Positions 1 to 64,000 of a stretch of 64,000 nucleotides of DNA are shown one piece after another; the first letter of the stretch is position 1, and every line of letters begins with the position of its first letter. The translations under genes and the position numbers were made by a program. Under the pieces are notes generated by a model. The model did no database searches. It was not told the origin of the DNA and saw only the letters and a program-made list of their open reading frames with translations. Origin of the DNA: a virus. Its lineage: Duplodnaviria; Caudoviricetes. Where the stretch lies: the IMG/VR virus record IMGVR_UViG_3300028833_003520; one strand, given 5' to 3'.

Positions 1-342
1 TTCGTTGATGTTCGTAGTGATGTAGCAGTTTCCATCTACACCGTTTTCACGAATACCGAATCCAACAACAACACGATAGGGTCCTTCCATTTCGTCTATC
101 TCTTCGATGCACTTCAATACTCTATTCCAATCAATAAGGAAGTCGCTTGCGTAAGAGTCACAAAATCTTCCTGTTTCTTGAATGAGATAGGTTGCAATGC
201 TTGAAAGATTGATGCAAGAAGCGTCGATATGCTGTGAAGCAAGGATTACATCTTTCTGTTTGTCAAATGCTTTGGTAATAGCCTTGTTGAACTCCCAAGC
301 ATCTGCGTCATAGAATTCCTCGCAATAGTTTTTGTTTGACAT
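1..342 (-). CDS. Hypothetical protein, runs off the left edge of the window
   Basis: ATG at 342 with AAGGAG RBS; open frame MSNKNYCEEF... to base 1. Confidence 0.8.
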   Translation of the reverse strand, partial: MSNKNYCEEFYDADAWEFNKAITKAFDKQKDVILASQHIDASCINLSSIATYLIQETGRFCDSYASDFLIDWNRVLKCIEEIDEMEGPYRVVVGFGIRENGVDGNCYITTNINE

Positions 343-478
343 AGAGTTTCTCCTTTATTGACAGAAAATATTGTTCGGTTTACAATAAAATTGGTTCAGG
401 TGAATTGTGCATATGATGTTCTCCTTTCTGAAAGTAAAGGTAGCAAGTGCGATTGTTGGTGGCAATCGCACTTGTTTT

Positions 479-513
479 ATTATAGCACAATTTTATTGAT
501 AAACGAGCGTTTT
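479..513 (-). promoter_or_regulatory. Extended -10 promoter (TGTGCTATAAT) with CGCTC box upstream
   Basis: Minus strand aaaaaCGCTCgtttatcaataaaatTGTGcTATAAT; same layout at 8857-8892. Confidence 0.6.
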
Positions 514-800
514 TAATCCATTGATTCAACTACTTCGATAACGATATGACGGTCTTCATCAACCGTTATGTAACGAACGAACATATCGAGTAAGATAGGG
601 TCAACGGCTTCAATTTCCGAAGGGTTGCAGTTTGTTGTTGAAACTGTAGGAGAAGCAAGGTCGTCCCACGAGAGTTCGTTGTTACCGACATCTGACGTAC
701 AATCGTAGATATCGACTGTACAGTTGAAATCGAAGTTGTAATCTGATGAAAATTCTCGAAGAGTGATAGGTCGTCTTGGCTTGAACGGGTTATTCATCAT
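513..800 (-). CDS. Hypothetical protein
   Basis: ORF overlapping the stop of the upstream gene. Confidence 0.65.
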   Translation of the reverse strand: MMNNPFKPRRPITLREFSSDYNFDFNCTVDIYDCTSDVGNNELSWDDLASPTVSTTNCNPSEIEAVDPILLDMFVRYITVDEDRHIVIEVVESMD

Positions 801-1362
801 TTTCACCATCCGTTCTGACGTAGCGTGTTACTTCAACGATTCTTGTTTCTTTCCTTGTGACTTTCTTGTGGGTTTTACAGAAGTCAATATAAGCAGCAAG
901 AATATTGTCGCAAAGTTCATCAAACTTGGTGACAAGAAGAACACGGTCTTTGAGTTCACTCATAGACCATTCGTCTTTATCGTTAAAGTCAGCATACTGG
1001 TCAATATCACGACCTGGATAGGTAGAGTAACTACCGTCTTCGTTTCTTTTAGTCTCGTACATTACGAGATAACCGCCAGAGCGTCCGTTGAAACCGACAG
1101 CATAGCCTGTTTCTTCCAAGAAATCGTTTTCAAGACGGTAAATAGCCAATCTTAAATCGAATGGTGTTTCCTCGTAAGCGAGGTTATTCATCATAGTTTC
1201 GATTTCCTTATCTTCAATGCCAAGATTGTAAATTTTTACATTGTTGGCATAGGATTTGGAGAGATTCCAACTATTCATTGTATAGTAGCGGAAATGGTTT
1301 TCAAGGAAATCGACCATAGCCTTACGACTACGAAGGTCAACGTCTTTCTTAAAGGTTTTCAT
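790..1362 (-). CDS. Hypothetical protein
   Basis: RBS then MKTFKK start. Confidence 0.8.
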   Translation of the reverse strand: MKTFKKDVDLRSRKAMVDFLENHFRYYTMNSWNLSKSYANNVKIYNLGIEDKEIETMMNNLAYEETPFDLRLAIYRLENDFLEETGYAVGFNGRSGGYLVMYETKRNEDGSYSTYPGRDIDQYADFNDKDEWSMSELKDRVLLVTKFDELCDNILAAYIDFCKTHKKVTRKETRIVEVTRYVRTDGENDE

Positions 1363-1435
1363 AAATTTTTCCTTTCTTAAAGGGAAGTAAAGATATGACT
1401 GCAAGCAATTTGCTTACAGCCCTTCTTTAAGTTAA

Positions 1436-1843
1436 TTATTCGTTTGATTTGCCGTTCTCAAAGCCATCTTCGTAGGTAGTTAACGAAGGAACGTCATTAT
1501 CTATCAGTTGAGACGGGTTTGCATAACGAGGTGTAACACTTGTTATTTGTTGCTTATATCGGTCAAATACGATGAGATAATGTACGTGTGTATCAGGGTC
1601 AACCCAATCATAGATTTCTATGATATTGGGTGAGTTTAATGTGAACTCATCAAGGCGAGTTATGCTTGGTATTGGCTCTGTTGGTGCAACCGTTTCAGAA
1701 GGTTCTGAAGGTATGGTTGCATCTGTTGACGGAAGTGCTTGGGCAGTTGTTTCGTCGATAGGGTCAACAGGTTCAAGGAAATACGAACAGCCTGTAAGTG
1801 CGATGCTTATAAGCAACGCAAAGATGATTAGTAATTTTCTCAT
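1436..1843 (-). CDS. Putative lipoprotein
   Basis: Signal peptide with lipobox LTGC; P/T/E-rich linker. Confidence 0.75.
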   Translation of the reverse strand: MRKLLIIFALLISIALTGCSYFLEPVDPIDETTAQALPSTDATIPSEPSETVAPTEPIPSITRLDEFTLNSPNIIEIYDWVDPDTHVHYLIVFDRYKQQITSVTPRYANPSQLIDNDVPSLTTYEDGFENGKSNE

Positions 1844-1867
1844 ATGTTTCTCCTGTTATAACGGTAA

Positions 1868-2434
1868 TTAGGTCTTTCCTGTTGAACCGAACCCACCTGT
1901 GCCACGCTCTGTATCGTCAAGTTCATCGACTTCGGTGATATTAGCCTTGAGATAGGGTAGGAAGACCATCTGGGCGATTCTTTCTCCGTCTTCAATCTCA
2001 ACGGCTACCTTGTCGAACATATCAGGGTTACCTGTTTTTGAGTCGATAACCTGAGGTGTATGGTCATTGTGCAATGCAACAATGATTTCACCACGATAGT
2101 CGGGGTCGATAACGCCGACACAGTTTTCAGGTCTGATGTTCTGCTTGCAAGCAAGACCTGAGCGAGCAAAGACGAATCCACCTACGCCCTTGGGTATTGC
2201 CATAGCGATACCTGTGTGGCACATTACTGTAGCACCTGCAGGAATGACGAGAACTTTCTTGCCGTCATTATTGGTGTAAACCATTCCACCTTTAGGACAG
2301 CAATCTGTGTCGTTAATCTTGATGTACAAATCCATACCTACGGCATCTTCGGTGCCTTTGGTGGGTAAATGTGCGTCAGGATTGAGTTTCTTGGTAGGGA
2401 CTTCGATGTCTCTGATGATTTCGTTGAAGTTCAT
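1868..2434 (-). CDS. dut: Trimeric dUTPase
   Basis: Motifs GMDL, ARSGLA, GVIDPDYRGEI, ERIAQ, RGTGGFGSTG; start at MNFNE after AGGAG. Confidence 0.97.
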   Translation of the reverse strand: MNFNEIIRDIEVPTKKLNPDAHLPTKGTEDAVGMDLYIKINDTDCCPKGGMVYTNNDGKKVLVIPAGATVMCHTGIAMAIPKGVGGFVFARSGLACKQNIRPENCVGVIDPDYRGEIIVALHNDHTPQVIDSKTGNPDMFDKVAVEIEDGERIAQMVFLPYLKANITEVDELDDTERGTGGFGSTGKT

Positions 2435-2444
2435 AGTTTTCTCC

Positions 2445-2630
2445 TTATTCAAAATCTTTGTCGGAAAAGTCTGTATAGACTTCATCATTATACTCAATGT
2501 CATATGTTCTGAAGATTTTATCGACGAGAACTATTTTGACTTGGGTATGGTATGGGATTATGGTAGGTGGAGTAGTGTGAAAGGTCTTTGACCTTGATAG
2601 GTAAACTGTATCACCAACCTTAAATCTCAT
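2445..2630 (-). CDS. Small hypothetical protein (SH3/KOW-like)
   Basis: MRFKVGDTV start. Confidence 0.6.
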   Translation of the reverse strand: MRFKVGDTVYLSRSKTFHTTPPTIIPYHTQVKIVLVDKIFRTYDIEYNDEVYTDFSDKDFE

Positions 2631-2696
2631 TTTCTTAAAAAGTGGCATTAAAATCACCCTTTCTTGAATGCCAATTTATCTAATGGCTGAGATGTG

Positions 2697-3098
2697 TTAT
2701 CCAACGGCTGTTTCCAAATTTTCAACAGGGTGTTCAAGAAGGTCTTGAGCAAGTCGAGTTGTAATCTTTATACGGCGATTGGTAGTAATATCAAGTGTAA
2801 TAAACTTGTATTTATGGTTCTTGATATTAAAGCCGATAAACTCGTGGATATGGTTATCTCTTGGGTTACGGAACTGCTTATGCAGAGCCGATTCATCAAC
2901 ACCATATCGTCTTGCGTAGGCAACCCACTGCTGTTCATAAGAGTTAAAGCGTTTTACCATATCACAATTCATAGGAAAAGCGTGGGTAACTTTAACATCA
3001 GGATGGGATTCTTGCCATTCATTAAATGGTGTATCGGTGATAGTATGGAATACTTCGCCGTTCTCTTCGTAGAGTATGCAGAACTTATCCATATTCAT
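2697..3098 (-). CDS. Hypothetical protein
   Basis: ORF in operon. Confidence 0.7.
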   Translation of the reverse strand: MNMDKFCILYEENGEVFHTITDTPFNEWQESHPDVKVTHAFPMNCDMVKRFNSYEQQWVAYARRYGVDESALHKQFRNPRDNHIHEFIGFNIKNHKYKFITLDITTNRRIKITTRLAQDLLEHPVENLETAVG

Positions 3099-3472
3099 TA
3101 CCCCTGCGTGACGCTCTTAAAGTCAATAGCCTCAATGGATTCGGTAGAACCTGTGGCTTTTGCGGTAATGTAGTAGATAGCGGAGTTAGTTACGAACTCT
3201 GCTGTGGCAATGGTTTCAGGCTTCATATTCTGAAGAATGTCTGAGACCTTCTTAACATACTCTTTGCCACCTTCTACGTTTTCCTTGGGGTTCTTAAGCG
3301 TGATGACATCAGTAATGACACAGGGTGTCATTTTGAGGTCTTTTTCTGTCTTAAGGTCACCGCTTTCATACTCGATAAGAACGGCTTTCGAACCGACTGT
3401 AACATTTTCAATCCATACGGATGCTGTCTGATAGTTGGAAATAAGACCGTTAGTTAATGTCAAGTTTTTCAT
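3098..3472 (-). CDS. Hypothetical protein
   Basis: Coupled ORF with RBS. Confidence 0.75.
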   Translation of the reverse strand: MKNLTLTNGLISNYQTASVWIENVTVGSKAVLIEYESGDLKTEKDLKMTPCVITDVITLKNPKENVEGGKEYVKKVSDILQNMKPETIATAEFVTNSAIYYITAKATGSTESIEAIDFKSVTQG

Positions 3473-3948
3473 TCGTTGTCTCCTTTGTTTTCTGAATTTT
3501 TGAGTGCCTCTGCGATTTTATCAATCATTGACTGTGGTACAAAACATTTTCTATCAGAAATAACTTTTTCTGCAAGGTCTTTTGCAAAATTTGTCCTAAT
3601 AAATTCAGGTTTTGCAACAATCCACGAGCCTGTCGGATAAAGTGAGATTCCGTTAGGTTTTGCAATAGGCGGAAGTTTGCTTGGCAACTGTTCTTCAACT
3701 GTGCCTATAAGAACGATGCCTGTTTCCATCTGTTCTTTACACTTTTTACAAGGCTCGTAGTCGATGAACATTTCAGGCTTGGCTTCTTCATCGGAATCTC
3801 TTATGACTTTTCCGTTTTCGCCGATGCGTCTGATTCTACCAGGGACTACGATTGTTTCTTTGCTTTTTCCACAGAAGAAACACATAGGAATAACGGGGTT
3901 CAGTCCGTATTTAGGTGATAATTCTATAGAATCGTCTTTCTTTGCCAT
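3469..3948 (-). CDS. Hypothetical Zn-binding protein
   Basis: CFFC...CKKC. Confidence 0.75.
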   Translation of the reverse strand: MAKKDDSIELSPKYGLNPVIPMCFFCGKSKETIVVPGRIRRIGENGKVIRDSDEEAKPEMFIDYEPCKKCKEQMETGIVLIGTVEEQLPSKLPPIAKPNGISLYPTGSWIVAKPEFIRTNFAKDLAEKVISDRKCFVPQSMIDKIAEALKNSENKGDNE

Positions 3949-3961
3949 AATAAGTCCTTTC

Positions 3962-4333
3962 TTATATGATTCCGTTGGTGCGGAATTCGGTTAAAAGTCC
4001 GTACTTTTTACCGTAGATGGTAAAGAAGTTTCCCCACCAAGCGAGGTCTGCGGTGTCGTAATCACAGATTTCGAATGTTCTCTGCCATTCTTTAGCGAAT
4101 TCGCTTAAAGCGTTCTTATAGAACTGATAAGGCTGTTTGCTGTAGTAAGCAGGAGTGGGTTCTTTAGGACAGTGATAACTACGGTTACCCTTGATTGTAG
4201 GCTGCCAAGCCGCAATCATTCTAAAGAATTCATCTAAACGGTTACCCCATACTCCGTATGGGTTGGAGCCGTCTGCGAAGTCGAACCACTGTGTGTTTCC
4301 TGCTTCTCCGTAGATAGTCTTCTTTTTAGACAT
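3962..4333 (-). CDS. Hypothetical protein
   Basis: Start MSKKK after GAAGGTG. Confidence 0.7.
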   Translation of the reverse strand: MSKKKTIYGEAGNTQWFDFADGSNPYGVWGNRLDEFFRMIAAWQPTIKGNRSYHCPKEPTPAYYSKQPYQFYKNALSEFAKEWQRTFEICDYDTADLAWWGNFFTIYGKKYGLLTEFRTNGII

Positions 4334-4568
4334 TCTTGTCACCTTCTTTCGCAATAGGTGTTTTATTTTCAATAGTTACGGTTGATATAGCGTCGAGGAT
4401 ATCCTCTACGGACATATCAATCCTGTTAGCCGTTTCGAGAAGAAGGGAGTTCCATTCATCATCAGAGAATTGCTTGTCATTTAAGCCAGCCAAAGCGTCA
4501 AGGATTGATTCCTTACTTCCAGTAAGAAGAAGGTCTTTGTACGCATAAAGTTCAGTTGTCTTTTCCAT
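4326..4568 (-). CDS. Hypothetical protein
   Basis: Coupled ORF. Confidence 0.7.
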   Translation of the reverse strand: MEKTTELYAYKDLLLTGSKESILDALAGLNDKQFSDDEWNSLLLETANRIDMSVEDILDAISTVTIENKTPIAKEGDKNV

Positions 4569-5358
4569 AATCGTCTTCCTCCTGTTCGTTTGCTTTATCT
4601 TTTAAGAGGTTTGAAAGATGTTCGGCTTGTGATTGTGAGCAAGCCTTACGGTATTCTTTAACAACCTTTTCAAGTTCACCACGCTTAAATCTTGGTTTTT
4701 GTACTTGTTTTTCATAAAGGCAACGTGCAAAGCCTTTTGTTAATATCTTATTGATTTTAGCAAAATAGGGGTCAAGATGGGGTGGTAACCAAGTGTCTGA
4801 ACGACAAAGGAAGATGAGGTCAAATTGTTCGTTTAAGATGCAATCGAAATCGAACTGAATTATTTCTCTTAATTTCTTTTGGCATTTCAAACCATACATA
4901 TCTTCAGAAACTCTATTCGCAATCCAAGTGATTTCTGTGTTTGGAATAGTCTTCTTGATATGTGTACCCCAGTTGCCACAATCGAGGTTTTTGTTATCGT
5001 TGAAAAGGTCGTGATGGGTGTCAATATTGTAAATATGACAACCTGTATAGTTGCCATTTGAATATTGCTGTGTGATGAAATCAAAGATTCTAACGTGACT
5101 TCCAACACTCATACAGAGTGTATTAAAGTCTTGTTTGTATAGAATACTTATAAGCACATCCAAATGTTCTTTGTCAATTTTAACTTGTCTAATCGCACTC
5201 TCATACGAAGCGTAATGGTTTAACCATATTACTGCCGATAATGAGGATGGAGCATCGTGTCCATCAGGATAGCAATTTCTCATTATCTCTGCGGAGTTAT
5301 GAGGGAATTTTTGAAAATAGTCGAAGTCGATAGACAAGACTTTTAGAATTTTGCCCAT
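4552..5358 (-). CDS. UPF0489-like / arginase-deacetylase-fold metal-dependent hydrolase
   Basis: SIDFDYF, H, NIDTHHD, CGNW, CRS.W.PPH motifs. Confidence 0.6.
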   Translation of the reverse strand: MGKILKVLSIDFDYFQKFPHNSAEIMRNCYPDGHDAPSSLSAVIWLNHYASYESAIRQVKIDKEHLDVLISILYKQDFNTLCMSVGSHVRIFDFITQQYSNGNYTGCHIYNIDTHHDLFNDNKNLDCGNWGTHIKKTIPNTEITWIANRVSEDMYGLKCQKKLREIIQFDFDCILNEQFDLIFLCRSDTWLPPHLDPYFAKINKILTKGFARCLYEKQVQKPRFKRGELEKVVKEYRKACSQSQAEHLSNLLKDKANEQEEDDYGKDN

Positions 5359-5519
5359 AAAAATTCTCCTTTCTGGATGGTAATTACTTGAGCGTTATTG
5401 TTCCGCAACAATTGGGCAAATTGTGAAGGAAAGGGATGCATATATGCAAAGAGAGTGGTGCTACCAATTGATAGCACCACTGTATTGCATTGAAAAATCA
5501 GATGGGATTTTTCTGATAG

Positions 5520-5783
5520 TTAGTCCTCAGTGGAAGTTTGAGCGAATCCTGTCCAATCCTTAAGGATTTCAGGATTTTCCACGATTCCATATTCGTGACA
5601 CGCTCCGTTAACAAGAGTACCGATTTGCTGTGTGAATGTACCTTCTTGATTGTTTGTCGTATAGGTAGCCTCATCACCATCAATCGAGATAATCTTGATT
5701 ACGTTTGCTTTACCATTGTTGTTCTTGTCTTTGCAAGCAAGGACGAACTCTTCGTAGGTGTAGTGAACTTTCATAGATGTCAT
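5520..5783 (-). CDS. Hypothetical protein
   Basis: RBS and ORF. Confidence 0.7.
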   Translation of the reverse strand: MTSMKVHYTYEEFVLACKDKNNNGKANVIKIISIDGDEATYTTNNQEGTFTQQIGTLVNGACHEYGIVENPEILKDWTGFAQTSTED

Positions 5784-5807
5784 CTCCTTTCGATGATATT
5801 TATGGGG

Positions 5808-6053
5808 TTAAGCATTGTCCTCGTAATATTTTTCATACTTTCCGCAATGACAGAATCCTGGTTTGTCTTTGTCACGGAAATCTTTGCACATACAGATGGT
5901 ATCAGGTGTATGTACAAGGCTACAAGGGCAATATGCTTCGCCAAACTGATTTTTGTTCGACTCAAGTTTTTCGTTAATATCGTTAACGAGTTCTGAGTCG
6001 GATGAGTCAAGAATAGGGCGGAGCCTTATCTTGAGTTGCCTATTATTCTCCAT
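5808..6053 (-). CDS. Ferredoxin:thioredoxin reductase catalytic (beta) subunit-like protein
   Basis: YCPC...ICMC...CHC six-Cys signature of the FTR catalytic chain. Confidence 0.85.
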   Translation of the reverse strand: MENNRQLKIRLRPILDSSDSELVNDINEKLESNKNQFGEAYCPCSLVHTPDTICMCKDFRDKDKPGFCHCGKYEKYYEDNA

Positions 6054-6067
6054 AATTCAGTTCCTTT

Positions 6068-6544
6068 CTAATCGCTGATTATTTTGGCGAACTGATTGTC
6101 ACTTGCAAGATGAATTCCAAGTATTTCATCGAAATGTTTTTCCTGACCAGGAATAAATCTTCCGAATTTTACAATGAGATTTGGGTATTCCTTCAGAAGT
6201 TCGATTTTGTCTGCAATTTCATTAGGATAATAGCCTGTATAAATGACGATATCGTCATTTGTTTCTTTTCTGATTGCTTTTACGAGGTTGAGCATTTCGT
6301 CAAATGTGTCAAACGGCTCTAACCCACCAAAGCAAATGGCTTCCGTAATGAAATTGTTGGTGTACTGTTTGACTATGGTACTTTCGTCTATATTAAGTGA
6401 AGAGGCAAGAGCCAGTTCGCTGTTTTGGCAAACTTTGCTCTTGCACTCTTTGTCACACTTAAAACTGCATTTAGGAAACAGTACGACCATACAAGGTTTC
6501 TTGTACTGAAGGAAATCTTCAGGGATTATACCTTTGATTTCCAT
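6068..6544 (-). CDS. nrdG: Anaerobic RNR activating radical SAM enzyme
   Basis: Cys cluster CSFKCDKECKSKVCQN, GGLEPF, YTGY, GRF, SDNQ; adjacent to nrdD. Confidence 0.9.
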   Translation of the reverse strand: MEIKGIIPEDFLQYKKPCMVVLFPKCSFKCDKECKSKVCQNSELALASSLNIDESTIVKQYTNNFITEAICFGGLEPFDTFDEMLNLVKAIRKETNDDIVIYTGYYPNEIADKIELLKEYPNLIVKFGRFIPGQEKHFDEILGIHLASDNQFAKIISD

Positions 6545-6555
6545 AACTTATCTCC

Positions 6556-8574
6556 TTAAAGGTCTCGACTCTCTTGAGCGAGTTTATAGACATCATACCA
6601 ATAGCGTGTTTTGAACTCACGCTTTCTTTCCTTCGAGTAATGACGTACAGGTTCGAAGAATCCGACGATTCTCTGCCAAGTGTCAACAACCTGACCGCCA
6701 CAGTGAGGACAGGTATCTGTTCCTACAAAGGCGTGAAGGTTCTCGCACTGGTTGATACGGGTGTTGAAAGCGAAGTAGATAACATCCATTGATGCGACGT
6801 GGTTGAGAGCGTCCCAAGCCGTGTCGGTGTTCGGGAAGTTGCTCTCAAGGTTGATGTGAGCAATAGCACCACCACTACACTTCTTATCAAGGATTGAACT
6901 GACACGCAGTTTCTCATTGATAGAGCAGTTAGCAGAAAGAGGAATCCACTGGTTAGAGTAGATGAATCTCTTCTCGTCTCTGATGTTGTAGTAGAGGTTG
7001 TCTTTTGCACAGAGGATAACGGCGGCACGCTCTGCAGGTACAGACTCAATATTGAAGTTGTAGTCGGCAGGGAAGTGGTCTTTAACGTCGTTGAGGATTT
7101 CGAAGACTTTCGAAGCAAACTCAATGCCTTCATCTGACCACTCAACTAAGCCAAATTCATCGGTCTTGATAAAGCCGAAGGCTTCAGCAACTTCGTAAAG
7201 ACCAAGAATACCGATTGTGCAATACTGCTTGGTCATATCAATACCGCCACGACCGACGTTGGGAAGAAGTTTCTTCTCAACATTACGCTTGATGATGTGG
7301 CGAATAACATCGAGTGTTTGACAGCATATAGTTGTTCTTTCACGGAGAATACTGAGATAGCGGTCAACATCGTACTGACCATCTTCTTCAGCCGTTTCGT
7401 ATGCAATCTTCATAAGGTTAATGGTATTAACCTTAACAGAACCGATAGAAAGGGCAGTACCACCGATGGAATTGATAAATCCACCGAGTTTCTTTGTATC
7501 AGAGAGGAGTCTGCAACAGTTACTCAATGTACCGACATTATCGGACATAAAGAAGTTGCTATCGTTCCACTTTGTGTTGTGGTCGGAACACCATCTTGCA
7601 AAGTCATTATCCTTGAATATGTTCCACTTCTTTGTCTTATGCATTTCTTTAAGTTCTTCAGGAGTGATGTCATCTCTTTTGAGGAGCGAATAAGTAAGAA
7701 CAGGGAATGTGAACATATTCTTCTCACGAGTGGCTGATACGACTTCCATAAAGACCTTTTCGTGCTCAATGAGGTCTTCGATGTGGTCGATGGCGAATGT
7801 ACCGTCAGGGAATTCTACACCACCGAAAAGGGCTGTGAGGTAAGGTCGGTCGAAAATTGAGACGTTGACGAAAGCAGACTGGTCAACACGGATGAACGGC
7901 TGATTAAGTCTGAAAATCAACTTCTGAAATGCCTGTCGGAGATAGTAGTCTGGATTGTTAATGAGATAGTTATTCTCAACATCGTGTTTCCAGAAGTAGT
8001 AAGTCCAAAGAAGGACATTAGGAAGACCGCAAGCACCTGAAGTTCTGTTGGAATAGAATGAAACGAACTCAATAACATCATCAATGAACGTAGTTAAGTG
8101 CTTAGGCGGTTCGTTATTGTAGTTCTTTGTATTCATCTCATCAGGTGTGAGGAAGTAAATGCCTTCTGTGGCAAGTCTTGTAAGGTCGTAAGCGTAGCAA
8201 TACGGCTTGAATGATGCACTTGCGGCATCGTGGAGATAGAATGCTCCAATCCATTCGAGTTCAAGCCAAGTCTTTGCAGCGTCAAGACCATATCTTTTCT
8301 TATACTCATAAAAGATTTTGTTGAAAGCAAAGAGTTTCTGTTCGGGTTTTGCACACTCATTAAGAAGTGAACAAACATCTTTGTGATGAGCATTAGCGTT
8401 ACCGTCGATAGAAGCGTCGGCAACATTCTTGTCAATGAATCCGTCGATGAAGTCGGTAAAGGCTAACTGACTGTGGTGAAGACCGTTGAGAATCTGAAAA
8501 TCAACACCATAGCGTTTCTTTATGTCTTCAATGGCATATTCGAAATCTTCATCAAGTTTTATGTCAACAAGCAT
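6556..8574 (-). CDS. nrdD: Class III anaerobic ribonucleoside-triphosphate reductase (no ATP cone)
   Basis: YLHD, PYC, TFPV, SNCCRL finger loop, ESVPAE, SGG, C-terminal Zn site and glycyl-radical motif RIVGF. Confidence 0.95.
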   Translation of the reverse strand: MLVDIKLDEDFEYAIEDIKKRYGVDFQILNGLHHSQLAFTDFIDGFIDKNVADASIDGNANAHHKDVCSLLNECAKPEQKLFAFNKIFYEYKKRYGLDAAKTWLELEWIGAFYLHDAASASFKPYCYAYDLTRLATEGIYFLTPDEMNTKNYNNEPPKHLTTFIDDVIEFVSFYSNRTSGACGLPNVLLWTYYFWKHDVENNYLINNPDYYLRQAFQKLIFRLNQPFIRVDQSAFVNVSIFDRPYLTALFGGVEFPDGTFAIDHIEDLIEHEKVFMEVVSATREKNMFTFPVLTYSLLKRDDITPEELKEMHKTKKWNIFKDNDFARWCSDHNTKWNDSNFFMSDNVGTLSNCCRLLSDTKKLGGFINSIGGTALSIGSVKVNTINLMKIAYETAEEDGQYDVDRYLSILRERTTICCQTLDVIRHIIKRNVEKKLLPNVGRGGIDMTKQYCTIGILGLYEVAEAFGFIKTDEFGLVEWSDEGIEFASKVFEILNDVKDHFPADYNFNIESVPAERAAVILCAKDNLYYNIRDEKRFIYSNQWIPLSANCSINEKLRVSSILDKKCSGGAIAHINLESNFPNTDTAWDALNHVASMDVIYFAFNTRINQCENLHAFVGTDTCPHCGGQVVDTWQRIVGFFEPVRHYSKERKREFKTRYWYDVYKLAQESRDL

Positions 8575-8591
8575 TGTGTGTTTCTCCTTTC

Positions 8592-8804
8592 TTACTTATT
8601 GGATTGCTCGTTAAGCCATTTGATTGCGTCTGTGTATGAAAGCATACCTGAATCAGTTTCTAACTGAGGAAAGGTCTGCAATCCTTTGGGGTTATTATCG
8701 GCGGTGACTTCTACGGTTTCGAAATCGACACCTTGCATAGTCATACGCTTTTCTAATACCTTACACGCAGGGCAACCAATGGTGTATAAGATAGGCTTAG
8801 ACAT
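8592..8804 (-). CDS. NrdH/glutaredoxin-like redoxin
   Basis: LYT.GCPAC, TFPQL; start MSKPILY after AGGAG. Confidence 0.85.
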   Translation of the reverse strand: MSKPILYTIGCPACKVLEKRMTMQGVDFETVEVTADNNPKGLQTFPQLETDSGMLSYTDAIKWLNEQSNK

Positions 8805-8856
8805 AATTGGTTTTCTCCTTTCTAAATGGGTGATTTGTTGATTGTGCAACAGAATA

Positions 8857-8892
8857 ATTATACCACATTCTTGCTCAAAAATGAGCGATTTT
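8857..8892 (-). promoter_or_regulatory. Extended -10 promoter of the RNR operon with CGCTC box
   Basis: Minus strand CGCTCatttttgagcaagaaTGTGgTATAAT. Confidence 0.65.
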
Positions 8893-8965
8893 TATGGTTT
8901 TTGTGTTGATTTTCAGGGCTGATTTGCCCATATTTCTATGAGCAAATCAATCACCCTTTAGAAAA

Positions 8966-9979
8966 TCAGGCGAAGTATGTTTCGTAAGCGTCCTTGAGCA
9001 TAGCAAGACGAGTGCAAACATTTTCGCTGTGATTGCTACCATTAGAGCAGGCATCATTGTAACGGCTACTCTTTGACGGTGTTCCATCAAAGAAGTTCTG
9101 AAGGAAGATTGCAAAGTCTGAAGGGTCCTTGCCTTCCTCGATAGCCTTCTGAGCAACCTGTGTAAGAGAAATGAGATGCGTTCTTGTAATCATCTTCTTT
9201 GCTGTCTTCTTGTCCTCAAGATTAAGCAATGCAGAGTGAGCATCGTCGAGGAAGTTGAAGATAGGCTTCATCTGGTCGTTGACTTCCTTGGAAATCTTGA
9301 GTTCTCCATAGATAGGTCTGACATCCTTGTTATCAAGGGCAGTCATATCGTTAGCAACCATATACATCTTGATGGCTGTGTCCTCATTCTGATACGAGTC
9401 GATAGCCTTTTCTGTAAAGTTCTCTGCAAACAGAGGGTGAGAGGCGAGTTTTCTGATACCTGTAAGGTCAGCCGCCTGAATACGAGTCTTCTCGGAAGCA
9501 GAAAGAGGCTTACCATTGTTCAGACGAGCCATAATCTCTGTAATCTCTTCATCGGTAATATCGGTGAAGTAGTAAACAGTAATCTGTGCAGCGTCGAGAG
9601 TATCTTTGAGGCTCTCGGAAAGGTCGTCATACTTAAGACCGTTGAGTTCGATTTCTGTACCGTCTTCGTCGATGATGGGTTCGAGACCTACAAGAGCAAA
9701 CTCGTTGTTCTTGAACTTGGTGATAGTAAGGCATCTCTGCTTACCATCAAGTGCGTCGAAGACTGCAACGTCACCCTTCGGTGTTTTGACTGTTCTGCCA
9801 TCTCTGATGGTGTACATAGGCGGTACAGGATAACCTCTGAGGAGAGAGTCGATAAAGAGGGACTTTCTTGCATTGTCCCAAACGTAACCTCTCTGAATAG
9901 CATTGTCAAAGACAAGGCTATTGTTGGTGACCATCTTGAAAATCTGCTTTGTGTTCCAGGGAATTGATGCTTTAATCAT
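8966..9979 (-). CDS. DUF262 (GmrSD N-terminal, ParB/Srx-like) domain protein
   Basis: QRGYVW, FIDSLLRGYPVPP, DGKQR, RLN.GKPL motifs. Confidence 0.85.
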   Translation of the reverse strand: MIKASIPWNTKQIFKMVTNNSLVFDNAIQRGYVWDNARKSLFIDSLLRGYPVPPMYTIRDGRTVKTPKGDVAVFDALDGKQRCLTITKFKNNEFALVGLEPIIDEDGTEIELNGLKYDDLSESLKDTLDAAQITVYYFTDITDEEITEIMARLNNGKPLSASEKTRIQAADLTGIRKLASHPLFAENFTEKAIDSYQNEDTAIKMYMVANDMTALDNKDVRPIYGELKISKEVNDQMKPIFNFLDDAHSALLNLEDKKTAKKMITRTHLISLTQVAQKAIEEGKDPSDFAIFLQNFFDGTPSKSSRYNDACSNGSNHSENVCTRLAMLKDAYETYFA

Positions 9980-10001
9980 TTTGGGTATTTCTCCTTTATT
10001 A

Positions 10002-10391
10002 TTATTCAGTTTTGAATGTATTTAACCACATCTCATAGGTTCCGTTTGTGGCGTTGCCTGAAATGAGAGCGTTTAAGTCTGATACGAAGTTGAGATATAT
10101 CTCGTCTTCATCGTCAAATTCGAAGTTTCCGTTGTTTGCAATCATTGTTTCACGAATCTTGTCGTTGTACGGCTTTGCAAAGTCAGAGAACTTACAAGTA
10201 ATTGTGTTCTCCTTTGCGTATTTAGGAACAATGACTTCAACATTGTTTGCAAGGAAACAAAGGAATTTGTCACAAGGGTCGTCGCTTGTTTCGTCACCAA
10301 GAACGAAAGCGACATATACATTGTCAAGGTCTGTATCGCAAACATCGAGACAATCTGTATTGCGTGAATTAAAGTATTCTTTGATGGTCAT
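10002..10391 (-). CDS. Hypothetical protein
   Basis: RBS and ORF. Confidence 0.75.
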   Translation of the reverse strand: MTIKEYFNSRNTDCLDVCDTDLDNVYVAFVLGDETSDDPCDKFLCFLANNVEVIVPKYAKENTITCKFSDFAKPYNDKIRETMIANNGNFEFDDEDEIYLNFVSDLNALISGNATNGTYEMWLNTFKTE

Positions 10392-10394
10392 AGT

Positions 10395-10793
10395 TTACTC
10401 CTTTTCTGTAATGCCGATTGTGATTTTATCCTCGTCAATATATGACGGGAAAAGTTGTTTGTTTGCGAGAAGTCTTGCAAATTTTGCGTCAGGGGCGGAA
10501 ATTGTATCTTTTATGGTAATAGTAACTTCAAAGTTCTTGCTTTTAGCGAGGTAATCTTTGACAGTAATATTGCCTTTATCAGAAATGGTAGCGTCGTCAA
10601 TATAAAGCCTTGGCTTACCACCTTTCTGAATGTAATGTTTTCCGTCGGCTGTTGTTTTGATGTTCATCAAAGCAAGTTCAACGAGACTTACAGACCTGAC
10701 AAGGTTGTTCTTCTCTTTTCCTGTGTAATAGACTTCTCCATCTGAAAAGACAGAAGGTTCGGTAGGTTTGCCGTTGATACCGTCAACTATCAT
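10395..10793 (-). CDS. Hypothetical protein
   Basis: RBS and ORF. Confidence 0.75.
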   Translation of the reverse strand: MIVDGINGKPTEPSVFSDGEVYYTGKEKNNLVRSVSLVELALMNIKTTADGKHYIQKGGKPRLYIDDATISDKGNITVKDYLAKSKNFEVTITIKDTISAPDAKFARLLANKQLFPSYIDEDKITIGITEKE

Positions 10794-11221
10794 AACAGTT
10801 TCTCCTTTCTGAGTACATCTTCAAGAGATGCCCACTCGTAGTTTGAAGCGGAGCAGGAAACGAGCCATTTGCCGTTTTCGAAGAGGTAGTTCCAGCCCAT
10901 CCAGTTTTTGAGTTCTTCTTTACTCAAAGTTTGAATGGAAAGTCTTTCTTGGCGGTCTCGTGCATAAAATACACACTGATTTTTGACTGATTCGTAGTAT
11001 TCTTTGTCGTAGAGTCTGCGACTGAAATCAATAGGTTCAGTTCCTATTTCTTCGTAGATACAAGAAGCGTCACCGTGTGCTATAAGTTCTGATGCTTTCT
11101 GTTCATCAGAATAATGTTTGAACAAGATTACGCCAAGATGCCTTAAGTAGCCGTCACCGTGACAGTAGATAGTTTTTATCTCATTGTCTTTGTTTATTCC
11201 AATCTGTGCGTGACTACTCAT
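10790..11221 (-). CDS. Phage-type hypothetical protein
   Basis: IYCHGDGY..HLG..L..HY motif. Confidence 0.75.
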   Translation of the reverse strand: MSSHAQIGINKDNEIKTIYCHGDGYLRHLGVILFKHYSDEQKASELIAHGDASCIYEEIGTEPIDFSRRLYDKEYYESVKNQCVFYARDRQERLSIQTLSKEELKNWMGWNYLFENGKWLVSCSASNYEWASLEDVLRKEKLL

Positions 11222-11222
11222 A

Positions 11223-11471
11223 TTAACTCTCCTTTAGCAAGTTCTTGCTGTTTTCAATAAGTTCGAGAACAGTTGCGTTAAGGCGGTATGCATTAAGATT
11301 CCATACAGTAACGATATCGTTATGCGGAGTTTTAATAACATTAGCAATAACGGCTCCTGATGCATTAGGGTCAATAGGATAACCGTCGATAGCAATGATT
11401 TCATTGCCATCGTCATCGGTTTCTCTGTGTGTATTCTCAAAGAATACATATTCATCGGTTGTGCGTGTCAT
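11223..11471 (-). CDS. Hypothetical protein
   Basis: Start MTRTT after GGAGG. Confidence 0.7.
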   Translation of the reverse strand: MTRTTDEYVFFENTHRETDDDGNEIIAIDGYPIDPNASGAVIANVIKTPHNDIVTVWNLNAYRLNATVLELIENSKNLLKES

Positions 11472-12157
11472 ACTGCCTCCTGTCCGATAAGTCCACCACA
11501 AGAAGGACACTGCGGTAAGAATCCAATTATTGTTTCAGTAGTGCAGTATTCTCTGCCACAATACTGACAATAATATCTCTTAATCCTTACGCCGTCTTCA
11601 GTAGGAATATCGGTAGTTGTTTTATTCTGTTCGAGGACTGCCTCAGTTTCATCGTCTGCATAGGTATCTTTGACTTCGGCAAGTTCTTTGTCCAGTTGAT
11701 TCTGGTATTCTTCTTTAGCCTGATTGAGAGTATCATCAGTTGGGTTGTTTTGCTTGTACTTTTCATACTCTTCTTTCTCTTTGCGAATAGCATCTTCGAC
11801 TTGTTTAGCAATCTTGTCTCCAATTTTCTCTGCCTGTTCTTTAGCCAAGTTTTCGGCTTTTTGTAAATCTTTTTCAATTTTTGCATTATGCAAATCAGAA
11901 GAAGATTTTGTTTTACGTTTAGGCAGAGAAAAATCGGGAAGTGATATGCTGTAACTATGGGTCGTAAGAGCCATTGCAGTTTTGAATATACCTGTGAAGA
12001 GAAATATGACTCCCATTACGGTGAGAATAGTACCACCAAGTTGTAATATCTTTGGTGGAAATGCGTCACCAAAAAGGGTAGGTGAAGTTGAGCAAATACT
12101 TCCGATGGTAACCATAATAATACCCATAAATAGTGTTAGAATTGGCATACAAATCAT
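11468..12157 (-). CDS. Membrane protein with coiled coil and C-terminal Zn ribbon
   Basis: Two N-terminal hydrophobic segments; CQYC...CPSC. Confidence 0.75.
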   Translation of the reverse strand: MICMPILTLFMGIIMVTIGSICSTSPTLFGDAFPPKILQLGGTILTVMGVIFLFTGIFKTAMALTTHSYSISLPDFSLPKRKTKSSSDLHNAKIEKDLQKAENLAKEQAEKIGDKIAKQVEDAIRKEKEEYEKYKQNNPTDDTLNQAKEEYQNQLDKELAEVKDTYADDETEAVLEQNKTTTDIPTEDGVRIKRYYCQYCGREYCTTETIIGFLPQCPSCGGLIGQEAV

Positions 12158-12160
12158 TCC

Positions 12161-13501
12161 TTAATAGAAGTTAGGTGGCAAGGGATTATCGGGGTCACTG
12201 TTTATGACTGAGTTTTGATAATCTGCTTGCGATTTTTCGAAACCAACGTGAGAATTCTGATAGAATCGAACACCTGATTGATGTGGTATATCAGGAAGGT
12301 ATTGCTGATATGTCCAATGATTTTGGAAATCGTGTGGATATTTATATCCAATACCTGAACCATATCGAGATGCGGTGCTATAGTGAGTGTCTCGAAGATG
12401 CATTGGAACTGTGTTGTTCGGATTGTTCTTTACATACTGCCGAGCACTATCAATTCCAACGACAGCAGAATTACTCTTTGGTGCCATCGCAATATAGAGG
12501 GTTGCTTGAGCAAGAGGTATTCTTGCTTCAGGAAAACCAATTCTTTCGGCGGCAAGTGAGGCATTTACAGCAATGATAAGTGCCTGTGGGTCTGCATTAC
12601 CGACATCTTCAGATGCCGATACTATAAGTCGTCTTGCGATATATTCAGGTTCTTCTCCTGCTTCAATCATTACTGCAAGCCAGTAAAGTGCTGCGTCAGG
12701 GTTAGAGCCTCTCAGACTTTTGATAAAAGCAGAGATAGTATCGTAATGCATAGTACCGTCGGTATCGTATAAGAGATTGGGTTTCTGAATGATTGCCTTA
12801 ATGTTATCTACAGTAACAGTATTGTTACTGCAAGTAAGGCAAGCGAGTTCAAGCAAAGTCAAAGCGTGGCGAACATCGGGAACTGATTGTTCTGCAATTA
12901 AACGCTTTGTACTTTCGTCTATATTGATGTTGAGATTGCCTAAGCCTTTAGGTGAAGTTAATGCTCTATCTATGGCTTTGAGGATGTCCTCAACAGTTAT
13001 GTTTTCTAACTGACATAGATAGGAACGAGATACTAAGGCAGGGTTAACCTCGAAAGAAGGATTTTCGGTAGTTGCACCGATAAGTATTACTGTTTTGTTT
13101 TCAACAAAGGGGAGCAAATAATCTTGCTGTATCTTGTTGAAACGATGAATCTCATCAATAAACAGAATAGTTGATTTACCTACTTCGAGATTTTTCTTTG
13201 CAATCTCAACGACTTTTTCAATGTCCTTCTTTCCTGCGGCAACAGCGTTAATGGTGTAGAAATCAGCATTAGTCTGTTCTGCAATAACATTGGCAATACT
13301 TGTCTTGCCAGTGCCAGGTGGTCCGAAGAGAATGATAGGACAGAGAATAGTGTTATCAATCATCTTACAAAGAGGTGAGTCTTTATAAAATAGATGACTT
13401 TGACCTACTATTTCGTCAACGGTAGTAGGTCGCATACGAACGGCGAGAGGGAGTTTTGCGAACTCTTCGTCGGTCATTTTGTTTTCATTAGCCATCAGCA
13501 T
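12161..13501 (-). CDS. rarA: Replication-associated recombination protein A (AAA+)
   Basis: PLA.RMRP, GPPGTGKT, DEIHRFNK.QQD, ATTENP, ISAFIKS.RGS, SEDVG, YKYPHD. Confidence 0.95.
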   Translation of the reverse strand: MLMANENKMTDEEFAKLPLAVRMRPTTVDEIVGQSHLFYKDSPLCKMIDNTILCPIILFGPPGTGKTSIANVIAEQTNADFYTINAVAAGKKDIEKVVEIAKKNLEVGKSTILFIDEIHRFNKIQQDYLLPFVENKTVILIGATTENPSFEVNPALVSRSYLCQLENITVEDILKAIDRALTSPKGLGNLNINIDESTKRLIAEQSVPDVRHALTLLELACLTCSNNTVTVDNIKAIIQKPNLLYDTDGTMHYDTISAFIKSLRGSNPDAALYWLAVMIEAGEEPEYIARRLIVSASEDVGNADPQALIIAVNASLAAERIGFPEARIPLAQATLYIAMAPKSNSAVVGIDSARQYVKNNPNNTVPMHLRDTHYSTASRYGSGIGYKYPHDFQNHWTYQQYLPDIPHQSGVRFYQNSHVGFEKSQADYQNSVINSDPDNPLPPNFY

Positions 13502-13518
13502 CTCCTTTCTGATGTTGT

Positions 13519-14715
13519 TTAAGCATCCACAGTAAAATCACCATTTTCATCAGAGGTTTCAGCAACGATTATATCTTCGGAATCAGAAGAAGTTTCTTCT
13601 TCATTGATTTCGGCTTCAACAATCTTTGTTTTCTTACTTTTCTTTTTCGTCTTGTCTTCAGGCGGAGCAGGGAAGAAGCCAAGTGTTGTTGCGTAGTGGT
13701 GAATTATCAATTCAAGTTCGGTTTCTGTGTAAGCCGAACGAATGATTTCTTTGATGAAGGGATTACCTGTGGTTGCAAGAGGATTACGAATAGGAGACCA
13801 TTTGTCTGCTTTGTACTCACTTGCTTCTAAAGCAAATGAAGTACCGTAATCCTTAACTGTGACACAGCGTTCAACACCATCGTTAAGTAGGTTGAAGTAT
13901 GAAACCATAAGTGTCGCTGAGTTGTGGAAACTTCCTGTACGCCACGTATCAATTTTCTCCATATCGAGAGCATTGCATTCACGATTCCAACAAAAAGCAT
14001 TTTTGATGGAAGCCGTGTAGAGTTCGGTATGAATGTCAGGTGATATGCGGTATGATTCCACGTCACTTGCAGTAGCAAGTTCAACATTATCAGCACGAAT
14101 GGTGTTGTAAACGGTATCGGAGTAAGCAAGTAAGTTATTCCAGTTACCGCTTTCGTAAGTATAACCATCTTCGGGTGTGAACATACGATAGATGTCTATA
14201 CGCCTATCGTCACTGTTGTGTATCTGATGGACAACGAGATATTCGTCGTCGTTTATCAGTCGGGAAAGAGCGACAAACATTTCTTCTTCAATATCGCACC
14301 AAGTAACGCTTTCAGCGTTGTCAACATTAAAACGGTCAAACACACATTCACCAGCCTTGTTATAAAGGCGGTAATGGTAATCAAAGTCGGATGCTTTATC
14401 ACCTTTGAGGTGCTTGCCGTTAATGTCGTAAAGTCGTCTTATAAGTGTTAACGGAAGTGACTTTACATCGCTTTGTGCCCAGATTGAAAATCTTGGGTAC
14501 ATAACATAGTTTGAATAATTGAAATAGATGGCGTAAACTGCTTGTCCGTTAGGCATTTGCTTCTTAATAATATTAGCAGTTCTTACTGTGTTATTATCAA
14601 TAGGCTCGCCCAATGTTTCGACGAGCATTTGTAATTTGTCTTCGTCAGAACAGTGGAAGAAATTTGTGCGAATGGTATGAAGGAATTTGGGTTTAGATTG
14701 GTTGTAATGAAGCAT
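13519..14715 (-). CDS. Hypothetical protein with acidic tail
   Basis: 398-aa ORF with RBS. Confidence 0.8.
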   Translation of the reverse strand: MLHYNQSKPKFLHTIRTNFFHCSDEDKLQMLVETLGEPIDNNTVRTANIIKKQMPNGQAVYAIYFNYSNYVMYPRFSIWAQSDVKSLPLTLIRRLYDINGKHLKGDKASDFDYHYRLYNKAGECVFDRFNVDNAESVTWCDIEEEMFVALSRLINDDEYLVVHQIHNSDDRRIDIYRMFTPEDGYTYESGNWNNLLAYSDTVYNTIRADNVELATASDVESYRISPDIHTELYTASIKNAFCWNRECNALDMEKIDTWRTGSFHNSATLMVSYFNLLNDGVERCVTVKDYGTSFALEASEYKADKWSPIRNPLATTGNPFIKEIIRSAYTETELELIIHHYATTLGFFPAPPEDKTKKKSKKTKIVEAEINEEETSSDSEDIIVAETSDENGDFTVDA

Positions 14716-14755
14716 TGGTGCTCATCTCCTTAAGGCTGTTTTTTCTGAATACTTC

Positions 14756-14953
14756 TTAAAAGATGATTTCTACATCTCGGAGGTGATTGCCTAATTTTGT
14801 GCAGAAGAAAAACGGAGTGCAAAGGATTCGTTTTACATTAGCATAGCCGTTGTAAAGCAAATAGCCAGTGCCTTCTGCAGTAGATTCGCACCAAGTTTTA
14901 ACGAGGTGGAATTTTCTGTCATCTGCTTTGCGTGTTGTTTTCATACGAGGCAT
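14756..14953 (-). CDS. Hypothetical protein
   Basis: RBS and ORF. Confidence 0.55.
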   Translation of the reverse strand: MPRMKTTRKADDRKFHLVKTWCESTAEGTGYLLYNGYANVKRILCTPFFFCTKLGNHLRDVEIIF

Positions 14954-14959
14954 CTCCTT

Positions 14960-15415
14960 TCAGCAATGACCTGCTCGCTGCATTCTTTTGATGTGCTTGT
15001 TGATTTCGTCTGCGAAGATAGGGATAAGGAATTCCATTCCTGCTTCTTTACAGTAGTCAACGACGGTCTTATTTTCGCCGTATTTTACTTTCATAAAGCA
15101 ACCGCAAACATCATAAGCACCCTGCCAGTTAATGAAATACTCGTGGTTATCAAGTTCATAACGGATTGCCTGTCTTGCAAAGGTCTTTTTCTTCATAAGT
15201 TCAGGCAGTTCTGAAGGCTTGGTAAGCCAGGCTTTGTAAGTAGGAAGGTCGTTCTTGTGAACAAGACCACCGTAGCCGACACTTACAAGGTCTTCAGGCT
15301 TACAGTTAAGTTTTGTGAGAATTTCATTTAACTGTTCGTTACTGAACGCATAGTGAATAGGAAGTTCGTTAACTTCTTTCTGTTGAGCGTCCTTGTATTC
15401 TTGGTAGGTAATCAT
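14960..15415 (-). CDS. Hypothetical protein
   Basis: RBS and ORF. Confidence 0.8.
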   Translation of the reverse strand: MITYQEYKDAQQKEVNELPIHYAFSNEQLNEILTKLNCKPEDLVSVGYGGLVHKNDLPTYKAWLTKPSELPELMKKKTFARQAIRYELDNHEYFINWQGAYDVCGCFMKVKYGENKTVVDYCKEAGMEFLIPIFADEINKHIKRMQRAGHC

Positions 15416-15433
15416 AGAGTTGTCCTTTCTATT

Positions 15434-15832
15434 TTAAGCGAGCACACCTTGTTTAATAAGGTGTCTCATTGTTTTCCATTCGTCACGCCAATATTTGACG
15501 AGACTGGATATGATGCTGTCTTCAAGTCTAACGGAAGTGTCTGTGTCCCAGACTTCTCCTTTCATTGAAGGCATAATCCAATCGACGCTAAATTCGGACA
15601 TAATGGAGTTATTAGGAATGTAAGCGATTTTTCCACAGATGCGATTTTCACCACGCTCTGTAGGAGTGTCGATTTCGGCTTTGTCAAAACCATCTTCCCA
15701 GCCGAAGACTAAAGCCCAAGTTCTGTCTCCAATATTGTCAAGAATAATAGCCCTTGTTGTTGACATATCTTCGTCTTCGGCAAACTGTTTAATGATGTTT
15801 TTGACTTCGTTAATTTTAATCAAAGTAGCCAT
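15434..15832 (-). CDS. Hypothetical protein
   Basis: Start MATLIK after AGGAG. Confidence 0.75.
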   Translation of the reverse strand: MATLIKINEVKNIIKQFAEDEDMSTTRAIILDNIGDRTWALVFGWEDGFDKAEIDTPTERGENRICGKIAYIPNNSIMSEFSVDWIMPSMKGEVWDTDTSVRLEDSIISSLVKYWRDEWKTMRHLIKQGVLA

Positions 15833-15845
15833 AAATAATTCTCCT

Positions 15846-16088
15846 TTATGCAGGAATATTGCGATAGATAGTTTCTCTGGCTTCTTTTTCGCTATCGGCT
15901 TTGACGATACAAACGAATTTTGGTGAGCCATTAGGGGAACTATCAAGCAAATAGATAGCGTAAAGTTTGTCTTCGAGATAACGACAGGTAATTCCGTGTT
16001 CGTCGAAATCGGATAGAGGTCTGTTAGTTAAATCCTCGAAGACTTCCTTAAATGCTTGGCATTTTTCTTCAGGTGCCATTTCAAACAC
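15846..16088 (-). CDS. Hypothetical protein
   Basis: ORF ending in VKADSEKEARE motif. Confidence 0.7.
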   Translation of the reverse strand: MFEMAPEEKCQAFKEVFEDLTNRPLSDFDEHGITCRYLEDKLYAIYLLDSSPNGSPKFVCIVKADSEKEARETIYRNIPA

Positions 16089-16404
16089 CTACCAATCCAT
16101 CGTAGTAGTTGTAAACACCTTCTTGCGTTGTGCTGTAAACGATATGGTAGTCGCAGATATCTTCGTGCGTATCGGTGTCGATGCTATCACGGATAACGAG
16201 ATTACAGATGCGTCTTTCGTCCTGTAAATCTTTGAAGTATTTACCTAACCAACGGACGATGTGATACTTATCGTCGGTGTGAATACCGTATTCGTGATTA
16301 CCTTTTACACGAATGTCAAGGATAATATAATCACCCTTGACTTTGCGACTTCTCTTTTCAGCCATAATAGAGCCGTAGCCCTGCCAGTGTTTAATCTTTC
16401 TCAT
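16081..16404 (-). CDS. Hypothetical protein
   Basis: RBS and ORF. Confidence 0.75.
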   Translation of the reverse strand: MRKIKHWQGYGSIMAEKRSRKVKGDYIILDIRVKGNHEYGIHTDDKYHIVRWLGKYFKDLQDERRICNLVIRDSIDTDTHEDICDYHIVYSTTQEGVYNYYDGLVGV

Positions 16405-16425
16405 AAGAGTTAGTCTCCTTTCAGA

Positions 16426-16809
16426 TTAGTCTTCAACAATGAAAACGATAGATGCAAATTCGATGTCGCCACCGTTATCTTTGCAAAATGACATTTCGTA
16501 GGTTTTGTAATAACTGCCGTAGCAATTTATCATATGCTCTGCGAAATCTTCGAATGCCGTAATAACCGTTCCATTGTTATCACGATATTTTGTTATGATT
16601 TCTGCGGTAAGGTAATCTGCTGCAGTTTCAAAACCGTTCTCAAAAGCCACCTGCTGAAGACAATCTCTTTCACTTTCCTCAGTTTCAGGAAGATAAAGAG
16701 TCAGGTCATCGTCATAATCCATAAGGTGCTGTAAAGCCTCAACGATGGAGTCTTCATCATTTGTTGGATTAACTCGTGTTAAAAAGTTTTTAATTGTTAA
16801 ACTACCCAT
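16426..16809 (-). CDS. Acidic hypothetical protein
   Basis: Start MGSLT after GAGGTG. Confidence 0.75.
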   Translation of the reverse strand: MGSLTIKNFLTRVNPTNDEDSIVEALQHLMDYDDDLTLYLPETEESERDCLQQVAFENGFETAADYLTAEIITKYRDNNGTVITAFEDFAEHMINCYGSYYKTYEMSFCKDNGGDIEFASIVFIVED

Positions 16810-16813
16810 AGTT

Positions 16814-17434
16814 TTACACCTCATCAAAATCAATGTCGTTATCGTTGAGACAATCAATGCCGTCTTGGTTAACCATCATACGGTCACCGCTATCGAAATC
16901 GTACCAAATACCCTCTTTGTCAAGGCACGCTTTAGCGTTTGCTAAATCGTCAGGGTTGGAGATAATGAGGCGGTAAACGGTATCGTCGTCAGCATCTTCA
17001 TTTTCGTGAAGATATGCCCAGTCGAAGTTGTCGAGGATGTGAGTGACAATGGCACCAACGTCAATCTCGAAATCAACGAAGACGGGAAGACGATTTTCTT
17101 TTCGTTCTTCAGACGGTTCTCTTAATTTATCGAGTTCTTCGAAGTCGATATAAATTTTATCAACGCTTGTGATGATTTCGTTGATGCGTTCATCATATTC
17201 AGCACTTTCAATACCGTCTTTAATGCCTTGCCAAGCAAGGTCAACATCATCAGAAGAAATGTCAGAGTTATCTTTCTTAAACTGTTCTATGGCATCGGTG
17301 GCTTCTTGACTGTCAAAGATTTTGTGTTTTTCAATTAAGTCAGATACTTCAATATTCTCGTCGAGAATGTTGTCCATATCTTCGCCGCCGATATAATCAG
17401 TAATGAACAGTGCTTGATATTTTTCGATTTTCAT
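16814..17434 (-). CDS. Acidic hypothetical protein
   Basis: ORF. Confidence 0.75.
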   Translation of the reverse strand: MKIEKYQALFITDYIGGEDMDNILDENIEVSDLIEKHKIFDSQEATDAIEQFKKDNSDISSDDVDLAWQGIKDGIESAEYDERINEIITSVDKIYIDFEELDKLREPSEERKENRLPVFVDFEIDVGAIVTHILDNFDWAYLHENEDADDDTVYRLIISNPDDLANAKACLDKEGIWYDFDSGDRMMVNQDGIDCLNDNDIDFDEV

Positions 17435-17437
17435 TTG

Positions 17438-17839
17438 TTATACCTCAATAGGTTCTTTCTCGAAATCCTTTGTAAGTGTTATGAATTCTTCATAGCCTTT
17501 ACTAAAACGGATTTCGGTGGCACTGTAGTGTACTATTGCTCTGTAAATGGAATCGGAATTTATGAGAGCAAATGACGGTAATGAGCCGTGCTTACAGATG
17601 ATAGCAGTGCAGGGTGCTTCGTGAGCACTTGGATAGAAACTACGCTTACCCTGGGTAGCAAGTTCTTTTTCTCTCTGAACAACAGGGTCGTTTTCCCAAT
17701 CTTTGCATCCCTGCTTTATGAGACTGGAAAGTTCTTCGTAAGAGAGATTTTCTTCCTTTCTTGCGTGTCTGTAAGTAATGGCAACATCTTCCATTCCAAT
17801 ATAAACGTGGTCTTGTAAAAAGATTACGTCGTAGGTCAT
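17438..17839 (-). CDS. Hypothetical protein
   Basis: Start MTYDV after AAGGA. Confidence 0.7.
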   Translation of the reverse strand: MTYDVIFLQDHVYIGMEDVAITYRHARKEENLSYEELSSLIKQGCKDWENDPVVQREKELATQGKRSFYPSAHEAPCTAIICKHGSLPSFALINSDSIYRAIVHYSATEIRFSKGYEEFITLTKDFEKEPIEV

Positions 17840-17968
17840 TTTAAGTTTTCCTTTCTGTGAAATTAAGAATTTTAGTCTTGTATGGAAATGCGTACAGCAT
17901 TTGGATTTATGCCAAATTGTCGGACTGCACGACAAACAAGACTAAAAGGAAAGATAAATTTTAAGGAT

Positions 17969-18003
17969 AAAAATGGTAGTCCCTAATTTTAGAGACTACC
18001 ATT
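17969..18003 (-). terminator. Probable intrinsic terminator
   Basis: aatggtagtc...gactaccatt stem with U run on the minus strand. Confidence 0.6.
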
Positions 18004-18016
18004 CCTTAAATGAAGA

Positions 18017-18886
18017 TTAGGCTTTATCCCAAAGGATGTTTCCGTCCTTATCTTCAATCTTGTTAACGTAACACGCTACACATTCACCAAGTTCGCCGAT
18101 ACCGATATCTTCGGCAAGGCTATTGCCTTTTTCTTCAGCAGACTCGATGTCGTTTGCTTTAACCATAATATCGGTTCTTGTATCAATGCGAACAGTTGCG
18201 TAGTAGAGGTTACCGACAATATCCCACTCACGACACATATTCATTAACTTGTCGAGGATGACCAAGAGGTCGTCACCGAAGTTATTACCGACAAGACCTT
18301 CGAGAATACGGATGCAGGAAACGAGGGCAGCCTCAATCTTATCTTCGGGATAGCACGTTTTCTTTGACCACGTATCGTTTTCGATAAGGTCGCTAATAGG
18401 GCGTGAGATGGTGTCATAATCTTCGCCATAAATGATGGCTATGCCATCAGTTTCAATGGCTTCTTCACGGGTGAGACCAGTTGCGATAAGTTCAGTGATA
18501 CGGTCTTCCTTATCACTATTGGTAAGTTCGATACCTTTTTCTTCACAATAGTCTTCAAGAATGTCGATTACTCTACCAATGAATTCAGGCTTATCATTAT
18601 CAGAGAGTTCGTAAGGCTCTTCTTCACGGTAGCAAATCCAAACACCCATATAATCGCAATCGTCTGCGTGAACAGAAGTAACTTTGACATCATAATAAGC
18701 GGAAAGAGCGTTATTCACTTTTTCGTCTGTGATGTCTATGTTATCGTCTTCGTGTGTGTAGGAAATACCGTCAAGAGCGTATTCAACAGAAACTTTTCCA
18801 TTGAAAATAGTGTTAATAAGCCTTGTGTATTCGTCGGAGAGGAGAAAAATGCAGGATTTCTTCTTTGAATCTTCAATGTTTCTCAT
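18017..18886 (-). CDS. Acidic hypothetical protein
   Basis: 289-aa ORF. Confidence 0.8.
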   Translation of the reverse strand: MRNIEDSKKKSCIFLLSDEYTRLINTIFNGKVSVEYALDGISYTHEDDNIDITDEKVNNALSAYYDVKVTSVHADDCDYMGVWICYREEEPYELSDNDKPEFIGRVIDILEDYCEEKGIELTNSDKEDRITELIATGLTREEAIETDGIAIIYGEDYDTISRPISDLIENDTWSKKTCYPEDKIEAALVSCIRILEGLVGNNFGDDLLVILDKLMNMCREWDIVGNLYYATVRIDTRTDIMVKANDIESAEEKGNSLAEDIGIGELGECVACYVNKIEDKDGNILWDKA

Positions 18887-18889
18887 AAT

Positions 18890-19111
18890 TTATCCTTTCG
18901 TGGGTGAATCGGGGTGAAGCGTGACCGTTTCGATAGGCTTAAGAGTCTTTGGGTCACACAGTGTGAGTTTGACAGGCTTGCCTGCAAACTTGGAAACGTC
19001 AATGAGTTCGTTTTCTTCGAAACGCATTTGGAACTCTGCGAACTCTTCGTCATTAAGTTCGTACTGACGCTTATTCTTGCCTTTGCCTGTGGTTAAAATA
19101 TGCTTTGCCAT
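18890..19111 (-). CDS. Hypothetical protein
   Basis: RBS and ORF. Confidence 0.75.
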   Translation of the reverse strand: MAKHILTTGKGKNKRQYELNDEEFAEFQMRFEENELIDVSKFAGKPVKLTLCDPKTLKPIETVTLHPDSPTKG

Positions 19112-19126
19112 ATTTATTCTCCTTTA

Positions 19127-19510
19127 TCAAATGTCGCAAAGTGCAGCAGACTTGGTGAGATAGACTTTTTGTGCTTCGCTAATAAGTTGGGTAAGGTTTA
19201 CCGTACACTCGCATTTGCAAAGACCTGTTTTCTCGTCTATCTCAAGCGTTGTTTCATCAGGCGTGAGGTAATCAGGAATGAGATATAAGCGATTATTCAT
19301 AATCGTTGCATACATTTCACGAATGTCACCAAATGTTTTACAGCCTAATGAAAGACAGGTCGTAATGAATTCTTCGCTTTTATCGAATGCCGCACTGATG
19401 TGTAGGCGATAGTCAATCCATCCGTCACAACCCTTAATGAGTCTCTCTTTGAGAGTCATTTCGGGTGTGATTTCAGGATTATTTGTGTAGTAGTGAAGTT
19501 TGATGTTCAT
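19127..19510 (-). CDS. Hypothetical protein
   Basis: Start MNIKLH. Confidence 0.65.
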   Translation of the reverse strand: MNIKLHYYTNNPEITPEMTLKERLIKGCDGWIDYRLHISAAFDKSEEFITTCLSLGCKTFGDIREMYATIMNNRLYLIPDYLTPDETTLEIDEKTGLCKCECTVNLTQLISEAQKVYLTKSAALCDI

Positions 19511-19512
19511 AG

Positions 19513-19962
19513 TTATGTACCCGTTGCGTAATCTGACTGTTCGGCTAACTTGTTGATAAGACACTGAATAGCAAGGTCTGTGAGAGCATCAATGTCGAGT
19601 GTAAAGTCAACATCAAGTGCAATAGTTTCAGGGTCATCAACGATTTCCTTTGATACGCAGGCATTGCCTTTCTTGTACTTGATGCAAGAAAGCATTTCTT
19701 CTTCAGAAATGTCATCTATGCATTCGATGATTTTCTCTTTGTCAAGTTCTGCGTAGGTGATGCCACAGCGTTCGGGTTTTCTTTCGGCAATGCTCTGCCA
19801 TTTCTGGAAAGCCGTCTCGAATTCTTTGCTATCTTCAAGATTGAGCCAAGAGCCGATATCGTCAGTATTTTCGACTATCTGTTCTGCAATAGCAGACTTG
19901 ATATTGTGAACAGTTTCGTTGTCCTCAACTCCGAGGTAGATTGTGAAATCTTTGATTTCCAT
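19513..19962 (-). CDS. Acidic hypothetical protein
   Basis: Start MEIKDF after AGGAG. Confidence 0.75.
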   Translation of the reverse strand: MEIKDFTIYLGVEDNETVHNIKSAIAEQIVENTDDIGSWLNLEDSKEFETAFQKWQSIAERKPERCGITYAELDKEKIIECIDDISEEEMLSCIKYKKGNACVSKEIVDDPETIALDVDFTLDIDALTDLAIQCLINKLAEQSDYATGT

Positions 19963-19972
19963 AGGTTTCTCC

Positions 19973-20329
19973 TTATTTGCTGTAAACGATGGGTTTGTCT
20001 TGGAACGGGAATTCGTCCCAACGAGAAGGGTCGTTTTCAATGGTATTGATAAGTACATCGTACTTTTCGTGATACTCCTTGACTTTGAGGTCTGCATCTT
20101 CTTTGGTAAGGTCGTCTTCGACCAAGAACCAAAACTTTGTAGATACACCTTCGTGCAAATCTTTTGCGGTAGGATGAATATTCATCCAAGTAGGATAACG
20201 CTTGAAGATGGAGTAATAGACCATAAAACGACATTCAATACGAAATGTACCATCCATATTATCAACGACACCAAAATTGGTGCCGTCGAGAGATGTGTAT
20301 TTCTTTTGACCGAGTTGTGTGTATTCCAT
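19973..20329 (-). CDS. Hypothetical protein
   Basis: Start MEYTQ after AGGAG. Confidence 0.75.
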   Translation of the reverse strand: MEYTQLGQKKYTSLDGTNFGVVDNMDGTFRIECRFMVYYSIFKRYPTWMNIHPTAKDLHEGVSTKFWFLVEDDLTKEDADLKVKEYHEKYDVLINTIENDPSRWDEFPFQDKPIVYSK

Positions 20330-20339
20330 AGGTTTTCTC

Positions 20340-20645
20340 CTATACTTTTCTTTTGACAGGGAAGAAGGTAGTAAGGGTGTTTTCGGGTTTTGCAACATAA
20401 TTGATATGATATTCATTATAGTTGCCGTAGCCGATAACTGTACCATCTTCCTGAACTTCAAGAGAGTCAAGTGTTGTGGAACCCCCGTCCCAGTTGTCTT
20501 TATCGTTTTTCTTATCTTCTTTGATAAGTTCGATAATGCGTTTCTTGACATCTACTGGCGGAAGATAGGAAGCAAACTTTTCGATGTAAATTGTGTTGCT
20601 TTCAGAACTGCAAGCAGCAATTACATAGGTGTTGGGAAGAGCCAT
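20340..20645 (-). CDS. Hypothetical protein
   Basis: RBS and ORF. Confidence 0.75.
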   Translation of the reverse strand: MALPNTYVIAACSSESNTIYIEKFASYLPPVDVKKRIIELIKEDKKNDKDNWDGGSTTLDSLEVQEDGTVIGYGNYNEYHINYVAKPENTLTTFFPVKRKV

Positions 20646-20657
20646 AGTTTTTCTCCT

Positions 20658-21059
20658 TTAATACTGATAAAGAACAAAGCGAATGGTTTTGTTATCCTTG
20701 AATGACTTGATAAAAGTGTTAAGGTTATCAAGGTAATTGGACACATCTGTGTTTTCGCATAATTCCTTTGTTCTTTTGTAAAGTTCTTCGGGGTCTGGGG
20801 CATAGCGTAAACGCCTGCCCATTTTGTCTTCGATAATTTCCTGATACGAATCCCCGTCGATGTTTTCATCATATTCTCTGTAATTGAGAACGAAATCCGT
20901 GTCTTGCGAGAAGCATTCTTCAAAGGCACGAGTGTACTCGTCGGAACCTAAGGCTCTTACGTCAAGTATAGCGATGGTTCGAGAGGCGAAGAGGAGAGGA
21001 TGAGTATCAGATTTGAAATTGTAAGGAAAGACAACGTGAATCTCGGTTTCAACTGCCAT
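20658..21059 (-). CDS. Hypothetical protein
   Basis: RBS and ORF. Confidence 0.75.
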   Translation of the reverse strand: MAVETEIHVVFPYNFKSDTHPLLFASRTIAILDVRALGSDEYTRAFEECFSQDTDFVLNYREYDENIDGDSYQEIIEDKMGRRLRYAPDPEELYKRTKELCENTDVSNYLDNLNTFIKSFKDNKTIRFVLYQY

Positions 21060-21080
21060 AAATTTTCTCCTTATATGGAA

Positions 21081-21206
21081 TTACCCCAACATCTGTGATA
21101 ACAGAGTGCTGAGGTAATCCTTTATAAAATAGATTGTGACACCAATTAGTCCGATTCCTGCCGCTATCAAGGTGCTTTTAATTTCGGTAAGAACTTTTTC
21201 TTTCAT
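21081..21206 (-). CDS. 41-aa single-TM protein (not in ORF track)
   Basis: MKEKVLTEIKSTLIAAGIGLIGVTIYF...; RBS upstream. Confidence 0.55.
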   Translation of the reverse strand: MKEKVLTEIKSTLIAAGIGLIGVTIYFIKDYLSTLLSQMLG

Positions 21207-21211
21207 AGAAA

Positions 21212-21361
21212 TCACGCTCCTTTTGCTTCTGTGTTTTCAGTAGAACTATCTGCTTTAGAAGATAGGTCGGTCTGAATATGGCAAGCGTTGTCCATTCTAT
21301 CGAAATCAAAGCGATAGTGGTCACATCCGTTGCAGTTGACTTTGGTGCAAAGACAGCCCAT
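21212..21361 (-). CDS. 49-aa Cys-rich protein (not in ORF track)
   Basis: MGCLCTKVNCNGCDHY...; GGGAG RBS. Confidence 0.6.
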   Translation of the reverse strand: MGCLCTKVNCNGCDHYRFDFDRMDNACHIQTDLSSKADSSTENTEAKGA

Positions 21362-21376
21362 ATTTGTTCTCCCTTC

Positions 21377-21826
21377 TTAATCTTTGTTACACTGATTGAT
21401 GAAGTCGAGCATTGAACCAAAAATCTGTTCAGGCGTTTCACCTTCACAGTCAGTACAATCGGAGACAGGAATACAGTCTTCATCATCTCGATAGAAGAAG
21501 ATTTCGAACCAGTTATTCTCATCTACATACGCTCGTTCATCATTAGAAAGGGAACCGTTTTTAATGATTTCCTTGAGTGTTTCGGGGAATTCAGAAGGAT
21601 AGCGATACCAATCGCCATCTTCAGCAGGACCGCTTTCGTTGAACAGAATCTTGACTTCTCCCTGTACTTCAATCACGGCATAGCCGTTAGGAGTGTAGAG
21701 AGCAGCAATTTCAGTGCCACTGTCAAGTTGCAATGAATCAACGATGTTTGTCATATCAATATCATTATTGAGACAGAAAATAGTAGAGTTAGTCTCTTTG
21801 GCTAACTGAAAGTATTCATTAGGCAT
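21377..21826 (-). CDS. Hypothetical protein
   Basis: RBS and ORF. Confidence 0.75.
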   Translation of the reverse strand: MPNEYFQLAKETNSTIFCLNNDIDMTNIVDSLQLDSGTEIAALYTPNGYAVIEVQGEVKILFNESGPAEDGDWYRYPSEFPETLKEIIKNGSLSNDERAYVDENNWFEIFFYRDDEDCIPVSDCTDCEGETPEQIFGSMLDFINQCNKD

Positions 21827-21837
21827 TGTTGTTCTCC

Positions 21838-22512
21838 TTAGGTGGTTAGGTCAATGGTGAACTGCTTTGGGTCGATAATTGTAAATACTTGAGTGGCGTT
21901 TGCGAGATATTCGATGATAATATCAATCTTGCCTCTCCAAGATATTTCGCTCCAATGCTTTGAATAACCATTGTTTACGATGGGTTCAGGGAAAACACTA
22001 TTCAAATCAGCATCCAGTTTAATCTCTTTAACAGTAGCAATTATATTGTTAATGCTCTGTGCGTCGAGTGGTGATAAGATGAATACTGTGTATTCTTCAG
22101 GTGTTGCTGAATCGTTAGGTGTTGCCTGGAAGGAAAGACCGTAGAACTCATCGTCGGAATGCATATCTAAACCAGCGTTTTCGATAGACTGCTTTAAGGT
22201 GTGCATATTGTTGTAGAGTTCAATAGCCTCGTCATCTTCATCAAGTTCAGCAGGAGTAGGGGTTTCATCACCGATGACTTTATCGAGAAGATTGTAAATC
22301 TTTCCGATGTACTTTTTATCGTCTGCGTGACTACTATAACAGAAAGATTTGACACAGAATCCGTATGTGTCAGAGAGATAGTCGCAAACTGCGTCATCAT
22401 CTCTTTCGTTTAATGTGTCAATGCAGACTTCTGTAGGAAGATGGGGATAACCGTCTTCAGACTGGCTATCTTCGGGGTCGAAATCCCAGACGATATTAGT
22501 AACTCGTATCAT
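21838..22512 (-). CDS. Acidic multi-domain hypothetical protein
   Basis: C-terminus resembles the 36082/36511 paralogs. Confidence 0.75.
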   Translation of the reverse strand: MIRVTNIVWDFDPEDSQSEDGYPHLPTEVCIDTLNERDDDAVCDYLSDTYGFCVKSFCYSSHADDKKYIGKIYNLLDKVIGDETPTPAELDEDDEAIELYNNMHTLKQSIENAGLDMHSDDEFYGLSFQATPNDSATPEEYTVFILSPLDAQSINNIIATVKEIKLDADLNSVFPEPIVNNGYSKHWSEISWRGKIDIIIEYLANATQVFTIIDPKQFTIDLTT

Positions 22513-22523
22513 AGTGTTTCTCC

Positions 22524-22724
22524 TTAAACATATTTTGCAGCGAGTTTGTATAACTGCTCAAGAAATCTCATTGAATCTTCTTTGTCAGACTGTTCGGCGT
22601 GTTCGTCGAGTAATACTCCTATGTAGCCTGTGAACGCTTCGGGTTCATACCTCATACGGAGTGCGTCAAAGAAGTCAATGTTTGGTTTTTTGGTCGATTT
22701 ATTCGACAGGGTGTTCGTAGCCAT
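22524..22724 (-). CDS. Hypothetical protein
   Basis: RBS and ORF. Confidence 0.7.
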   Translation of the reverse strand: MATNTLSNKSTKKPNIDFFDALRMRYEPEAFTGYIGVLLDEHAEQSDKEDSMRFLEQLYKLAAKYV

Positions 22725-22735
22725 TATATCACCTC

Positions 22736-23326
22736 TTATTCATATAGCGAATTAAAAATATTCTCGGCAGTATCTTTGTCGGAGATAAGGTTTGCGATAT
22801 TTGCTCTAATCCACGATGGCATATCGAAGTTTGCTTTGCCATTATGAGTGACAATATCAACGAATCCTCCGACAGAAGTGTTGCCTGAGTAACTTACTTC
22901 AGTCCAGATAAAGGCTTCATTATCAGGGATGATTTTGATGAGTTCATCAATAAATCTATCCCAATCCCAAGGGTCTTCGCTTGTATCGTCTTCGTTTTCG
23001 TAACGATTGTAGATAATATTACCGTCTGCGTCGTAAATCTGTTCGTATTTATCAACTTCGAGAATGTCGATAATATTATTGTTTTCATCGTAAAGAAGAG
23101 CCTCAGGGTGTGCATCACAATATGATGTGAAACTATCAGACATAGATGCAGGAGCGTACCATTTGAGAGTATCTTCAGCCGATATCTTGTAGCGAGGATT
23201 GTTGCTATTAGAGTCAGGTTCGATACTGACACTTTCGGCAACTAATCCGCTTATCAACTGGTCGAAACGCTCTTTATCTGTGATGTGAAAGTAGTTACTT
23301 GTTCCTGTCGTAACAGTGTAAGACAT
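22736..23326 (-). CDS. Hypothetical protein
   Basis: RBS and ORF. Confidence 0.75.
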   Translation of the reverse strand: MSYTVTTGTSNYFHITDKERFDQLISGLVAESVSIEPDSNSNNPRYKISAEDTLKWYAPASMSDSFTSYCDAHPEALLYDENNNIIDILEVDKYEQIYDADGNIIYNRYENEDDTSEDPWDWDRFIDELIKIIPDNEAFIWTEVSYSGNTSVGGFVDIVTHNGKANFDMPSWIRANIANLISDKDTAENIFNSLYE

Positions 23327-23329
23327 AGG

Positions 23330-23683
23330 TTATTCTCCTTTATCTTCTTCAAGGTATTCCATCCAAAGTGTTTCAGAACCAACTTCGGTGACATAAATGT
23401 CTTTGACATTGTTATCCCACCAGTCGAGGTTGATGAATGTGGATGCAGTACCGATAAGCGTAAGTGTAGGACCGAGTTCAGGATTATCAAAATCAATGTC
23501 TGTTGGTGTGAATGTGCCGAGATTTTCATCATAGATGGAAAGGTCGCCCAAGTTCATTGATTCTTTTACATTGATGTATTCTGCAACGAAGCCCTTTGCT
23601 TTTTCAGTAGGAAGTGTGAGTTCGTAATCAAAGCCACCGTCGTTAACGACCTTGATTACTTCCGAATAAGCAGTACAGTTCAT
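23330..23683 (-). CDS. Hypothetical protein
   Basis: RBS and ORF. Confidence 0.75.
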   Translation of the reverse strand: MNCTAYSEVIKVVNDGGFDYELTLPTEKAKGFVAEYINVKESMNLGDLSIYDENLGTFTPTDIDFDNPELGPTLTLIGTASTFINLDWWDNNVKDIYVTEVGSETLWMEYLEEDKGE

Positions 23684-23913
23684 TATGTTTCTCCTTTTTC
23701 TTTCTTAAGAATATTAGTGAGCATTTCAATCGTTATCTTGCTACAAGTACCGTCAGGGTACTGTATGCCAAAAGATGTTGAGTTTACGAAGACAAGTTTA
23801 GCATTCTGCTTTTTGGCGTATGCCTGAGCAATTTGTCTCCATTCAGGCATCTGTTCTTCTGACATAGCGAGCACTTTTCTCATTTTGAGATTAGGGTCGT
23901 TAGGGAATAACAT
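23683..23913 (-). CDS. Hypothetical protein
   Basis: RBS and ORF. Confidence 0.7.
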   Translation of the reverse strand: MLFPNDPNLKMRKVLAMSEEQMPEWRQIAQAYAKKQNAKLVFVNSTSFGIQYPDGTCSKITIEMLTNILKKEKGET

Positions 23914-23915
23914 AT

Positions 23916-24098
23916 TTAATCCTCCTGAGAAGTGATAATAGTGGTGAACCTATCGAAGTCGTTCTCTTTGACAGCAGATAATTCTGCAAAAGAGATGCCG
24001 AGATAATTCATAATGTATGTATCATTCTCGCCGTGTTCTTCAAGATAGCAGATTGCATTAGCAAGGTAAGTGAAAAGTTTCTTTGCAACAGTGTCCAT
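23916..24098 (-). CDS. Hypothetical protein
   Basis: RBS and ORF. Confidence 0.7.
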   Translation of the reverse strand: MDTVAKKLFTYLANAICYLEEHGENDTYIMNYLGISFAELSAVKENDFDRFTTIITSQED

Positions 24099-24111
24099 AT
24101 TAGTTCTCCTT

Positions 24112-24693
24112 TCAGATTTCTTCGGGCATAGGGTCAGGAGTGATTTTCTGGTCTCCGTGAACCCAGTTGTCTTTATGGCTCTGCTTGATAAAATCTTCCA
24201 AGATGCCTGTACAACTACTTGCAGTTACATCAATTCTACGCTGTGCGTCATTGTTGTATGTAATGTAGATGTATTCTCCGCCAGGTTCGTCCCGATATGT
24301 CATATCTGTTACATCAGCGTAAGCCCTTGTGTTCTGTGAAAGGAGAATGAATAACTTCTTGGTAAAGAGAGCCTTATTTTCTTCAATGTACTTTTTGTTG
24401 CCTTTCTTGAAGGCTTCTTTGTCGAATGATAATTCGACACGATATGCAGCGATACCCTGATTACTTGATTCAACAGAATCGAAAGTCTTGCTTTCGACTG
24501 TAAAGTAAGTCTTTAAGACTTCATCATCAACATCTTCAATGTCGTCGCCTGAAATATCGTGGCAGTTTTCAAGGAAGTTAGAAACGGCTTCATTACCTTG
24601 ATTCCAACTGTCGAAAATTTGGTCGATAATATCTTTCTTTGTAAGATTATCGCCATAGACGATATCGTCAAATGTAGGTTTGTTCTGTGCCAT
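24112..24693 (-). CDS. Acidic hypothetical protein
   Basis: RBS and ORF. Confidence 0.75.
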   Translation of the reverse strand: MAQNKPTFDDIVYGDNLTKKDIIDQIFDSWNQGNEAVSNFLENCHDISGDDIEDVDDEVLKTYFTVESKTFDSVESSNQGIAAYRVELSFDKEAFKKGNKKYIEENKALFTKKLFILLSQNTRAYADVTDMTYRDEPGGEYIYITYNNDAQRRIDVTASSCTGILEDFIKQSHKDNWVHGDQKITPDPMPEEI

Positions 24694-24723
24694 AATTTTT
24701 ACTCCTCGTATAGATGTATTTTT

Positions 24724-24966
24724 TTACCAACTAATGTCATAACGCTGTGCGTTTTCTAAATTGGTGAAATAACGAGATATTTGAGTCTCGTTAATGGTAT
24801 GATAACCATTGTCTTTTGTTCGAATTACGATACCAGTTTTAGTTTCGTTAACGCAAACAAGAGTTGGTTTTTCTTTGGGATAATATTTCTTGAAATTTGC
24901 AAGAGCATTATCCACTGAAAAATCTACAAGATTTTGCAAGGTTTCCTGCAATGTCTGGTTTGGCAT
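24724..24966 (-). CDS. Hypothetical protein
   Basis: RBS and ORF. Confidence 0.7.
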   Translation of the reverse strand: MPNQTLQETLQNLVDFSVDNALANFKKYYPKEKPTLVCVNETKTGIVIRTKDNGYHTINETQISRYFTNLENAQRYDISW

Positions 24967-24991
24967 TTTTCTACTCCTTGTTTAAGTGTGC

Positions 24992-25423
24992 TTAATGATA
25001 GCAAATAGTGATTTGAATATCTTTGTCTTTGAAAACGGTAAGAATGATTGTCTTTACTTGTTCCCAAGAAAGACGGTCGAGTCCTGAAGCAATACACGGC
25101 ATACAGAGTTTACTACCGTCAGGGATTTGATTCTTCATATCTGTAAGGGCTTGTCTGACAGTAGTATAGGTTGGTTTCATATTATATGATTGCTTGGTAA
25201 CAAGGTTAAAGCAACCCTTAAACGATGGTATTGAAGTGTAAAGGGCGTAGCCTTTGCCGTTCCATTGATGGATATAGTTCAATTGGAGTTCATTCTTGAC
25301 TCCACGCTTGGTGAATTCCTTTGCGATACCTGCACCCATTGCAAAGTCGGAACTTATACAATGAGCGAGATAGGCATCAGAATCGGACTGAAATAAGTCC
25401 ATATTTGTTTCTCTTAATATCAT
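24992..25423 (-). CDS. Macrodomain protein, TARG1/DarG-like
   Basis: DLF, AHCISSDFAMGAGIA, NLVTK, MPCIASGLDRLSW. Confidence 0.88.
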   Translation of the reverse strand: MILRETNMDLFQSDSDAYLAHCISSDFAMGAGIAKEFTKRGVKNELQLNYIHQWNGKGYALYTSIPSFKGCFNLVTKQSYNMKPTYTTVRQALTDMKNQIPDGSKLCMPCIASGLDRLSWEQVKTIILTVFKDKDIQITICYH

Positions 25424-25483
25424 ACAATTTACCTCAACTTATGAATCGTCAAGTATAATACACAAAGTCGTGCAGACTTTTGA

Positions 25484-26146
25484 TTATACATCGGGGATTT
25501 GCCAATCTATCGGTGGTAAATTGTGGGAAACTAAAAAGTCATTACATTTCTTGAAATGACCACAACCCTCAAAGCCTCGATAAACAGAGAGGGGAGAGGG
25601 GTGAGAGGTCTCAAGAACGAGATGATTAGGGTTCGTTAGTAATGGCTTTTTTCTTCGAGCAGGTGCTCCCCATAGCATATAGACTATGGGGCGATTCTGC
25701 TGATTCACAATAGACAGAATTGCGTCTGTGTATTGTTCCCAACCGTGACCACTATGAGAGTTCGCTTTATGTGCTTGCACAGTGAGAACTGAATTTAGGA
25801 GTAAAACTCCTTGTTTTGCCCAATGTGATAAGTCACCATTGTTGGGAATCGGATATCCATACTCGGACTGCAATTCTTTGTAGATGTTCTGTAAAGAAGG
25901 TGGAATTGTGACACCGACATTTACAGAAAATGCTAAACCCATTGCTTCGTTAGGCTCGTGATAAGGGTCTTGACCTAATATGACGCATCTAACATTATCC
26001 AAAGGCGTGAGGTTCGTAGCATTCATAATCTTATCCTTTGGGGGATATATTGTTTTGCTGTCATATTCGTGCATAACGAAGTCGAATAAGTCTTTGTAGT
26101 AAGGTTGGCTATGTTCATAGCGAAGTGCTTCTTCCCAATTACTCAT
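25484..26146 (-). CDS. ung: Uracil-DNA glycosylase family 1
   Basis: GQDPYH, GLAFSV, PPSL, GVLLLN, HPSPLS. Confidence 0.97.
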   Translation of the reverse strand: MSNWEEALRYEHSQPYYKDLFDFVMHEYDSKTIYPPKDKIMNATNLTPLDNVRCVILGQDPYHEPNEAMGLAFSVNVGVTIPPSLQNIYKELQSEYGYPIPNNGDLSHWAKQGVLLLNSVLTVQAHKANSHSGHGWEQYTDAILSIVNQQNRPIVYMLWGAPARRKKPLLTNPNHLVLETSHPSPLSVYRGFEGCGHFKKCNDFLVSHNLPPIDWQIPDV

Positions 26147-26163
26147 AGACGGTCATTCCTTTC

Positions 26164-26445
26164 TTATATGATGAATAAATCAACATAACTGTTGCGATAG
26201 ACTTTTTCGGAGCCATCTTTGAAGTGAAGAACGAGGTATTCGTGATTCTCATCAATGATTCCTGTTTTCTCGATGGCTCTGGCTTCGTCGCCGCCTTCGA
26301 TAATATCCCAAGATTTGAGATTTTCGATACGGCATTCTTTAGGTTCTTTGTGAGGTTCGTACTTTGATGTTTTGAACATCTGCAAAAGGACCTTGGCTTT
26401 GTTAAGGTCAGGATGCATTAAAGTACGATTGTAACTTCTTTTCAT
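26164..26445 (-). CDS. Hypothetical protein
   Basis: RBS and ORF. Confidence 0.75.
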   Translation of the reverse strand: MKRSYNRTLMHPDLNKAKVLLQMFKTSKYEPHKEPKECRIENLKSWDIIEGGDEARAIEKTGIIDENHEYLVLHFKDGSEKVYRNSYVDLFII

Positions 26446-26469
26446 AGATAAACTCCTTTGAAAGTTGTG

Positions 26470-27090
26470 TTATGTGTTAAGAGAGTCACGCTTTGCTTTG
26501 TTATAACGGCTCCAATTGCCATTGACAAGTTTGTCGTAGATTGTAATCCAATCTTTGTTTTTGAAGGCAATGTCGGTGCTGCCTGTTTGGTCGATGAGTT
26601 CAATGTATCTTTGAAATGTATCAATCTCATTATCAGATAAAGAGAGTGTTGGCATACAGTTATAACGAGGTGTTGAGTAGTGAGTGCATTCTGTTTTAGA
26701 ATTGGTTTTCTTACCGCACACGCTGTTGTGTTCACAGTCATCACATAATGATGGACGTATAAATTTTACACCGCATACAGGGCAATTCTGAACGCATAAT
26801 TCAGGATGAAGAGCGTCTGTACTAATAATAAATGTGTTGGTGCATTTTGAACAGAAGAATTCGCTTGCGTATTCAACAAAAATGACTGACTCTTTATAAG
26901 ATTTGTCCTTGTAAGCGTGTCCACATTGGCTACAGTAAAGTGTGTCGTATGTATCAGGTGTAATATCTAATACGGTTTCTTTGTGGCAGTGAGAACAATT
27001 GTATCTATAACCGCTATTAAGTAATGCGTCAGGGTTATTCATAATAACTTTGACAGGCGGTTCTTTAGAGGTGGTGATTTTTCTTATCAT
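26470..27090 (-). CDS. Multi Zn-ribbon protein
   Basis: Five CxxC pairs. Confidence 0.75.
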   Translation of the reverse strand: MIRKITTSKEPPVKVIMNNPDALLNSGYRYNCSHCHKETVLDITPDTYDTLYCSQCGHAYKDKSYKESVIFVEYASEFFCSKCTNTFIISTDALHPELCVQNCPVCGVKFIRPSLCDDCEHNSVCGKKTNSKTECTHYSTPRYNCMPTLSLSDNEIDTFQRYIELIDQTGSTDIAFKNKDWITIYDKLVNGNWSRYNKAKRDSLNT

Positions 27091-27102
27091 AATATGGCTC
27101 CA

Positions 27103-27792
27103 TTATTCTTTTTGTAAGAGTGTTTTAAGATTAGCCCATCTATCGTCAAAATAGGTGAAGTCAAGGTTGCTTGCTTTAGCAAATTCTTCAGCATTATCAC
27201 AGTCAATATCCATTGTTTTATAATGATGATTGTTGATAAGAATGTTTATGCTTATACCGAATGAACCGTGACTTGCATATTGATATGTATAACGGCTATC
27301 GTTAACTGGCAGATTGTGTAATCTCTTGAGTTGCTTTAGCCATATCGGTAATGCCTCGTAAAGGTTATCGCCTTTAAGGATTATATATGCGTCATAGTAA
27401 CTGATATCAGAAAACCATTTTTCCCATTCTTTGGTGATTTTATAGTAAATATCTTCAATTTTATGTGTATCGACGAGAGCCGTTATGCCAGAAACTATCG
27501 TAGAGATTACACTTAAAATGAATATCATCATTGAAATGCGAGCGATGAGATGACAATAATCCAATTGGTTAAACCAAGATGCTTGTGTCGATAAGAAGAT
27601 TTCGTAATGCGTAGAAGCAGTAGATGCAAACGAAAGTACACTAATTATGAAAGCGTACAAAGATATGTTACAGCATCGGTCGTGTTGGTTATCAAGTCTG
27701 GTGTAAGTTTGATGGTATTTATTGCGAGTTGCTTGACGTTTTTCGTTAAGAACGGCTTCAATTTCGTCAGATTTAACATTAGGCAAAATCAT
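27103..27792 (-). CDS. Membrane protein (2 TM)
   Basis: Two hydrophobic segments. Confidence 0.7.
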   Translation of the reverse strand: MILPNVKSDEIEAVLNEKRQATRNKYHQTYTRLDNQHDRCCNISLYAFIISVLSFASTASTHYEIFLSTQASWFNQLDYCHLIARISMMIFILSVISTIVSGITALVDTHKIEDIYYKITKEWEKWFSDISYYDAYIILKGDNLYEALPIWLKQLKRLHNLPVNDSRYTYQYASHGSFGISINILINNHHYKTMDIDCDNAEEFAKASNLDFTYFDDRWANLKTLLQKE

Positions 27793-27803
27793 AGTTATGC
27801 TCC

Positions 27804-28031
27804 TTATAAATTGGTGTAGTATTCTGAAATGCCGTCGCCGTGATAAAGTTTCTTTTTAGACTGTGTTTTTGCTTTAAGCATAAAGATTTTAACAGTCTGA
27901 GGAACGGTTTCAGGTGACGAGTATGTTCGAGTTCTTACCTGAAGTGTTGATGCGTCAAGGTAGTTTACATTGCACGCATAGAACTTATCGGATGAGTTGA
28001 TAAGAACTGACTGAATTTTAGGGTTCGGCAT
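27804..28031 (-). CDS. Hypothetical protein
   Basis: RBS and ORF. Confidence 0.7.
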   Translation of the reverse strand: MPNPKIQSVLINSSDKFYACNVNYLDASTLQVRTRTYSSPETVPQTVKIFMLKAKTQSKKKLYHGDGISEYYTNL

Positions 28032-28043
28032 AAAGGTTCTCCT

Positions 28044-28718
28044 TTATATTTTGATTGATTCAAAGTAGTTGTCAATGTCGTTGAATACATCAGAAAGAGA
28101 AGGGAAATCGTATTCGAATGTTTTGACGACCTGACCTGTTGTATTGGAAATATCAACAGCCAGGTATGTATAGTCAGAATTTCTCGCATTTCTTACGATT
28201 CTTGCGATTATAGGCTTTTGCTGTATAGTAAGAGGGCGAGAAATTTCGAAACATCTACTCATTACTCGGATATTTCCGAAGTTAATGAAGGTGACCATTG
28301 CTGCAGAACGGTCATCTGATGTATCGACATCCAAAACTTCTTCGATTTCTCTATGGTCTCTATCACGAATCCAATCGTCGTAGGACATTTTGAGCAAGGT
28401 TCCATCTGTAAGAATATATCCTGCAAGACCGAGTTTTTCGGTGGTGCCAAAATAGTCTTTGGCTTTTTGATTATATTCTTTGATGGTTTCTTCAGATATT
28501 GTATCGTCAATCTGTTCTTCTCCTAATACTCGGAGAACTTCAAGAGACTGGTCTTCATTTAAGAAGGTATGCCGATTGAAGTATTCCATAAGAAAATCAA
28601 CGTGCGGAAGGTCATAGCCTAAGTAGTTGATTCTGTTGAGAAGTTTGAGCCACGTATTGTATGTAATACCGTCTGTGTCGAGAAATTTGACGAGATTACC
28701 TTTTCTTTCGATAGTCAT
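28044..28718 (-). CDS. Hypothetical protein
   Basis: GYILTDG...DH...GNIR motif. Confidence 0.75.
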   Translation of the reverse strand: MTIERKGNLVKFLDTDGITYNTWLKLLNRINYLGYDLPHVDFLMEYFNRHTFLNEDQSLEVLRVLGEEQIDDTISEETIKEYNQKAKDYFGTTEKLGLAGYILTDGTLLKMSYDDWIRDRDHREIEEVLDVDTSDDRSAAMVTFINFGNIRVMSRCFEISRPLTIQQKPIIARIVRNARNSDYTYLAVDISNTTGQVVKTFEYDFPSLSDVFNDIDNYFESIKI

Positions 28719-28731
28719 AGATTTTCCTTTC

Positions 28732-28905
28732 TTAAGAAACATACCAACCTTGCTTTACACATTTGTCATTAACGAATATGCGAAAAGCCATTTCTCTTTC
28801 GTGTGCAAGTCTTAATGCTTCAGCAATTGACTTACATTCGATTGGAGTCATACAATAACCCCACTTGGTATTGAAAACGATAGTGCAGGGAATAGGTTTA
28901 GCCAT
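28732..28905 (-). CDS. 57-aa hypothetical protein (not in ORF track)
   Basis: MAKPIPCTIVF...; AAGGA RBS. Confidence 0.65.
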   Translation of the reverse strand: MAKPIPCTIVFNTKWGYCMTPIECKSIAEALRLAHEREMAFRIFVNDKCVKQGWYVS

Positions 28906-28908
28906 AGT

Positions 28909-29283
28909 TTATCCTTTCTTTTTCCAATCAGGGATAATGCCATATTGTTCTTCTGCATACTGCCACCAACCAACAAGTTCGACAGGTGGGAGATGATGTG
29001 TGCCCATCACCATTTCCTTTGCACTTAAAGCAAAGCAGATAACGAGTAGGATTGAGATTCCGAAAAGGAATATCTTCATTATAGGAGTCCAATCATATCC
29101 GTATTCTTGAGGAAGCAGTTGAGCAATAGCAAGAACAAACATTATAATCATCATTACTATTATTCTGATGAAAATCCTGTTATGCTCTTTCTTGCGTTTG
29201 GTTTTCCAATTTTTCTCCATCTGTTCGTAGTATTCGATTTTTTGTTCTTTAGTGGCATCTGATAAGTAGAAAATGTCTGACAT
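28909..29283 (-). CDS. Membrane protein (2 TM)
   Basis: Two hydrophobic segments. Confidence 0.75.
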   Translation of the reverse strand: MSDIFYLSDATKEQKIEYYEQMEKNWKTKRKKEHNRIFIRIIVMMIIMFVLAIAQLLPQEYGYDWTPIMKIFLFGISILLVICFALSAKEMVMGTHHLPPVELVGWWQYAEEQYGIIPDWKKKG

Positions 29284-29303
29284 AGTTATGCTCCTTACGA
29301 TGT

Positions 29304-29672
29304 TTATGAGTCACCCCAAGGGGTGATGCCGAAGTCGTAGCAATCGACAATGCCGTTGATGTAGGTAGGGTCAGCAATACCATCACTATCACCCGTACAG
29401 ATTGATGGAACATCAAACCTGTGGTCTCTAATAAATTCCCAGTAGGCTTTAGCCGTATAAGGAAGTGTTTTGAGATTGAAGTTGATATTTTCTGCAATAG
29501 TTTCTGCAAAAGCAACTTGCTTCGCAGAAGGCTTTTCAGGCGGTGGTGCATATCTGCTGATGAATTGTCGGTATTCGTTGAAAGTGAAGGGGATAGTATC
29601 GAGGTCAATATCGTTATCTTCGGCTAATGATTTAGCAAATTCGATTTGTTTTTCTGTTGGTTCTCGTACCAT
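29304..29672 (-). CDS. Hypothetical protein with two internal repeats
   Basis: P(T/S)xKQxxFAxx(L/I)AE...L.T.P(F/Y)T...Y..FI twice. Confidence 0.75.
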   Translation of the reverse strand: MVREPTEKQIEFAKSLAEDNDIDLDTIPFTFNEYRQFISRYAPPPEKPSAKQVAFAETIAENINFNLKTLPYTAKAYWEFIRDHRFDVPSICTGDSDGIADPTYINGIVDCYDFGITPWGDS

Positions 29673-30709
29673 TATGTATCATCTCCTTCAGTCTTATATG
29701 AGACAAGATTGCGATTTTTACGCTTAATATCTTCGGAGATATGAGCGTAATGCTTTTTCGTAGTGTTAACGTCTTCGTGACCTAATGCTTCAGCAACGGA
29801 GCCTATATCGCCTGTGGCTTGATATAGGTTGGTGGCAAACGTACTGCGTAATTTGTGTGGAGTGATGCTTTTCAAAGAAGTGTTGTATTTTGCAACTAAC
29901 TTCTGTGCTTCACGAATGCATATACGCTTGTTTCTGTTCGAGATAAACAGAGCCTTTTCCGTTTTAGGAAGGTTCTTGTTCTTTGCTCTTTCTTCGATGT
30001 ATATTTTCATATACTTGGCACATTGGTCAGAGAAGTAGAGTATCTCTTGTTTGCCACCTTTTCGTGTTACAAGAATTGTTGTATTTTTCATATCGACATC
30101 ATCAATGTCAAGTTCAACACATTCTGATACACGGATTCCTGTCGATAACATCAGCAGGAAGAAAGCAAGGTCACGGTTCTTGAGTTTATCGTGAAACTTC
30201 TTTTCTCGTTCGGAAAGATATGTACCATTCATAACATTTTCGAGCAGAGAAGCAGTTTCGTCTTGGGTGAGATAGATGATAGGCTTTTTCTTTGCAGACC
30301 TTGGCATCTCTACTTTATTGATTTCATTAGTGGAGATGATATCTGTTCTATACAGATAGTCCATAAAGCGTTTAACAGCAGTGAATTTGCGTCGAATAGA
30401 GTTGACGGAATTGCGTCTTTCAACTCCGTCAACTACGTAGTGTTCGATGTAAAGCAAATAGTTCGTAAAATCCTTGGATTTTAATGAACTTAAATCACTT
30501 ATGTTATTAAAGCCGAAAGCCGCATCATCGAGATACGAAAGAAATTGCTTTAAGTTAAGCAGATATTCGTATCTGGTTCTTGGTTGAGTTGAAAACCTTA
30601 AGGAATTGATGTAATCAATTACAATAGGTCGAAACTTCGGTTGAATTAACTCAAGAAGATTATCAGTCTTCTGTATGGTATCTGATTCAACTTGTTTATG
30701 ATTACTCAT
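29672..30709 (-). CDS. Tyrosine recombinase (XerC/D-like)
   Basis: TGIRVSE (R), RKGG (K), HKLR, LGH, HY catalytic residues; N-terminal SAM-like domain. Confidence 0.92.
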   Translation of the reverse strand: MSNHKQVESDTIQKTDNLLELIQPKFRPIVIDYINSLRFSTQPRTRYEYLLNLKQFLSYLDDAAFGFNNISDLSSLKSKDFTNYLLYIEHYVVDGVERRNSVNSIRRKFTAVKRFMDYLYRTDIISTNEINKVEMPRSAKKKPIIYLTQDETASLLENVMNGTYLSEREKKFHDKLKNRDLAFFLLMLSTGIRVSECVELDIDDVDMKNTTILVTRKGGKQEILYFSDQCAKYMKIYIEERAKNKNLPKTEKALFISNRNKRICIREAQKLVAKYNTSLKSITPHKLRSTFATNLYQATGDIGSVAEALGHEDVNTTKKHYAHISEDIKRKNRNLVSYKTEGDDT

Positions 30710-30729
30710 ATCTGCTTAATCCTTTCTTG

Positions 30730-30906
30730 TTAATCTGGCTGTCGAGCAATAAAGTTTTGAGTATCTTTCAAGGCAGCGAGTTTACCTGCCAGGTAACCTG
30801 CATTATAACTATTAGGGTCGTCGTCGCACGTATCTATAACGGTTTCGGTTCGCTCTATATTATTCTGCAAGTATGCTTTAATACGGTCATCAAGAGGTTC
30901 CATCAT
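30730..30906 (-). CDS. 58-aa hypothetical protein (not in ORF track)
   Basis: MMEPLDDRIK...YNAGYLAGKL; AGGAG RBS. Confidence 0.7.
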   Translation of the reverse strand: MMEPLDDRIKAYLQNNIERTETVIDTCDDDPNSYNAGYLAGKLAALKDTQNFIARQPD

Positions 30907-30917
30907 AGTTATTCTCC

Positions 30918-31079
30918 TTAAAGGTTTTCTACGATTTTATCTTCAGATAAACCTGTAAGTTCACTTGCAAAGGAGATTACGGTTTCGATATTTTCGCTAC
31001 CGTAGTTCTCTTCAAAGGTCTTGATAGTATTGATGACATCTTCTTGCGAAATGGTTTCCATAGTGCAAATAGCGTCCAT
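30918..31079 (-). CDS. Hypothetical protein
   Basis: Start MDAIC after AGGAG. Confidence 0.7.
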   Translation of the reverse strand: MDAICTMETISQEDVINTIKTFEENYGSENIETVISFASELTGLSEDKIVENL

Positions 31080-31092
31080 AATTGTTACTCCT

Positions 31093-31323
31093 TTAGTCTT
31101 TGATTTTTCTGAAGCCAATCTTTTCAAGATATGCTGCTAAATCAGTGAGGTCAGATTTAGAGGTAACTGTCAGAACTGTAGGCATATCTCTTGGTGGAAT
31201 AGTGTAGGTTGTTGTGAGTTTGAAGGTTTTCTTCGAATAATTCACACGCAACCATATATTATTTGCGTAGCCTCTTGCTATCCAACGAGATTTGGGTTCG
31301 GCATAGAAGTAAATGAGTTCCAT
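31093..31323 (-). CDS. Hypothetical protein
   Basis: RBS and ORF. Confidence 0.7.
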   Translation of the reverse strand: MELIYFYAEPKSRWIARGYANNIWLRVNYSKKTFKLTTTYTIPPRDMPTVLTVTSKSDLTDLAAYLEKIGFRKIKD

Positions 31324-31712
31324 TACGTTGTTTCCTCCTTATCTGATGAAGATGTGTAGAGTTCGATGGTGAAATTCTCAAAGGAAGCCTTGGAGAATAC
31401 ATCAACGAGTTTCTTCCACTCTCTACACTTGGATTTATCGAAACGAATTTTTACAAGACGTGGTTCGTAGGCAGTGAAGAGGTTAGTCTTCTTGCCGTCG
31501 CTACCTTTCAATAATCCTAAAGTGCGTTTAGCGTGGTCTAAATCATTGAAAAACATATCAAGGCGATATTTATCAACGCCGTCTTCTGTGAATTCCTGTA
31601 CGAAGATAAGCAATGCGTTACCTTGATAGAGGTTAACCTGCATTTGCTCGCCGTTCTCATATTCATAGAAGGCTTCGCCGACTTTGTTTTTGAAATCCCA
31701 AGTAATAGGCAT
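31323..31712 (-). CDS. Hypothetical protein
   Basis: RBS and ORF. Confidence 0.75.
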   Translation of the reverse strand: MPITWDFKNKVGEAFYEYENGEQMQVNLYQGNALLIFVQEFTEDGVDKYRLDMFFNDLDHAKRTLGLLKGSDGKKTNLFTAYEPRLVKIRFDKSKCREWKKLVDVFSKASFENFTIELYTSSSDKEETT

Positions 31713-31727
31713 AGATGTTCTCCTTTA

Positions 31728-32168
31728 TCAAATCTTGATGTCTGAAAGAGTATCGAGACCGTCGTGAAGAACTTTTTCCTTCACGGTTTCTTCAACATCT
31801 GAATACTCGGCTTCACAATCCCAATTCTCATAGCCATTAGATGAGTCATAATCAACGACGGCTTTAAGAATGTCTTCCATTGTAAAGCGTTCGAGCATTT
31901 CGTTGATGAACATACGGTCATCGCCTTCGTATGCAGGGATATTGAGGTTTTCCTCAAAATAAGAAATCAATGCAGGATAGTAATCCACGATTTCGTGTTC
32001 TGTAAGAACTTTACCTGGGTCTTTATCATAGTTGGCATTGATGTCGGTCAAAATACGAATGATGTGTGCACTATGAACATCGAAAGCAACGAAATACTTT
32101 ACGAAGTTATTGTCGTCTTTTGATTTGGCATATTCTGTGCAGTCAAAAGTGATATTAAGTAAATCCAT
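31728..32168 (-). CDS. Hypothetical protein
   Basis: RBS and ORF. Confidence 0.75.
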   Translation of the reverse strand: MDLLNITFDCTEYAKSKDDNNFVKYFVAFDVHSAHIIRILTDINANYDKDPGKVLTEHEIVDYYPALISYFEENLNIPAYEGDDRMFINEMLERFTMEDILKAVVDYDSSNGYENWDCEAEYSDVEETVKEKVLHDGLDTLSDIKI

Positions 32169-32180
32169 AGTTGTTCTCCT

Positions 32181-32384
32181 TTATACTTCGATATGGAGCA
32201 ATCCTGTCTGCTTATTGATATCCATATAGTTGACAAAGTATTTGTCGCCTTCAATATGGTGTCTTGCTTCACAAGCATATCCTTCGAAAAGGATTTCTCC
32301 GTTAGAAGGTGTGACAACTTTGATTTTTGTTTCATCGTCGAGTGTGAGGATGAGGGTGCGTAGGTCGATTACCATATTTTTCAT
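32181..32384 (-). CDS. Hypothetical protein
   Basis: RBS and ORF. Confidence 0.7.
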   Translation of the reverse strand: MKNMVIDLRTLILTLDDETKIKVVTPSNGEILFEGYACEARHHIEGDKYFVNYMDINKQTGLLHIEV

Positions 32385-32403
32385 AATAGTTTCTCCTTTG
32401 TTA

Positions 32404-33717
32404 TTAGAATCCTATAGGGGAGAGGTCAACATTAACTTCGTGCTTTACCTTGGCATCCCAGATAGCGTTGCTCTGTGCTTTAGTAAATCTACCACTGGTT
32501 GGTATATCAATGTAAGCACCGTTTGTGGGAAGCCATCTTGTTGCACACCAACCGTTAGCCAAGAGAGTATCGAGTGCGTTAGATGATGTGATTTCTCCGC
32601 CTTTGAGATTGTCGAAATCAATGTTTGGGAATTTTTCAGGATAACAGAAAATAAGATGGTGTGCCTTGGCATTATGACCACCAAAACTACAGGAGTAAAA
32701 GTCACCGTTCGGTGCAATTAAACCTTCCCATTCTTCGTAGTCATCAGGCAAAATTAAATACATTCTATCACTCTCTGAATGCGACCAGCGAGTATCGTCT
32801 CGCAGGACGTTATTGATGAACCTGATGTGCGAATATTTTGTTTGTACAGCCATAGGTTCGTCTTTGGATGGCTCTACATTGTTTGCAAGCCAGTTGTCTG
32901 TGAATGCAATGTTTGCTTGAATTTCTTCTTTTAATGGGGAGTCAGTATTGCTTTGTGTATGAATGGTGTCTTCTTTAGTTTTTGCGGTAAAGTTTTGCCA
33001 TCTGTTTGCTTTTTCTGTTTTGATTCTAATGAATGCGAGGTAGCGTTCATTTCTCTCTTTGAAGAAGTGAGAAGAGAAGCGAGAAGCATATTTTTCTGAA
33101 GTTATGAGTTCATATACTTTACGCCAAAATGCTTCTACTTCGTATTCATAGTAACTATCGGGTTTACAGTTAGTCTGTTCAATGGCTTCGTAGGCGATTT
33201 CAGGAAAATTATATAACCAAAGACCGCCTTCTGTGTTGTCGTATTCGTCGATAAGAAGGTCTCCGCCATCATATCTTTGGCGGTCATAGTCAAACCAAAA
33301 ATAATCGACGCATTGCTGATATGATTGAATTCTGCCTCCACACATTTCTTTTGCTGCAGATAATGATTTGACAGTAGAAAAAGGGTCGATGAATTTAATC
33401 ATATACATCATCATAAGGTTTTTGAGTTCTTGAATTTTGAGTTGACGATGCTGTTCTTCGATTTTCTTGTAAATCGGGCGAATGTTTTCGTTATCGTCTT
33501 CGAGTGTGAAAATGTTGATTCCAACGAGTTTCTTACGACCTTCGATAATTTGCATAGCAATGGTTTTGAGTTCTTCTTCGGAAAGTTGGTCGCATTGCAA
33601 GCAACTTAAAAGAAGTTCTTCACATTTTTGGTAAGGTTTGTCTTCGTCCCAAAACCAAGTTCTTGCAAGGTCTGTAATGAAACCGCCATCAATTTTCCAA
33701 CCGATTTTTTCTGCCAT
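32404..33717 (-). CDS. Hypothetical protein
   Basis: 437 aa; C-terminal GLIAPNG...H...GW motif. Confidence 0.8.
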   Translation of the reverse strand: MAEKIGWKIDGGFITDLARTWFWDEDKPYQKCEELLLSCLQCDQLSEEELKTIAMQIIEGRKKLVGINIFTLEDDNENIRPIYKKIEEQHRQLKIQELKNLMMMYMIKFIDPFSTVKSLSAAKEMCGGRIQSYQQCVDYFWFDYDRQRYDGGDLLIDEYDNTEGGLWLYNFPEIAYEAIEQTNCKPDSYYEYEVEAFWRKVYELITSEKYASRFSSHFFKERNERYLAFIRIKTEKANRWQNFTAKTKEDTIHTQSNTDSPLKEEIQANIAFTDNWLANNVEPSKDEPMAVQTKYSHIRFINNVLRDDTRWSHSESDRMYLILPDDYEEWEGLIAPNGDFYSCSFGGHNAKAHHLIFCYPEKFPNIDFDNLKGGEITSSNALDTLLANGWCATRWLPTNGAYIDIPTSGRFTKAQSNAIWDAKVKHEVNVDLSPIGF

Positions 33718-33831
33718 AGAAAATTCTCCTTTGTTCGAATTTTATCGTATATGAGGGGTTCCCGTCAATATTTATTCGCAAAATTAGGATTTTGTGCATA
33801 AATATCTGGAAGACAGAAACCCCTCTCTTCT

Positions 33832-33990
33832 TCACTCAACTTTAATTTCTCCGTTGAGTATTGCTAATACGAGATGCTGTGAATGACCGTTTTTACAGGC
33901 TTCGATTGCTTTATCTAACGCTTTGTCTTCTTGGCGAGTTTGTGTCTCTTTAAGTTCGTAAAGCATTTTAAGTAATTCGTCATTTGCCAT
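33832..33990 (-). CDS. 52-aa hypothetical protein (not in ORF track)
   Basis: MANDELLKMLYEL...; AAGGTGG RBS. Confidence 0.6.
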   Translation of the reverse strand: MANDELLKMLYELKETQTRQEDKALDKAIEACKNGHSQHLVLAILNGEIKVE

Positions 33991-34013
33991 AGGTTATTCA
34001 ACCACCTTTCTTC

Positions 34014-34298
34014 TTACGATTTTACTCGGTAAATGTAGCGATAAGTTGATGGTTCGTATGTGAGATGAATTTCGCCTGTCGGTGAAACCTTCAAAGGGCA
34101 ATCATCACGAATTGTGTGTTCGGGAACCGAAATAGCATAATAACTACTATATTCACCTGCGTCGGCTTTTTCCTGTAAAAGTCGGCATAAACCTGGCTCA
34201 CGAGCACCTTGTCCTATAGATGGTTCTGATGCAAACGGACAATCTTTGCAACGAGTTGGTAGATGCATTGTCAAATGCACTGTAATTGGCTTTGACAT
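34014..34298 (-). CDS. Cys-containing hypothetical protein
   Basis: P.RC.DCPF...C...DCPL. Confidence 0.7.
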   Translation of the reverse strand: MSKPITVHLTMHLPTRCKDCPFASEPSIGQGAREPGLCRLLQEKADAGEYSSYYAISVPEHTIRDDCPLKVSPTGEIHLTYEPSTYRYIYRVKS

Positions 34299-34300
34299 AA

Positions 34301-35038
34301 TCAATCTCCTTTTGCTTTGGATAATGCGTCAAGCGAGGTAAATGAGGATTTGAATGTTTTAACAGGCAAGACTACATTGTAGCCTTTCTTAAAGTCCCAT
34401 TCGCATAAATTGTGCTTTGGACTGCATTCATAGCATTCGATTTCCATATATTGTGGATAATCGGGGTTGATATGGTATGTGAATGGAACTGGATGCTCTT
34501 TAGAAGGTTCTCTCAGAATCTTGAATTCTTTGATACCTATTCTTGCTCTTCTTCCCTTGACAACTTCGTGTAAGGGTATTTTGTTTGCTAAAAGAGCCTT
34601 GTTTATGGCTATTTCCAAAGCAGATGCGATGTTTTTGTCGGTGAGTTTCTTATCTCGTTCTTTGGTTTGAAATTTGATGAGAATTCGAAGTTTACCCCAT
34701 ACTTCTTCTCTACAAGCATCTACGATGTAGATGATTGGGTATTGGAGTACACTATTAACATAGTGATTTATGTTGAATGCAGAAGCAAATTTCTCCATAT
34801 CGTCAACGAGATATGCATCGACAGTACCTTTAGAAGCCCGTATTGCGATAATGCGATTTGCGTCGCTATGAGTGGGCTTGGCTGCAAGAGCAAATTGCCC
34901 AATCTTCAATGTGGCATCGTATGCTTTTGCGAAATCGTTATATGTAACGAGTTCAGTCATATTGTTATCTTTGAGAAAGAAATATGACACATTGTCGGCT
35001 GTGTATGGAAAATTGCTGACAGATGAAGTTTTAAGCAT
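34301..35038 (-). CDS. Hypothetical protein
   Basis: RBS and ORF. Confidence 0.75.
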   Translation of the reverse strand: MLKTSSVSNFPYTADNVSYFFLKDNNMTELVTYNDFAKAYDATLKIGQFALAAKPTHSDANRIIAIRASKGTVDAYLVDDMEKFASAFNINHYVNSVLQYPIIYIVDACREEVWGKLRILIKFQTKERDKKLTDKNIASALEIAINKALLANKIPLHEVVKGRRARIGIKEFKILREPSKEHPVPFTYHINPDYPQYMEIECYECSPKHNLCEWDFKKGYNVVLPVKTFKSSFTSLDALSKAKGD

Positions 35039-35040
35039 AG

Positions 35041-35436
35041 TTAATCATCCTCCTCGACATAAGTATAATTTTCGATGTATTCTTTCATACACTCATACGC
35101 AGATTCGAGATTGAGCCAATGACCACCCGATATGTAGCAACCTGCTTGAAAGTCATAACTTTCAAGGTCGTACTTCCCTGTTTCATCATCTTTGGAACAG
35201 TTGAAGTAATCGCCAATAGCGTTGATAATTTTCGTGGTGGTAATTTCAGTAGGTATGCTTTCACAGAAATTGTTGATACAATTTACAATGGCTTCAAGGT
35301 TGAGCCAACCACTACCTGTGGAACATCCTGACTGGAAATCGTATGAGTCCGTGTCATACTTGTTTGTTTCTTCATCTCTTGAGCAACCGTAGTAGTTACC
35401 TACGTGTTCAACGATGTCTTCGTATTCGTAAGCCAT
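35041..35436 (-). CDS. Hypothetical protein made of two tandem ~58-aa repeats
   Basis: Y..CS.D.ET.KYD..SYDFQ.GC....WLNLE twice. Confidence 0.8.
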   Translation of the reverse strand: MAYEYEDIVEHVGNYYGCSRDEETNKYDTDSYDFQSGCSTGSGWLNLEAIVNCINNFCESIPTEITTTKIINAIGDYFNCSKDDETGKYDLESYDFQAGCYISGGHWLNLESAYECMKEYIENYTYVEEDD

Positions 35437-35447
35437 AGTTATTCTCC

Positions 35448-35654
35448 TTAACTGTATTTGGTATAGGTAAGTTTTTGACCATTTTTGGTGGTCTGTGTGA
35501 CTTCAACACCTGCGTGAGATGCTATAAATTTATGGACAGTGAATGGTGCGAGTAGCCAAGAATAAGTGCGAGATGTGTTGCTATCGTAAAGAACGTGGCA
35601 ACGATTTGAGTCATTCCAAAGAATGACCATAATAATCTGTGCTTGTGATGCCAT
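35448..35654 (-). CDS. Hypothetical protein
   Basis: RBS and ORF. Confidence 0.7.
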   Translation of the reverse strand: MASQAQIIMVILWNDSNRCHVLYDSNTSRTYSWLLAPFTVHKFIASHAGVEVTQTTKNGQKLTYTKYS

Positions 35655-35656
35655 AA

Positions 35657-36070
35657 TTATTCTCCTTTAATCGTGTCTTTGGTTCCTCGATTTCGTCTGC
35701 CACAGAAAGCACAACAATCTGTCTTTCGTGTAGAAATTTCGAAGCATCTTGGACAAGACCAAGCACCAATCTTTGTTTTCGAAGGAATCCATTCATCGAA
35801 TGGTTCTTTGTCGGTTTGTTTAGAAATAACTTCTTGGTCTTTGGTGATGATGTAATCACAATCGAAATTGAGGTCAGGGTTTTCGAAATCAGCGATTTCG
35901 AGAGACTGTGAGCGTTCGGATGTGTCGCCATCTTCCCAAATGCCTGAACCAGAGAAGTAACCGATTGCGATTGCGAGTGCTTCTTCCTTATCATTTGCAG
36001 CGATAAGGATGCGAAAATCGGCGTTACTGTCGTATGCGATAAATAAGCCATTTAATTCTGTTATTTTCAT
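35657..36070 (-). CDS. Hypothetical protein with C-terminal Zn ribbon
   Basis: Start MKITEL after AGGAG; CPRC...CAFCG. Confidence 0.75.
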   Translation of the reverse strand: MKITELNGLFIAYDSNADFRILIAANDKEEALAIAIGYFSGSGIWEDGDTSERSQSLEIADFENPDLNFDCDYIITKDQEVISKQTDKEPFDEWIPSKTKIGAWSCPRCFEISTRKTDCCAFCGRRNRGTKDTIKGE

Positions 36071-36081
36071 AGATGCTCTCC

Positions 36082-36495
36082 TTAGTTGACAGCAATTTTG
36101 ACATTCTTGGTGTCGATGTTTTTGAAAGGCATTGATTGTGAAAGGTAATCGAGAATGATTTCGATTTTCTCGTCCCAACCGTTACTTTCCCAATCATATC
36201 CTTGTGCATTGCTTTCAGGAATAAACCAATTAAGGAAACCGACTGTTATTTCATCAATGATGTTATTTTTACACGCTTCTTCAGGAGTTAAGCAATCTTC
36301 ATCATCATCTGTGTATTTGATTTCGCTGTTATGAGCGTCAAGGTCTTCCTTAATGGTTTTTACGTTTTCAAGTACCTGATAAGCGAGATTTTCGTCGCTT
36401 TCAGTGGCAATAAGTGCTTGATGAGAAAGAATATCATCATCATCGGAACAACAAACACAATCTTCTGTGAATGTTAAGATAAAATGGTGCATCAT
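36082..36495 (-). CDS. Acidic hypothetical protein, paralog of next gene
   Basis: TIKEDLD, TP.EA, GFLN.F, W.E.I.IIL.YLS. Confidence 0.8.
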   Translation of the reverse strand: MMHHFILTFTEDCVCCSDDDDILSHQALIATESDENLAYQVLENVKTIKEDLDAHNSEIKYTDDDEDCLTPEEACKNNIIDEITVGFLNWFIPESNAQGYDWESNGWDEKIEIILDYLSQSMPFKNIDTKNVKIAVN

Positions 36496-36510
36496 TGTTG
36501 TTATTCTCCT

Positions 36511-36942
36511 TTAATTTATCTCTATTTCAACGCATTCAACAGATGCTATTGCGAAGTCGAGTTTGTATTCGCTCTTTACAAGAGGATTGGTTGAAAGGTA
36601 TTCGAGAATGATGTCGATTCTCTCGTGCCAGCCGATACTGTCCCAATCATCATATTCTTCATTATCAATGAAGAAATTGTTTAAGAAACCACAAGTGACT
36701 GCTGAAATGAGGTTCTCTTCGAGGGCTTCATCAGGTGTGTACCCTTCGGCTTCTTCATCAGGAACGCTGTCGAGTTTCAACTCATCACAATTAGTATCAA
36801 GGTCTTCCTTGATTGTCTTGACAAGTTCGCTGACTTTCTTGGCAGTTTTGTAATCGGTGGCTGTGATAAGTATTTGATGAAGCATTGCATCGTCGCCTGA
36901 CGGTACATTGATTTCGTCAAATTTCAAAATGAAATATGCCAT
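36511..36942 (-). CDS. Acidic hypothetical protein, paralog of previous gene
   Basis: Same motifs. Confidence 0.8.
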   Translation of the reverse strand: MAYFILKFDEINVPSGDDAMLHQILITATDYKTAKKVSELVKTIKEDLDTNCDELKLDSVPDEEAEGYTPDEALEENLISAVTCGFLNNFFIDNEEYDDWDSIGWHERIDIILEYLSTNPLVKSEYKLDFAIASVECVEIEIN

Positions 36943-36954
36943 AATTTTTCTCCT

Positions 36955-37425
36955 TTATTGTACTTCTTCTTCTTCCGATTCAAGGCACTTGATGTATGCC
37001 ATAATGGTCTTTTTCGTACCACGAATCAGTTTGTCTGATTTGATGTAATTTTTGAGATTAGCAAGGTAGTCCTCATCGTTGCACGGCTGCACTGAAATAC
37101 CTGAAGAATGGTCATAGAAATCGTCGTGCAGTTCGTATTCTGTATCAGAATGTGTTTCCAAAAGTTTGAGAATTTCATTTGGCATTAAGCCGTGACCAAG
37201 AAGACGATAGGCTTCGTCAGGTGTTACATCATAATGAATCTCAAACGACTGAATGCGAATTGCTCCTGATTCACCAGAGATTTCGCTGATATAAGGACCG
37301 TTGCTTAAATTAAGCGTATGAGTATAGATGCTTTCAGATACGCAGTTGGGACAGATTGTAACTACACCATCATTTGTGGTGATGGTGTAGTCCACTCCTG
37401 TATTCCTTTTACAAATGTCACACAT
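36955..37425 (-). CDS. Hypothetical Zn-binding protein
   Basis: Start MCDIC; CPNC; ELHDDFYD. Confidence 0.75.
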   Translation of the reverse strand: MCDICKRNTGVDYTITTNDGVVTICPNCVSESIYTHTLNLSNGPYISEISGESGAIRIQSFEIHYDVTPDEAYRLLGHGLMPNEILKLLETHSDTEYELHDDFYDHSSGISVQPCNDEDYLANLKNYIKSDKLIRGTKKTIMAYIKCLESEEEEVQ

Positions 37426-37429
37426 AGTT

Positions 37430-38158
37430 TTATCCTCTTGGTGAAAAGATATTGATGAGGTCTTCACGGGCAAGATTGACATTTTCAACATATTTGTCGA
37501 ATTCGGGGTCAACACGCTTTGCGTGTATTGTGAAGTCTTCAAATTCGAAATATGTCATCTTTCTTCCTGTTACAGCAGATGCGATTTTTACAAGCATTTT
37601 TCTCTGCTTGTCTGAAAGTGTCCTTAAAAGCCCGTAGCCTGTTGTTACCCCATTACTAATAGCGTCGATATATGCGTCAACAATCTTTGTGGCATATTCT
37701 TTCTTAGTAATGGTCTTCCTTGTAAGAAGAATGCAGTAACGGTCATCATCAGGGATTTCGACTTTGAATTCAGAGCCGACTTGTTTTTCTAAAGCCTTTT
37801 TAACTCGCTTGAGTTTTTCAGGTGTGTTAATACGCCAGGCGATAAAGATGTGTTCTTTATCTGAAGATGTGTACATCTCAGGATAGCAAGCGAGAGTATC
37901 TGTTGGCTTCTTTGAACCGCCACAGTTGTAGGCGTTTTTGAATAAGATGTATTCAAAGTCATTGTTTTCAGCAATTTTGCCGTTACGCCAGAAGCGTTTA
38001 GGCATCTGACGAGGACCATAGCAGCAGGTGCACTGATTTTTACCATAAGTGTAATGAGCGAAATCAATATCGCACTCTTTCATCAATGATTTGAGGTCAA
38101 GGTCACCGTATGTGAGTTTTGCAGGCTTGTAGTAGTATGTACGATAACGGGTAGCCAT
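37430..38158 (-). CDS. Hypothetical protein
   Basis: CTCC motif; RBS. Confidence 0.75.
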   Translation of the reverse strand: MATRYRTYYYKPAKLTYGDLDLKSLMKECDIDFAHYTYGKNQCTCCYGPRQMPKRFWRNGKIAENNDFEYILFKNAYNCGGSKKPTDTLACYPEMYTSSDKEHIFIAWRINTPEKLKRVKKALEKQVGSEFKVEIPDDDRYCILLTRKTITKKEYATKIVDAYIDAISNGVTTGYGLLRTLSDKQRKMLVKIASAVTGRKMTYFEFEDFTIHAKRVDPEFDKYVENVNLAREDLINIFSPRG

Positions 38159-38160
38159 TG

Positions 38161-38451
38161 TTATGCTCCTCCCTTTTGACTTATTTTCTGTTTTCTCAAT
38201 TCATCTGTTGAAGGAACTTTGATAATGGAATAGCAGACGGTTCCACAATGGTTAGTCTGAATGCAAGCAGAATTATTGGAAATAAATTCTCCTTCACTAT
38301 CGTCCAGGTCTGCCTTTATTGTTTCCATATCATCACAACCAACGGTTTTCTTGATGTCTTCATACATCGCATTGGTAGCCTCTTCCTGTGTAAGATAAAA
38401 GGCGGTTTCAATTTCCATATTTTCTCTTGCAACAACTGTAAGACTATACAT
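38161..38451 (-). CDS. Hypothetical protein
   Basis: RBS and ORF. Confidence 0.75.
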   Translation of the reverse strand: MYSLTVVARENMEIETAFYLTQEEATNAMYEDIKKTVGCDDMETIKADLDDSEGEFISNNSACIQTNHCGTVCYSIIKVPSTDELRKQKISQKGGA

Positions 38452-38463
38452 AGTTATTCTCCT

Positions 38464-38766
38464 TTACTTGTCTATAGCATTGATAAGACGCTTGATGGCT
38501 CTTTTATCATTATCTGTAAGGTTAGTGATAGGGAATGTTGCGTCAGACGCATTGTCTGCGTCAACAATGGTTGCTTTAGCAGAGATTGTCTTATCTACAG
38601 GGTTGTATGTGACTTCAAGCACTGCACTATCATCACCTTCTACATCGAGGTCAAAAGCGTCGAAATTCGTGATAGTGAAAATGTATTCAAGACCATTTTC
38701 GTTATCGTCAGAAAGGAATCCGTTAGTAAGGTTCTTGGATGTAAAGATTGTTCGTGTCTTGGACAT
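38464..38766 (-). CDS. Hypothetical protein
   Basis: RBS and ORF. Confidence 0.75.
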   Translation of the reverse strand: MSKTRTIFTSKNLTNGFLSDDNENGLEYIFTITNFDAFDLDVEGDDSAVLEVTYNPVDKTISAKATIVDADNASDATFPITNLTDNDKRAIKRLINAIDK

Positions 38767-38792
38767 AGTAAGTTTTCTCCTTTTAGATTAAA

Positions 38793-39110
38793 TTATGGTA
38801 TAAAGCCGTCTTTACGATACTTCTCAAAATTAGCAAGGTTTTCGTTAAGAAGTTCTTGTGCTTTCTTAAGGGCTTCTTCGTTAGAAGATGCTTTGATTAC
38901 ACCAAGTGATGGCTTTTCTTTGGATGTATGTCCAAGAAATGTGCCGTAAACAAGATACTGATTTGTGCTATTCTTGAATCCCTTTGTCTTGACGATACGG
39001 ATTATCGCAGGAACGAGGGCTGTTGCCTCAATGCTTGCAAGGAATTTACCGTCACCTTCAAACTGAAGGTCGGTAGGTTTTTCAGGTGTTGGGAGTCGTG
39101 ATTTCGACAT
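38793..39110 (-). CDS. Hypothetical protein
   Basis: RBS and ORF. Confidence 0.75.
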   Translation of the reverse strand: MSKSRLPTPEKPTDLQFEGDGKFLASIEATALVPAIIRIVKTKGFKNSTNQYLVYGTFLGHTSKEKPSLGVIKASSNEEALKKAQELLNENLANFEKYRKDGFIP

Positions 39111-39112
39111 AG

Positions 39113-39406
39113 TTATTTCTCCTTGTGTAAATGATAAATGTACAATTCTTTCTTGAGAGAATTGAAGTGTGCAACTTTCGGTGTCCCTGCCATACTAAAG
39201 GATTGGGGTCCTGACCACCAAACCTTGTTGATTTCAGTTGAAAACATTGTTTTCTGTACGTCAACGTGGTGATACCGAATGTTGTGTTGAGCGATGTATT
39301 CATCGGCTTCTTCGAGTGTTTCACAGGAGATTACTTCAGCAGTATCTCTTGTGCCGTCTTCGTGAGGCGGTTCGATATTGATTATTCGAGATTTGATGGA
39401 TTTCAT
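39113..39406 (-). CDS. Hypothetical protein
   Basis: RBS and ORF. Confidence 0.7.
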   Translation of the reverse strand: MKSIKSRIINIEPPHEDGTRDTAEVISCETLEEADEYIAQHNIRYHHVDVQKTMFSTEINKVWWSGPQSFSMAGTPKVAHFNSLKKELYIYHLHKEK

Positions 39407-39418
39407 AGGTTACTCCTG

Positions 39419-40138
39419 TTAGACATACTTATGAGCAAATTCTTCAGCATCTTCTTCAGGGTTAGATAAGAATGAATTGAAAGTTTCCTCGGAAACATAA
39501 GGGTCATTCTGTTCAAGATGCCTGAATTCGTGAGCAATTGTGGCGTGAAGGGCTATGAAAATTTCTCTGTCATATTCGTCATCCAGAATTTCTTCGGCTT
39601 TGAGCATTTTATCGACACAATCTTTGACGTGTCCAACATTGATAACGACAATGTTATCGGCTTCCCAAGTGATTCCGAGACAGTTTTTGTAATCGGGTAA
39701 GTCGTGTAACTCAAGAAGTTCATAGAAATCTAAATGCCAGTCTTCCAACTGAATATGACTTAATTCTTCATTGTCTTTGTCATAGCCGTCCTCGTCTGTG
39801 TATGAGCAGAATACAATGCGATTAAGTGTTTGATAGCACTCTTTTGGTAAAACAGAAAATATCCAATTAGCCATATTATCCAAGTAAGGTTTAACGGTCT
39901 CGTTATTAGCCGCACTTGTGAGTATGATTATTTTCTGTTTGAGCCATTCCTTAGTCATTGTTTCAGCATCGGTGTAACAAATGACGTGTTCAAAAGGTGC
40001 ATCCGTATAATCGTATATAGTGATGGTTTTATCTGTTTCTTCACTAATGAACACACTTTCATTATTGAAAGCCTCATCACAGTCAGGTTCGGCATCAGAA
40101 TGAATAGCCTCAACAATGCGTTTGAAATCATTGCTCAT
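39419..40138 (-). CDS. Putative zincin-like metallopeptidase
   Basis: TIAHEFRH.EQ followed by EEDAEEFA. Confidence 0.65.
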   Translation of the reverse strand: MSNDFKRIVEAIHSDAEPDCDEAFNNESVFISEETDKTITIYDYTDAPFEHVICYTDAETMTKEWLKQKIIILTSAANNETVKPYLDNMANWIFSVLPKECYQTLNRIVFCSYTDEDGYDKDNEELSHIQLEDWHLDFYELLELHDLPDYKNCLGITWEADNIVVINVGHVKDCVDKMLKAEEILDDEYDREIFIALHATIAHEFRHLEQNDPYVSEETFNSFLSNPEEDAEEFAHKYV

Positions 40139-40166
40139 TGTAAGGTCTCCTTTATTAGTGTTAATG

Positions 40167-40201
40167 AAAAAAAGGGTGCAACTATTTATAGTTACACCCT
40201 T
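40167..40201 (-). terminator. Intrinsic terminator
   Basis: aagggtg.aactat / atagtt.caccctt stem with U7 on the minus strand. Confidence 0.75.
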
Positions 40202-40227
40202 CGACTCTTTTGGAGTTGTATTTTGTC

Positions 40228-40626
40228 TTATAAAAGAAGTTTCTCATATTCATTGATAATCTCTTTCATAGAAGAGATTGAAAGGCTCAGTACGTAGTCA
40301 CCAAAGTGCATATCGACGTGAGGTTTATCTGAAGCAACGATATCTACTTGTCCTATGCCGTCTATAACGACAGAGGTGTGAGATGCATTAGACGGGGTTT
40401 TAGGCAAACTTGTGTCTATACCAAGTCTATCGAGCAGTTCAATGAATGTGAGTCTTTTTGGGACAAGTGTATAAGGTGTACCGTCTAAACAGACATCAAA
40501 GCAAATGTCGTCGTTTGCAGGTAAATCGGGATTATCACTGTTCCAAATCTTTTCGATGTCACTGGCTTTCTCGAAAGTCCAGTTGATTGTTACGTCATCA
40601 ACATTGATAGAAGAAAAAGTAATCAT
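40228..40626 (-). CDS. Hypothetical protein
   Basis: RBS and ORF. Confidence 0.75.
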   Translation of the reverse strand: MITFSSINVDDVTINWTFEKASDIEKIWNSDNPDLPANDDICFDVCLDGTPYTLVPKRLTFIELLDRLGIDTSLPKTPSNASHTSVVIDGIGQVDIVASDKPHVDMHFGDYVLSLSISSMKEIINEYEKLLL

Positions 40627-40665
40627 AAGTAGAAATTCTCCTTTTACCGATATTTATTCGGAAGA

Positions 40666-41520
40666 TTACTCTTCGTCAAATTCTTCAGAGCCGTCAAAAT
40701 CTTTGAGTTTGACAGGCATAATGTCATCAATGGTGATGGGAGCCTCTAATACCTTGGTGCCAAGACAATGAGGACAATGACCACATCTTGTGGGTTCTAC
40801 AAGTCCTGTCTTGACCTGAATGACACGCTGAATATTCTGTCTGACATATTCAAGTGCAGCATCGAGGTGAGGCTGGGTGACTTCAATGATGTTGTAATCG
40901 GTAATCGTTTCTTTGGTTCCACAAGCAATGTAGAACGGGAGACGATAACCTGTGTTGATTTCAACTATTTTCTGATAGATAGCACCCTGAATGTCGTAAC
41001 CCCAAGCGTGAATGAAGTCAACTTTCTGATGGATATCTTCAATCCAAATAGGCTTCATATCCTTCATTATCTTAAGGTCAACAATCTTATCACCTGCGTG
41101 ATAAGAGTCTATTTTGATTTTCCAATCAACGCCAAAGAGGGATGCGGTCATAATGACCTGCTTATCTCCTGACATATACTGCTTGAAGAGAGGGTCTCTT
41201 TCAAGACGGTCTATGATAGCCTGAGCATTCTTAAAGTCAGCCTTTAACTGTCCTTTAGTTGCTCCTGTTGACGAATATACGGAAGGATTGTTCTTGAGGA
41301 ATTCATCAAGAGTACCTTCGAAGTAAGAGTCAATGAATGAGCCAACAAGTAAGGCAGTGGTAGTCGGCTTGGGAATGACACCAGTGTACTTTAAGTACGC
41401 CGTTTCTTCGCAAGAACGCTTGACGGTATTGCCTGCGAAATCCTTGAACTGTGAAACGGACATATAGTCACGGTCTGCTTCAGGCGAGAAATAGTTCTCA
41501 TTGGTAAGTGCAATAGGCAT
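40666..41520 (-). CDS. PD-(D/E)XK exonuclease, DUF3799/RecE-like
   Basis: LTNENYFS, YMSVSQFK, KIKID, IVDLK, YDIQGAIYQ, C-terminal CxxCxxC; start MPIALT. Confidence 0.85.
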   Translation of the reverse strand: MPIALTNENYFSPEADRDYMSVSQFKDFAGNTVKRSCEETAYLKYTGVIPKPTTTALLVGSFIDSYFEGTLDEFLKNNPSVYSSTGATKGQLKADFKNAQAIIDRLERDPLFKQYMSGDKQVIMTASLFGVDWKIKIDSYHAGDKIVDLKIMKDMKPIWIEDIHQKVDFIHAWGYDIQGAIYQKIVEINTGYRLPFYIACGTKETITDYNIIEVTQPHLDAALEYVRQNIQRVIQVKTGLVEPTRCGHCPHCLGTKVLEAPITIDDIMPVKLKDFDGSEEFDEE

Positions 41521-41542
41521 TGGTATTCTCCTTTTCTTTATG

Positions 41543-41998
41543 TTATGTAATCTTGCAAAGCGATTGAATGATGTTTTTCGCTTCTTTAACGGTGGAAATG
41601 TTGCCATCAATGAAGGTAACGTCGTTATCTAACATCAATTCGAGGAATTTGACTTTGATTTTTGGAGAAACATCAAGCCCGTAAAAATCGTTTACGGGAA
41701 TTGAAGTAAAATCTCTCACAGATTTGTAGTTATCTATGATGTTAGAAACGGATTGCATTCGCATAAAACCTGAGCCTATCAGACTCTCGAATGATAGGTC
41801 GTCAGAATAAGGAGACTGAGTAAACTCAGCCTCCGAATTCTTAAAAACTGTTTTTGCGAATTGTGTAGGAATGTTGAATTCCTTTAATATGTCTTCAAGA
41901 CGAGTATTAGGGTTCTTCTTTGCTTTTCTTAAAGCGTAAACGAGTTGCAGAAGTTCATTGATAACATAAGTGTAGAACTTATTATCGTAGTTTTGCAT
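41543..41998 (-). CDS. Hypothetical protein
   Basis: RBS and ORF. Confidence 0.75.
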   Translation of the reverse strand: MQNYDNKFYTYVINELLQLVYALRKAKKNPNTRLEDILKEFNIPTQFAKTVFKNSEAEFTQSPYSDDLSFESLIGSGFMRMQSVSNIIDNYKSVRDFTSIPVNDFYGLDVSPKIKVKFLELMLDNDVTFIDGNISTVKEAKNIIQSLCKIT

Positions 41999-42021
41999 AG
42001 ATTACTCCTTTGTAGTGGATG

Positions 42022-43053
42022 TTACTCAGGGTGACAGACGCTACAAGGTTTATAACCGTCCTCCTGAAGACCTTCGAATGAGCGAGTTGTATATGTGATA
42101 TTGAGAGGGTCAATATCATTGATGCAGGAGCAGCCAGGAGTGTGAATGGTCTGAGTGCTCTCGTCGATTACATAGTTATAAGCAATTGATGTCTCTGACG
42201 GTTCAGATGATGATGTGTCTGTTTCAGATGTGCTTGTGGACTGTGTGTCATCAAGCGTAGGACCATCATAGTCAGGAGAAATTGCGTTGTCGCCTGTTTC
42301 ATAATCAATGACAACCCAAGGCTGAACATTGTAGGCGAAAATACAGAACTGTACACCTTTTCCGTTATCTTCTACGGAGTAGGCTTCCATAAGGACACCT
42401 TCTGCGACAAGGTTTTCACCCTTGAAGATAGGTGTAACACGATACATTACGTGGTTGTTAGGGTTTGCGATTAAATAATCGTGCACTTCATCTTCATAAG
42501 GGAGCATACCCTCAATGTTGAGATAACGAGTGCCAGTAATAAGATTCTTTTCATTAGCATTTTCGCCTGAAAGCATATAGGCGATTAAGTGGCAACGATT
42601 ATAGAGATAGTTGCCGTCGATTAAACCAGGATATTGATTGTAATTGGCTGTATGCCATCCTGAAGGCTTTACATTACCAATAGAGCCACGCTCTTCGGTA
42701 GGCATTAAGTCTGTGCCAATGCAAGCGAATGCAACGCCGCATCTATTCAAATTATCGAGTTCTGAGTAGGACTCAAATGAAGTTGTTGTAAGTTCATCGG
42801 CTGTGAAATAGGGAACATTATCGTTTACCTCAACAGACGGTGAACCAGAATAATCGGATGCCTGTAAAGGCGGAAGTCCTCTTGAGGATTCAACTGCAGA
42901 ACTGCTTGAAGGCTCCGATTCATTGTGACTTTCTGTTGTTTCTAAAGGCTTGTCAGGAACGGAAACAGAAGTAGGCTTGGTATTCTTACAACCTGCAAGG
43001 AGCATCACGGTCGTAAGAACGAGTGCGAGTGTTTTGAAAAGTTTGCGATTCAT
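42022..43053 (-). CDS. Lipoprotein DNA/RNA non-specific endonuclease (EndA/streptodornase-like) with C-terminal Ada-like metal site
   Basis: Lipobox LAGC; LD.L.R, P.GW, YNRCHLIA, NLITGT..LN, YRVTP; H..C...C..C. Confidence 0.88.
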   Translation of the reverse strand: MNRKLFKTLALVLTTVMLLAGCKNTKPTSVSVPDKPLETTESHNESEPSSSSAVESSRGLPPLQASDYSGSPSVEVNDNVPYFTADELTTTSFESYSELDNLNRCGVAFACIGTDLMPTEERGSIGNVKPSGWHTANYNQYPGLIDGNYLYNRCHLIAYMLSGENANEKNLITGTRYLNIEGMLPYEDEVHDYLIANPNNHVMYRVTPIFKGENLVAEGVLMEAYSVEDNGKGVQFCIFAYNVQPWVVIDYETGDNAISPDYDGPTLDDTQSTSTSETDTSSSEPSETSIAYNYVIDESTQTIHTPGCSCINDIDPLNITYTTRSFEGLQEDGYKPCSVCHPE

Positions 43054-43141
43054 AGTGTTTGTTGTCCTTTCGTGTTTGAATTGCGTGGTTGTATGTGAGT
43101 GAGACAGTATTCATCCTATACTGCCTCACTTATTATACATA

Positions 43142-43849
43142 TTACCAATCTACCGCAATGTCAATCCCGTAAGGATAGTCGCTGACGAAGGAACCCGTGT
43201 CAACGACTATTGCTGTTCCTAATGAAGTTTCGAGAATAGTGCCTTTAGGTCTTATCGAGAAGTTAGCGGCAACCATTATATAATCGCCTAACATCTTGCA
43301 TCCATCGTCCCTTATCCAATAAGGGTATTCTTCTTCAGAGTAACCTAAATCTCTCATATATTGAACGATTAAGTTCATATTGAGATTATAGAAGGTTTCT
43401 CTGCCTGATGGACCATCGAATACTCCTAAATATTCGGTAAGATGTTCTTCCATAGGACCATTGATGACGGGAGATTCCGTCAATGTTGCTGCAGACATAT
43501 CTTCTGAAGTATCTTCAGAGGATGATTCTGCGGTAGATTCTTTTGGTTCTGTTTCAACCGTTGTGGTTTCGGCAGGAACCATATTGGTTGTTTGAGCATA
43601 CGACGGCACTATAGCCATATTTACAGTAGTAAGTCTTGTAAAAGACGGCGTGGGTTGTGCTGTTCGTATCTCGGTTTGGGAGGTTTTGGTTGAAGTGCTA
43701 ATGACGATATCGTCATCAGCCTTAGTTCCAATCCAGCCTAACGCATAAGAGCCTTGTAGTATTATAGCCGTCATCAGAAAGATGTTAATCGGATAGAATA
43801 CATAGGCTCCGAGAGGCGATAGCCTGTACCTTCGTTTGATTTTCTTCAT
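43142..43849 (-). CDS. Membrane-anchored protein with 3D/DPBB-like cell-wall domain
   Basis: N-terminal TM, T/S-rich linker, MVAA...G...VVDTG...IDI. Confidence 0.6.
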   Translation of the reverse strand: MKKIKRRYRLSPLGAYVFYPINIFLMTAIILQGSYALGWIGTKADDDIVISTSTKTSQTEIRTAQPTPSFTRLTTVNMAIVPSYAQTTNMVPAETTTVETEPKESTAESSSEDTSEDMSAATLTESPVINGPMEEHLTEYLGVFDGPSGRETFYNLNMNLIVQYMRDLGYSEEEYPYWIRDDGCKMLGDYIMVAANFSIRPKGTILETSLGTAIVVDTGSFVSDYPYGIDIAVDW

Positions 43850-44151
43850 TCATTTACCTCTTTATCGTCTATTAGATGATGTTTGATGAAAATCTCATCA
43901 ATTTCTTCTCTCGTATGTGGTACATATACGTGGACTCCCTGCTGTTCCATTCGACGATGGATGACTCGTTGTTTGGGAGAAGGTTGCCCTGTTTTAGATT
44001 TAGTCTCAATAAAGATGGTCTGACCTCTCGCTATGAGTATTCTGTCAGGAACGCCTGTTTCTGAATCAGAATTGAACTTATAGCAGAGATAGCCGAGTTT
44101 CTTTGCCTTTTCGACAAGATAGCCTTCAACATAATGTTCGGCTTTACCCAT
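43846..44151 (-). CDS. VRR-NUC domain nuclease
   Basis: E..VE, GVPDR, FIETK, SPKQ; start MGKAE after GGAGG. Confidence 0.88.
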   Translation of the reverse strand: MGKAEHYVEGYLVEKAKKLGYLCYKFNSDSETGVPDRILIARGQTIFIETKSKTGQPSPKQRVIHRRMEQQGVHVYVPHTREEIDEIFIKHHLIDDKEVNE

Positions 44152-44247
44152 TTTGGTTAGTCCCTCCTTTATATTGAATAAACCTGTAACCTTTTCAGAA
44201 GTTCTGTGCAAGAACTTTGTAAAGGGCAGGTGCAATATTATCGGCAA

Positions 44248-44901
44248 TCAAGGCTCTGCCTTGTTATAGATAATGATATGGAAATTGACAGAAGCACCTG
44301 AATCTTCCGAGAAGGCTTGGATTTCAAAACCCGAAGGGATTTTTAAGCCATTAGCCGTTGTCTCGGAATCAGACGAATAGAGAATATCAATCTGATAGGT
44401 TACTTGTATATGCGACTGCTCTACGAATGCCGCCAACTCGTCAAGGATGGGTTTAAGAGCATTTTCGTAGGTATAGACTGTGGCTATACTGTAATTATCA
44501 GGCGTATTAGTCGTGAACTGCTCTCCTGTTAAGGCAAATACAACGTATTTATCAGAAGTAAGATAAGGTGCGAGATTTTCGCCAATTTTCTTTTTTTCTG
44601 GAGCAGGACCGATTTGATTGTAAGCAAGTCTTGCGATAACCTTATTCTCTTGGAATATGATTGTCGGTGACGATGGTAACTGACTGAAATGTAATCCGTC
44701 TTCCAAGTGGAATAGCGAAGCATCCTCTGGAAGTTTCAACTGAAAGTGAATATCAGGATTAGTTGTTTCAGGTGTTGTCGTAGGAATAAAGAGTTCATAG
44801 ACCTGTTTAGTCGGGTTAATACGAGTCACAGCAAGGCTTGTTACAATGATACCTATCAGAGCGATAACTGATATGACGTACCAAAGTTTTCGAAATGTCA
44901 T
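44248..44901 (-). CDS. Membrane-anchored degenerate paralog of the non-specific endonuclease
   Basis: C-terminal half aligns by eye with 42022-43053; lacks the RCH motif. Confidence 0.6.
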   Translation of the reverse strand: MTFRKLWYVISVIALIGIIVTSLAVTRINPTKQVYELFIPTTTPETTNPDIHFQLKLPEDASLFHLEDGLHFSQLPSSPTIIFQENKVIARLAYNQIGPAPEKKKIGENLAPYLTSDKYVVFALTGEQFTTNTPDNYSIATVYTYENALKPILDELAAFVEQSHIQVTYQIDILYSSDSETTANGLKIPSGFEIQAFSEDSGASVNFHIIIYNKAEP

Positions 44902-44933
44902 ATCATAAACTCCTTTCTTAAAGGATTTGAAGG

Positions 44934-45347
44934 TCACTTTTCGTGAACTTCAATGTCATACCATTTCTTCATCTTTGCAGCAATTTCTTTGTTCAAATGC
45001 TGCTTAACAGTCCTTGTTCGAGTTGAGCCAGGGAAATTCATTACAGGCTTATCTATTTGGCGAGTAATCTCGATAGAGTTATCCTCGTAGATAGTGTAGT
45101 AATAGAATGTACCTCTCTTCGATACAAGAGCACTGTTGATAGGATATGGCTGTTTTGTTTTGAGACGTGCTTGCATATAAGTGTCAAAACATTCGGAAAC
45201 GATACCATTGTCAATGATGATGAAACGATATCCTTCAGGGAATTTCGCTGTAATCAGCGTTTCACCTGAATTGACGGTATCAATCCAAATGATAGTGGCA
45301 TTCTTATATTTCTTGCTAAACAACTTGCGAATTTCTTTCTCGTTCAT
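44934..45347 (-). CDS. Hypothetical protein
   Basis: RBS and ORF. Confidence 0.75.
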   Translation of the reverse strand: MNEKEIRKLFSKKYKNATIIWIDTVNSGETLITAKFPEGYRFIIIDNGIVSECFDTYMQARLKTKQPYPINSALVSKRGTFYYYTIYEDNSIEITRQIDKPVMNFPGSTRTRTVKQHLNKEIAAKMKKWYDIEVHEK

Positions 45348-45435
45348 AAGAATACTCTCCTTTCATAGTTTTTAAGCATAAATATACACAGGACGAAATG
45401 CCCTGTGTATAAAATGCAATGCTTATATGTAGTGC

Positions 45436-46149
45436 TTAAGCATTTGTGCCGTTAGGCGGTGGCGAGTTATCGTCACCCTTGTCCTTATTCCCATCACCAA
45501 ACAAATCATTGAATATTGAATCATCGACTTCCATATAAGATGCTTGTCTTTCTCGACGTTTTTCGTCAAAATACTTATTCAAGAAATCTTTGATTTCACA
45601 TCTTACATCTTCAGGAAGGCTGTTGATTTGAGTCATTATGTCTTTTGCCATATATTTAGCGACTTGGCGTAATTCTCTATCAACGGAAGATGACGTAGAG
45701 ACTGTAGAGATTTGTTTGACATCGTTATCCATTAACTGGGATTTGAAGTTACCTTGTTTATGTGTTGCAGAATAAAGTTCGATAATACTTTCATCTTCCA
45801 AGATATGCACAGGAGTTTCCTTTGCGTCTGTTAAACAAGTGGATGTTTTGAGAGGGTCAAGAACAATAGATTTTCTATCGTTTATAGCAGATATAATTGC
45901 TTCTCTTGGGTCATTTGCTGTGACCTTGATGTAACCCTCAACAACGAACTGAACAGGAAGAATGTATTCATTCTTCTGCAAAGGAATTTTTGTTATGCAG
46001 GAGATAATATAAGTCGGTAAGATAGTGCCAACTTGTCTCATTGCGTCCTCAAGGGAAACACCTTTATCATAAAGACGCTTTATTTGGTCGCAATCAGATG
46101 TCATCATATCTTTTAGACTGCTGTAAACAAGTTCTGTTAAGTCGTTCAT
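45436..46149 (-). CDS. Hypothetical protein
   Basis: RBS and ORF. Confidence 0.75.
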   Translation of the reverse strand: MNDLTELVYSSLKDMMTSDCDQIKRLYDKGVSLEDAMRQVGTILPTYIISCITKIPLQKNEYILPVQFVVEGYIKVTANDPREAIISAINDRKSIVLDPLKTSTCLTDAKETPVHILEDESIIELYSATHKQGNFKSQLMDNDVKQISTVSTSSSVDRELRQVAKYMAKDIMTQINSLPEDVRCEIKDFLNKYFDEKRRERQASYMEVDDSIFNDLFGDGNKDKGDDNSPPPNGTNA

Positions 46150-46230
46150 AGATAATCTCCTTTCTATGAAACACGGGTTATATGCTTACCCTCTGCCTGT
46201 AGTATATCAGACAGAGGGAGCACGAGTTAC

Positions 46231-49200
46231 TTAAGAGTTGACAATTTTGTCGATTTCCGTGAGGATAATAGACTGATTGTCCTTATAATCAACCAAGAGA
46301 GCCTTGATTTTATCAAGTTTCTCGCTGGCTGATAGTTCAGCAATGGCTTTGTTGACGTTTTCGAGAGTATTCTCTTCGAGATTGTCACTTGCGATGTAAG
46401 CGTATGTTTTCTTATCTTCAGTAGAAGGTTCTTCAGTAGAAGGTTCTTCAGTAGAAGGTTCTTCAGTAGAAGGTTCTTCAGTAGAAGGTTCTTCAGTAGA
46501 AGGTTCGCTTTCGACAATAGGTGTAACTGCCTGTTCTGTAAGAACAAGAGGCTCATCTATGTCGATAGGCACATACATACCTGAATCAGTTGTAGTAGAA
46601 GGAACTTTTTCAGTTTCTTCGCTACTATCAGGGCTGACAATACTCTCAGGTTCGTCGTCTAAAAGACCGTGCATTTTCCAGATACCCATCTTCTCTTCGA
46701 GAGTACCATTGTCCATAACTTCGATTTCTTCAAGAGTACCTTGGCTACGGATATAGTCTTCAGCATAAGAATATGCTTCCTGTTTATCACTTTCTTCTTC
46801 TATTCCGTCACTAACACTGGGTGTTCTGACGAAGGTAGCGAATTCAGGTTCAGAAGGTGAAGGCTGGTTCTTTTCTTCTATGATGGGTTCTTTTACTGTG
46901 TTGACTTCAACTGCAGGGGTTTCCTCTTTCTTCTCCTTCTTCTTCTTTCCGCCACCTCTCGGCTTGACAACGATACCTGCAGGTATCTCATCAGGCGGAG
47001 TTTTGTTCATCCAACTTGACGTAAATGCGTTTCTCAATAAGTAGAGATATTTATCTATGTCAAGGTCAGCAATGATGTCGTCAAGACGGCTTTCATCAAG
47101 GTAGTATAAGTCGCCATTTTCAATGAGGACTTTCCATTCAACTTCGATGTTGGTAACCTTTGAGAATGCGGCTTCGGAAGTAGAAGGTATCTCATTAAGA
47201 CTTACGCCGTTAGCACTAAGGATTTGCAGAGCAATCGGGTCGTGCTGTTGCAGACGCTCGTTATCTTTTCTACGCTTGTTAATCATAGCAGGCGTTAAAG
47301 CCTTTGCAGTTGCAGAAGATAATCTTACAGTATTAGGCACATCGGACTTTACAAGGAAAATACGATTATAATGTTGCATCATAATGTTTTCGTTGTTGTC
47401 GTTGATACCAAAGATGTAAGTCATCGAGCCAGGCGAAGATGCGATAACATTCTGTGCGAGAGTTAAGAACTTGGTCTTCTCTTCTCTTGTATTTGTTTTA
47501 GCAAATGCAGATTCAAGAATCTTACGACCAACTTCATCATCAAACGGTAAGTCCATACCAAGTGTCGGTGCTGCACGGAGTGCTGCTACAACGAGGTATT
47601 CTGCAAGTGCCCAGTCAATGAGAGCAGGATGTGAGAGAGCCTTAGTAGGTGTAGGACCTTTGCGACAGCCAAGAGTACCACCTGAAGCAGACTCAATCTC
47701 GCCTGTATCGGGATTCATCTCAAGACGGTTGTTACTATCTTTAGAGATGAGGTATGTAGGCTCAGGCTCAATCTCAACACCAATATCAGCAGACTCCTTC
47801 TCAAGAAGAGGGTTGTTGATAGAAGCGTCAAGAACGGAATAAAGACCATCGGTATTTGTAGATGTAATCTTTGCACCTGCGTAGGTCTGTGCCTGACCAA
47901 TACGCCACGAGAACAACTGACCGATAATTCGCATTGAAAGAATGGCATTGTTCATTCTGATGTTGGTTTCGTATGCTACGTCACCTGCACCTGATGCTGA
48001 ATTGAGGATAAGTTTCGTTCCTTCACGAAGGACACTATAAAGGTCTCTTTCTTCCTTAGGAAGTGACTTATCTTTCATCAACTTGCCGTATTTCTGCTTG
48101 TTATCGAAAATCTCGGCGTAGCGGTCATAACCCAAGCCAGGATTGTAGAATGCTTCCATCATTCTAAGCAGGTTCGGATAGTATGATGTAAAGTCTTCGT
48201 GGTTTGTAGGGTCAGCCGAAGTATAGGTGTAATCAGTATTAAGTTTCCATCCTTTCTTGGGGTCTGAATCTTCCTTAAAGAGCATTGGCTCATTATCTTC
48301 AAACCTCTTCCATTCTGCCTGTTTCTTGGTAGCACCAGATTTAATGAATGCAGATGAAGGAAGCACTCTACCGTCAGGCATAGTGATTTCCTTTGCGATG
48401 TGCAAGTCAACGGGGTTTGGATATTGCAGTTTGGCAAAGTTCAAATCTGCCATTTGGCGTGTCCAAACTTCGTGGTCATACTGATACAAAGCAAGGTTGC
48501 ATTCTGCTCCGTGAACTCCACCAATGGAGAATACAGCAAAACAAGTTGACTGCGAGCCGTCAGCATAGAAGTAAGGCAAACAGGTGTTTACCTTAGGAAT
48601 ATCCTTGGGCTTGTAAGGTCGTAATTCAGGCGGTAATACGCCGTTTTCATCACCGTAGTCTTCAAGATAGTTCTTACCTTCGTTGAAATTCTTACCTTCA
48701 AAGGCTTTGTAATAGTTGTAAACATTATCAAACCTTGCTCGAAGTTCGGGCTGTGAGAATTTAGCGTAGAAGAACTTCTTGGCTTCGTCGAGGACATTAA
48801 CACGAGTAATACCAAGTTCCTTGGCTTTGTTCTCTGACGGGTACATAAAACTGACTGTAGGAATATCCTTCAAGTGACCGTAAGGACAGAGAGCCTTAGC
48901 AGCGAACTGTGAAGACGAGGAGTCAATGCAAAGTCTCCACTTGCTGACCTTGGAAGGCTGAATATCAGGCTTATACTCGTCTTTCTTCTTTTCATAGATA
49001 AGTTCGGGATAAGTCTTAAGCAGTCCACGCTTCAATACGAACTGACCTTGATAATAAGGGTGCTCGAAGAGCATACCGAGATTAACGCAGTCGGAGATAT
49101 TGTAAGCAATAAGGTCATAGAGTTCGTCTATGGTCTCTATAGTAGTTTTATTCTTCAACTTATCAGATTCGAGAATCTGATAGCCAAGCATACCAAGCAA

Positions 49201-49932
49201 TCTCTTGAGACCAACCTTTGACTGTTTTTCATTAAGGAGTGAAACATCAATATAACGGTTAGTCATAAGCAGGTTCTTACGAATGAGGTAAGGTACAGAG
49301 TTGTAGTTGTCCTTTGACCACAGTTTGTGCTTCGCATCATAAGTGGTCAAAAGTCTTTTCCACATACAAGGCTTGAACTTCGGTGAGAACAAATCATCAT
49401 TGTACATACGCATACGTTTAGCCGAAATAGGCTGAAACTGCGAAGTTACCTGCTGTGTGACATAGCCAGGCGGCATATTAGCAGGTGGATTCTTGAACTT
49501 GGCAGGATAGCACTCGTACATATATAAAGCGTACATAGTGGTATCATAGTTAGCACCATTGTAGTTCAAGAAATACGGATAGTCGTCGTCATTGTAGTTT
49601 GGGTCTGTATCGCAGACCAAACGGAAATCAGACGGGAAATTCGACTTTGAATTAGGGTCGTTAATAAGTTCGGCATCAGATAATCCGAAAAACTGTGCCA
49701 ATATTCTGTTACCTAACTCAAAGCGTAGGTCGTAGAAGTTAATCTTTTTCGGAGAGAAATTTCTGTTCTTCTCCAAAATCCTTTTGGTGAGATTATCTTC
49801 GAAGTTCGGGTCGGTGAGAAGTTCAGGTGTATCGACAAGGAAGAATACATCAGCAATGTTTTCTTCCTTTCTGACGTTACACAAAGTGAATACATTCTCC
49901 AATGACTCGATATCATATAAATTAGTCTTCAT
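46231..49932 (-). CDS. Family B DNA polymerase with proofreading exonuclease and long acidic C-terminal tail
   Basis: ExoI YDIE, ExoII YNGANYD, ExoIII YNISD; motif A DFTSYYP, motif B KLILNSASG, motif C NTDG. Confidence 0.9.
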   Translation of the reverse strand: MKTNLYDIESLENVFTLCNVRKEENIADVFFLVDTPELLTDPNFEDNLTKRILEKNRNFSPKKINFYDLRFELGNRILAQFFGLSDAELINDPNSKSNFPSDFRLVCDTDPNYNDDDYPYFLNYNGANYDTTMYALYMYECYPAKFKNPPANMPPGYVTQQVTSQFQPISAKRMRMYNDDLFSPKFKPCMWKRLLTTYDAKHKLWSKDNYNSVPYLIRKNLLMTNRYIDVSLLNEKQSKVGLKRLLGMLGYQILESDKLKNKTTIETIDELYDLIAYNISDCVNLGMLFEHPYYQGQFVLKRGLLKTYPELIYEKKKDEYKPDIQPSKVSKWRLCIDSSSSQFAAKALCPYGHLKDIPTVSFMYPSENKAKELGITRVNVLDEAKKFFYAKFSQPELRARFDNVYNYYKAFEGKNFNEGKNYLEDYGDENGVLPPELRPYKPKDIPKVNTCLPYFYADGSQSTCFAVFSIGGVHGAECNLALYQYDHEVWTRQMADLNFAKLQYPNPVDLHIAKEITMPDGRVLPSSAFIKSGATKKQAEWKRFEDNEPMLFKEDSDPKKGWKLNTDYTYTSADPTNHEDFTSYYPNLLRMMEAFYNPGLGYDRYAEIFDNKQKYGKLMKDKSLPKEERDLYSVLREGTKLILNSASGAGDVAYETNIRMNNAILSMRIIGQLFSWRIGQAQTYAGAKITSTNTDGLYSVLDASINNPLLEKESADIGVEIEPEPTYLISKDSNNRLEMNPDTGEIESASGGTLGCRKGPTPTKALSHPALIDWALAEYLVVAALRAAPTLGMDLPFDDEVGRKILESAFAKTNTREEKTKFLTLAQNVIASSPGSMTYIFGINDNNENIMMQHYNRIFLVKSDVPNTVRLSSATAKALTPAMINKRRKDNERLQQHDPIALQILSANGVSLNEIPSTSEAAFSKVTNIEVEWKVLIENGDLYYLDESRLDDIIADLDIDKYLYLLRNAFTSSWMNKTPPDEIPAGIVVKPRGGGKKKKEKKEETPAVEVNTVKEPIIEEKNQPSPSEPEFATFVRTPSVSDGIEEESDKQEAYSYAEDYIRSQGTLEEIEVMDNGTLEEKMGIWKMHGLLDDEPESIVSPDSSEETEKVPSTTTDSGMYVPIDIDEPLVLTEQAVTPIVESEPSTEEPSTEEPSTEEPSTEEPSTEEPSTEDKKTYAYIASDNLEENTLENVNKAIAELSASEKLDKIKALLVDYKDNQSIILTEIDKIVNS
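46415..46506. repeat. Perfect 15-bp tandem repeat x6 (TCTTCAGTAGAAGGT) encoding (EPSTE)n
   Basis: Directly visible. Confidence 0.98.
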
Positions 49933-50509
49933 CGGAGTCTTTCCTTTCGTTTGAGATGTAGTTTATATGCTTCGTAAGGAGCGTAACGATTTGGTCAGCA
50001 GTCATTGATAAATCTAAATGAATACCATTGAATTTATCACTCTTGCTGTTGATTCCATTAAGGTACTTAATGGCAGTTCCGCCTGCATCAGCGAATCCGT
50101 TCAGATTGTCGTTCCAATCATCAATGATAACATCATCTAAAGACAGAATGCGTCCGTTGATGTGTGTATGTGATTGGGAAAATTTTATTGCTTCAGCGAT
50201 GTTTCTTTTGTCACACATAGCAGCAATAAAATGTTTATCAATATCGAGGTTCGGGATATATCTCTTAATCCATTCGATTTTATCTTCAATCTGAACTAAA
50301 GCGATAGAGCCGACATTAGATACTGTCGTTAGAATATCGACAGGATATCCTAACTTGATGAGACGTTTTGTTACTTCAAGCATCTTTGTGTCGGGTGGTA
50401 AATCCCTATAATAATGCTTTGAGATGTCCAAAAATAATGGATTGTCGCCTACATAGGCAGTTGCGTCATATTTGACGAGGACACCATCCATATCTACATA
50501 GAAATGCAT
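49922..50509 (-). CDS. HAD-family 5'(3')-deoxyribonucleotidase-like protein
   Basis: YVDMDGVL, ILT, K.EW, IIDD. Confidence 0.8.
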   Translation of the reverse strand: MHFYVDMDGVLVKYDATAYVGDNPLFLDISKHYYRDLPPDTKMLEVTKRLIKLGYPVDILTTVSNVGSIALVQIEDKIEWIKRYIPNLDIDKHFIAAMCDKRNIAEAIKFSQSHTHINGRILSLDDVIIDDWNDNLNGFADAGGTAIKYLNGINSKSDKFNGIHLDLSMTADQIVTLLTKHINYISNERKDSDED

Positions 50510-50530
50510 TATTTTGGTTCTCCTTTCTAA

Positions 50531-52195
50531 TTATTCTTCTGATGTAGTAACTGATGAATCATCAGTTGCAACTGTTGAAGCAACTCTCTGAAGACCTCTA
50601 AATACTTGAGTATTGGCGAGGTTCGGTGTGCAAAGTGCGGCATTGTCGTTGCCGTGATAATTTGCACGCATCCAATTCGTAAGTCCGTAAGTGGCTATCA
50701 TATATTCAGGTTTATCCATTCTGTGAGCGACTTTAACGGTGGTTTGTTTATCGCCATACCAGTTAGGGTCGTCTTTAACAACATTCAGCAAGTCATTGAT
50801 GAATGTGTTTTTGCCCTGAATTGCTCCTGAAGGCGAGTTCAATTTGAACCAAGCCTTGTAGAGTTCATATAAGAAGCCAAAAGGAAGAAGGTCCCAAGCG
50901 AGATTGTCTGATACTTCTCCCCAGAACTGACGAATCGGGTCATTAAATGACTTGTATTCGTCAAGAATGTTCTTACACGCTGTAGGTTCTGAAAGAACAT
51001 AGTAGTTCATATTGAGAACTTTTTTCATAACGTATTCAAGAACTTCGGGTCTGTGGAGATAATCATCTTTGATGTATCTACGCTCGTGACCTGTGAAGCA
51101 CTTTTCGAATGGTATAAAGAGTTGTCTTCTGTAGAAAGAGTCACTCTTATCTTTGATACGAGGGAATTCATTGAGACACTGCACCATAAAGCCCCAAAAC
51201 TGATAGGCTATAGGTGTTTTGAATTTACGGTTGATTTGAATAACATCATTCGTAATGACAGCCTTAACATTAGCGGCTTTGTCAATGAATGTACCGACAT
51301 CGTTTTCATCAACGATAATAGCGGTTGCTCTTGTTAATGGTTCGAGAACAAAGTCCTTACCAAACTCGGATAAAGGAATACTTGCGTATGCACCTGCCCC
51401 ACAGAGTTGTCGCATAAGTTCGCATAATGTTCCTTTACCGTTGTTACCTGTTTCTGAATAGAACCAGGCTGATTTGTTCCAACGGACGTTTGGTCTGATG
51501 ATTGCTCCTAATATTTCCCATATTACTTGAACGATTTCGGGGTCATCGGACAGGTCGTTTACCCAAGATTCAACGTCCCAATCAGTATCATCAATGACGT
51601 TATGTATGACGACATTGGTGGCATTGGGCTTGTAATTGACCTTTGACTTTGTAAGGAAAACATATTTAGGGTCGAAATTATATAACTGTTTATCAGCATA
51701 ATTAAATATGCCGTTGTTTACAGCAATTAAGTCAGGGTCAGTACACCTGTTAGTTCTTGGTACTCTGTCACGAAGAGCGATAATAACTTCTGAGAAGTCT
51801 TTGCTTGTCAGATTATAGTTAAACTGCCTTGCAAGTTTACGTAAAGATTCTTCTGAAGTTAGATATATTCCTTCATCTGGACCGTCATACTGGTATATAG
51901 CGAGTAGGTCATAGTCTGTGTCGGAGTTCTCTCCTGCACAGGCAATTTTACAGATGGGATAGATTTTAGCGAGGATAGCGGCGATTTGTGCGTTGCTGAG
52001 TGTATCAGGTATCTTCCATTTCATACCTTTATCAGCGACAGTATTATACTCGTCGAATTTGCTGTGAATAGCATCCAATAATCCTACTTCAATCTCTGCA
52101 ATCTCTGCTGCTGTGTATTGCTTAGTATCATCTAACGTCTGAATATAATCTTCAGTTACAGATGCAAGGACTTGATTCTTGGTGGTCAAGTCCAT
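50531..52195 (-). CDS. D5/P4-family primase-associated SF3 helicase
   Basis: IAVNNGI (D5_N), Walker A GNNGKGT, Walker B IVDE, CLN, RR..IPF. Confidence 0.9.
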   Translation of the reverse strand: MDLTTKNQVLASVTEDYIQTLDDTKQYTAAEIAEIEVGLLDAIHSKFDEYNTVADKGMKWKIPDTLSNAQIAAILAKIYPICKIACAGENSDTDYDLLAIYQYDGPDEGIYLTSEESLRKLARQFNYNLTSKDFSEVIIALRDRVPRTNRCTDPDLIAVNNGIFNYADKQLYNFDPKYVFLTKSKVNYKPNATNVVIHNVIDDTDWDVESWVNDLSDDPEIVQVIWEILGAIIRPNVRWNKSAWFYSETGNNGKGTLCELMRQLCGAGAYASIPLSEFGKDFVLEPLTRATAIIVDENDVGTFIDKAANVKAVITNDVIQINRKFKTPIAYQFWGFMVQCLNEFPRIKDKSDSFYRRQLFIPFEKCFTGHERRYIKDDYLHRPEVLEYVMKKVLNMNYYVLSEPTACKNILDEYKSFNDPIRQFWGEVSDNLAWDLLPFGFLYELYKAWFKLNSPSGAIQGKNTFINDLLNVVKDDPNWYGDKQTTVKVAHRMDKPEYMIATYGLTNWMRANYHGNDNAALCTPNLANTQVFRGLQRVASTVATDDSSVTTSEE

Positions 52196-52272
52196 ACTAT
52201 TTATGTTCTCCTTTCTTCAGAAGGAACTTTTGTAATAAATATACTCATTTATGAAAAGTTCCGTCCTCATAA

Positions 52273-52301
52273 TCATATCAAAAGTTTTATGTTACTTCAA
52301 G
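52273..52301 (-). promoter_or_regulatory. Sigma-A promoter of the helicase-polymerase operon
   Basis: Minus strand TTGAAG-17-TATGAT with TG extension. Confidence 0.6.
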
Positions 52302-52539
52302 TTACATTTTCCAATTTTTATAGAACTTTTGGAAAAAATTGAGGCTGGCAATCGGAATGCCAGAGGGTTGCCGATGTACATCATTCAACCTGATATTTCG
52401 ATTGACAGGCAGACCGCCTGTTCTTTTCTCTTTACTGAATGGTTTCAAAAACTATTCGGGAAATTGTTTGCCTCAAAAGGCGGTAGCAGAATTTTTTTCA
52501 AAAATGACACCGCCTTTTGCTTAAATCATATTTGAAAAC

Positions 52540-53510
52540 GGGTAGAACTGCCTTAATACAAGGCTTTGGTCAGGTTTTAATGGTGGTATCAGAATGTATC
52601 AGATTTTTTCCGAAATATGATACATTCTGCTGAGCGATTAGCAATATGCACAGACAAAGAGATATTCCTTTGTGCAATATGTATCAAAAATGAAGGTCAA
52701 AAATATAGAGCAAAATGACTTTTCTACATTAAATAAAGATTTAATATGTCTTTATTTAATAGATAATAATGCATTATTAAATAGATAATAATCATTTAAT
52801 AAGTGGTGCATAATATGGGTGAGTTTACATAAAATAAAGGTTAAACTTAAAATTTTGGCTGAAAAGGGTGCCTTTTCGTGAAAATGTATCATTTTTACAG
52901 AAAAATATGACACCGAAGGTAAAACGCTGGGAATGCCTATGAAATAAGGGTTACAGGCTCTTTTTACGCTGATAGCCAAAAACAAAATGTATCATATTTT
53001 TTGAGTCCGAAAAAAATATGATACCGTTGAAACCCTTTATTTATCTATATTTTTAACCAAATGTATCATATGTATCATATTTTTCCAAGTCAATATATAG
53101 GAGATTTTGCTTTGTAAAATGGTTTCTTAAACTATTTTCAAAACTATTCCTAATCCCTTTTCCTGTAAAATTGAAAAATTATCTATATAAGGTTTCAGAA
53201 AAATATGCTACTTTTGATACTCCATATATGGAGTGCCTTAATTATCGTGAATAAATAAATACTTATTAAGTATTTAATATGTATTTATTAAGTATTTAAT
53301 AAATAGTCGATAATTATGGATGCTTTCTTCCCTGTACGACTTAATGAAGTATTATTAAGTCATTTATATCTCTGTTAAAAAGAATATAAAACTGTGCTAA
53401 AAATGGTTGTAAAAGTCCATTAAAAATATGATACAAATGATACAATATCTCTAAAGCCTTATTTTATAAGGGTTTTGAGGGTATCAGATTTTAAGTAGCA
53501 ACATTTTTAG
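52540..53510. other. Putative replication origin with iteron-like inverted and direct repeats and AT-rich tracts
   Basis: About a dozen GTATCA/TGATAC cores, often as ATGTATCATATTTTT or AAAAATATGATAC; at the strand switch beside the helicase. Confidence 0.7.
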
Positions 53511-53700
53511 AGGTAAAAAAAATGTGTAACCTTAACGATTACACATTTTCAGAGTGTTGTACAACTCATAATGACCTCCGTTCTGGGTCTAAAAAGTATT
53601 CAATCGTTGTTTGGGCGACCGAACAGGGAGCAGATTAGCCGAACATTGAATGCTTATGCGTAATTTCGTTGCGAATTATGTGCCAATTTTCGAAAATCTC

Positions 53701-53729
53701 TTGACATATGAGGATTTATTGCCTATACT
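53701..53729 (+). promoter_or_regulatory. Sigma-A promoter
   Basis: TTGACA-17-TATACT. Confidence 0.7.
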
Positions 53730-53773
53730 TGACATTGTAATATGCATTAGATATGAAATGCTTTATCTCTGCG

Positions 53774-53811
53774 AGGACTCTGTTTGTGGTGGGACAGAGT
53801 TCTTTTATTTT
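53774..53811 (+). terminator. Intrinsic terminator
   Basis: aggactctgtt / gacagagttct stem followed by TTTTATTTT. Confidence 0.7.
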
Positions 53812-53833
53812 GGCAGAAAAAATGCAAAATTGC

Positions 53834-53862
53834 TTGATATATGAGGAAATTTGACTTATAAT
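53834..53862 (+). promoter_or_regulatory. Sigma-A promoter of recJ
   Basis: TTGATA-17-TATAAT. Confidence 0.75.
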
Positions 53863-53909
53863 TACAATGTAGTATTAAAAAAAATAAATTCAAGGAGAAT
53901 CATTTTTAT

Positions 53910-55586
53910 ATGAACAGACTTGTCAAAAAGACGCTTGAAAATCGTGGTTATACTGAGGAGTTTTTGAACGACATTAACTGTGCAGACCACGATGTTCTTA
54001 AGGATTCTGATATTCTTTGTCAGAGATTAAGAAGTATATTCGAAGCGAAAAAGCATCTTGTTATAATTCCTGACTTTGATATGGACGGAATTATGTCAGG
54101 TGTAGTAGGTTTTGCAGGACTTGCCGAACTCGGTTTTAATGTATCTCTTTTTATCCCTAATCCGCAGGATGGCTACGGTTTCGGTAGAGATACGATATAC
54201 CGCTTAACAAAACAGTACCCTACTGTTAATGCCATTATCACCTGTGATGTTGGTATTTCTTGTTATGATGGTATTGATTATGCAAAGAGTCTCGGTCTGG
54301 AAGTCTTGATTACTGACCATCATATTCAGGAAAAGGAAAATTCAGCAGATGTAACCGTTGACCCGAATCGTATGGATGAGGTATATAGTCACCCTGGCAT
54401 CTGCGGTGCGTATGTACTCTATCAGGTGTTGCAGCAGTACGCTGATACTTATACTGATATAGATATGCAGGAGCAGATTTCAAGACTGCGTGTATTTGCA
54501 GGTATCGGAACGGTTTCTGATATGATGCCTTTGCTGTATGAAAACCGAGAGTTAGTCCTCGAAGCAGTTGATATTTGCAGACTGATTTACGGGAATGGAA
54601 ATCAGTTCATAGTAAATTCAATACCTGGCTGCGATACATATAGAAGAGCATTTTATGGACTTTATGTCACGTTAAATGCTTTCGCTAATGCAGGTAAGAT
54701 AAGTGATTCGGATAGTATAGACGAAATTTTCTTCGGATATTATCTTGCACCTACTTTCAACTGTATTAAGAGAATGGGTAAGGAAATGGAGAACGCCTTT
54801 GGTGTTTTCTTTGACGCTGAACCTGAGGTCCGTGTGAACAACCTCATAATGTGGAACGAGGAACGTAAGCAGTTGGAACAGAACTATATGCAAGAAATTG
54901 CAGGGCGTGACCAGCCTTACGCTCCATATATTTATTTGACAAGTGCTCCTGGTGGATTTGTCGGACTCTTGGCTAATAAGTTAATGCTCATCTCAGGTGT
55001 ACCTACTCTTGTTTTGTCAGAGTGCAATGGTCAGTATAGTGGCTCTGGACGTTCACCTGGATGGTATCCTTTCGTTGAAAGGGTATCAGCCGAAGGTTAT
55101 TCTGCTATGGGTCATAACTCAGCGTTTGGTATCGGATTTACAGATAAGAGGGAACTTAAGAGTTACTATGCTTTTATCGTAGAAGATGTAACAAACCTGC
55201 TCGCTGAATTACCTGAGGAGAAGGAAGTCTTTGACTTCGTTATTGCAGAAGATGGTACAGGTGATACTGCAATTGATATTTTCCTTTTTGCAGATTATCT
55301 GCAGGAGATTAAGAAGTACAGACCGTTTGGTCAGGGCTTCCCTGCACCCAAGATTCTGCTTAAAGTACAGCCGTCCGAGTGTGAATTTACCTGTATTGGT
55401 AAATTGAAGCAGCACCTTAAGGTTAAGATGGGGTACGGATTTGAGGTACTCCTTTGGAATCAGGCTCCGCTTATCAATAAGGCTACTTCTACTGAGCCGA
55501 TGTACGTCTCTGGTAACCTCAGTATGTCGGAGTTTAATGAGAAGATTACTTTTACATTCGTAGGAACGGTGATGGAAAATGTCTAA
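53910..55586 (+). CDS. recJ: RecJ-like DHH ssDNA exonuclease
   Basis: DFDMDG, GYG, ITCDVG, ITDHH, GTVSD..PL..ENR, GSGRS, GH..A.G, PFGQG. Confidence 0.9.
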   Translation: MNRLVKKTLENRGYTEEFLNDINCADHDVLKDSDILCQRLRSIFEAKKHLVIIPDFDMDGIMSGVVGFAGLAELGFNVSLFIPNPQDGYGFGRDTIYRLTKQYPTVNAIITCDVGISCYDGIDYAKSLGLEVLITDHHIQEKENSADVTVDPNRMDEVYSHPGICGAYVLYQVLQQYADTYTDIDMQEQISRLRVFAGIGTVSDMMPLLYENRELVLEAVDICRLIYGNGNQFIVNSIPGCDTYRRAFYGLYVTLNAFANAGKISDSDSIDEIFFGYYLAPTFNCIKRMGKEMENAFGVFFDAEPEVRVNNLIMWNEERKQLEQNYMQEIAGRDQPYAPYIYLTSAPGGFVGLLANKLMLISGVPTLVLSECNGQYSGSGRSPGWYPFVERVSAEGYSAMGHNSAFGIGFTDKRELKSYYAFIVEDVTNLLAELPEEKEVFDFVIAEDGTGDTAIDIFLFADYLQEIKKYRPFGQGFPAPKILLKVQPSECEFTCIGKLKQHLKVKMGYGFEVLLWNQAPLINKATSTEPMYVSGNLSMSEFNEKITFTFVGTVMENV

Positions 55587-56334
55587 ATCTTTGAAAGACA
55601 ACTTCATTACATTTGGAGTACCCTTTCTTGCTTTGATTGGGTACTTCATTTTGTCAATGCTATGTTTGGAATTTATACCAAGTGCATTTTTAGTAGCATT
55701 TATAGTAGATACTGTCGTGACCGTAATAGGTCTTATTTACATTAAAGGCTACTTACGCAAAAGACAGCCTGTAAGTGACCGTTTACAGATAAAAGCAAAG
55801 CACATTATTGGTGTTGCTGTGTATATGGTGGTTGCAGAGTTTATCGCACAGTGTGCGTCTAATTGGGTTTACTCGTTGGGCGACAAAGCATTTGACTCTT
55901 ATTCTGATTCTATGGGTGATTTGGATTTAGTGTATGCACTATTGACAGTCTTTATAGCACCAATTGCTGAGGAAGTTTTGATGCGAGGCATCATCTTCGG
56001 AAGTCTTAGAAGGAAGAATATATTAGTAGCATACATTGCATCTACTTTAGTCTTTGTGATGATGCACGGTACTCTTACCCATATACCCGTCACACTCGTA
56101 TTTGGTATCTTTATGGCTTTCGTTTACGATATAACAGGACGTATTAGATACCCTGCTTTGTTACATCTCTTAAGTAACGGATTGGCTATTATTATGGGAC
56201 AGTTGAAAGTTCCTTCGGTACTTGTAAGTGGTCCTGTTGTATCGGTATTTTACGTTACATTGTTCACTTTAACCGTCGGGTTTATAGTTGGTTATTATAA
56301 GAGACACGACGGTTTGAGAGTAAAATCTGAATAA
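55579..56334 (+). CDS. CPBP (CAAX/Abi) intramembrane metalloprotease
   Basis: APIAEEVLMRG, F...H, H...N; multiple TMs. Confidence 0.88.
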   Translation: MSKSLKDNFITFGVPFLALIGYFILSMLCLEFIPSAFLVAFIVDTVVTVIGLIYIKGYLRKRQPVSDRLQIKAKHIIGVAVYMVVAEFIAQCASNWVYSLGDKAFDSYSDSMGDLDLVYALLTVFIAPIAEEVLMRGIIFGSLRRKNILVAYIASTLVFVMMHGTLTHIPVTLVFGIFMAFVYDITGRIRYPALLHLLSNGLAIIMGQLKVPSVLVSGPVVSVFYVTLFTLTVGFIVGYYKRHDGLRVKSE

Positions 56335-56378
56335 ACCAACAATGTATTTCTGCTTGTCAGAAAGACAATTAGAGAATG

Positions 56379-56419
56379 AAGCCCTGTCGGTTTGATAGAC
56401 CATTCAGGGCTTTTATTTT
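56379..56419 (+). terminator. Intrinsic terminator
   Basis: aagccctg...cagggctt followed by T run. Confidence 0.75.
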
Positions 56420-56725
56420 GCCTTGTATGCGTCCCATTTTGGTACGGAGTGTAATTTATCGTTTGGTACATTTCAAGTGCAAAATGAGGCACATACGGAA
56501 GGTATAATCACAATAACATTGGTACTCATTATCATCATTTTATGCTGTTTTGCGAGTGTACCGTTAGTTAGTCGCAAAGTATTTAATTGAATTATTAAAT
56601 ATTTAATAATTGTATTTTAATAGTAATAATAATTATTGTAATTAAATAGGAAGAAAATAAATAGTTTAAGTAACTATTTGTTAAATAGTTAATAAAATAG
56701 TTTTCGAAACTGTTTTTATATTGAG

Positions 56726-56768
56726 AAAAAAAAAATGAGGGTACAATAGGAAGCCCTATCGTACCCTC
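56726..56768 (-). terminator. Intrinsic terminator
   Basis: gagggtac.atagg / cctat.gtaccctc stem with U10 on the minus strand. Confidence 0.8.
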
Positions 56769-56787
56769 GGTGAAGGTGTATGGTTAC

Positions 56788-57813
56788 TTAGTCTTCGACT
56801 AAGATGCCGTTACTCATATGGTAACCAGAAGGTGTTCCATACTTGTTCACATAGGATGATACACTCATCGTGTCTCCGCAGGAGCAAGTATAACCTGTTA
56901 TGGTTTTCTTGGTTACTGTCTTGGTCTCTGTACCTAACTGTTCGTAACCAACGATGACTTCCTCCTGGTACGTTTCAGTTGTTGTACCTACCTGAACCTT
57001 GTCTGTGTATGTGGATGCTGAACCTGTATTGTATCTGAGCCAATCTTTCATATTGTTCTTATCACTAAGGTCATCGTCCCACATACCGCTTGACTTCCAC
57101 TCGGCTCTACCGCCATTTTCCCACGCTACGGTTACATCACGACCATTGATATCGAACTGATGGTTCTCATATACAGGAACCTTCTTTGTCTTGGTCTGTG
57201 TTTCGTAAATGGGCTTATCGTAATCGTTAGTTGTACCGTCCTTGGCATACTTCTGTACTGTGACAGTTTCAGTTGTTGTACCGTATGTTGGTGTGTAACT
57301 GTGAGAATGTGCCTGTGTAGGTGCAGTAGTCGGCTCTGCCGTAGGTGTTGCTGTCGGTACAGGTGTCGGAGTGGATGTTGCCTGTGTTGTACCACTTGTA
57401 GGTGCAGTAGTGGGTGCTGTTGTCGGCGTATTTGTCGGTACAGGTGTAGGCGTTGCTGTAGCCTTAGTTGTACCGTTAGTCGGCTGAGTTGTGTTACCAC
57501 TACCACCGTTTGTGGTGCTATTTGTTCCACTGTTTGCTGATGAATTGTTGGTGCTTGAACCGATGGATTCATCTGTATAATCAGTAGAAATATCTACATC
57601 AGAAGCATTTGTGCTCTCATTTGTTTCTGATGTTGTGTTGCCACTTTCGATGGGCGTGCCGTCCTCGTTAGTGGCAATGGTCTCGGTTGTTGATACATCA
57701 ATGGGTGTATCGGTCTTGGTTGACTTGTTGCAGGAAACTACGAGAACGATTACTGCAACTATTGCTATCACGACCATTAAAGAGGCTGTGATTAAGAGAT
57801 ACTTCTTTTTCAT
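56788..57813 (-). CDS. Exported or membrane-anchored Thr/Pro-rich protein
   Basis: N-terminal hydrophobic helix, TPTP linker, HSHSY...C.CG C-terminal domain. Confidence 0.8.
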   Translation of the reverse strand: MKKKYLLITASLMVVIAIVAVIVLVVSCNKSTKTDTPIDVSTTETIATNEDGTPIESGNTTSETNESTNASDVDISTDYTDESIGSSTNNSSANSGTNSTTNGGSGNTTQPTNGTTKATATPTPVPTNTPTTAPTTAPTSGTTQATSTPTPVPTATPTAEPTTAPTQAHSHSYTPTYGTTTETVTVQKYAKDGTTNDYDKPIYETQTKTKKVPVYENHQFDINGRDVTVAWENGGRAEWKSSGMWDDDLSDKNNMKDWLRYNTGSASTYTDKVQVGTTTETYQEEVIVGYEQLGTETKTVTKKTITGYTCSCGDTMSVSSYVNKYGTPSGYHMSNGILVED

Positions 57814-58180
57814 AGTCTTAACTCCTTATTTATCAAAATAATCTTTGTTTTGTACTTTAATGAACTTCTTAAAAAGTTCATTCTAAATACACCTTCAAGG
57901 GTGGAATGGGCAACCGAACAGGTTGTAACTTCGCACGTAGATTTGTGTCAAATCCTCTAATCAGTATTGCTTGTCAAATGCACCAATTTGTCCAAGCAAT
58001 TATTAGTGAGTGCGAACGAACTTTGGGCTGCCGAACCCTTAATCAATTTTAGCACAAAGTTTGTACCAATTGTACCGATATTTGCTTCGAGAAGTCGGAG
58101 CAGAAGTGTCTTAAATTGACATCATTTTGTACTCATAAAATGGTACGGAAATGATGGCGTTTATCGGTGCAATCATTATA

Positions 58181-58357
58181 CGAAACTTGGTTTCGTTGAG
58201 GGCAACCCGAAGACAGTCCAGTGGACTGTTGAGGGCGAGATGCAAGGCATCGAGTGAGGGCTTTCGGAGCCTTTGGCGGAGAAAGTGCGAGCCTTCTCGG
58301 AAGGCGATGCAGGGATGTCGGCTATGCCGACCGCACCGTAAGGTGTGTCATCCCCCC
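58181..58357. other. Cluster of short GC-rich hairpins, mostly triloops (possible single-strand origin or ssDNA signal)
   Basis: Eight adjacent inverted repeats in about 175 nt. Confidence 0.55.
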
Positions 58358-59499
58358 TTATGCCCTTTTATTATTTTCGTCGTTTGAGCGTAAGAGAGAA
58401 CCGAAAATGTCGTTTCAACTAATAAACATAAGGCTTTGCCTTGTTGAAACGTACTAATAAAATCGGGGTGATACTTGTTGAAAATTTCAACATTGTTGAA
58501 GAACCCCCGATTTTATTCACGATTAGCGTGATTAAATTACACAACTTGTTGCGTATTTTGACACGCTGTTGAAATTCACCTGCATTTGGGCGTATTCCGT
58601 ATCGGAATGGCACAAATGGCTCCTGTAGGCGTATATGTTCCCCTTGGGACGTGTACGCTCTGGAGCAATATTGGCGGTGTCCAAAAGCAGACCCAACGGG
58701 TGCGATTGGATGCCAATATTGCGACACCTTGTTAGTCCTATTTGTGTACCGTAAGCGTAAGCGAAGTTTGGTACAAACTTGGTACACAGTTGGTGCAATC
58801 ATAATGAGGTTCGGTCGGTGAATTTTTCACCATTATTTTGCCGAAGTTTGCAACGAAGAAACGGAACAAAGTGAATACGGTTCGGGCATACTGAAAGCAA
58901 AATGAAACTGCTGTTCTTACGCTACGAACTGGTCGTGCCAGTTGCCTCAGTGTAATGCACTGTTAATCATCTAACGCAATGACAATAATTGCGTTGTTTG
59001 GGGAACATCGTGACTTAGTTATTTTTTTTTTTTTGTAATTCGTTCTTTGTTAATCGTCGGGAGCATCGTGACCGACAGTCTGTGTTCCTAATAAGCAGAA
59101 ACTTCTCGTTGTATGTACGAGTTACTCCCTTCCCTGTCTCCAGAAGGCTGAAGAAGTTTTTGCTGTAAAATACGAATAATTACTATTCCAAATTTCAGTT
59201 TATCTGCCAAAGTTCTTTGTGGTGGATGTATTGAATAGTTAATCAATATTCTTTTCACCATCACGTTAAATATGTGCACATTACCTACCCTGCTGGTCTA
59301 TATCCGATTTTATCGGGCTTTGGTATGTTGCACTTAATCCATTTGGTACAAAATGCTGCAAGGTCAACTTATCTAAATTGGTACATAATTGTACCGAAGC
59401 CAAAATTCGTTTCAGGATTTTGATGCTCAATATTTAGTTCAATTATGAGAACTAATGAAATGCTTTGTACGGTTAAAGAATAAAAACCAATAGGTATCA

Positions 59500-60130
59500 C
59501 ATCGTGATAGCGGTTTTGACACAAAATGTCCCAAGAACGACCTTGGGAGTGAGAAGACATTGTGCAAAAAATTGGTTTGTTTCTCAGTACAAAGGTAGGA
59601 CTGAGCGTGTCTGAGTGGTGGGCTTTGCCCAACCAAATCAGAACAAAACGAAGGCTAAAGCGATTTTTAGTTATTCATATATTAAGGGGAGAATAATCTT
59701 ACTGTATAATCTCCGCTTTATCGGGTGAATTTAGGCTGGCATAAATTCGGGGTTGTATAGTTACTCAGGCTTGCATAAAAATCGCAAGCCATCCTTTAAG
59801 ATTATTCGCCTAATCATAATACGAGACTGAATTATCTAACTTACGATGTCATCGTTTGTTTTCTCGGAAATCCAAAATTCTTGATGGGATTCACTGTATT
59901 TGTGGACCATTTTAGTGAATACCGAGATAGAATCATTTTCTGATATAACCGTATTTTGGTGATTAGTCTGATACGATTCATCGTGTCTTAGGGACGACAA
60001 AATGTGGTAACAATTTGCAAAATTTTACCACCAGTGGTCGTTCCCTGGAAATAATCGTTGGGTCTTAATTATTCGAATGAAGACATTCTTTGCAAGAATA
60101 AGCAACGTACCAACAGCGTAGTGAAAAGAA
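59500..60130 (+). ncRNA. Putative structured ncRNA region A (boundaries approximate)
   Basis: No credible ORF; many stems with + strand G-U pairs. Confidence 0.45.
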
Positions 60131-60409
60131 GAGTTAATCTGTCACCAAAATGGGTATTATTTGCTATTTAATAATGCTTTATTAAATATTAAATAATGAA
60201 TTATTATCTATTTAATAAGTAAATAATTATTAGATATTAAGTATTAAATAAATATTTAATAATTCTCGAAAATTATGTAAGCCCGATTGCGTGATTTTCG
60301 GTCCATCATTTTGTAGCATTATTAAGTTATATAAAATGTATTTAATAATGAATTAAAATGATATATTTAATCTATTTAATATGTGTAGTCTAATGCTCTA
60401 TTCTGAATG

Positions 60410-61190
60410 AAAAACCTCGCCGTCTGTATAGCCATACCGACGGGGTTTTGTACGCAGTTTATACGGCACTTCTCGTTGTCCAAACCGTAAGACGGAGATG
60501 TTCGTGAACATCGAGGGTGTTTGGAAATGGAGATATATTTAATCGTTGACGGTTCTACAATCAGGTTCCGTGAGTGGCGGTCAACTTGCTTGACCCCGAT
60601 GAACGGATGTGATTGGAGAAATACTGGCAACTCCAGGTGGCTTGCCAACTGGAGAAGCCAGTATAGTCGCATAATCGTTCGTCTCCAAGAGATTCCCATA
60701 AAAATATTACAAAGGAGAAAAAGAATGCCTTTCAAGTTTGCAGGGGAAGGAAACGAGTACAAGTTTACTCATTTGTGACGCAAACCCCTGCAGACCTGAA
60801 AGGTTGCTTTTGGAAACACGGTGGAGCAACGTGGAACGGTGCTTTCAAAAGACATTCGGTTTCCGACGATTTTTTGTCGAAGGTGTTTTATCTGATTGTC
60901 CTCGACAATCAAGGAAAATGCCGAAAGAGTAATTTAGTATATTCGCAGAATATAATAAATCAAAAAATTTAGGAAATTTTCGACGACTAATATTTTTCAG
61001 ATGGTATTCAATCTGCTTTACAGAGAAATCAAGGATTTCGTACCAAACCTGTGAAACGTATTTGTTATTCAATATGATGCGTGTTCCACAGGTAACTGGG
61101 CTGTAGAGCGTCTGACTGCGACCTTGGATGAAATGCAAGGGCAGTCAGTAGTGTAGCGATAAATGGAGACCTAACGTCCAAAGATGGAGT
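60410..61190 (+). ncRNA. Putative large structured ncRNA B (boundaries approximate)
   Basis: Nested stems with + strand G-U pairs; downstream of an AT-rich tract. Confidence 0.55.
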
Positions 61191-61196
61191 GACGGA

Positions 61197-61244
61197 AAAG
61201 AAAAAAAAAAATGGACTGACTACCATTAAGGTAGCCAATCCATT
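61197..61244 (-). terminator. Intrinsic terminator of the 44-aa gene
   Basis: aatgga.tg.ctacc / ggtag.ca.tccatt stem with U11 on the minus strand. Confidence 0.8.
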
Positions 61245-61262
61245 CTGTTAACTTGTGTTTAC

Positions 61263-61397
61263 TCAATCTTCATCGTAGTTGGGCATCGGTGCCATTGCGA
61301 TTGCCTCAGTAAGTGAATGTGCTTCAACGACTGCGATTACGAAACCGTACTTATCTGTTACTGTGAATGTCTGAAGACCATTATCTGAACTTGCCAT
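61263..61397 (-). CDS. 44-aa protein (not in ORF track)
   Basis: AAGGAGG RBS; MASSDNGLQTFTVTDKYGFVIAVVEAHSLTEAIAMAPMPNYDED; own terminator. Confidence 0.8.
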   Translation of the reverse strand: MASSDNGLQTFTVTDKYGFVIAVVEAHSLTEAIAMAPMPNYDED

Positions 61398-61499
61398 CTC
61401 AAGTTCCTCCTTATATTGTATTTTTGAAGAAAAATCTTCAAGGGTGTTATGAGCGACCGAACAGGTCGCCTGTTACATAAACTCTCTCAAAAACTTAAA

Positions 61500-63860
61500 G
61501 GATGATTTCTATAAGAAGGAATATAAACATCAGACTCGCCTGAAGACTTGTCGGAAGAAAGAAGTCTGCAGTAAAGGAAAGGCAGGCTCGCCTGTAGTGA
61601 TAACGAAAGCAAGAAGTCTGACTTTAAGAATGGGAATAAGGATGACTCGCCTTCTGTTTGCACAAACGAAGAAAGAAGTCAGACTTGTTCATCGGGGTTC
61701 GTTCCTCTTGCGGTGTACCACAGATGAAGCGAACTCTGATAGGCAAAATATTTGACCACTATCTTGCTACGTCAATCGTGTAGTCGCAGAGGATGGTGAT
61801 GTAGGCTTTCGTTAAGAAAGGCATAAGAACCTACCGCTGCGTAAACGATATGTTTTGCGATAATTATTTAATAGTCTGGCGTGGTCGCTTTTTCACCTTT
61901 GGTGGAAAGGAGCGACCTTTAAGCCGCAAGCGAAAGCATAAGAGTGCGTTCTGAAGAAATTGGCTAAAGGACAATTTCCTCTATTGGTCAAATATAAAGC
62001 CTATGAAGAAGGGACGAACTTCTTCTCATTATCTGACTCGTCAGTGTTGTTTCCTTAAGAGCGTGGATTCTGCTCCACTGACCGAACGACTGAGCCAGCG
62101 AAGGAAAGTGAGAGTGGGCAGAATGGAACTGCTCGAAGGAAACAAGTAATTGGTTAATAACAAGGTTCGCTATATAAACGATATTCAAATTGTTCCGAAC
62201 CGATTATGAAGTTCGCTCTGTTGCCAAAGGATTTGCTTGTCAAAGCCTTGGCTGTACTTAATCTCGTTGAACTGGAAACCAACCCTACCCTTAGTTGATT
62301 TCCGTCACCAAGACTACTTAATCTTCAACGATACATAAAGAACTTAGGTTAGACTATGATTATTTTGCTGTAAAAGATAAATCTATAAGATTTATCTCGT
62401 TAATCGAGGAAAGATTCAGTTATTCAACCGACCTGTTTTGAGTTTTCCGAAGATAACGGGAAACCGAGTCTGAAAGACGAATTTGCCTTATTTTCGGAAA
62501 ACAATGTTGACACTAATTGTTAATCACAGGTTATCAATCTTATACTTTGAGATTGTGCGTGTTTATCACGCAATTGCAGAGCAATTAGTTCTTCTAAACC
62601 TCTCGAATAGGTAACTTTTATCTTTGGCGGTATAAAAGTTAACTATGTTACATCAATTGTTTGTTAATCGGTGCTTATCAATCGGTAAGTTATAAGTGTT
62701 ACAAAAACCGTTATCAGTTTTTGATTTATCAAGTAGGTGAAGGCACCCTGTCGTGGGCGTAATTATATGTAGCCCTACAGAAGTGGTGCCTGAACCAAAA
62801 TAAGGATAAAGCGAGCCGTGCACGACTCCTTTATCCGCTATCACAGATTCGAATAAAACGAATCGTATTGAGGCTTTTGTCTTAAAGGATAGTGCCTAAC
62901 TCGCCTGAAGCGTTGCGTCAAGAAAGAAGTTAGGCACTTTAGTTTGACACGTCTTGGCTACGATTCATCGTGTCAGGTTGAAAATGAGTCCAGGCGTAGC
63001 CTTGACGCATTTTATTGTTACAAAGGAGTGCGATTGCATATCGCACCAACTTTAAGTGTCAATTGTTCACTATAAACTTTTATAAAAAGTTGTTAAACCT
63101 TTGCACGGATAGTCTTTTTACGAGTTTATCGTGCCGTTTTCTACGGACAAGGCACACTGATAAGTGTGACAGGACGTGGAAAATGATGAATAATGAGTTT
63201 GACTTAGGCACAGAGAGCAATAGCGAACGCCGTGACTAACAAAGAACGAATGAAATAAGAGGCAAGCATAAATGTGAAGCCGTATAGATGCAAAGTGTTT
63301 TACGAGGGGCTTGGGAAACAATGACTTATCTTCTTATCTACGATTTATCGTGCAAAAACTCCTCGGCGTAAACTCTGCTGTACGAAGAATGAGAAAGCAG
63401 GTGCCTCGCTGAGGAGTTTTGTTGAAATTAAGTATGGAGATAGCATCAATCACGTAGTTTTACTGCGTAGGTATTTATTTTATCATTGAAAGACGATAAC
63501 GGAATACGTTCATCAAAAGAAGCCCATACACGAGGCTTCGCCTATTAAGTCATTGTTTCTTTTTACTGGTGATTAGTGATTCAATTTGCACTATGTCGGG
63601 ATTTGTCTTGTGCTACGGAGCCTCTCGGCGAAGGTTCAGGACGAAGAGTCACTATATTTTGCGACAATCTTGCAAAATTGGCTCCCAACGACTTTGGTGA
63701 GAGTTGGGGTGGGGTAAACGGTATTTATGACTTGTGACTCGTACACAATGTCAAATAAGTGATTTCGATGTTATTGCTGCTGGTCAGCAAATTATTAACT
63801 GTGACAGTTAATAATTTTGGTGTAATCAAAACGGAGTTGGAAGCCAACTGTTCAGTGCTT
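61500..63860 (+). ncRNA. Putative very large structured ncRNA(s), region C (boundaries approximate)
   Basis: Dense stems, GNRA loops, 14-16 bp helices including long-range ones, repeated modules, + strand G-U pairs. Confidence 0.6.
61531..61681 (+). repeat. Three tandem stem-loop modules RCT-CGCCT...AG-(A/C)AAGA-AGT; fourth copy at 62892-62937
   Basis: Directly visible with co-varying outer stems. Confidence 0.8.
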
Positions 63861-63873
63861 GAGAAATCTTAAG

Positions 63874-63918
63874 AAAAAAAAAGCCTACAATATCGTCGCA
63901 GACGGTATCATAGGCTTT
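63874..63918 (-). terminator. Intrinsic terminator of a gene beyond the right edge
   Basis: aaagccta...taggcttt stem with U9 on the minus strand. Confidence 0.7.
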
Positions 63919-64000
63919 AAGGCTTTGTTAGATAGAAGTCAAATTCCTTGTTTTATGCTGTATGGGTGTAAACAACAAAACTTCTATAAACACTTTAGTT

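Follow-up and report, generated by a model that had tools for sequence, protein, structure and literature searches.

A candidate single-strand priming signal with a conserved fold in a non-coding island of a jumbo phage

Introduction

Signals that start DNA synthesis on a single strand have been described in several kinds of mobile DNA. The ssoA signals (palA of pC194 and the ssoA of pMV158/pLS1) are non-coding, orientation-specific multi-hairpin folds of one strand, formed by one long hairpin and neighbored by an HUH Rep. The oriV of RSF1010, grouped here with the G4-type ssi signals, contains iterons, an AT-rich region, and the sites ssiA and ssiB, which are 40-nt hairpins in two copies on opposite strands and are read by the plasmid's own primase RepB'. 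In the replication module of satellite phage P4, the alpha primase-helicase occurs with ori and crr iterons, and we know of no structured element in P4 of the kind reported here. A single-strand origin is also found in an integrated mobile element of Gram-positive bacteria: sso1 of ICEBs1, a three-stem-loop signal related to the pBAA1 sso, is orientation-specific in its function and was identified more by its structure than by its sequence (PMC4595007). Host RNA polymerase, host primase and a primase encoded by the element itself have all been described as priming enzymes (PMC4595007).

Here we analyze a 64,000-nt stretch (the window) of a 243,445-bp jumbo-phage contig, whose last 6.2 kb form an island with hardly any genes. 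Near one end of the island lies a conserved fold, which we call element A. Element A shares with ssoA the non-coding, orientation-specific, multi-hairpin folding of one strand, and its GTCGGC/GCCGAC stem also carries CS-6 in pC194. Unlike ssoA, it is a ten-helix nested fold, its neighbor is a P4-family primase, and its carriers are double-stranded DNA jumbo phages and integrated elements. Its proposed role would make it comparable to sso1, as a single-strand origin in an integrated Gram-positive element. The RSF1010 origin is similar in layout, in that a primase encoded by the element goes together with iterons, AT-rich DNA and a structured site for single-strand priming, whereas element A is one 172-nt fold on one strand. 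P4 has a primase of the same family (TIGR01613) with iterons near the gene. ROOL, GOLLD, OLE, raiA and HEARO are likewise non-coding, with complex covarying folds in a phage or prophage setting, but element A is smaller and triloop-rich. We found no relevant description of such a motif in the literature.

Results

The island is conserved in blocks and holds almost no genes

Public gene calls on the contig place a single gene, of 44 aa, in the 6.2 kb from 57814 to 63996, and the longest open reading frame of 57814-64000 encodes 128 aa from a TTG start without a ribosome-binding site (RBS), which bears out the original prediction of a nearly ORF-free island. Reading TAG, TGA or TAA as sense (TAG=Q, table 4, TAA=Q) opened no frame there. 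An AAGGAG-type RBS precedes every real gene of the window. Within the island such sites precede only the 44-aa gene and a 17-aa plus-strand frame (Table 1).

The island begins with the leader region of a 341-aa gene that has no relatives in IMG/VR. This region contains one copy of a 31-nt leader motif (57893-57923; repeat family D6), whose second copy lies by the 44-aa gene, together with two GGTAC sites (58054-58075) and a TGn-TAAAAT box on the minus strand (58046-58054). Exact matches to the window came from two independent JGI contigs, which start at 58031 and 58027 and stop at 56753 and 56765, inside the terminator of the 341-aa gene.

A BLASTN comparison of the island with 50,697 phage records gave no match. 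Comparison with the closest relatives leaves only four conserved blocks, each of 110-800 nt and together about 1.5 of the 6.2 kb. The island sits where related phages keep tRNA genes, of which the matching island holds 23 in G002, at least nine in G003 and three in relative H; no tRNA or tmRNA was detected in the window by ARAGORN, or in 52000-64000 by an Rfam search at E up to 1. The tRNAs and small genes in the matching region of relatives would suit an island made of decayed genes, for proteins or for tRNAs, but proteins encoded there in H and in a second relative, K, have no match in the island (best E 0.28), tblastx matches are confined to the nucleotide-conserved blocks and occur in all frames, and nothing tRNA-like appears at E up to 1. 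The tblastn search was thus negative, as was tblastx, which had been named as a way to expose decayed protein genes, and we regard a gene graveyard as very improbable.

Table 1. Features of the island, in window coordinates.
Feature	Position	Strand	Basis or remark
Promoter and 5' leader region of 341-aa gene	57814..58075	-	31-nt leader motif, TGn-TAAAAT box, contig ends
P0 hairpin, 7-bp stem, 3-nt loop, just 5' of the conserved fold	58178..58196	+	Compensatory changes in K (L151) and H (L035)
Element A core, ten-helix nested fold, GC 0.59	58198..58369	+	Covariance model R1
Element A second domain	58370..58530	+	Nearly identical in K; conserved in H with compensatory changes
GGTAC iteron-like sites: 11-nt tandem repeat, 2.8 copies (58768-58798); more at 59344, 59379	58768..59395		Period-11 tandem repeat
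Oriented 5-bp hairpin/near-palindrome, five copies (58923, 59972, 62959, 63119, 63339)	58923..63352	+	Essentially private to this phage
AT-rich block of 22-nt repeats, GC 0.18, candidate DNA-unwinding region	60147..60400		Conserved in K (66%) and H
9-bp hairpin between A and T runs, terminator-like both ways	60411..60449		Sequence; inside block conserved with K
17-aa ORF, perfect RBS	60725..60778	+	Not alignable in relatives
44-aa gene (61263-61397), terminator (61208-61246), leader motif (61436-61466)	61208..61470	-	63% conserved with K
38-nt hairpin module, four copies (61531, 61583, about 61645, 62896)	61531..62933	+	Repeat analysis; absent from K and H
Block with perfect 13-bp-arm palindrome (63790-63816), then upstream minus-strand operon terminator (63883-63903)	63760..63903		78% conserved with K

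Hairpins are dense on both strands

The original prediction had described the island as dense with stems, and this was confirmed. In 160-nt windows the mean folding z was -2.3 on the plus strand and -2.2 on the minus strand, against -1.2 and -1.3 in coding controls, and z fell below -3 in 36% (plus) and 28% (minus) of windows against 6% and 3%. A strand-symmetric finder returned 89 helices, compared with 50-65 in coding stretches of the same length and 29-47 after shuffling, and there were 15 terminator-like sites where 5.2 ± 2.3 were expected. The better-than-control folding is equal on both strands.

The five stems first quoted as evidence of plus-strand RNA are present with their wobbles, but the general plus-strand excess of G-T mismatches drawn from them does not hold. 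Strand-symmetric counts gave G-T 7 vs A-C 3 and, in a second count, 12 vs 11, neither significant; base composition by itself would give a ratio of 1.25. With these counts the island-wide strand argument for RNA fails. Raw folding energy is lower on the plus strand in 84% of island windows vs 61% in coding DNA, consistent with the G-richness of that strand across the whole window.

Giant or kilobase-scale RNAs, as originally proposed, are likewise not supported. One kilobase-scale RNA, or several of GOLLD or ROOL size, would account for the high helix density over 6 kb, and a 3.8-kb metagenome contig spans 60537-64322, with nothing marking that contig as RNA. However, conservation with the nearest relative is confined to the four blocks, about a quarter of the island, which makes such an RNA unlikely; the conserved extent of element A runs from 172 nt (core) to about 350 nt. 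The region is also cut by terminator-like hairpins on both strands, contains an AT-rich repeat block and a minus-strand gene, yields nothing in Rfam up to E 1, and lacks strand asymmetry. We therefore give this reading almost no credence, and consider it close to refuted.

Recurring sequence modules, also part of the original prediction, do exist: a 38-nt hairpin in four copies, an oriented 5-bp hairpin in five, and the 31-nt leader motif in two. They are essentially confined to this phage. In the 38-nt module the outer 5-6-bp stem is maintained by compensatory changes and both strands of the internal loop are conserved. The oriented hairpins, each followed by a different structured body of 100-220 nt, could mark the starts of short, fast-evolving transcription units ending in hairpin terminators, so that the non-conserved three quarters of the island would be an array of small RNAs. 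Such an array would fit the excess of terminator-like sites and the structured patches, whose z lies between -4 and -7, but no unit can be aligned in K or H, the terminator-like sites are mostly on the minus strand while the hairpins are on the plus strand, and wobble pairs show no strand bias. We think this array unlikely.

Element A is a covarying fold of the plus strand

Element A takes up 58178-58530 on the plus strand, P0 included. In its core, P1 encloses P2, P3 and P4; P4 encloses P5, P6 and P7; and P7 encloses P8 and P9. The second domain comprises, in order, a AGCGTAAG-loop hairpin, a 9-bp helix around a small hairpin, and a long hairpin (58463-58527) that stands between A and T runs and is terminator-like in both directions. 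A hairpin with an AGCGT-type loop follows the core in many unrelated members.

In an alignment of 58 members, fitted to covariance model R1, 93.2% of cells were paired, whereas shuffles gave 72% and slid controls 40-49%. Double-sided changes occurred at 48 of 57 pairs. Covariation among homologues, which had been put forward as a check, is thus present, in a one-strand fold as looked for in structured non-coding RNAs. Members have 116 G-U vs 36 A-C oppositions (52/23 in the variable helices alone), and in P1 and P4 about a third of positions exchange A-U for G-U opposite an invariant U, which looks more RNA-like. In the window itself, the stems are perfect Watson-Crick pairs that fold equally on both strands, with z of -6.5 under RNA parameters vs -8.8 under DNA parameters.

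Triloops make up 63% of hairpin loops among members (52% leaving out the invariant P8), C-GNA-G and C-GNNA-G loops dominate, and the mini-hairpin word GCGNAGC occurs 43 times vs four for its reverse complement. GNA and GNNA triloops and tetraloops are stable DNA loop types, and such loops are unusual for natural RNAs.

Element A matches no Rfam family. None of 4227 models, including ROOL, GOLLD, OLE, HEARO, group I/II introns and riboswitches, reached its gathering score over the window, none matched 52000-64000 at E up to 1, and ten other element A loci returned tRNAs only. The suggestion of a structured RNA from a possibly undescribed family therefore survives as an undescribed structured element with strong covariation, and not at kilobase size.

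Element A has words in common with ssoA but does not belong to that family. Every member contains TTATGCC, a portion of the RSB word, because the search pattern itself includes it, and TAGCG[TA], the CS-6 word, occurs in 31 of 121 distinct members vs three on the other strand; the window's own loop word is AGCGTA, not TAGCGT. The full 17-nt RSB is found in pC194 only among 291 loci, and is absent from the 290 others. Membership was rejected when model R1, run on pC194, missed its ssoA and gave a best E of 0.18 for a 37-nt hairpin elsewhere in the plasmid.

Element A occurs once per complete genome and is linked to iterons and a P4-family primase

Element A is present in six related jumbo phages, in more than 110 metagenome contigs and in 113 species genomes (Collinsella, Corynebacterium, Lachnospiraceae and others), as a single copy per complete genome. 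An actinobacterial member had no BLASTN match among 72,556 plasmids, and spurious ORFs over element A, looked up as markers of transcript-like contigs, gave no record. A 448-aa protein encoded downstream in actinobacterial loci was considered as a Mob_Pre relaxase from an ESM-Atlas lead, which Pfam, PHROGs and NCBIfam profiles left unconfirmed.

In all six jumbo phages element A stands divergent from, and within a few hundred bases of, a leftward transcription unit, and in G002, G003 and H it lies beside tRNA arrays. A T run follows the terminal hairpin in the window and in K; in H it is missing, though the hairpin is conserved. Upstream of P0, the window and K share no conserved promoter box.

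GGTAC sites lie near element A in the island, and 14 of the window's 31 TGGTAC sites cluster within 5.3 kb (56440-61720). Repeat arrays with a GTACC core directly follow the element A copy in G002 and G003, and 11-nt-phase iterons of differing sequence adjoin it in unrelated hosts (L108, L019, L014). The marks of an iteron-type origin are thus present, namely direct repeats at helical phase and an AT-rich region, with an initiator gene in the vicinity, and the layout is the same in unrelated loci. AT-rich 22/11-nt repeats similar to the AT-rich block also separate the primase gene from the RecJ gene (52742-53305). GC skew keeps one sign through the window and the complete genomes G002 and G003, with no switch at the island.

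The window's P4-family primase-helicase is encoded 6 kb from the candidate origin in the island. Among the 156 element A loci with enough upstream sequence, 54 (35%) have a homologue of this primase ending a median 110 nt upstream on the same strand, and 106 have no primase of this clade upstream; homologues were placed otherwise in only two loci. The primase adjoining element A in L017 is 51% identical to that of the window, and both match TIGR01613. Element A and the P4-family primase-helicase are co-inherited.

Discussion

The fold of element A, its covariation and strand, its single copy per genome, its distribution, its DNA-like loops and its linkage to the primase and to iterons are observed; its action as DNA, its part in priming and the role of the island as an origin are what we infer. 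The reading we put forward, tentatively and at somewhat under an even chance, is that the island controls replication and that its conserved fold would serve as a single-strand priming signal. During replication, the plus strand would be exposed as single-stranded DNA and the fold of element A would form. The phage primase (or host RNA polymerase or primase) may then recognize the fold and lay a primer for the complementary strand, making element A an sso/ssi-type initiation signal. The GGTAC repeats at 11-nt phase would be the initiator-binding part of the same origin and the GC-18% block of 22-nt repeats its unwinding part, while the remaining hairpins of the island may serve as terminators, operators and lineage-specific sites.

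This proposal draws on the plus-strand fold, the loops, the primase linkage, the iterons with the AT-rich block, the single copy and the ssoA words. Against it stand the lack of a GC-skew inflection at the island, the A-U/G-U exchange in P1 and P4, the failure of the covariance model to find the pC194 ssoA, and the 106 loci without this primase clade upstream. As these phages are double-stranded DNA, a single-stranded fold of 170 nt would also need an exposed lagging-strand template.

Both the divergent placement and, in the window and in K, the hairpin with its T run are in keeping with a small RNA gene. A close rival reading, possible if doubtful, makes element A a candidate gene for a new structured non-coding RNA. 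This RNA would be about 170-350 nt long, be read from the plus strand and work with the replication module, for instance by serving as an origin transcript or a primer, or by regulating the primase. An RNA would suit the strong covariation and the nested multi-junction fold, in which P1 and P4 are long-range and junction bases are conserved; it would also suit the G-U wobbles well above A-C, the frequent A-U to G-U exchange, some GNRA loops (GUAA, GCAA), and the position beside a leftward promoter or tRNA arrays. Element A is co-oriented with the upstream primase gene and would hence be transcribed in any case. Yet the dominant loops are triloops and GNA/GNNA loops, the window's perfect stems favor neither strand, the promoter box and the T run are not constant among relatives, and there is no Rfam relative. 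Were this the correct reading, the original prediction would be right about the molecule and wrong about its size.

Given the loop chemistry, the neighboring iterons and the link to a P4-family primase, a single-stranded DNA priming signal is at least as likely as an RNA for element A.

In large double-stranded DNA phages and in the small primase-bearing integrated elements of Gram-positive bacteria, the start of DNA synthesis is largely unmapped. One recognizable fold marking the replication module would give annotators a cis-acting landmark in jumbo phages and more than 100 bacterial species, and would give experimenters a defined substrate for P4-family primases; the claim of a kilobase-scale RNA for the island is removed as unsupported. 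With some doubt, element A might instead define a new widespread structured-RNA family, with a core of 172 nt and a length of up to about 350 nt, whose members would act together with P4-family primase-helicases, perhaps as RNAs of the origin or as primers. Such a family would range over jumbo phages of gut and rumen and over mobile elements in more than 100 species, belonging to Actinomycetota and Clostridia. If it is an RNA, it would rank among the more widespread structured RNAs still unannotated in gut bacteria.

A gene-poor island with patchwise conservation

The window derives from a jumbo phage of gut or rumen metagenomic origin. The 341-aa protein encoded beside the gene-poor island lies on a 243,445-bp ENA contig and has no family match in PHROGs; its gene contains an 81-nt tandem duplication (57316-57474; two copies, 78% matches). 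The window also encodes a clamp loader and an anaerobic ribonucleotide reductase. Through homologues of the RecJ-like nuclease we reached three complete IMG/VR jumbo phages (G001-G003, ~40% identity) and many metagenomic relatives that form a large clade. The 341-aa protein gave the two most informative relatives, K (L151, a 222-kb scaffold) and H (L035, a 209-kb scaffold). In each of G001-G003, K and H the corresponding place is occupied by a gene-poor island. It holds 23 tRNA genes in G002, at least 9 in G003, 3 in H and none in the window or K, and this variation marks the island as a variable RNA and accessory region. H carries an insert of ~7 kb between the Rce1-like and 341-aa genes (L032 12627-20014) that is absent from the window; its small genes include RtcB and YpsA.

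The original prediction held that the island is nearly free of ORFs, dense in structure and a candidate locus of giant + strand non-coding RNAs. As an observation this was partly borne out. Public gene calls place a single 44-aa gene between 57814 and ~63996, the longest ORF is 128 aa, and recoding any stop codon leaves the island closed. All real window genes are preceded by an AAGGAG-type ribosome-binding site, which in the island is carried only by the 44-aa gene and a 17-aa ORF. The latter (60725-60778, +) has a perfect site, lies 3' of a structured 270-nt stretch and is unalignable in relatives. Mean folding z-scores are -2.3 on the + strand and -2.2 on the - strand; coding controls score -1.2 and -1.3, and strongly structured windows are 5-10 times rarer in them. 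With a strand-symmetric finder the island yields 89 helices, a coding stretch 50-65 and a shuffled sequence 29-47. Terminator-like sites occur at three times expectation. The recurring sequence modules are likewise present.

The interpretation found partial support. Its key argument, a + strand excess of G-T mismatches, disappeared when single mismatches inside helices were counted strand-symmetrically (7 G-T against 3 A-C in one count, 12 against 11 in another), and folding z-scores are alike on both strands. Raw folding energy is lower on the + strand of the island, consistent with a + strand G-richness that coding and other parts of the window share. Alignment with K is confined to four blocks of the island (57814-58625, 60156-60450, 61150-61470 and 63760-63868), and with H to the first two of these; the remainder is unalignable at 7-nt word size, yet the flanking proteins are 47-87% identical. 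Small K and H proteins from the matching region have no similarity anywhere in the window, and none of the window's repeated hairpin modules occurs in K or H. Together these patterns argue against one long functional RNA and against a gene graveyard.

Outside the main conserved fold, the 38-nt modules (four copies) and the oriented hairpins (five) are restricted to this lineage and could be protein-binding sites or the heads of small transcription units. At the left edge, two JGI contigs from different samples (L004 and L005) are exact matches to 58031-56753 and 58027-56765. Their first bases lie 8-12 nt past the start site expected from a TGn-TAAAAT box, and both end in the terminator of the 341-aa gene; judged by these ends, they look like assembled transcripts.

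Features of the window and of related loci
Feature	Position	Strand	Remarks
D5/P4-type primase-helicase	50531-52195	-	TIGR01613 match
RecJ-like nuclease	53910-55586	+	window gene
Promoter and leader of 341-aa gene	left edge of island	-	
31-nt leader motif	before both - strand genes		compensated hairpin
Element A core	58198-58369	+	172 nt, ten helices
Element A, named parts			P8 loop and CCTTATGCCC
11-nt tandem repeat	58768-58798		within TGGTAC cluster
Terminator-like hairpins	60411-60449; 61208-61246; 63519-63539; 63883-63903		
Perfect palindrome	63790-63816		13-bp arms; kept in K
Conserved stretch around element A, without codon periodicity	L015 3265-4620		also matching part of L016
tRNA arrays in relatives' island	L015 316-2888 (G002); L016 16147-17911 (G003); L035 1934-3732 (H)		

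Element A is a widespread, covarying fold

The conserved fold, element A, was first revealed by a 65-nt match to G001 and by exact-pattern scans. Its helices are nested: P2, P3 and P4 meet in the P1 junction, P4 leads to P5, P6 and P7, and P7 to P8 and P9. Conservation extends beyond the core, to a 7-bp hairpin 5' of P1 and to a second domain with a long terminal hairpin reaching ~58530. The window's sequence was the only input to a covariance model, R1, which picked out 58 members in 60 loci; among them are the G002 and G003 copies, overlooked by the exact pattern. Covariation among homologues, which the original prediction had proposed to test, is strong: 93.2% of cells are paired, compared with 72% in shuffles and 40-49% with slid partners, and both sides change in 48 of 57 pairs. 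This 58-member alignment was fitted to R1, though the margin is large; a three-way alignment of the window, K and H made without R1 gives the same compensations. G-U pairs outnumber A-C pairs by 116 to 36, indicating that the fold belongs to the + strand.

Element A occurs exactly once in each of G001-G003, the window, K and H. The exact pattern is present in more than 113 metagenome contigs and in 113 species-representative genomes, which are mainly those of Actinomycetota (Collinsella, Corynebacterium, Arthrobacter and others) and Clostridia (Lachnospiraceae, Oscillospiraceae and others). A comparison with Rfam had been proposed at the outset, and its models gave no match to the window or to ten other element A loci.

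Element A lies behind a primase gene in about a third of the loci scored

Upstream sequence of 1.5 kb or more is available for 156 loci. In 54 of these a homologue of the window's primase ends a median of 110 nt 5' of the core on the same strand; only 2 homologues are placed otherwise. The window's primase and one representative neighboring primase match TIGR01613 (P4-family primase) above cut-off, and the primase of locus L017 is 51% identical to that of the window. An excisionase-like protein is encoded upstream at some actinobacterial loci, in keeping with integrated elements. In L198 (4316-5659) and its relatives, also actinobacterial, a 448-aa protein lies ~700 nt downstream of element A; language-model features alone liken it to Mob_Pre relaxases (score 0.93), a resemblance that Pfam, PHROGs and NCBIfam profiles do not bear out.

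A DNA signal or a structured RNA

Element A could well be a single-strand DNA initiation signal, although we stop short of giving this an even chance. Triloops make up 63% of predicted hairpin loops (52% excluding the invariant P8), and the common loops (C-GAA-G, C-GCA-G, C-AAA-G, C-GUCA-G and C-GUUA-G) are of G-N-A or G-N-N-A type rather than GNRA, which we counted for DNA. Such loops are hyperstable in DNA and known from single-strand origins. The mini-hairpin word GCGNAGC occurs 43 times and its complement 4 times. In the window copy almost every stem is a perfect Watson-Crick palindrome with three bases at its center, the - strand folds equally well, and folding is better with DNA than with RNA parameters; these properties too were counted for DNA. 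A structured RNA, which we regard as somewhat less likely, would account for the long-range nested architecture and conserved junction bases, for the exchange of A-U and G-U in P1 and P4 in about a third of sequences, and for the GNRA loops that do occur. In each of the six jumbo phages the element also sits divergently beside a promoter that points leftward, and in the window and K the second domain is followed by a hairpin with a T run.

For the DNA reading, the comparison is with single-strand origins (sso), which are orientation-specific, active only if single-stranded, and primed by host RNA polymerase, host primase or an element-encoded primase (PMC4595007). Element A shares short words with ssoA origins, whose RSB and CS-6 words we took from PMC4598088. 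TTATGCC is in all members, as the search pattern forces. Of 121 members, 31 carry TAGCG(T/A), compared with 3 on the opposite strand. In pC194, CS-6 sits in the loop of the same stem that makes P8 in element A. However, R1 does not match pC194 and the 17-nt RSB was not found in the element A family, which argues against ssoA membership. Element A may work like a single-strand initiation signal yet stand outside ssoA.

Iterons and strand bias around element A

Direct repeats in 11-nt phase lie near element A in L108, L019 and G001, with sequences that differ by lineage. In G002 and G003, ~1.3 kb around the element is conserved without codon periodicity (59, 59 and 56 substitutions by position) and packed with about a dozen copies of a GTACC-core repeat; a 33-nt GC-rich hairpin module is also duplicated there. 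The window's TGGTAC sites, 14 of 31 of which fall in 56440-61720, share this core. About 2 kb to the right of element A, a block of 22-nt repeats with a GC content of 18% (60147-60400) is kept in K and H. Similar 22-nt and 11-nt repeats occur in the gene-free 1.7 kb between the divergent primase and RecJ genes (52196-53909, GC 30%), a candidate for either a second origin-like region or a divergent promoter. Iteron origins typically combine iterons, an AT-rich block and an initiator-type helicase-primase, and by sequence the surroundings of element A appear to match this anatomy.

GC skew is one-signed through the window and all of G002 and G003, which speaks against a classical bidirectional origin. 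In the whole genomes of the latter two (L266-L280) the sign holds whatever the gene orientation, which points to replication that is one-directional or of rolling-circle type, or else to a mutational bias along the entire strand. In three of four phages the G-rich strand is the one that carries element A, as would be seen for a priming site on the displaced or lagging-template strand, a placement confounded by the element's own G-richness. What is new here is a fold that occurs widely, covaries strongly and is specific to one strand; it lies outside Rfam and is tied to P4-family primases and iterons.

Follow-up and report, generated by a model that had tools for sequence, protein, structure and literature searches.

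A noncoding stretch of about 0.6 kb within the 64,000-nucleotide length of DNA analyzed here (the window) folds, as RNA of the + strand, into a nested multidomain structure closed by a long interrupted stem, and this fold is real and statistically unusual, its helices jointly exceeding what chance would produce. The stretch lacks coding potential, folds better on the + strand than on the - strand, and is a member of no Rfam family. It is an orphan, having neither a known RNA family nor detectable relatives, and is presented here as an unproven candidate for a large noncoding RNA. The reading that we favor, at a probability of roughly 0.4, is that it is a + strand noncoding RNA of about 0.6 kb belonging to a new or undescribed class; for such an RNA we infer transcription, transcript ends, and a function.

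The window appears to belong to a large mobile element of the rumen. Its gene products include a D5-type primase-helicase, a RecJ-like nuclease, NrdD, an integrase, and an exonuclease; the D5-like primase-helicase gene (50531-52195) lies upstream of the RecJ-like gene, and a public contig of 243,504 bp encodes exactly this RecJ-like protein. The last part of the window, more than 5 kb beginning at about 58.8 kb, has no open reading frame (ORF) longer than 128 amino acids under code 11, under code 4, or with TAG or TAA read as glutamine; the end of the window probably lies close to that of the contig. The folded stretch is located at the right end of this ORF-free island, which also holds an AT-rich repeat block at 60150-60400. 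The sole convincing gene of the island, with a strong terminator, encodes a 44-amino-acid protein (61263-61397, - strand) that has conservative variants in other assemblies, two of them on contigs of about 20 kb. Measured in 240-nt windows, the mean folding z score of the island is about -2.8, compared with -1.1 (standard deviation, 1.3) in coding controls.

Folded as RNA, the + strand of 63200-63790 reaches -176.9 kcal/mol (z, -3.68), a value that none of 100 shuffled sequences equaled, and the - strand reaches -133.0 kcal/mol (z, -1.77). For the interval 63255-63630, the z scores of the RNA fold are -5.04 on the + strand and -3.16 on the - strand. Taken locally, in windows of 240 nt, 63.1-63.7 kb does not stand out (z, -0.75 to -2.7), and the excess stability of the stretch resides in its long-range pairs. 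Folding joins 63258-63328 with 63546-63625 in an interrupted stem of about 60 bp that encloses a branched core. At about -56 to -57 kcal/mol, the duplex between these two arms ranks first among approximately 4,240 positions of the same geometry on the + strand of the 64-kb window (mean, -26.1; standard deviation, 5.8), some 5 standard deviations off the mean, a rank that is not a clean p-value, the sliding two-segment geometry having been picked after the stem had been seen. On the - strand, under the same sliding geometry, the arm-arm duplex falls outside the top 15. The domain and the signals within and around it consist of the following parts.

63166-63194, + strand: weak sigma-70-like promoter match (GTGACA, 17 nt, AATAAT; 10/12), a consensus match only, just upstream of the fold
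63216-63224, + strand: 5' arm of the 9-bp end-closing helix, partner of 63770-63778
63258-63328, + strand: 5' arm of the long interrupted stem, containing the 16-bp P1 arm 63313-63328
63339-63352, + strand: TACGA-N4-TCGTG hairpin, just inside P1, with an ensemble probability of 0.13
63355-63420, + strand: P2, a 14-bp helix (63355-63368/63407-63420) with a 5-bp hairpin inside it and a purine-rich loop of 16 nt
63452-63468, + strand: P3, a 7-bp hairpin with a UUU loop and a probability of 0.94
63480-63514, + strand: P4, two mutually exclusive hairpins, either the GAAA-capped 63480-63499 or 63495-63514
63485-63477, - strand: extended -10 (TGATAAAAT), inside the domain
63519-63539, + strand: P5, a GC-rich 7-bp hairpin with a probability of 0.99
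63539-63519, - strand: P5 read on the - strand, then TTTTGATG, a terminator-like site
63546-63625, + strand: 3' arm of the long stem, containing the P1 arm 63546-63561
63642-63767, + strand: 3' domain, with hairpins 63656-63678, 63681-63715, and 63728-63753 (probabilities, 0.88-0.95)
63770-63778, + strand: 3' arm of the end-closing helix, with a rival pairing in the local hairpin 63773-63789
63789-63817, + strand: perfect 13-bp AT-rich hairpin running into TTTTGG, with 13 Watson-Crick pairs and no mismatch
63903-63883, - strand: convergent terminator with nine T, facing the + strand hairpin at 63789-63817

The preliminary description, made from the letters of the sequence, quoted helices that all exist at the positions given, and folding adds to them, its dominant feature being the stem of about 60 bp, larger than the 16-bp helix. 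The 16-bp helix that the description drew between 63313-63328 and 63546-63561 lies exactly there, as P1, with 14 Watson-Crick and two G-U pairs, and in a 1.2-kb context the pair probabilities are 0.90 for P1, 0.87 for P2 (its 14-bp inner stem), 0.94 for P3, which it had also named, and 0.99 for P5; segments of the long stem range from 0.82 to 0.96. Two further hairpins that it listed inside P1 can be read in the sequence and carry little weight in the ensemble: the TACGA hairpin is a minority form, and the GAAA-capped form of P4 contains one A-C mismatch and has a probability of 0.10. Outside P1, the complementarity between 63262-63273 and 63601-63611 exists as described, and a shifted register replaces that helix in the fold; a helix joining 63232 to 63647 can likewise be drawn and is a minor alternative (0.10). 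The outermost proposed pairing, 63216 with 63770, is borne out as the end-closing helix 63216-63224/63770-63778, whose probability is 0.99 when the 591 nt are folded and falls to 0.92 with 1.2 kb of context; the local competitor that had been foreseen for it exists too.

Not all of these layers are equally stable. The weak helix closing the 3' domain has a pair probability of 0.3-0.5. In a 6.3-kb fold, the core hairpins and the inner stem (63280-63328/63546-63599) are all that is kept; the end-closing helix is gone from its minimum-free-energy (MFE) structure, and the outer helices swap partners in larger contexts. The MFE folds contain about two multi-stem junctions, pseudoknots being outside the scope of the folding tools used. 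The MFE stem has seven G-U pairs and no A-C 1x1 mismatches, on a + strand that is G rich (GC skew, +0.11) and also T rich, a composition that by itself favors G-U pairing and for which shuffles correct only in part. The original interpretation is partly upheld: the energy statistics favor a nested, multidomain fold of about 570-620 nt that forms better on the + strand, and the sequence is noncoding. With about two multi-stem junctions, the predicted structure is far less ornate than ROOL.

The promoter-like site at 63166-63194, the hairpin at 63789-63817, and the terminator at 63903-63883 would bound a + strand unit of roughly 620 nt with paired ends. The 63789-63817 hairpin is a possible weak + strand terminator, unlisted by a terminator scan that demands at least three G-C pairs. 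The promoter and terminator matches on the + strand are both weak. Promoter-like sites in the island number 18, against 14.2 expected from shuffles, and are not above shuffles; the extended -10 motif occurs 20 times in the window, against 16.3 expected, which is no enrichment.

If the stretch acts as RNA, the + strand from about 63.20 to 63.82 kb would be transcribed, either as a noncoding RNA of about 0.6 kb or as a domain of a longer noncoding transcript. The 5' and 3' parts of this RNA would zip into the interrupted stem of about 60 bp (63258-63328 with 63546-63625), and the stem would present a five-way junction formed with P2, P3, P4 in one or the other of its two alternative forms, and P5. 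Beyond the stem would come the three-hairpin 3' domain and then the 9-bp end-closing helix. Such a molecule would most likely serve the mobile element as a structural RNA or as one on which proteins dock, and the TACGA hairpin may be a shared docking site for one element-specific factor. That hairpin, in the form TACGA-N4/5-TCGTG, is present in five copies, all on the + strand and all between 58.9 and 63.4 kb, hence in the island only, compared with 0.18 expected; the T-G pair that closes it in every copy speaks for recognition of one strand. The surroundings of the five copies show no alignment beyond the hairpin itself, and the idea that they mark paralogous units, having no alignable sequence to rest on, was rejected.

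Little speaks for protein coding as an explanation. No ORF in the stretch is longer than 74 amino acids, Pfam returned no match, and none of ten ORFs is present in a collection of 15 billion proteins; with no long ORFs in four codes and no Pfam match, coding was rejected. Decayed genes were rejected as well, a tblastx search against 48 related loci having come back empty. A self-search of 63200-63800 against the window returned nothing but the query, the P1 arms within it, and a 15-nt complement at 59038-59052, and a repeated mobile element (MITE or insertion sequence derived) was rejected, further copies being absent from the window as well as from the phages, plasmids, and related loci searched. 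Another stem, at 58636, was discarded; its high duplex score comes from strong local hairpins, and its architecture is different.

Known RNA families were rejected by Rfam 15 scans, which found nothing at the gathering score in the window, at E <= 1 in 58000-64000, or at E <= 10 with the laxest filters in 63100-63950; just chance-level snoRNA and leader matches appeared, far under their gathering scores. OLE, raiA, HEARO, group I and II introns, riboswitches, and the other Rfam 15 families gave no covariance-model match. The scan for ROOL and GOLLD that the preliminary description had called for ended without a match to either, even at E <= 10. As a positive control, the same scan detected GOLLD (RF02032, a model of its conserved 3' region) in two related loci, with 173.4 bits in L021 (9044-9447) and 182.6 bits in L024 (9055-9455).

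The suggested placement in the ROOL/GOLLD size class therefore holds for length and fails for membership, the stretch matching neither of these two families nor another in Rfam. In phages and prophages, ROOL and GOLLD are often neighbors of tRNA genes or tRNA islands. ROOL averages 581 nt, usually occurs near tRNAs, and is defined by three pseudoknots together with six multi-stem junctions (PMC5737381; Weinberg et al., 2017). The stretch resembles ROOL in size class, rumen origin, carriage by a mobile element, and lack of coding potential, but it has no match to the ROOL model, no nearby tRNA (ARAGORN found none in the 64-kb window), and no conserved relatives that the searches could find, and its MFE folds show about two multi-stem junctions, against the six junctions and three pseudoknots of ROOL. 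With GOLLD it would share the character of a large folded RNA on phage-like or plasmid-like elements, and in relatives GOLLD occupies an ORF-free gap beside the same RecJ-like gene. GOLLD has no match in the window, however, and no tRNA array lies near the folded stretch; in the relatives, moreover, GOLLD is upstream of the RecJ-like gene and on the opposite strand, so the stretch differs in both position and strand.

Relatives of the element were collected by scanning metagenome contigs with the RecJ-like protein, which gave 44 loci (L001-L044) at 34-66% identity; the syntenic block in relatives consists of a 1233-amino-acid protein, D5, RecJ, and a CAAX protease. Genome and viral collections added seven more distant loci. 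The island had no detectable shared sequence with the 44 loci by blastn or nhmmer or with 48 related loci by tblastx. A covariance model of the core built from the single sequence (R1; 262 positions, 63 pairs) had no match in the 821 kb of the 51 related loci, nor in any of five further genomes or records (G001-G005), two of which are complete relatives of 150 kb and 192 kb; its matches inside the island were driven by the TACGA hairpin alone. No homologue was found among phages and plasmids by blastn, among viral contigs by DNA word, by a 341-amino-acid protein, or by an alignment of the 44-amino-acid protein (p44), or among genome contigs by the 341-amino-acid protein. This lack of a homologue by blastn, nhmmer, tblastx, or R1 in the searched loci and genomes counts against an RNA.

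Relatives do contain strongly folded islands without ORFs, about as far downstream of the RecJ-like gene as in the window. Arrays of 23 tRNAs lie in ORF-free gaps in L020, L021, and L023; in the L021 group the 23-tRNA array is downstream, and GOLLD upstream, of the RecJ-like gene, and the L012 island contains iterons with an 11-bp period. These differing contents mark a region of the replicon that collects RNA genes and origin-like repeats, with fast turnover. An ORF-free block of L039 at the syntenic distance was dismissed, being a coding region broken by assembly homopolymer frameshifts. The GOLLD RNA and tRNA arrays in the relatives' ORF-free gaps count in favor of an RNA, as do the robustness of the core helices in larger context and the greater structure of the island relative to coding sequence.

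An alternative that we regard as doubtful, though it would not greatly surprise us, places a mosaic of small independent units in a fast-evolving spacer (local hairpins, small RNA cassettes or terminators, of which some would be read on the - strand), with a long stem that is a fortuitous or decaying inverted repeat that is not under selection. The terminator-like site and the extended -10 inside the domain on the - strand, which count against an RNA, are what such a mosaic would contain; the local 240-nt windows, unremarkable beside a coding value of -1.1, and the failure to detect the stretch in the searched relatives point the same way, and by estimate 64 kb of sequence would contain about 0.2 perfect 14-bp inverted repeats spanning no more than 600 nt. 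Against a mosaic, it is the entire stem, and not the 14-bp core alone, that forms the top long-range duplex of the window at about 5 standard deviations from the mean; the z score of -5.0 for the 376-nt fold and the clearly worse fold of the - strand weigh against a mosaic in the same way. The mismatches between the arms bear on a decaying repeat in particular. Counting for an unselected stem, the arms are identical at just 48 of 76 positions in a DNA-level alignment, and their strand-neutral alignment contains nine G-T and three A-C mismatches, a ratio that is not significant, along with 15 transversion mismatches and 13 gaps. An island-wide strand-neutral count of helices gave four G-T and two A-C, these strand-neutral counts being too low for a decision. 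In a repeat undergoing decay, most mismatches should be transitions, but transversions are equally common here, which fits a built series of short helices better than a degraded palindrome.

We consider it distinctly unlikely that the fold is one of single-stranded DNA serving as a strand-specific replication or transfer signal, such as a single-strand initiation site, a single-strand origin, or an Frpo-like element, used while the element is single stranded. Origin-like repeats can occur in the ORF-free islands that lie downstream of the RecJ-like gene (the 60150-60400 block and the L012 iterons), the oriented small hairpins retain their T-G closing pair, and with DNA parameters the + strand still has a z score of -3.02. 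With the same parameters, however, the - strand is at -2.53, nearly equal; because the strands are close with DNA energies and apart with RNA energies, the preference for the + strand is an effect of the RNA parameters. Among unpaired bases, A makes up 40% and C 12% on the + strand, and C makes up 29% and G 9% on the - strand; A-rich, C-poor unpaired bases such as those of the + strand are as in structured RNAs; together with the multibranched core, they are typical of RNA. Frpo/ssi elements are single-stranded DNA promoters of plasmid leading regions (Masai and Arai, 1997). In Frpo, the -35 and -10 lie within the duplex stem and an ORF follows directly downstream on the same strand (PMC11541004). 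The stretch resembles these elements as a long, imperfect, strand-dependent hairpin on a mobile element, but neither 63258-63328 nor 63546-63625 contains a promoter-like -35/-10 pair, no + strand ORF of more than 53 amino acids lies downstream, the core is branched and not a simple hairpin, and the strand preference arises with RNA and not DNA energies. Very improbable, and already largely refuted, is a highly divergent copy of ROOL or GOLLD: the size class fits, the ends pair, and GOLLD occurs in relatives, yet the laxest filters brought up neither family in 63100-63950, the tool gives GOLLD 173-183 bits in L021 and L024, no tRNA is nearby, and the junctions of the predicted fold are far fewer than those of ROOL (PMC5737381).

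Returning to an undescribed RNA, we think it unlikely, though worth stating, that the stretch is the first member seen of a further class of large folded RNAs in the rumen and gut element family that carries GOLLD. Such a class would have an architecture of its own, composed of a long closing stem and a five-way junction, and its RNA might self-assemble or join with an element-specific hairpin-binding protein. Both ROOL and GOLLD have recently been shown to build RNA-only cages, and their function is still unknown. The cage of ROOL is an octameric nanocage (bioRxiv 10.1101/2024.12.08.627333). A new class on the same element, if true, would suggest that several large RNAs are in use by these replicons, and an element family with GOLLD or ROOL and further large folded noncoding stretches would make a natural comparison set. 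Closer relatives of the element exist in public assemblies, as variants of the RecJ-like and 44-amino-acid proteins with at least 90% identity are encoded on other contigs of 8-20 kb.

The hairpin TACGA-N4/5-TCGTG, one copy of which lies inside the long stem of the candidate folded RNA, occurs five times in the window against 0.18 expected, and all five copies are on the plus strand and within the island, the heavily folded stretch downstream of the RecJ-like gene. Its T-G closing pair is constant, and 48 related loci contained a single match.

58923, 59972, 62959, 63119 and 63339, plus strand: TACGA-N4/5-TCGTG hairpins (n = 5)

Directly 5' of the long stem, the segment 63234-63258 is complementary at 21 of 25 positions to 59031-59055, at a spacing of 4.2 kb. 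The match includes a perfect 15-nt core (59038-59052/63237-63251), which could represent a very long-range pairing, a contact in trans, or inverted termini bounding a 4.2-kb segment.

A second hairpin module, recovered by repeat search (repeat families D2 and D4), has a fixed internal part, CTCGCC...AAGAAAGAAGT, and stems that vary.

61531-61568, 61583-61620, ~61640-61682 and 62896-62933: copies of the ~38-nt hairpin module

Within the island, local structure is most extreme at 60480-60960 (z of -3.6 to -7.9, both strands), adjoining an AT-rich block (60150-60400) of 22- to 33-nt repeats plus inverted repeats. Folding is also strong on both strands at 57600-58800 (z of -4 to -7), a stretch that spans a 127-aa open reading frame at 58419-58802. 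Because its product has no Pfam match and its exact sequence is absent from the protein collection, this reading frame may not be a gene.

This part of the window also has features on the minus strand.

61263-61397, minus strand: gene for a 44-aa protein, with two conservative variants on other contigs
61246-61208: terminator 3' of that gene, a 17-bp hairpin plus T10
63874-63903, minus strand: terminator, a G-U-rich 8-bp stem followed by nine T, facing the candidate RNA from the right

The 44-aa protein is real, and since its gene lies on the minus strand with its own terminator, the island is not one continuous plus-strand transcript. The terminator at 63874-63903 points to a minus-strand unit reaching into the window from outside it on the right; the right end of the window and that of the 243,504-bp contig are probably close together.

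Two related loci encode GOLLD RNA (RF02032; gathering score, 150), in both cases within the ORF-free gap that separates the D5-like primase-helicase gene from the RecJ-like gene.

L021:9044-9447, minus strand: GOLLD RNA, 173.4 bits
L024:9055-9455, minus strand: GOLLD RNA, 182.6 bits
L021:17325-19898, minus strand: array of 23 tRNA genes, forming the ORF-free island that follows the RecJ-like gene

No GOLLD was found in the corresponding gap of the window (52.2-53.9 kb, 31% GC), nor in L001, L005, L012, L016, L038, or L039. L020 and L023, of the same clade as L021, likewise carry an array of 23 tRNA genes, and the arrays are shorter in L024 (9 genes), L032 (7 genes), and L034; the whole 64-kb window has no tRNA genes.

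Apparent ORF-free gaps are unreliable in the BNJS assemblies: those in L039 (19452-20397) and L044 were rejected as artefacts of homopolymer indels, the equivalent stretch being coding in L018 and L019. The complete 192.5-kb relative L012, which is the same as L049, has an ORF-free island of 3.1 kb whose iteron clusters look like a replication origin.

L012:19809-20176: three clusters of TGGTCA/TGGTTA iterons with an 11-bp period

What the first reader, a model, noticed from the sequence alone, without database searches (positions are those of the whole stretch)
61531..62937. Four copies of an unexplained RNA module (helix, CGC/AAAGA internal loop, purine-rich loop, short hairpin)
Seen: cagact-cgc-ctgaagacttgtcggaag-aaaga-agtctg (61531-61568); caggct-cgc-ctgtagtgataacgaaag-caaga-agtctg (61583-61620); tgact-cgc-cttctgtttgcacaaacgaag-aaaga-agtca (61643-61681); gtgcctaact-cgc-ctgaagcgttgcgtcaag-aaaga-agttaggcac (62892-62937). 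The outer stems differ yet always pair (one G-U on the + strand). The CGC and (A/C)AAGA loop strands are conserved and the inner arm is 18, 18, 21 and 18 nt. Copies 1-2 have GAA/GGA and GUA/GAA opposed, which resembles a loop-E/tandem GA motif. The first three copies are joined by purine-rich linkers. Inference: a multivalent protein-binding or sponge array, an RNA-RNA docking motif, or a decoy analogous to the repeated RNA antitoxins of type III toxin-antitoxin systems, which some phages mimic.
Basis: partly seen in the sequence, partly recalled or inferred. Interest (0 to 1): 0.8.

Follow-up and report, generated by a model that had tools for sequence, protein, structure and literature searches.

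The report
Four-copy hairpin with fixed internal loop
Four copies of a roughly 40-base hairpin, with stems that vary freely and an unchanging lopsided internal loop, sit on one strand of a 6-kb gene-poor, heavily folded stretch of a 243-kb mobile element; they look like docking sites for one unknown protein and match no described RNA or DNA signal family.

Summary
Four modules lie on the + strand at 61531-68, 61583-620, 61643-81 and 62892-937 (4 found, 0.02 expected by chance). Each has an outer stem, a CGC / (A/C)AAGA internal loop, and a variable inner hairpin. Two outer-stem pairs covary among the copies.

Two relatives that are 95-97% identical keep all four copies, and their changes fall only at wobble or variable loop positions. 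A relative with an 81%-identical flanking protein lacks the module. So do three complete distant relatives, IMG/VR, JGI metagenomes and 185,000 species genomes. Rfam has no match, including ToxI, CptI and TenpI.

The modules sit in a 6.2-kb ORF-poor island. Substitutions there preserve + strand pairing: transitions create G.U on + 55 times against 23 on - (p=0.0004), and there are 14 compensatory double changes.

The host replicon looks more like a conjugative megaplasmid than a phage, and + is the template strand of nearly all its genes. I could not decide whether the fold acts as + sense RNA (about 0.38) or as + strand single-stranded DNA (about 0.30). In either case the best reading is a protein-recognition hairpin read through its internal loop. 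The type III antitoxin idea is rejected. The family is new but confined to one lineage. No expression data could be obtained.

The parts
61531..61568 (+). Module copy 1: P1 CAGACU/AGUCUG, loop CGC / AAAGA, P2 of 18 nt (C-G, U-A, GAA/GGA, G-C, A-U, loop CUUG)
   Evidence: 52.1 bits. It is identical in L185. L187 changes one inner-loop G to A at 61554.
61583..61620 (+). Module copy 2: P1 CAGGCU/AGUCUG with one G.U, loop CGC / CAAGA, P2 of 18 nt; P1 extends through AAAG/CUUU in the flanks
   Evidence: 52.5 bits. The G.U is A-U in L185 (61586). The apical loop has A to G in L187 (61600).
61643..61681 (+). Module copy 3: P1 UGACU/AGUCA, loop CGC / AAAGA, P2 of 21 nt, fully Watson-Crick with one bulged U; P1 extends through UAAG/CUUG after a GA/GA mismatch
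   Evidence: 45.1 bits. It is unchanged in L185 and L187.
62892..62937 (+). Module copy 4: P1 of 10-11 continuous pairs, loop CGC / AAAGA, P2 of 18 nt with a 3-nt apical loop
   Evidence: 51.5 bits. Only the apical loop changes in L185 (62912-13).
61569..61642 (+). Span from the end of copy 1 to the start of copy 3; it contains copy 2 (61583-61620) and the two purine-rich linkers (61569-61582 and 61621-61642), which carry the outer-stem extensions and AAGG(A) motifs
   Evidence: The changes at 61569-70 in L185 and L187 lengthen the extension of copy 1. A segment resembling the second linker is also present in L186, which has no modules.
57814..63996 (+). Context: a 6.2-kb ORF-poor, highly folded island that holds the modules; its only called gene is a 44-aa ORF on - (61263-61397)
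   Evidence: gene map; mean z about -2; + strand wobble asymmetry and compensatory changes.

Best explanation
The four modules are recognition hairpins in + sense RNA made from the gene-poor island. The stems only need to pair. One protein, from the element or the host, reads the invariant asymmetric internal loop (5' CGC against 3' (A/C)AAGA) together with its fixed closing pairs (A-U, C-G, U-A below; C-G, U-A above). Each hairpin is about two helical turns long with the loop near the middle. This is the layout of phage RNase III-type processing or stabiliser signals, in which an internal loop restricts cleavage to one strand. The most concrete version is therefore that three tandem sites and one distal site mark where a long untranslated transcript is bound or cut. 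Shown: the module exists, its stems covary, its loop is invariant, and the + strand of the island is the one under pairing selection. Inferred: that the folded molecule is RNA, that a protein reads the loop, and what binding achieves.
For: Four copies against 0.02 expected by chance. The CM separates them from everything else in the window. P1 covaries, and 97.5% of cells pair across 12 copies. In strains that are 3-5% diverged, the five changes inside the modules fall only at a G.U<->A-U position, an inner mismatch, or apical loops; none fall in the roughly 76 nt of conserved loop and closing pairs. Island-wide, among 278 substitutions, transitions in Watson-Crick pairs give G.U on + 55 times and on - 23 times (p=0.0004). 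The bias holds even in helices predicted on - (35 against 16). The matching substitution classes at unpaired sites run 39:32. There are 14 compensatory double changes, and 61792/61834 shows a G-C, G.U, A-U series across the three genomes. As RNA the modules fold at -9 to -18 kcal/mol, but as DNA modules 1-3 reach only -4 to -6. E. coli RNase III substrates are typically two helical turns long, and internal loops limit cleavage to one strand, leaving protective 3' hairpins (PMC1540722). Phage SP82 carries targets of B. subtilis RNase III (PMC4838370).
Against: No good sigma-A-type + promoter lies upstream; the best candidate is TTGCCA-17-TATTGT at 9 of 12. Promoter-like and terminator-like sites on the - strand bracket the modules. 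GNRA tetraloops, the usual mark of large folded RNAs, are not enriched: 2 of 23. Copies 1-2 are marginal folds. The inner stem of 7-8 layers is shorter than in classical RNase III sites, and no cistrons flank the modules. None of 76 window proteins scanned has an RNA-binding or RNase III domain. The wobble asymmetry fits + strand ssDNA equally well. The module is absent from the next relative, L186, so it is not essential to this type of element.
Confidence: 0.38

Rival explanations
1. The same hairpins act as single-stranded DNA on the + strand. This is the template strand of nearly all genes and probably the strand exposed during conjugative transfer or origin unwinding. An enzyme of the element, such as a primase/helicase or its own RNA polymerase, recognises shape plus the fixed unpaired bases. 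The precedents are N4 virion-RNAP hairpin promoters and plasmid single-strand initiation (ssi) sites. In this reading the three tandem hairpins resemble a G4-type ssi signal next to the replication module.
For: Distant relatives carry a VirD4/TraG-type coupling protein and give no terminase, HK97 capsid or portal match. Nearly all genes are on -, so + is the template. A second + strand hairpin family with a GAACA loop sits 62 nt from module 1 and ahead of both - genes of the island. Earlier notes of the scan read that family as N4-like ssDNA promoters. 'Variable stems, fixed unpaired bases' is how N4 promoters are built (PMC4496689). The island also holds an AT-rich repeat block and recurrent dsDNA-type motifs, and it lies next to D5-type helicase/primase and RecJ genes. 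There is no sigma-A + promoter and no GNRA enrichment. Module stems are almost entirely Watson-Crick.
Against: As DNA, modules 1-3 are worth only -4 to -6 kcal/mol with z of -0.2 to -1, which is weak against SSB. No conserved primase start triplet flanks the copies. Pairing selection across six kilobases, with many wobble intermediates, is far more than any known ssDNA signal needs. Under the conjugation reading, the leading-type region and the hairpin promoters noted earlier lie about 146 kb away, not here. The replicon's identity rests on distant relatives and on unchecked notes.
Confidence: 0.3
2. The modules work in - sense RNA. They would form part of a long 5' leader of the 44-aa gene (copies 1-3) and of a small RNA of about 250 nt ending at the 62836-62805 terminator (copy 4). 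The exposed pyrimidine tract ACUUCUUUCUU would act as an anti-Shine-Dalgarno seed.
For: Promoter-like sites on - at 61775-61747 and 63096-63069, together with - strand terminators at 61246-61208 and 62836-62805, bracket the modules. The element's RBS consensus is (A/U)AAAGGAGA(A), and the tract can pair over 9 or more bases with 17 of 86 RBS regions. Copy 4 folds better on - under the nearest-neighbour model.
Against: The copy 2 stem has an A.C mismatch on - in two of three genomes. The neighbouring helices and the whole island favour + pairing, 29 against 10 in the 60.8-62.8 kb bins. Shuffled pyrimidine seeds do as well as the real tract in 8% of trials. Copy 2 carries a G inside the tract. 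L186 keeps the small gene but has no modules.
Confidence: 0.12
3. The module is an RNA tertiary-contact or assembly motif, an A-rich loop receptor, reused inside one or more giant folded RNAs of the island.
For: The island is as folded as known ornate RNAs, with z about -2. The loop is A-rich and asymmetric. Large phage and plasmid RNAs such as GOLLD and ROOL assemble through repeated contacts (10.1101/2024.12.08.627333).
Against: Three copies sit in tandem, joined by short single-stranded purine linkers, and are not embedded in a larger domain. No partner loop is conserved, GNRA loops are not enriched, and Rfam gives no GOLLD or ROOL match.
Confidence: 0.05
4. The copies are relics of local duplication, or a small selfish palindromic element, with no present function.
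For: The module is confined to one lineage of strains at least 95% identical and is absent from L186. A linker-like segment is duplicated in the window. The fold of copies 1-2 is marginal.
Against: The stems have diverged by compensatory change while 19 nt of loop and closing pairs stay invariant in all copies and strains. There are no copies elsewhere in 64 kb or in any collection scanned. All copies share one orientation.
Confidence: 0.08
5. The array is a decoy or antitoxin of a type III toxin-antitoxin system.
For: It consists of repeated short structured units in a mobile element.
Against: Rfam gives no ToxI, CptI or TenpI match even at E 5. The units are not identical, the spacing is 52, 60 and 1249 nt, and no endoribonuclease gene lies downstream on +.
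Confidence: 0.02

Closest known systems
Phage RNase III processing signals (T7 R1.1 type; SP82 sites for B. subtilis RNase III)
   Same: They are several hairpins per genome, each about two helical turns long, with an internal loop near the middle and sequence conserved around the loop while the stems differ. The loop limits cleavage to one strand and leaves a protective 3' hairpin (PMC1540722, PMC4838370).
   Different: No sequence similarity was tested or is known. The upper stem here is shorter, at 7-8 layers. The sites do not separate cistrons. Three of them lie 52-60 nt apart. Cleavage is untested.
Early hairpin promoters P1-P3 of coliphage N4, read by the injected virion RNA polymerase
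   Same: They are small hairpins on one strand, three per genome. Conserved bases are read directly, and the other stem bases only need to pair (PMC4496689). The strand bearing the hairpin is the template strand.
   Different: N4 hairpins have a 5-7 bp stem, and the fixed bases are in a 3-nt apical loop. Here the fixed bases form a 3x5 internal loop in a two-stem hairpin. No gene lies directly downstream of three of the four copies, and the DNA fold is weak.
Single-strand initiation signals of plasmids and phages (G4-type three-hairpin ssi; RSF1010 ssiA/ssiB), cited from my own knowledge
   Same: They are clustered hairpins in ssDNA next to a replication region, they are orientation-specific, and a primase recognises them.
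   Different: No primase start site was identified here. A fourth copy lies 1.2 kb away. Nothing shows that the region is a replication origin.
ToxI, CptI and TenpI antitoxin RNAs of type III toxin-antitoxin systems
   Same: They are repeated short RNA units carried on mobile elements.
   Different: Those are identical tandem direct repeats placed directly upstream of their toxin gene. Neither condition holds here, and the Rfam models do not match.
CsrB/RsmZ-type protein sponges
   Same: They present several hairpins with purine-rich single-stranded linkers containing GGA.
   Different: In sponges the conserved GGA sits in hairpin loops. Here the conserved element is CGC / AAAGA, and the GGA motifs lie in the linkers and are not all conserved between strains.
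Kink-turn
   Same: It is an asymmetric internal loop with a three-base bulge candidate followed by G-A on the long strand.
   Different: The position that must be A, opposite the first G, is C. The register also conflicts with the covarying P1 pairs.

Membership tests
Type III TA antitoxin RNA (ToxI/CptI/TenpI) | Match to the family covariance models | tested here: not met
   Rfam 15 gave no match at gathering score over the whole window, and none at E up to 5 over 57500-64000.
Type III TA antitoxin RNA (ToxI/CptI/TenpI) | Near-identical tandem direct repeats of fixed period | tested here: not met
   The copies are 74-76% identical to one another and are spaced 52, 60 and 1249 nt apart.
Type III TA antitoxin RNA (ToxI/CptI/TenpI) | Endoribonuclease toxin gene directly downstream on the same strand | tested here: not met
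   No + strand ORF above 52 aa lies between 61.5 and 64 kb. No such domain was found among the window proteins scanned.
Kink-turn | Three-nucleotide bulge followed by tandem sheared G.A and A.G pairs | tested here: not met
   Read from the sequence. On the long strand AAA-GA fits, but the opposite strand has C-G-C where G-A is required, and one extra base breaks the register with P1.
RNase III processing signal of the phage type | About two helical turns of duplex with an internal loop at the cleavage position | tested here: inconclusive
   The lower stem is about 10-11 layers in copies 2-4 and 8-10 in copy 1, followed by a 3x5 loop and an upper stem of 7-8 layers. The upper stem is shorter than in classical sites.
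RNase III processing signal of the phage type | Cleavage by RNase III; transcript ends at the loop | not testable with these tools
   No reads were available.
N4-type single-strand hairpin promoter | Template-strand hairpin with fixed contact bases and freely varying stem bases | tested here: met
   + is the template strand of the surrounding genes. The stems covary and the loop is invariant.
N4-type single-strand hairpin promoter | Transcription start a fixed short distance downstream, heading a gene; a dedicated polymerase | tested here: inconclusive
   Only the 44-aa gene lies downstream of copies 1-3, and it has its own GAACA-loop hairpin closer to it. The element's polymerase is known to me only from earlier notes.
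G4-type or RSF1010-type ssi signal | Stable ssDNA hairpins that resist SSB, with a defined primase start site | tested here: inconclusive
   The DNA folds of copies 1-3 are weak, at -4 to -6 kcal/mol. The flanks share no start triplet.
CsrA/RsmA sponge RNA | Conserved GGA in hairpin loops | tested here: not met
   The apical loops are CUUG, GAUA, GCAC and GUU, and they vary between strains.
Any Rfam 15 family | Covariance-model match | tested here: not met

The most novel reading that the evidence does not exclude
The module is the docking signal of a still unknown nucleic-acid-protein machine of giant rumen mobile elements. In one version it is a second class of shape-read single-strand DNA signal, used by the element's own polymerase or primase. 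In the other it is the protein-loading unit of a cluster of kilobase-sized non-coding RNAs. In either version the 6-kb island would be a new kind of functional non-coding locus.
Probability: 0.2. Interest if true: 0.8.

Novelty: new variant of a known kind. Interest (0 to 1): 0.55.

Why it matters
Hairpins with free stems and fixed unpaired bases are how proteins recognise folded single strands: N4 promoters, integron attC sites, RNase III signals, boxB. This module is a clean example that has not been described. It has its own loop sequence and lies in a 6-kb stretch that is under measurable selection for folding on one strand. Finding the reader protein would show whether giant rumen mobile elements make large non-coding RNAs or use extensive folded-DNA signalling. 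It would also provide a compact orthogonal hairpin-protein pair. The module's narrow distribution, one lineage only, limits how general the result would be.

Tried and rejected
1. Alternative genetic codes. None of TGA=W, TAG=Q or TAA=Q opens the island.

2. Rfam at gathering and at permissive thresholds. Only snoRNA noise appeared.

3. Exact-pattern scans of IMG/VR, JGI and ENA metagenomes, and one genome per prokaryote species. Every hit is single-copy, and nearly all lack the stem, so they are chance matches.

4. The CM on three complete distant relatives and on L186. No hit.

5. blastn of the island against 50,697 phage records. No match.

6. Peptide-repeat reading of the modules. Copy 2 contains a stop, and L185 changes three consecutive codons of the 61685 ORF.

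7. REP-like or MITE-like spread. There are no copies elsewhere.

8. Hairpin ribozyme, tetraloop receptor, SRP domain IV and lambda boxB resemblances, judged from memory. Each shares only a short purine run and lacks the partner strand, and none has Rfam support.

9. CsrA sponge. GGA motifs lie in the linkers only and are partly lost in the strains.

10. Anti-Shine-Dalgarno seed on the - strand. It does not beat shuffled seeds, p about 0.08.

11. Search for an RNA-binding or RNase III protein among 76 window proteins. None found.

12. Sequencing-run search for expression.

13. Loop statistics (GNRA, UNCG, GNA) to separate RNA from DNA. Uninformative.

14. RNAalifold on three near-identical genomes prefers competing long-range pairings for copies 1-2. 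There is too little divergence to decide between them.
Full report
**What is there.** A loose pattern for the two conserved strands finds four matches in 64 kb, all on +, against 0.02 expected. Aligned, the invariant letters are CUCGCCU on the 5' side and AAG-(A/C)AAGA-AGU on the 3' side.

The fold has four parts:
- An outer stem P1 that always ends A-U, C-G, U-A.
- An internal loop of 3 nt (CGC) opposite 5 nt ((A/C)AAGA).
- An inner stem P2 that always begins C-G, U-A.
- A variable arm of 18-21 nt that forms a short hairpin of unrelated sequence in each copy.

Copy 2 continues through AAAG/CUUU and copy 3 through UAAG/CUUG after small mismatches, and copy 4 has 10-11 continuous pairs. Copy 1 extends less: two pairs past a 2x2 mismatch here, three past a 1x1 mismatch in L185 and L187. 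Copies 2-4 are therefore about two helical turns long with the loop near the middle, and copy 1 is slightly shorter.

A covariance model of the four scores them 45-52 bits, and nothing else in the window exceeds 12 bits.

**Is it more than chance or recent duplication?** Among the copies, two P1 positions change on both sides (A-U to U-A, G-C to A-U) and one changes by wobble. Across 12 copies from three genomes, 97.5% of cells pair. The covariation score beats all 500 shuffles and all slid registers.

The paralogues share almost nothing in P2 apart from the ability to pair, while 19 nt of loop and closing pairs are identical in all of them. That pattern indicates selection on pairing plus direct readout of the loop. 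It does not fit a recent duplication.

Thermodynamically, copies 3 and 4 are good RNA hairpins. Copies 1 and 2 are marginal, with z of -0.5 and -0.7, and copy 1 has a competing fold.

**Relatives.**
- The window belongs to a 243,445-bp contig.
- A 3.8-kb JGI contig is 99.97% identical.
- Two Logan contigs are 96.8% (L185, window 61014-64000) and 94.9% (L187, window 57837-64000) identical. Both keep all four modules.
- The five differences inside modules are: the P1 G.U of copy 2 becoming A-U; one purine-purine mismatch in the P2 of copy 1; and apical-loop bases of copies 2 and 4. None touches the conserved loop or the closing pairs.
- The next relative, L186, is a 222-kb contig whose flanking protein is 81% identical. 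It has a 4.5-kb island of which only three short parts align, and it has no module. It does keep the small gene (42% identity) and the two hairpins next to it.
- Three complete distant relatives have none.
- Exact-pattern scans of IMG/VR, metagenomes and one genome per species returned only single chance hits, nearly all without stems.
- Rfam has nothing.

The family is real but confined to one narrow lineage.

**The setting.** Positions 57814 to about 63996 contain no credible gene except a 44-aa ORF on - (61263-61397), which has a Shine-Dalgarno site and a terminator. No alternative genetic code opens the region. Windows of 120 nt fold with a mean z near -2 on both strands.

I compared the window with L187 and L185, which gave 278 distinct substitutions. 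In positions predicted to be Watson-Crick paired, single transitions create a G.U on the + strand 55 times and on the - strand 23 times (binomial p = 0.0004). The bias holds for helices predicted on the - strand (35 against 16) and in every 1-kb bin. The corresponding substitution classes at unpaired positions run 39:32. Fourteen pairs changed on both sides and stayed paired. One pair shows G-C, G.U and A-U in the three genomes (61792/61834). A hairpin at 62442-62502 has five or six compensatory pairs.

The + strand of the island is therefore the strand whose fold is under selection, including the part that carries the modules. It shows selection on the + fold, not transcription.

**RNA or DNA?** I first took the replicon for a jumbo phage, on PHROG hits to primase, RecJ, NrdD and clamp loader. 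Earlier notes of this scan read it as a conjugative-type megaplasmid with its own RNA polymerase and with template-strand hairpin promoters.

My partial check gives the following:
- The three complete distant relatives carry a VirD4/TraG-type coupling protein.
- They have no TerL, HK97 capsid or portal match.
- They also lack a VirB4-like AAA_10 match.

Nearly all genes are on -, so + is their template strand. GAACA-loop hairpins of the kind those notes describe sit at 57910-24 and 61453-69, ahead of the two - genes, the second one 62 nt from module 1. Wobble-tolerant selection on + is expected for + sense RNA and equally for + strand ssDNA.

For RNA:
- Modules 1-3 are worth -9 to -14 kcal/mol as RNA but only -4 to -6 as DNA.
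- Six kilobases of pairing selection is far more than known ssDNA signals need.

For DNA:
- There is no convincing sigma-A + promoter.
- GNRA loops are not enriched.
- The design of free stems with fixed unpaired bases matches N4 hairpin promoters (PMC4496689).
- A replication-gene neighbourhood, an AT-rich repeat block and recurrent dsDNA-type motifs lie close by.

I could not obtain reads. I put + RNA at about 0.38 and + ssDNA at about 0.30.

**How it most likely works.** Under either chemistry the anatomy points to one reader protein. That protein would need a helix of about one turn below and a short helix above, and would contact the asymmetric loop and its closing pairs.

In the RNA version the closest working analogy is the phage RNase III processing signal. 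Those are several hairpins per genome, about two turns long, with an internal loop that restricts cleavage to one strand and leaves a stabilising 3' hairpin (PMC1540722; SP82 sites are cited in PMC4838370). Three tandem sites plus one 1.2 kb further on would then bind or cut a long untranslated transcript. The differences are a shorter upper stem, no flanking cistrons, and no test of cleavage.

In the DNA version the analogies are N4 early promoters and plasmid ssi sites. The differences are that the fixed bases sit in an internal rather than an apical loop, and that the DNA fold is weak.

**Rejected or weak readings.**
- Type III antitoxin: no model match, no regular identical repeats, no toxin gene.
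- Kink-turn: the base opposite the first G is C, and the register clashes with P1.
- Loop E or tandem GA: not conserved among the copies.
- CsrA sponge: GGA lies only in the linkers.
- A - sense leader or small RNA with an anti-Shine-Dalgarno tract. This one has promoter-like and terminator-like sites in its favour, and the tract resembles the complement of the element's RBS consensus. However, shuffled pyrimidine seeds do as well in 8% of trials, copy 2 has an A.C mismatch on -, and the local substitution pattern favours +. I leave it at 0.12.

**Verdict.** The module is a new, lineage-restricted example of a known design principle. Its partner, its chemistry (RNA or DNA) and its function are open.

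Noticed in passing
window 57814-63996: The whole 6.2-kb ORF-poor island is under selection for + strand pairing: 55 against 23 wobble-creating transitions, 14 compensatory double changes, mean fold z about -2. It matches no Rfam family. Divergence between strains is very uneven, from 0.8% at 57.8-58.8 kb to 12% at 59.1-59.3 kb.
   Followed up: partly
window 62442-62502: A hairpin whose stem sequence is almost entirely replaced between the window, L185 and L187, with five or six pairs kept by compensatory change. It gives the clearest covariation in the island.
   Followed up: partly
window 58141-58575: The most conserved part of the island. It is 81% identical to L186 over 439 nt, a 65-nt core is 78% identical to the distant relative L121 (18881-18945), and it is nearly invariant among close strains. 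It is GC-rich, consists of short perfect hairpins, and has no known family.
   Followed up: partly
window 57893-57923 and 61436-61466: A 31-nt box, 87% identical between its two copies, that holds a GAACA-loop hairpin with covarying stems. It lies ahead of the 341-aa and 44-aa genes, which are both on -. L186 has a hairpin of different sequence, with a GTATA loop, at the same place. Earlier notes read this family as template-strand promoters.
   Followed up: partly
window 60140-60400; L186 13478-13620: An AT-rich block of degenerate TATTTAATAA-type repeats at a 22-nt period. It is conserved in position in L186 and varies little between strains. It could be an unwinding or iteron region of a replication origin.
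   Followed up: no
window 59972-59985, 62959-62972, 63339-63352: An oriented hairpin TACGA-N4-TCGTG occurs three times on + in the island. With up to two mismatches allowed there are 5 matches against about 1 expected. One copy lies 21 nt after module 4. The heptamer CATCGTG recurs five times.
   Followed up: partly
window 61110-61150: A hairpin with similar architecture, CUGACUG-CGA-CCUUG...CAAGG-G-CAGUCAG, that may be a degenerate fifth copy (CM 9.4 bits). L185 deletes one C and changes the facing G, which removes one pair cleanly.
   Followed up: partly
window 57942-57959, 58558, 59508-59525, 62507, 62944; L186 island: The motif TTTGACACAAA / TTTGTGTCAAA recurs in both orientations in this island, and TTGACAC / TGTGTCA recurs in the L186 island, as a dsDNA-binding protein site would. 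TTGGTAC sites also cluster at 58.06, 58.77 and 59.35 kb.
   Followed up: no
window 63789-63817: A 29-bp near-perfect palindrome (ATTATTAACTGT-G-ACAGTTAATAAT) just inside the right edge of the island, resembling an operator. L185 has a one-base insertion at its centre.
   Followed up: no
L186 about 11671-11685, 11905-11920 and 12046-12101: The more distant relative has its own recurrent motif in its island, GTCTTGT / CTTGTCT, at three or four sites. Two of them read as CAG-TCTTGT-CTG hairpins with different outer stems.
   Followed up: no
G001-G003 (IMG/VR records behind L121-L123): These records are labelled viral and 100% complete with terminal repeats. They carry a VirD4/TraG-type coupling protein inside 1400-aa frames and give no terminase, HK97 capsid or portal match. 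They may be plasmids misfiled as viruses.
   Followed up: partly
window 61263-61397 (-): The only gene in the island encodes a 44-aa acidic protein with a strong RBS and a 17-bp terminator. A 93%-identical variant occurs in L185 and a 42%-identical homologue in L186. It has no family.
   Followed up: partly
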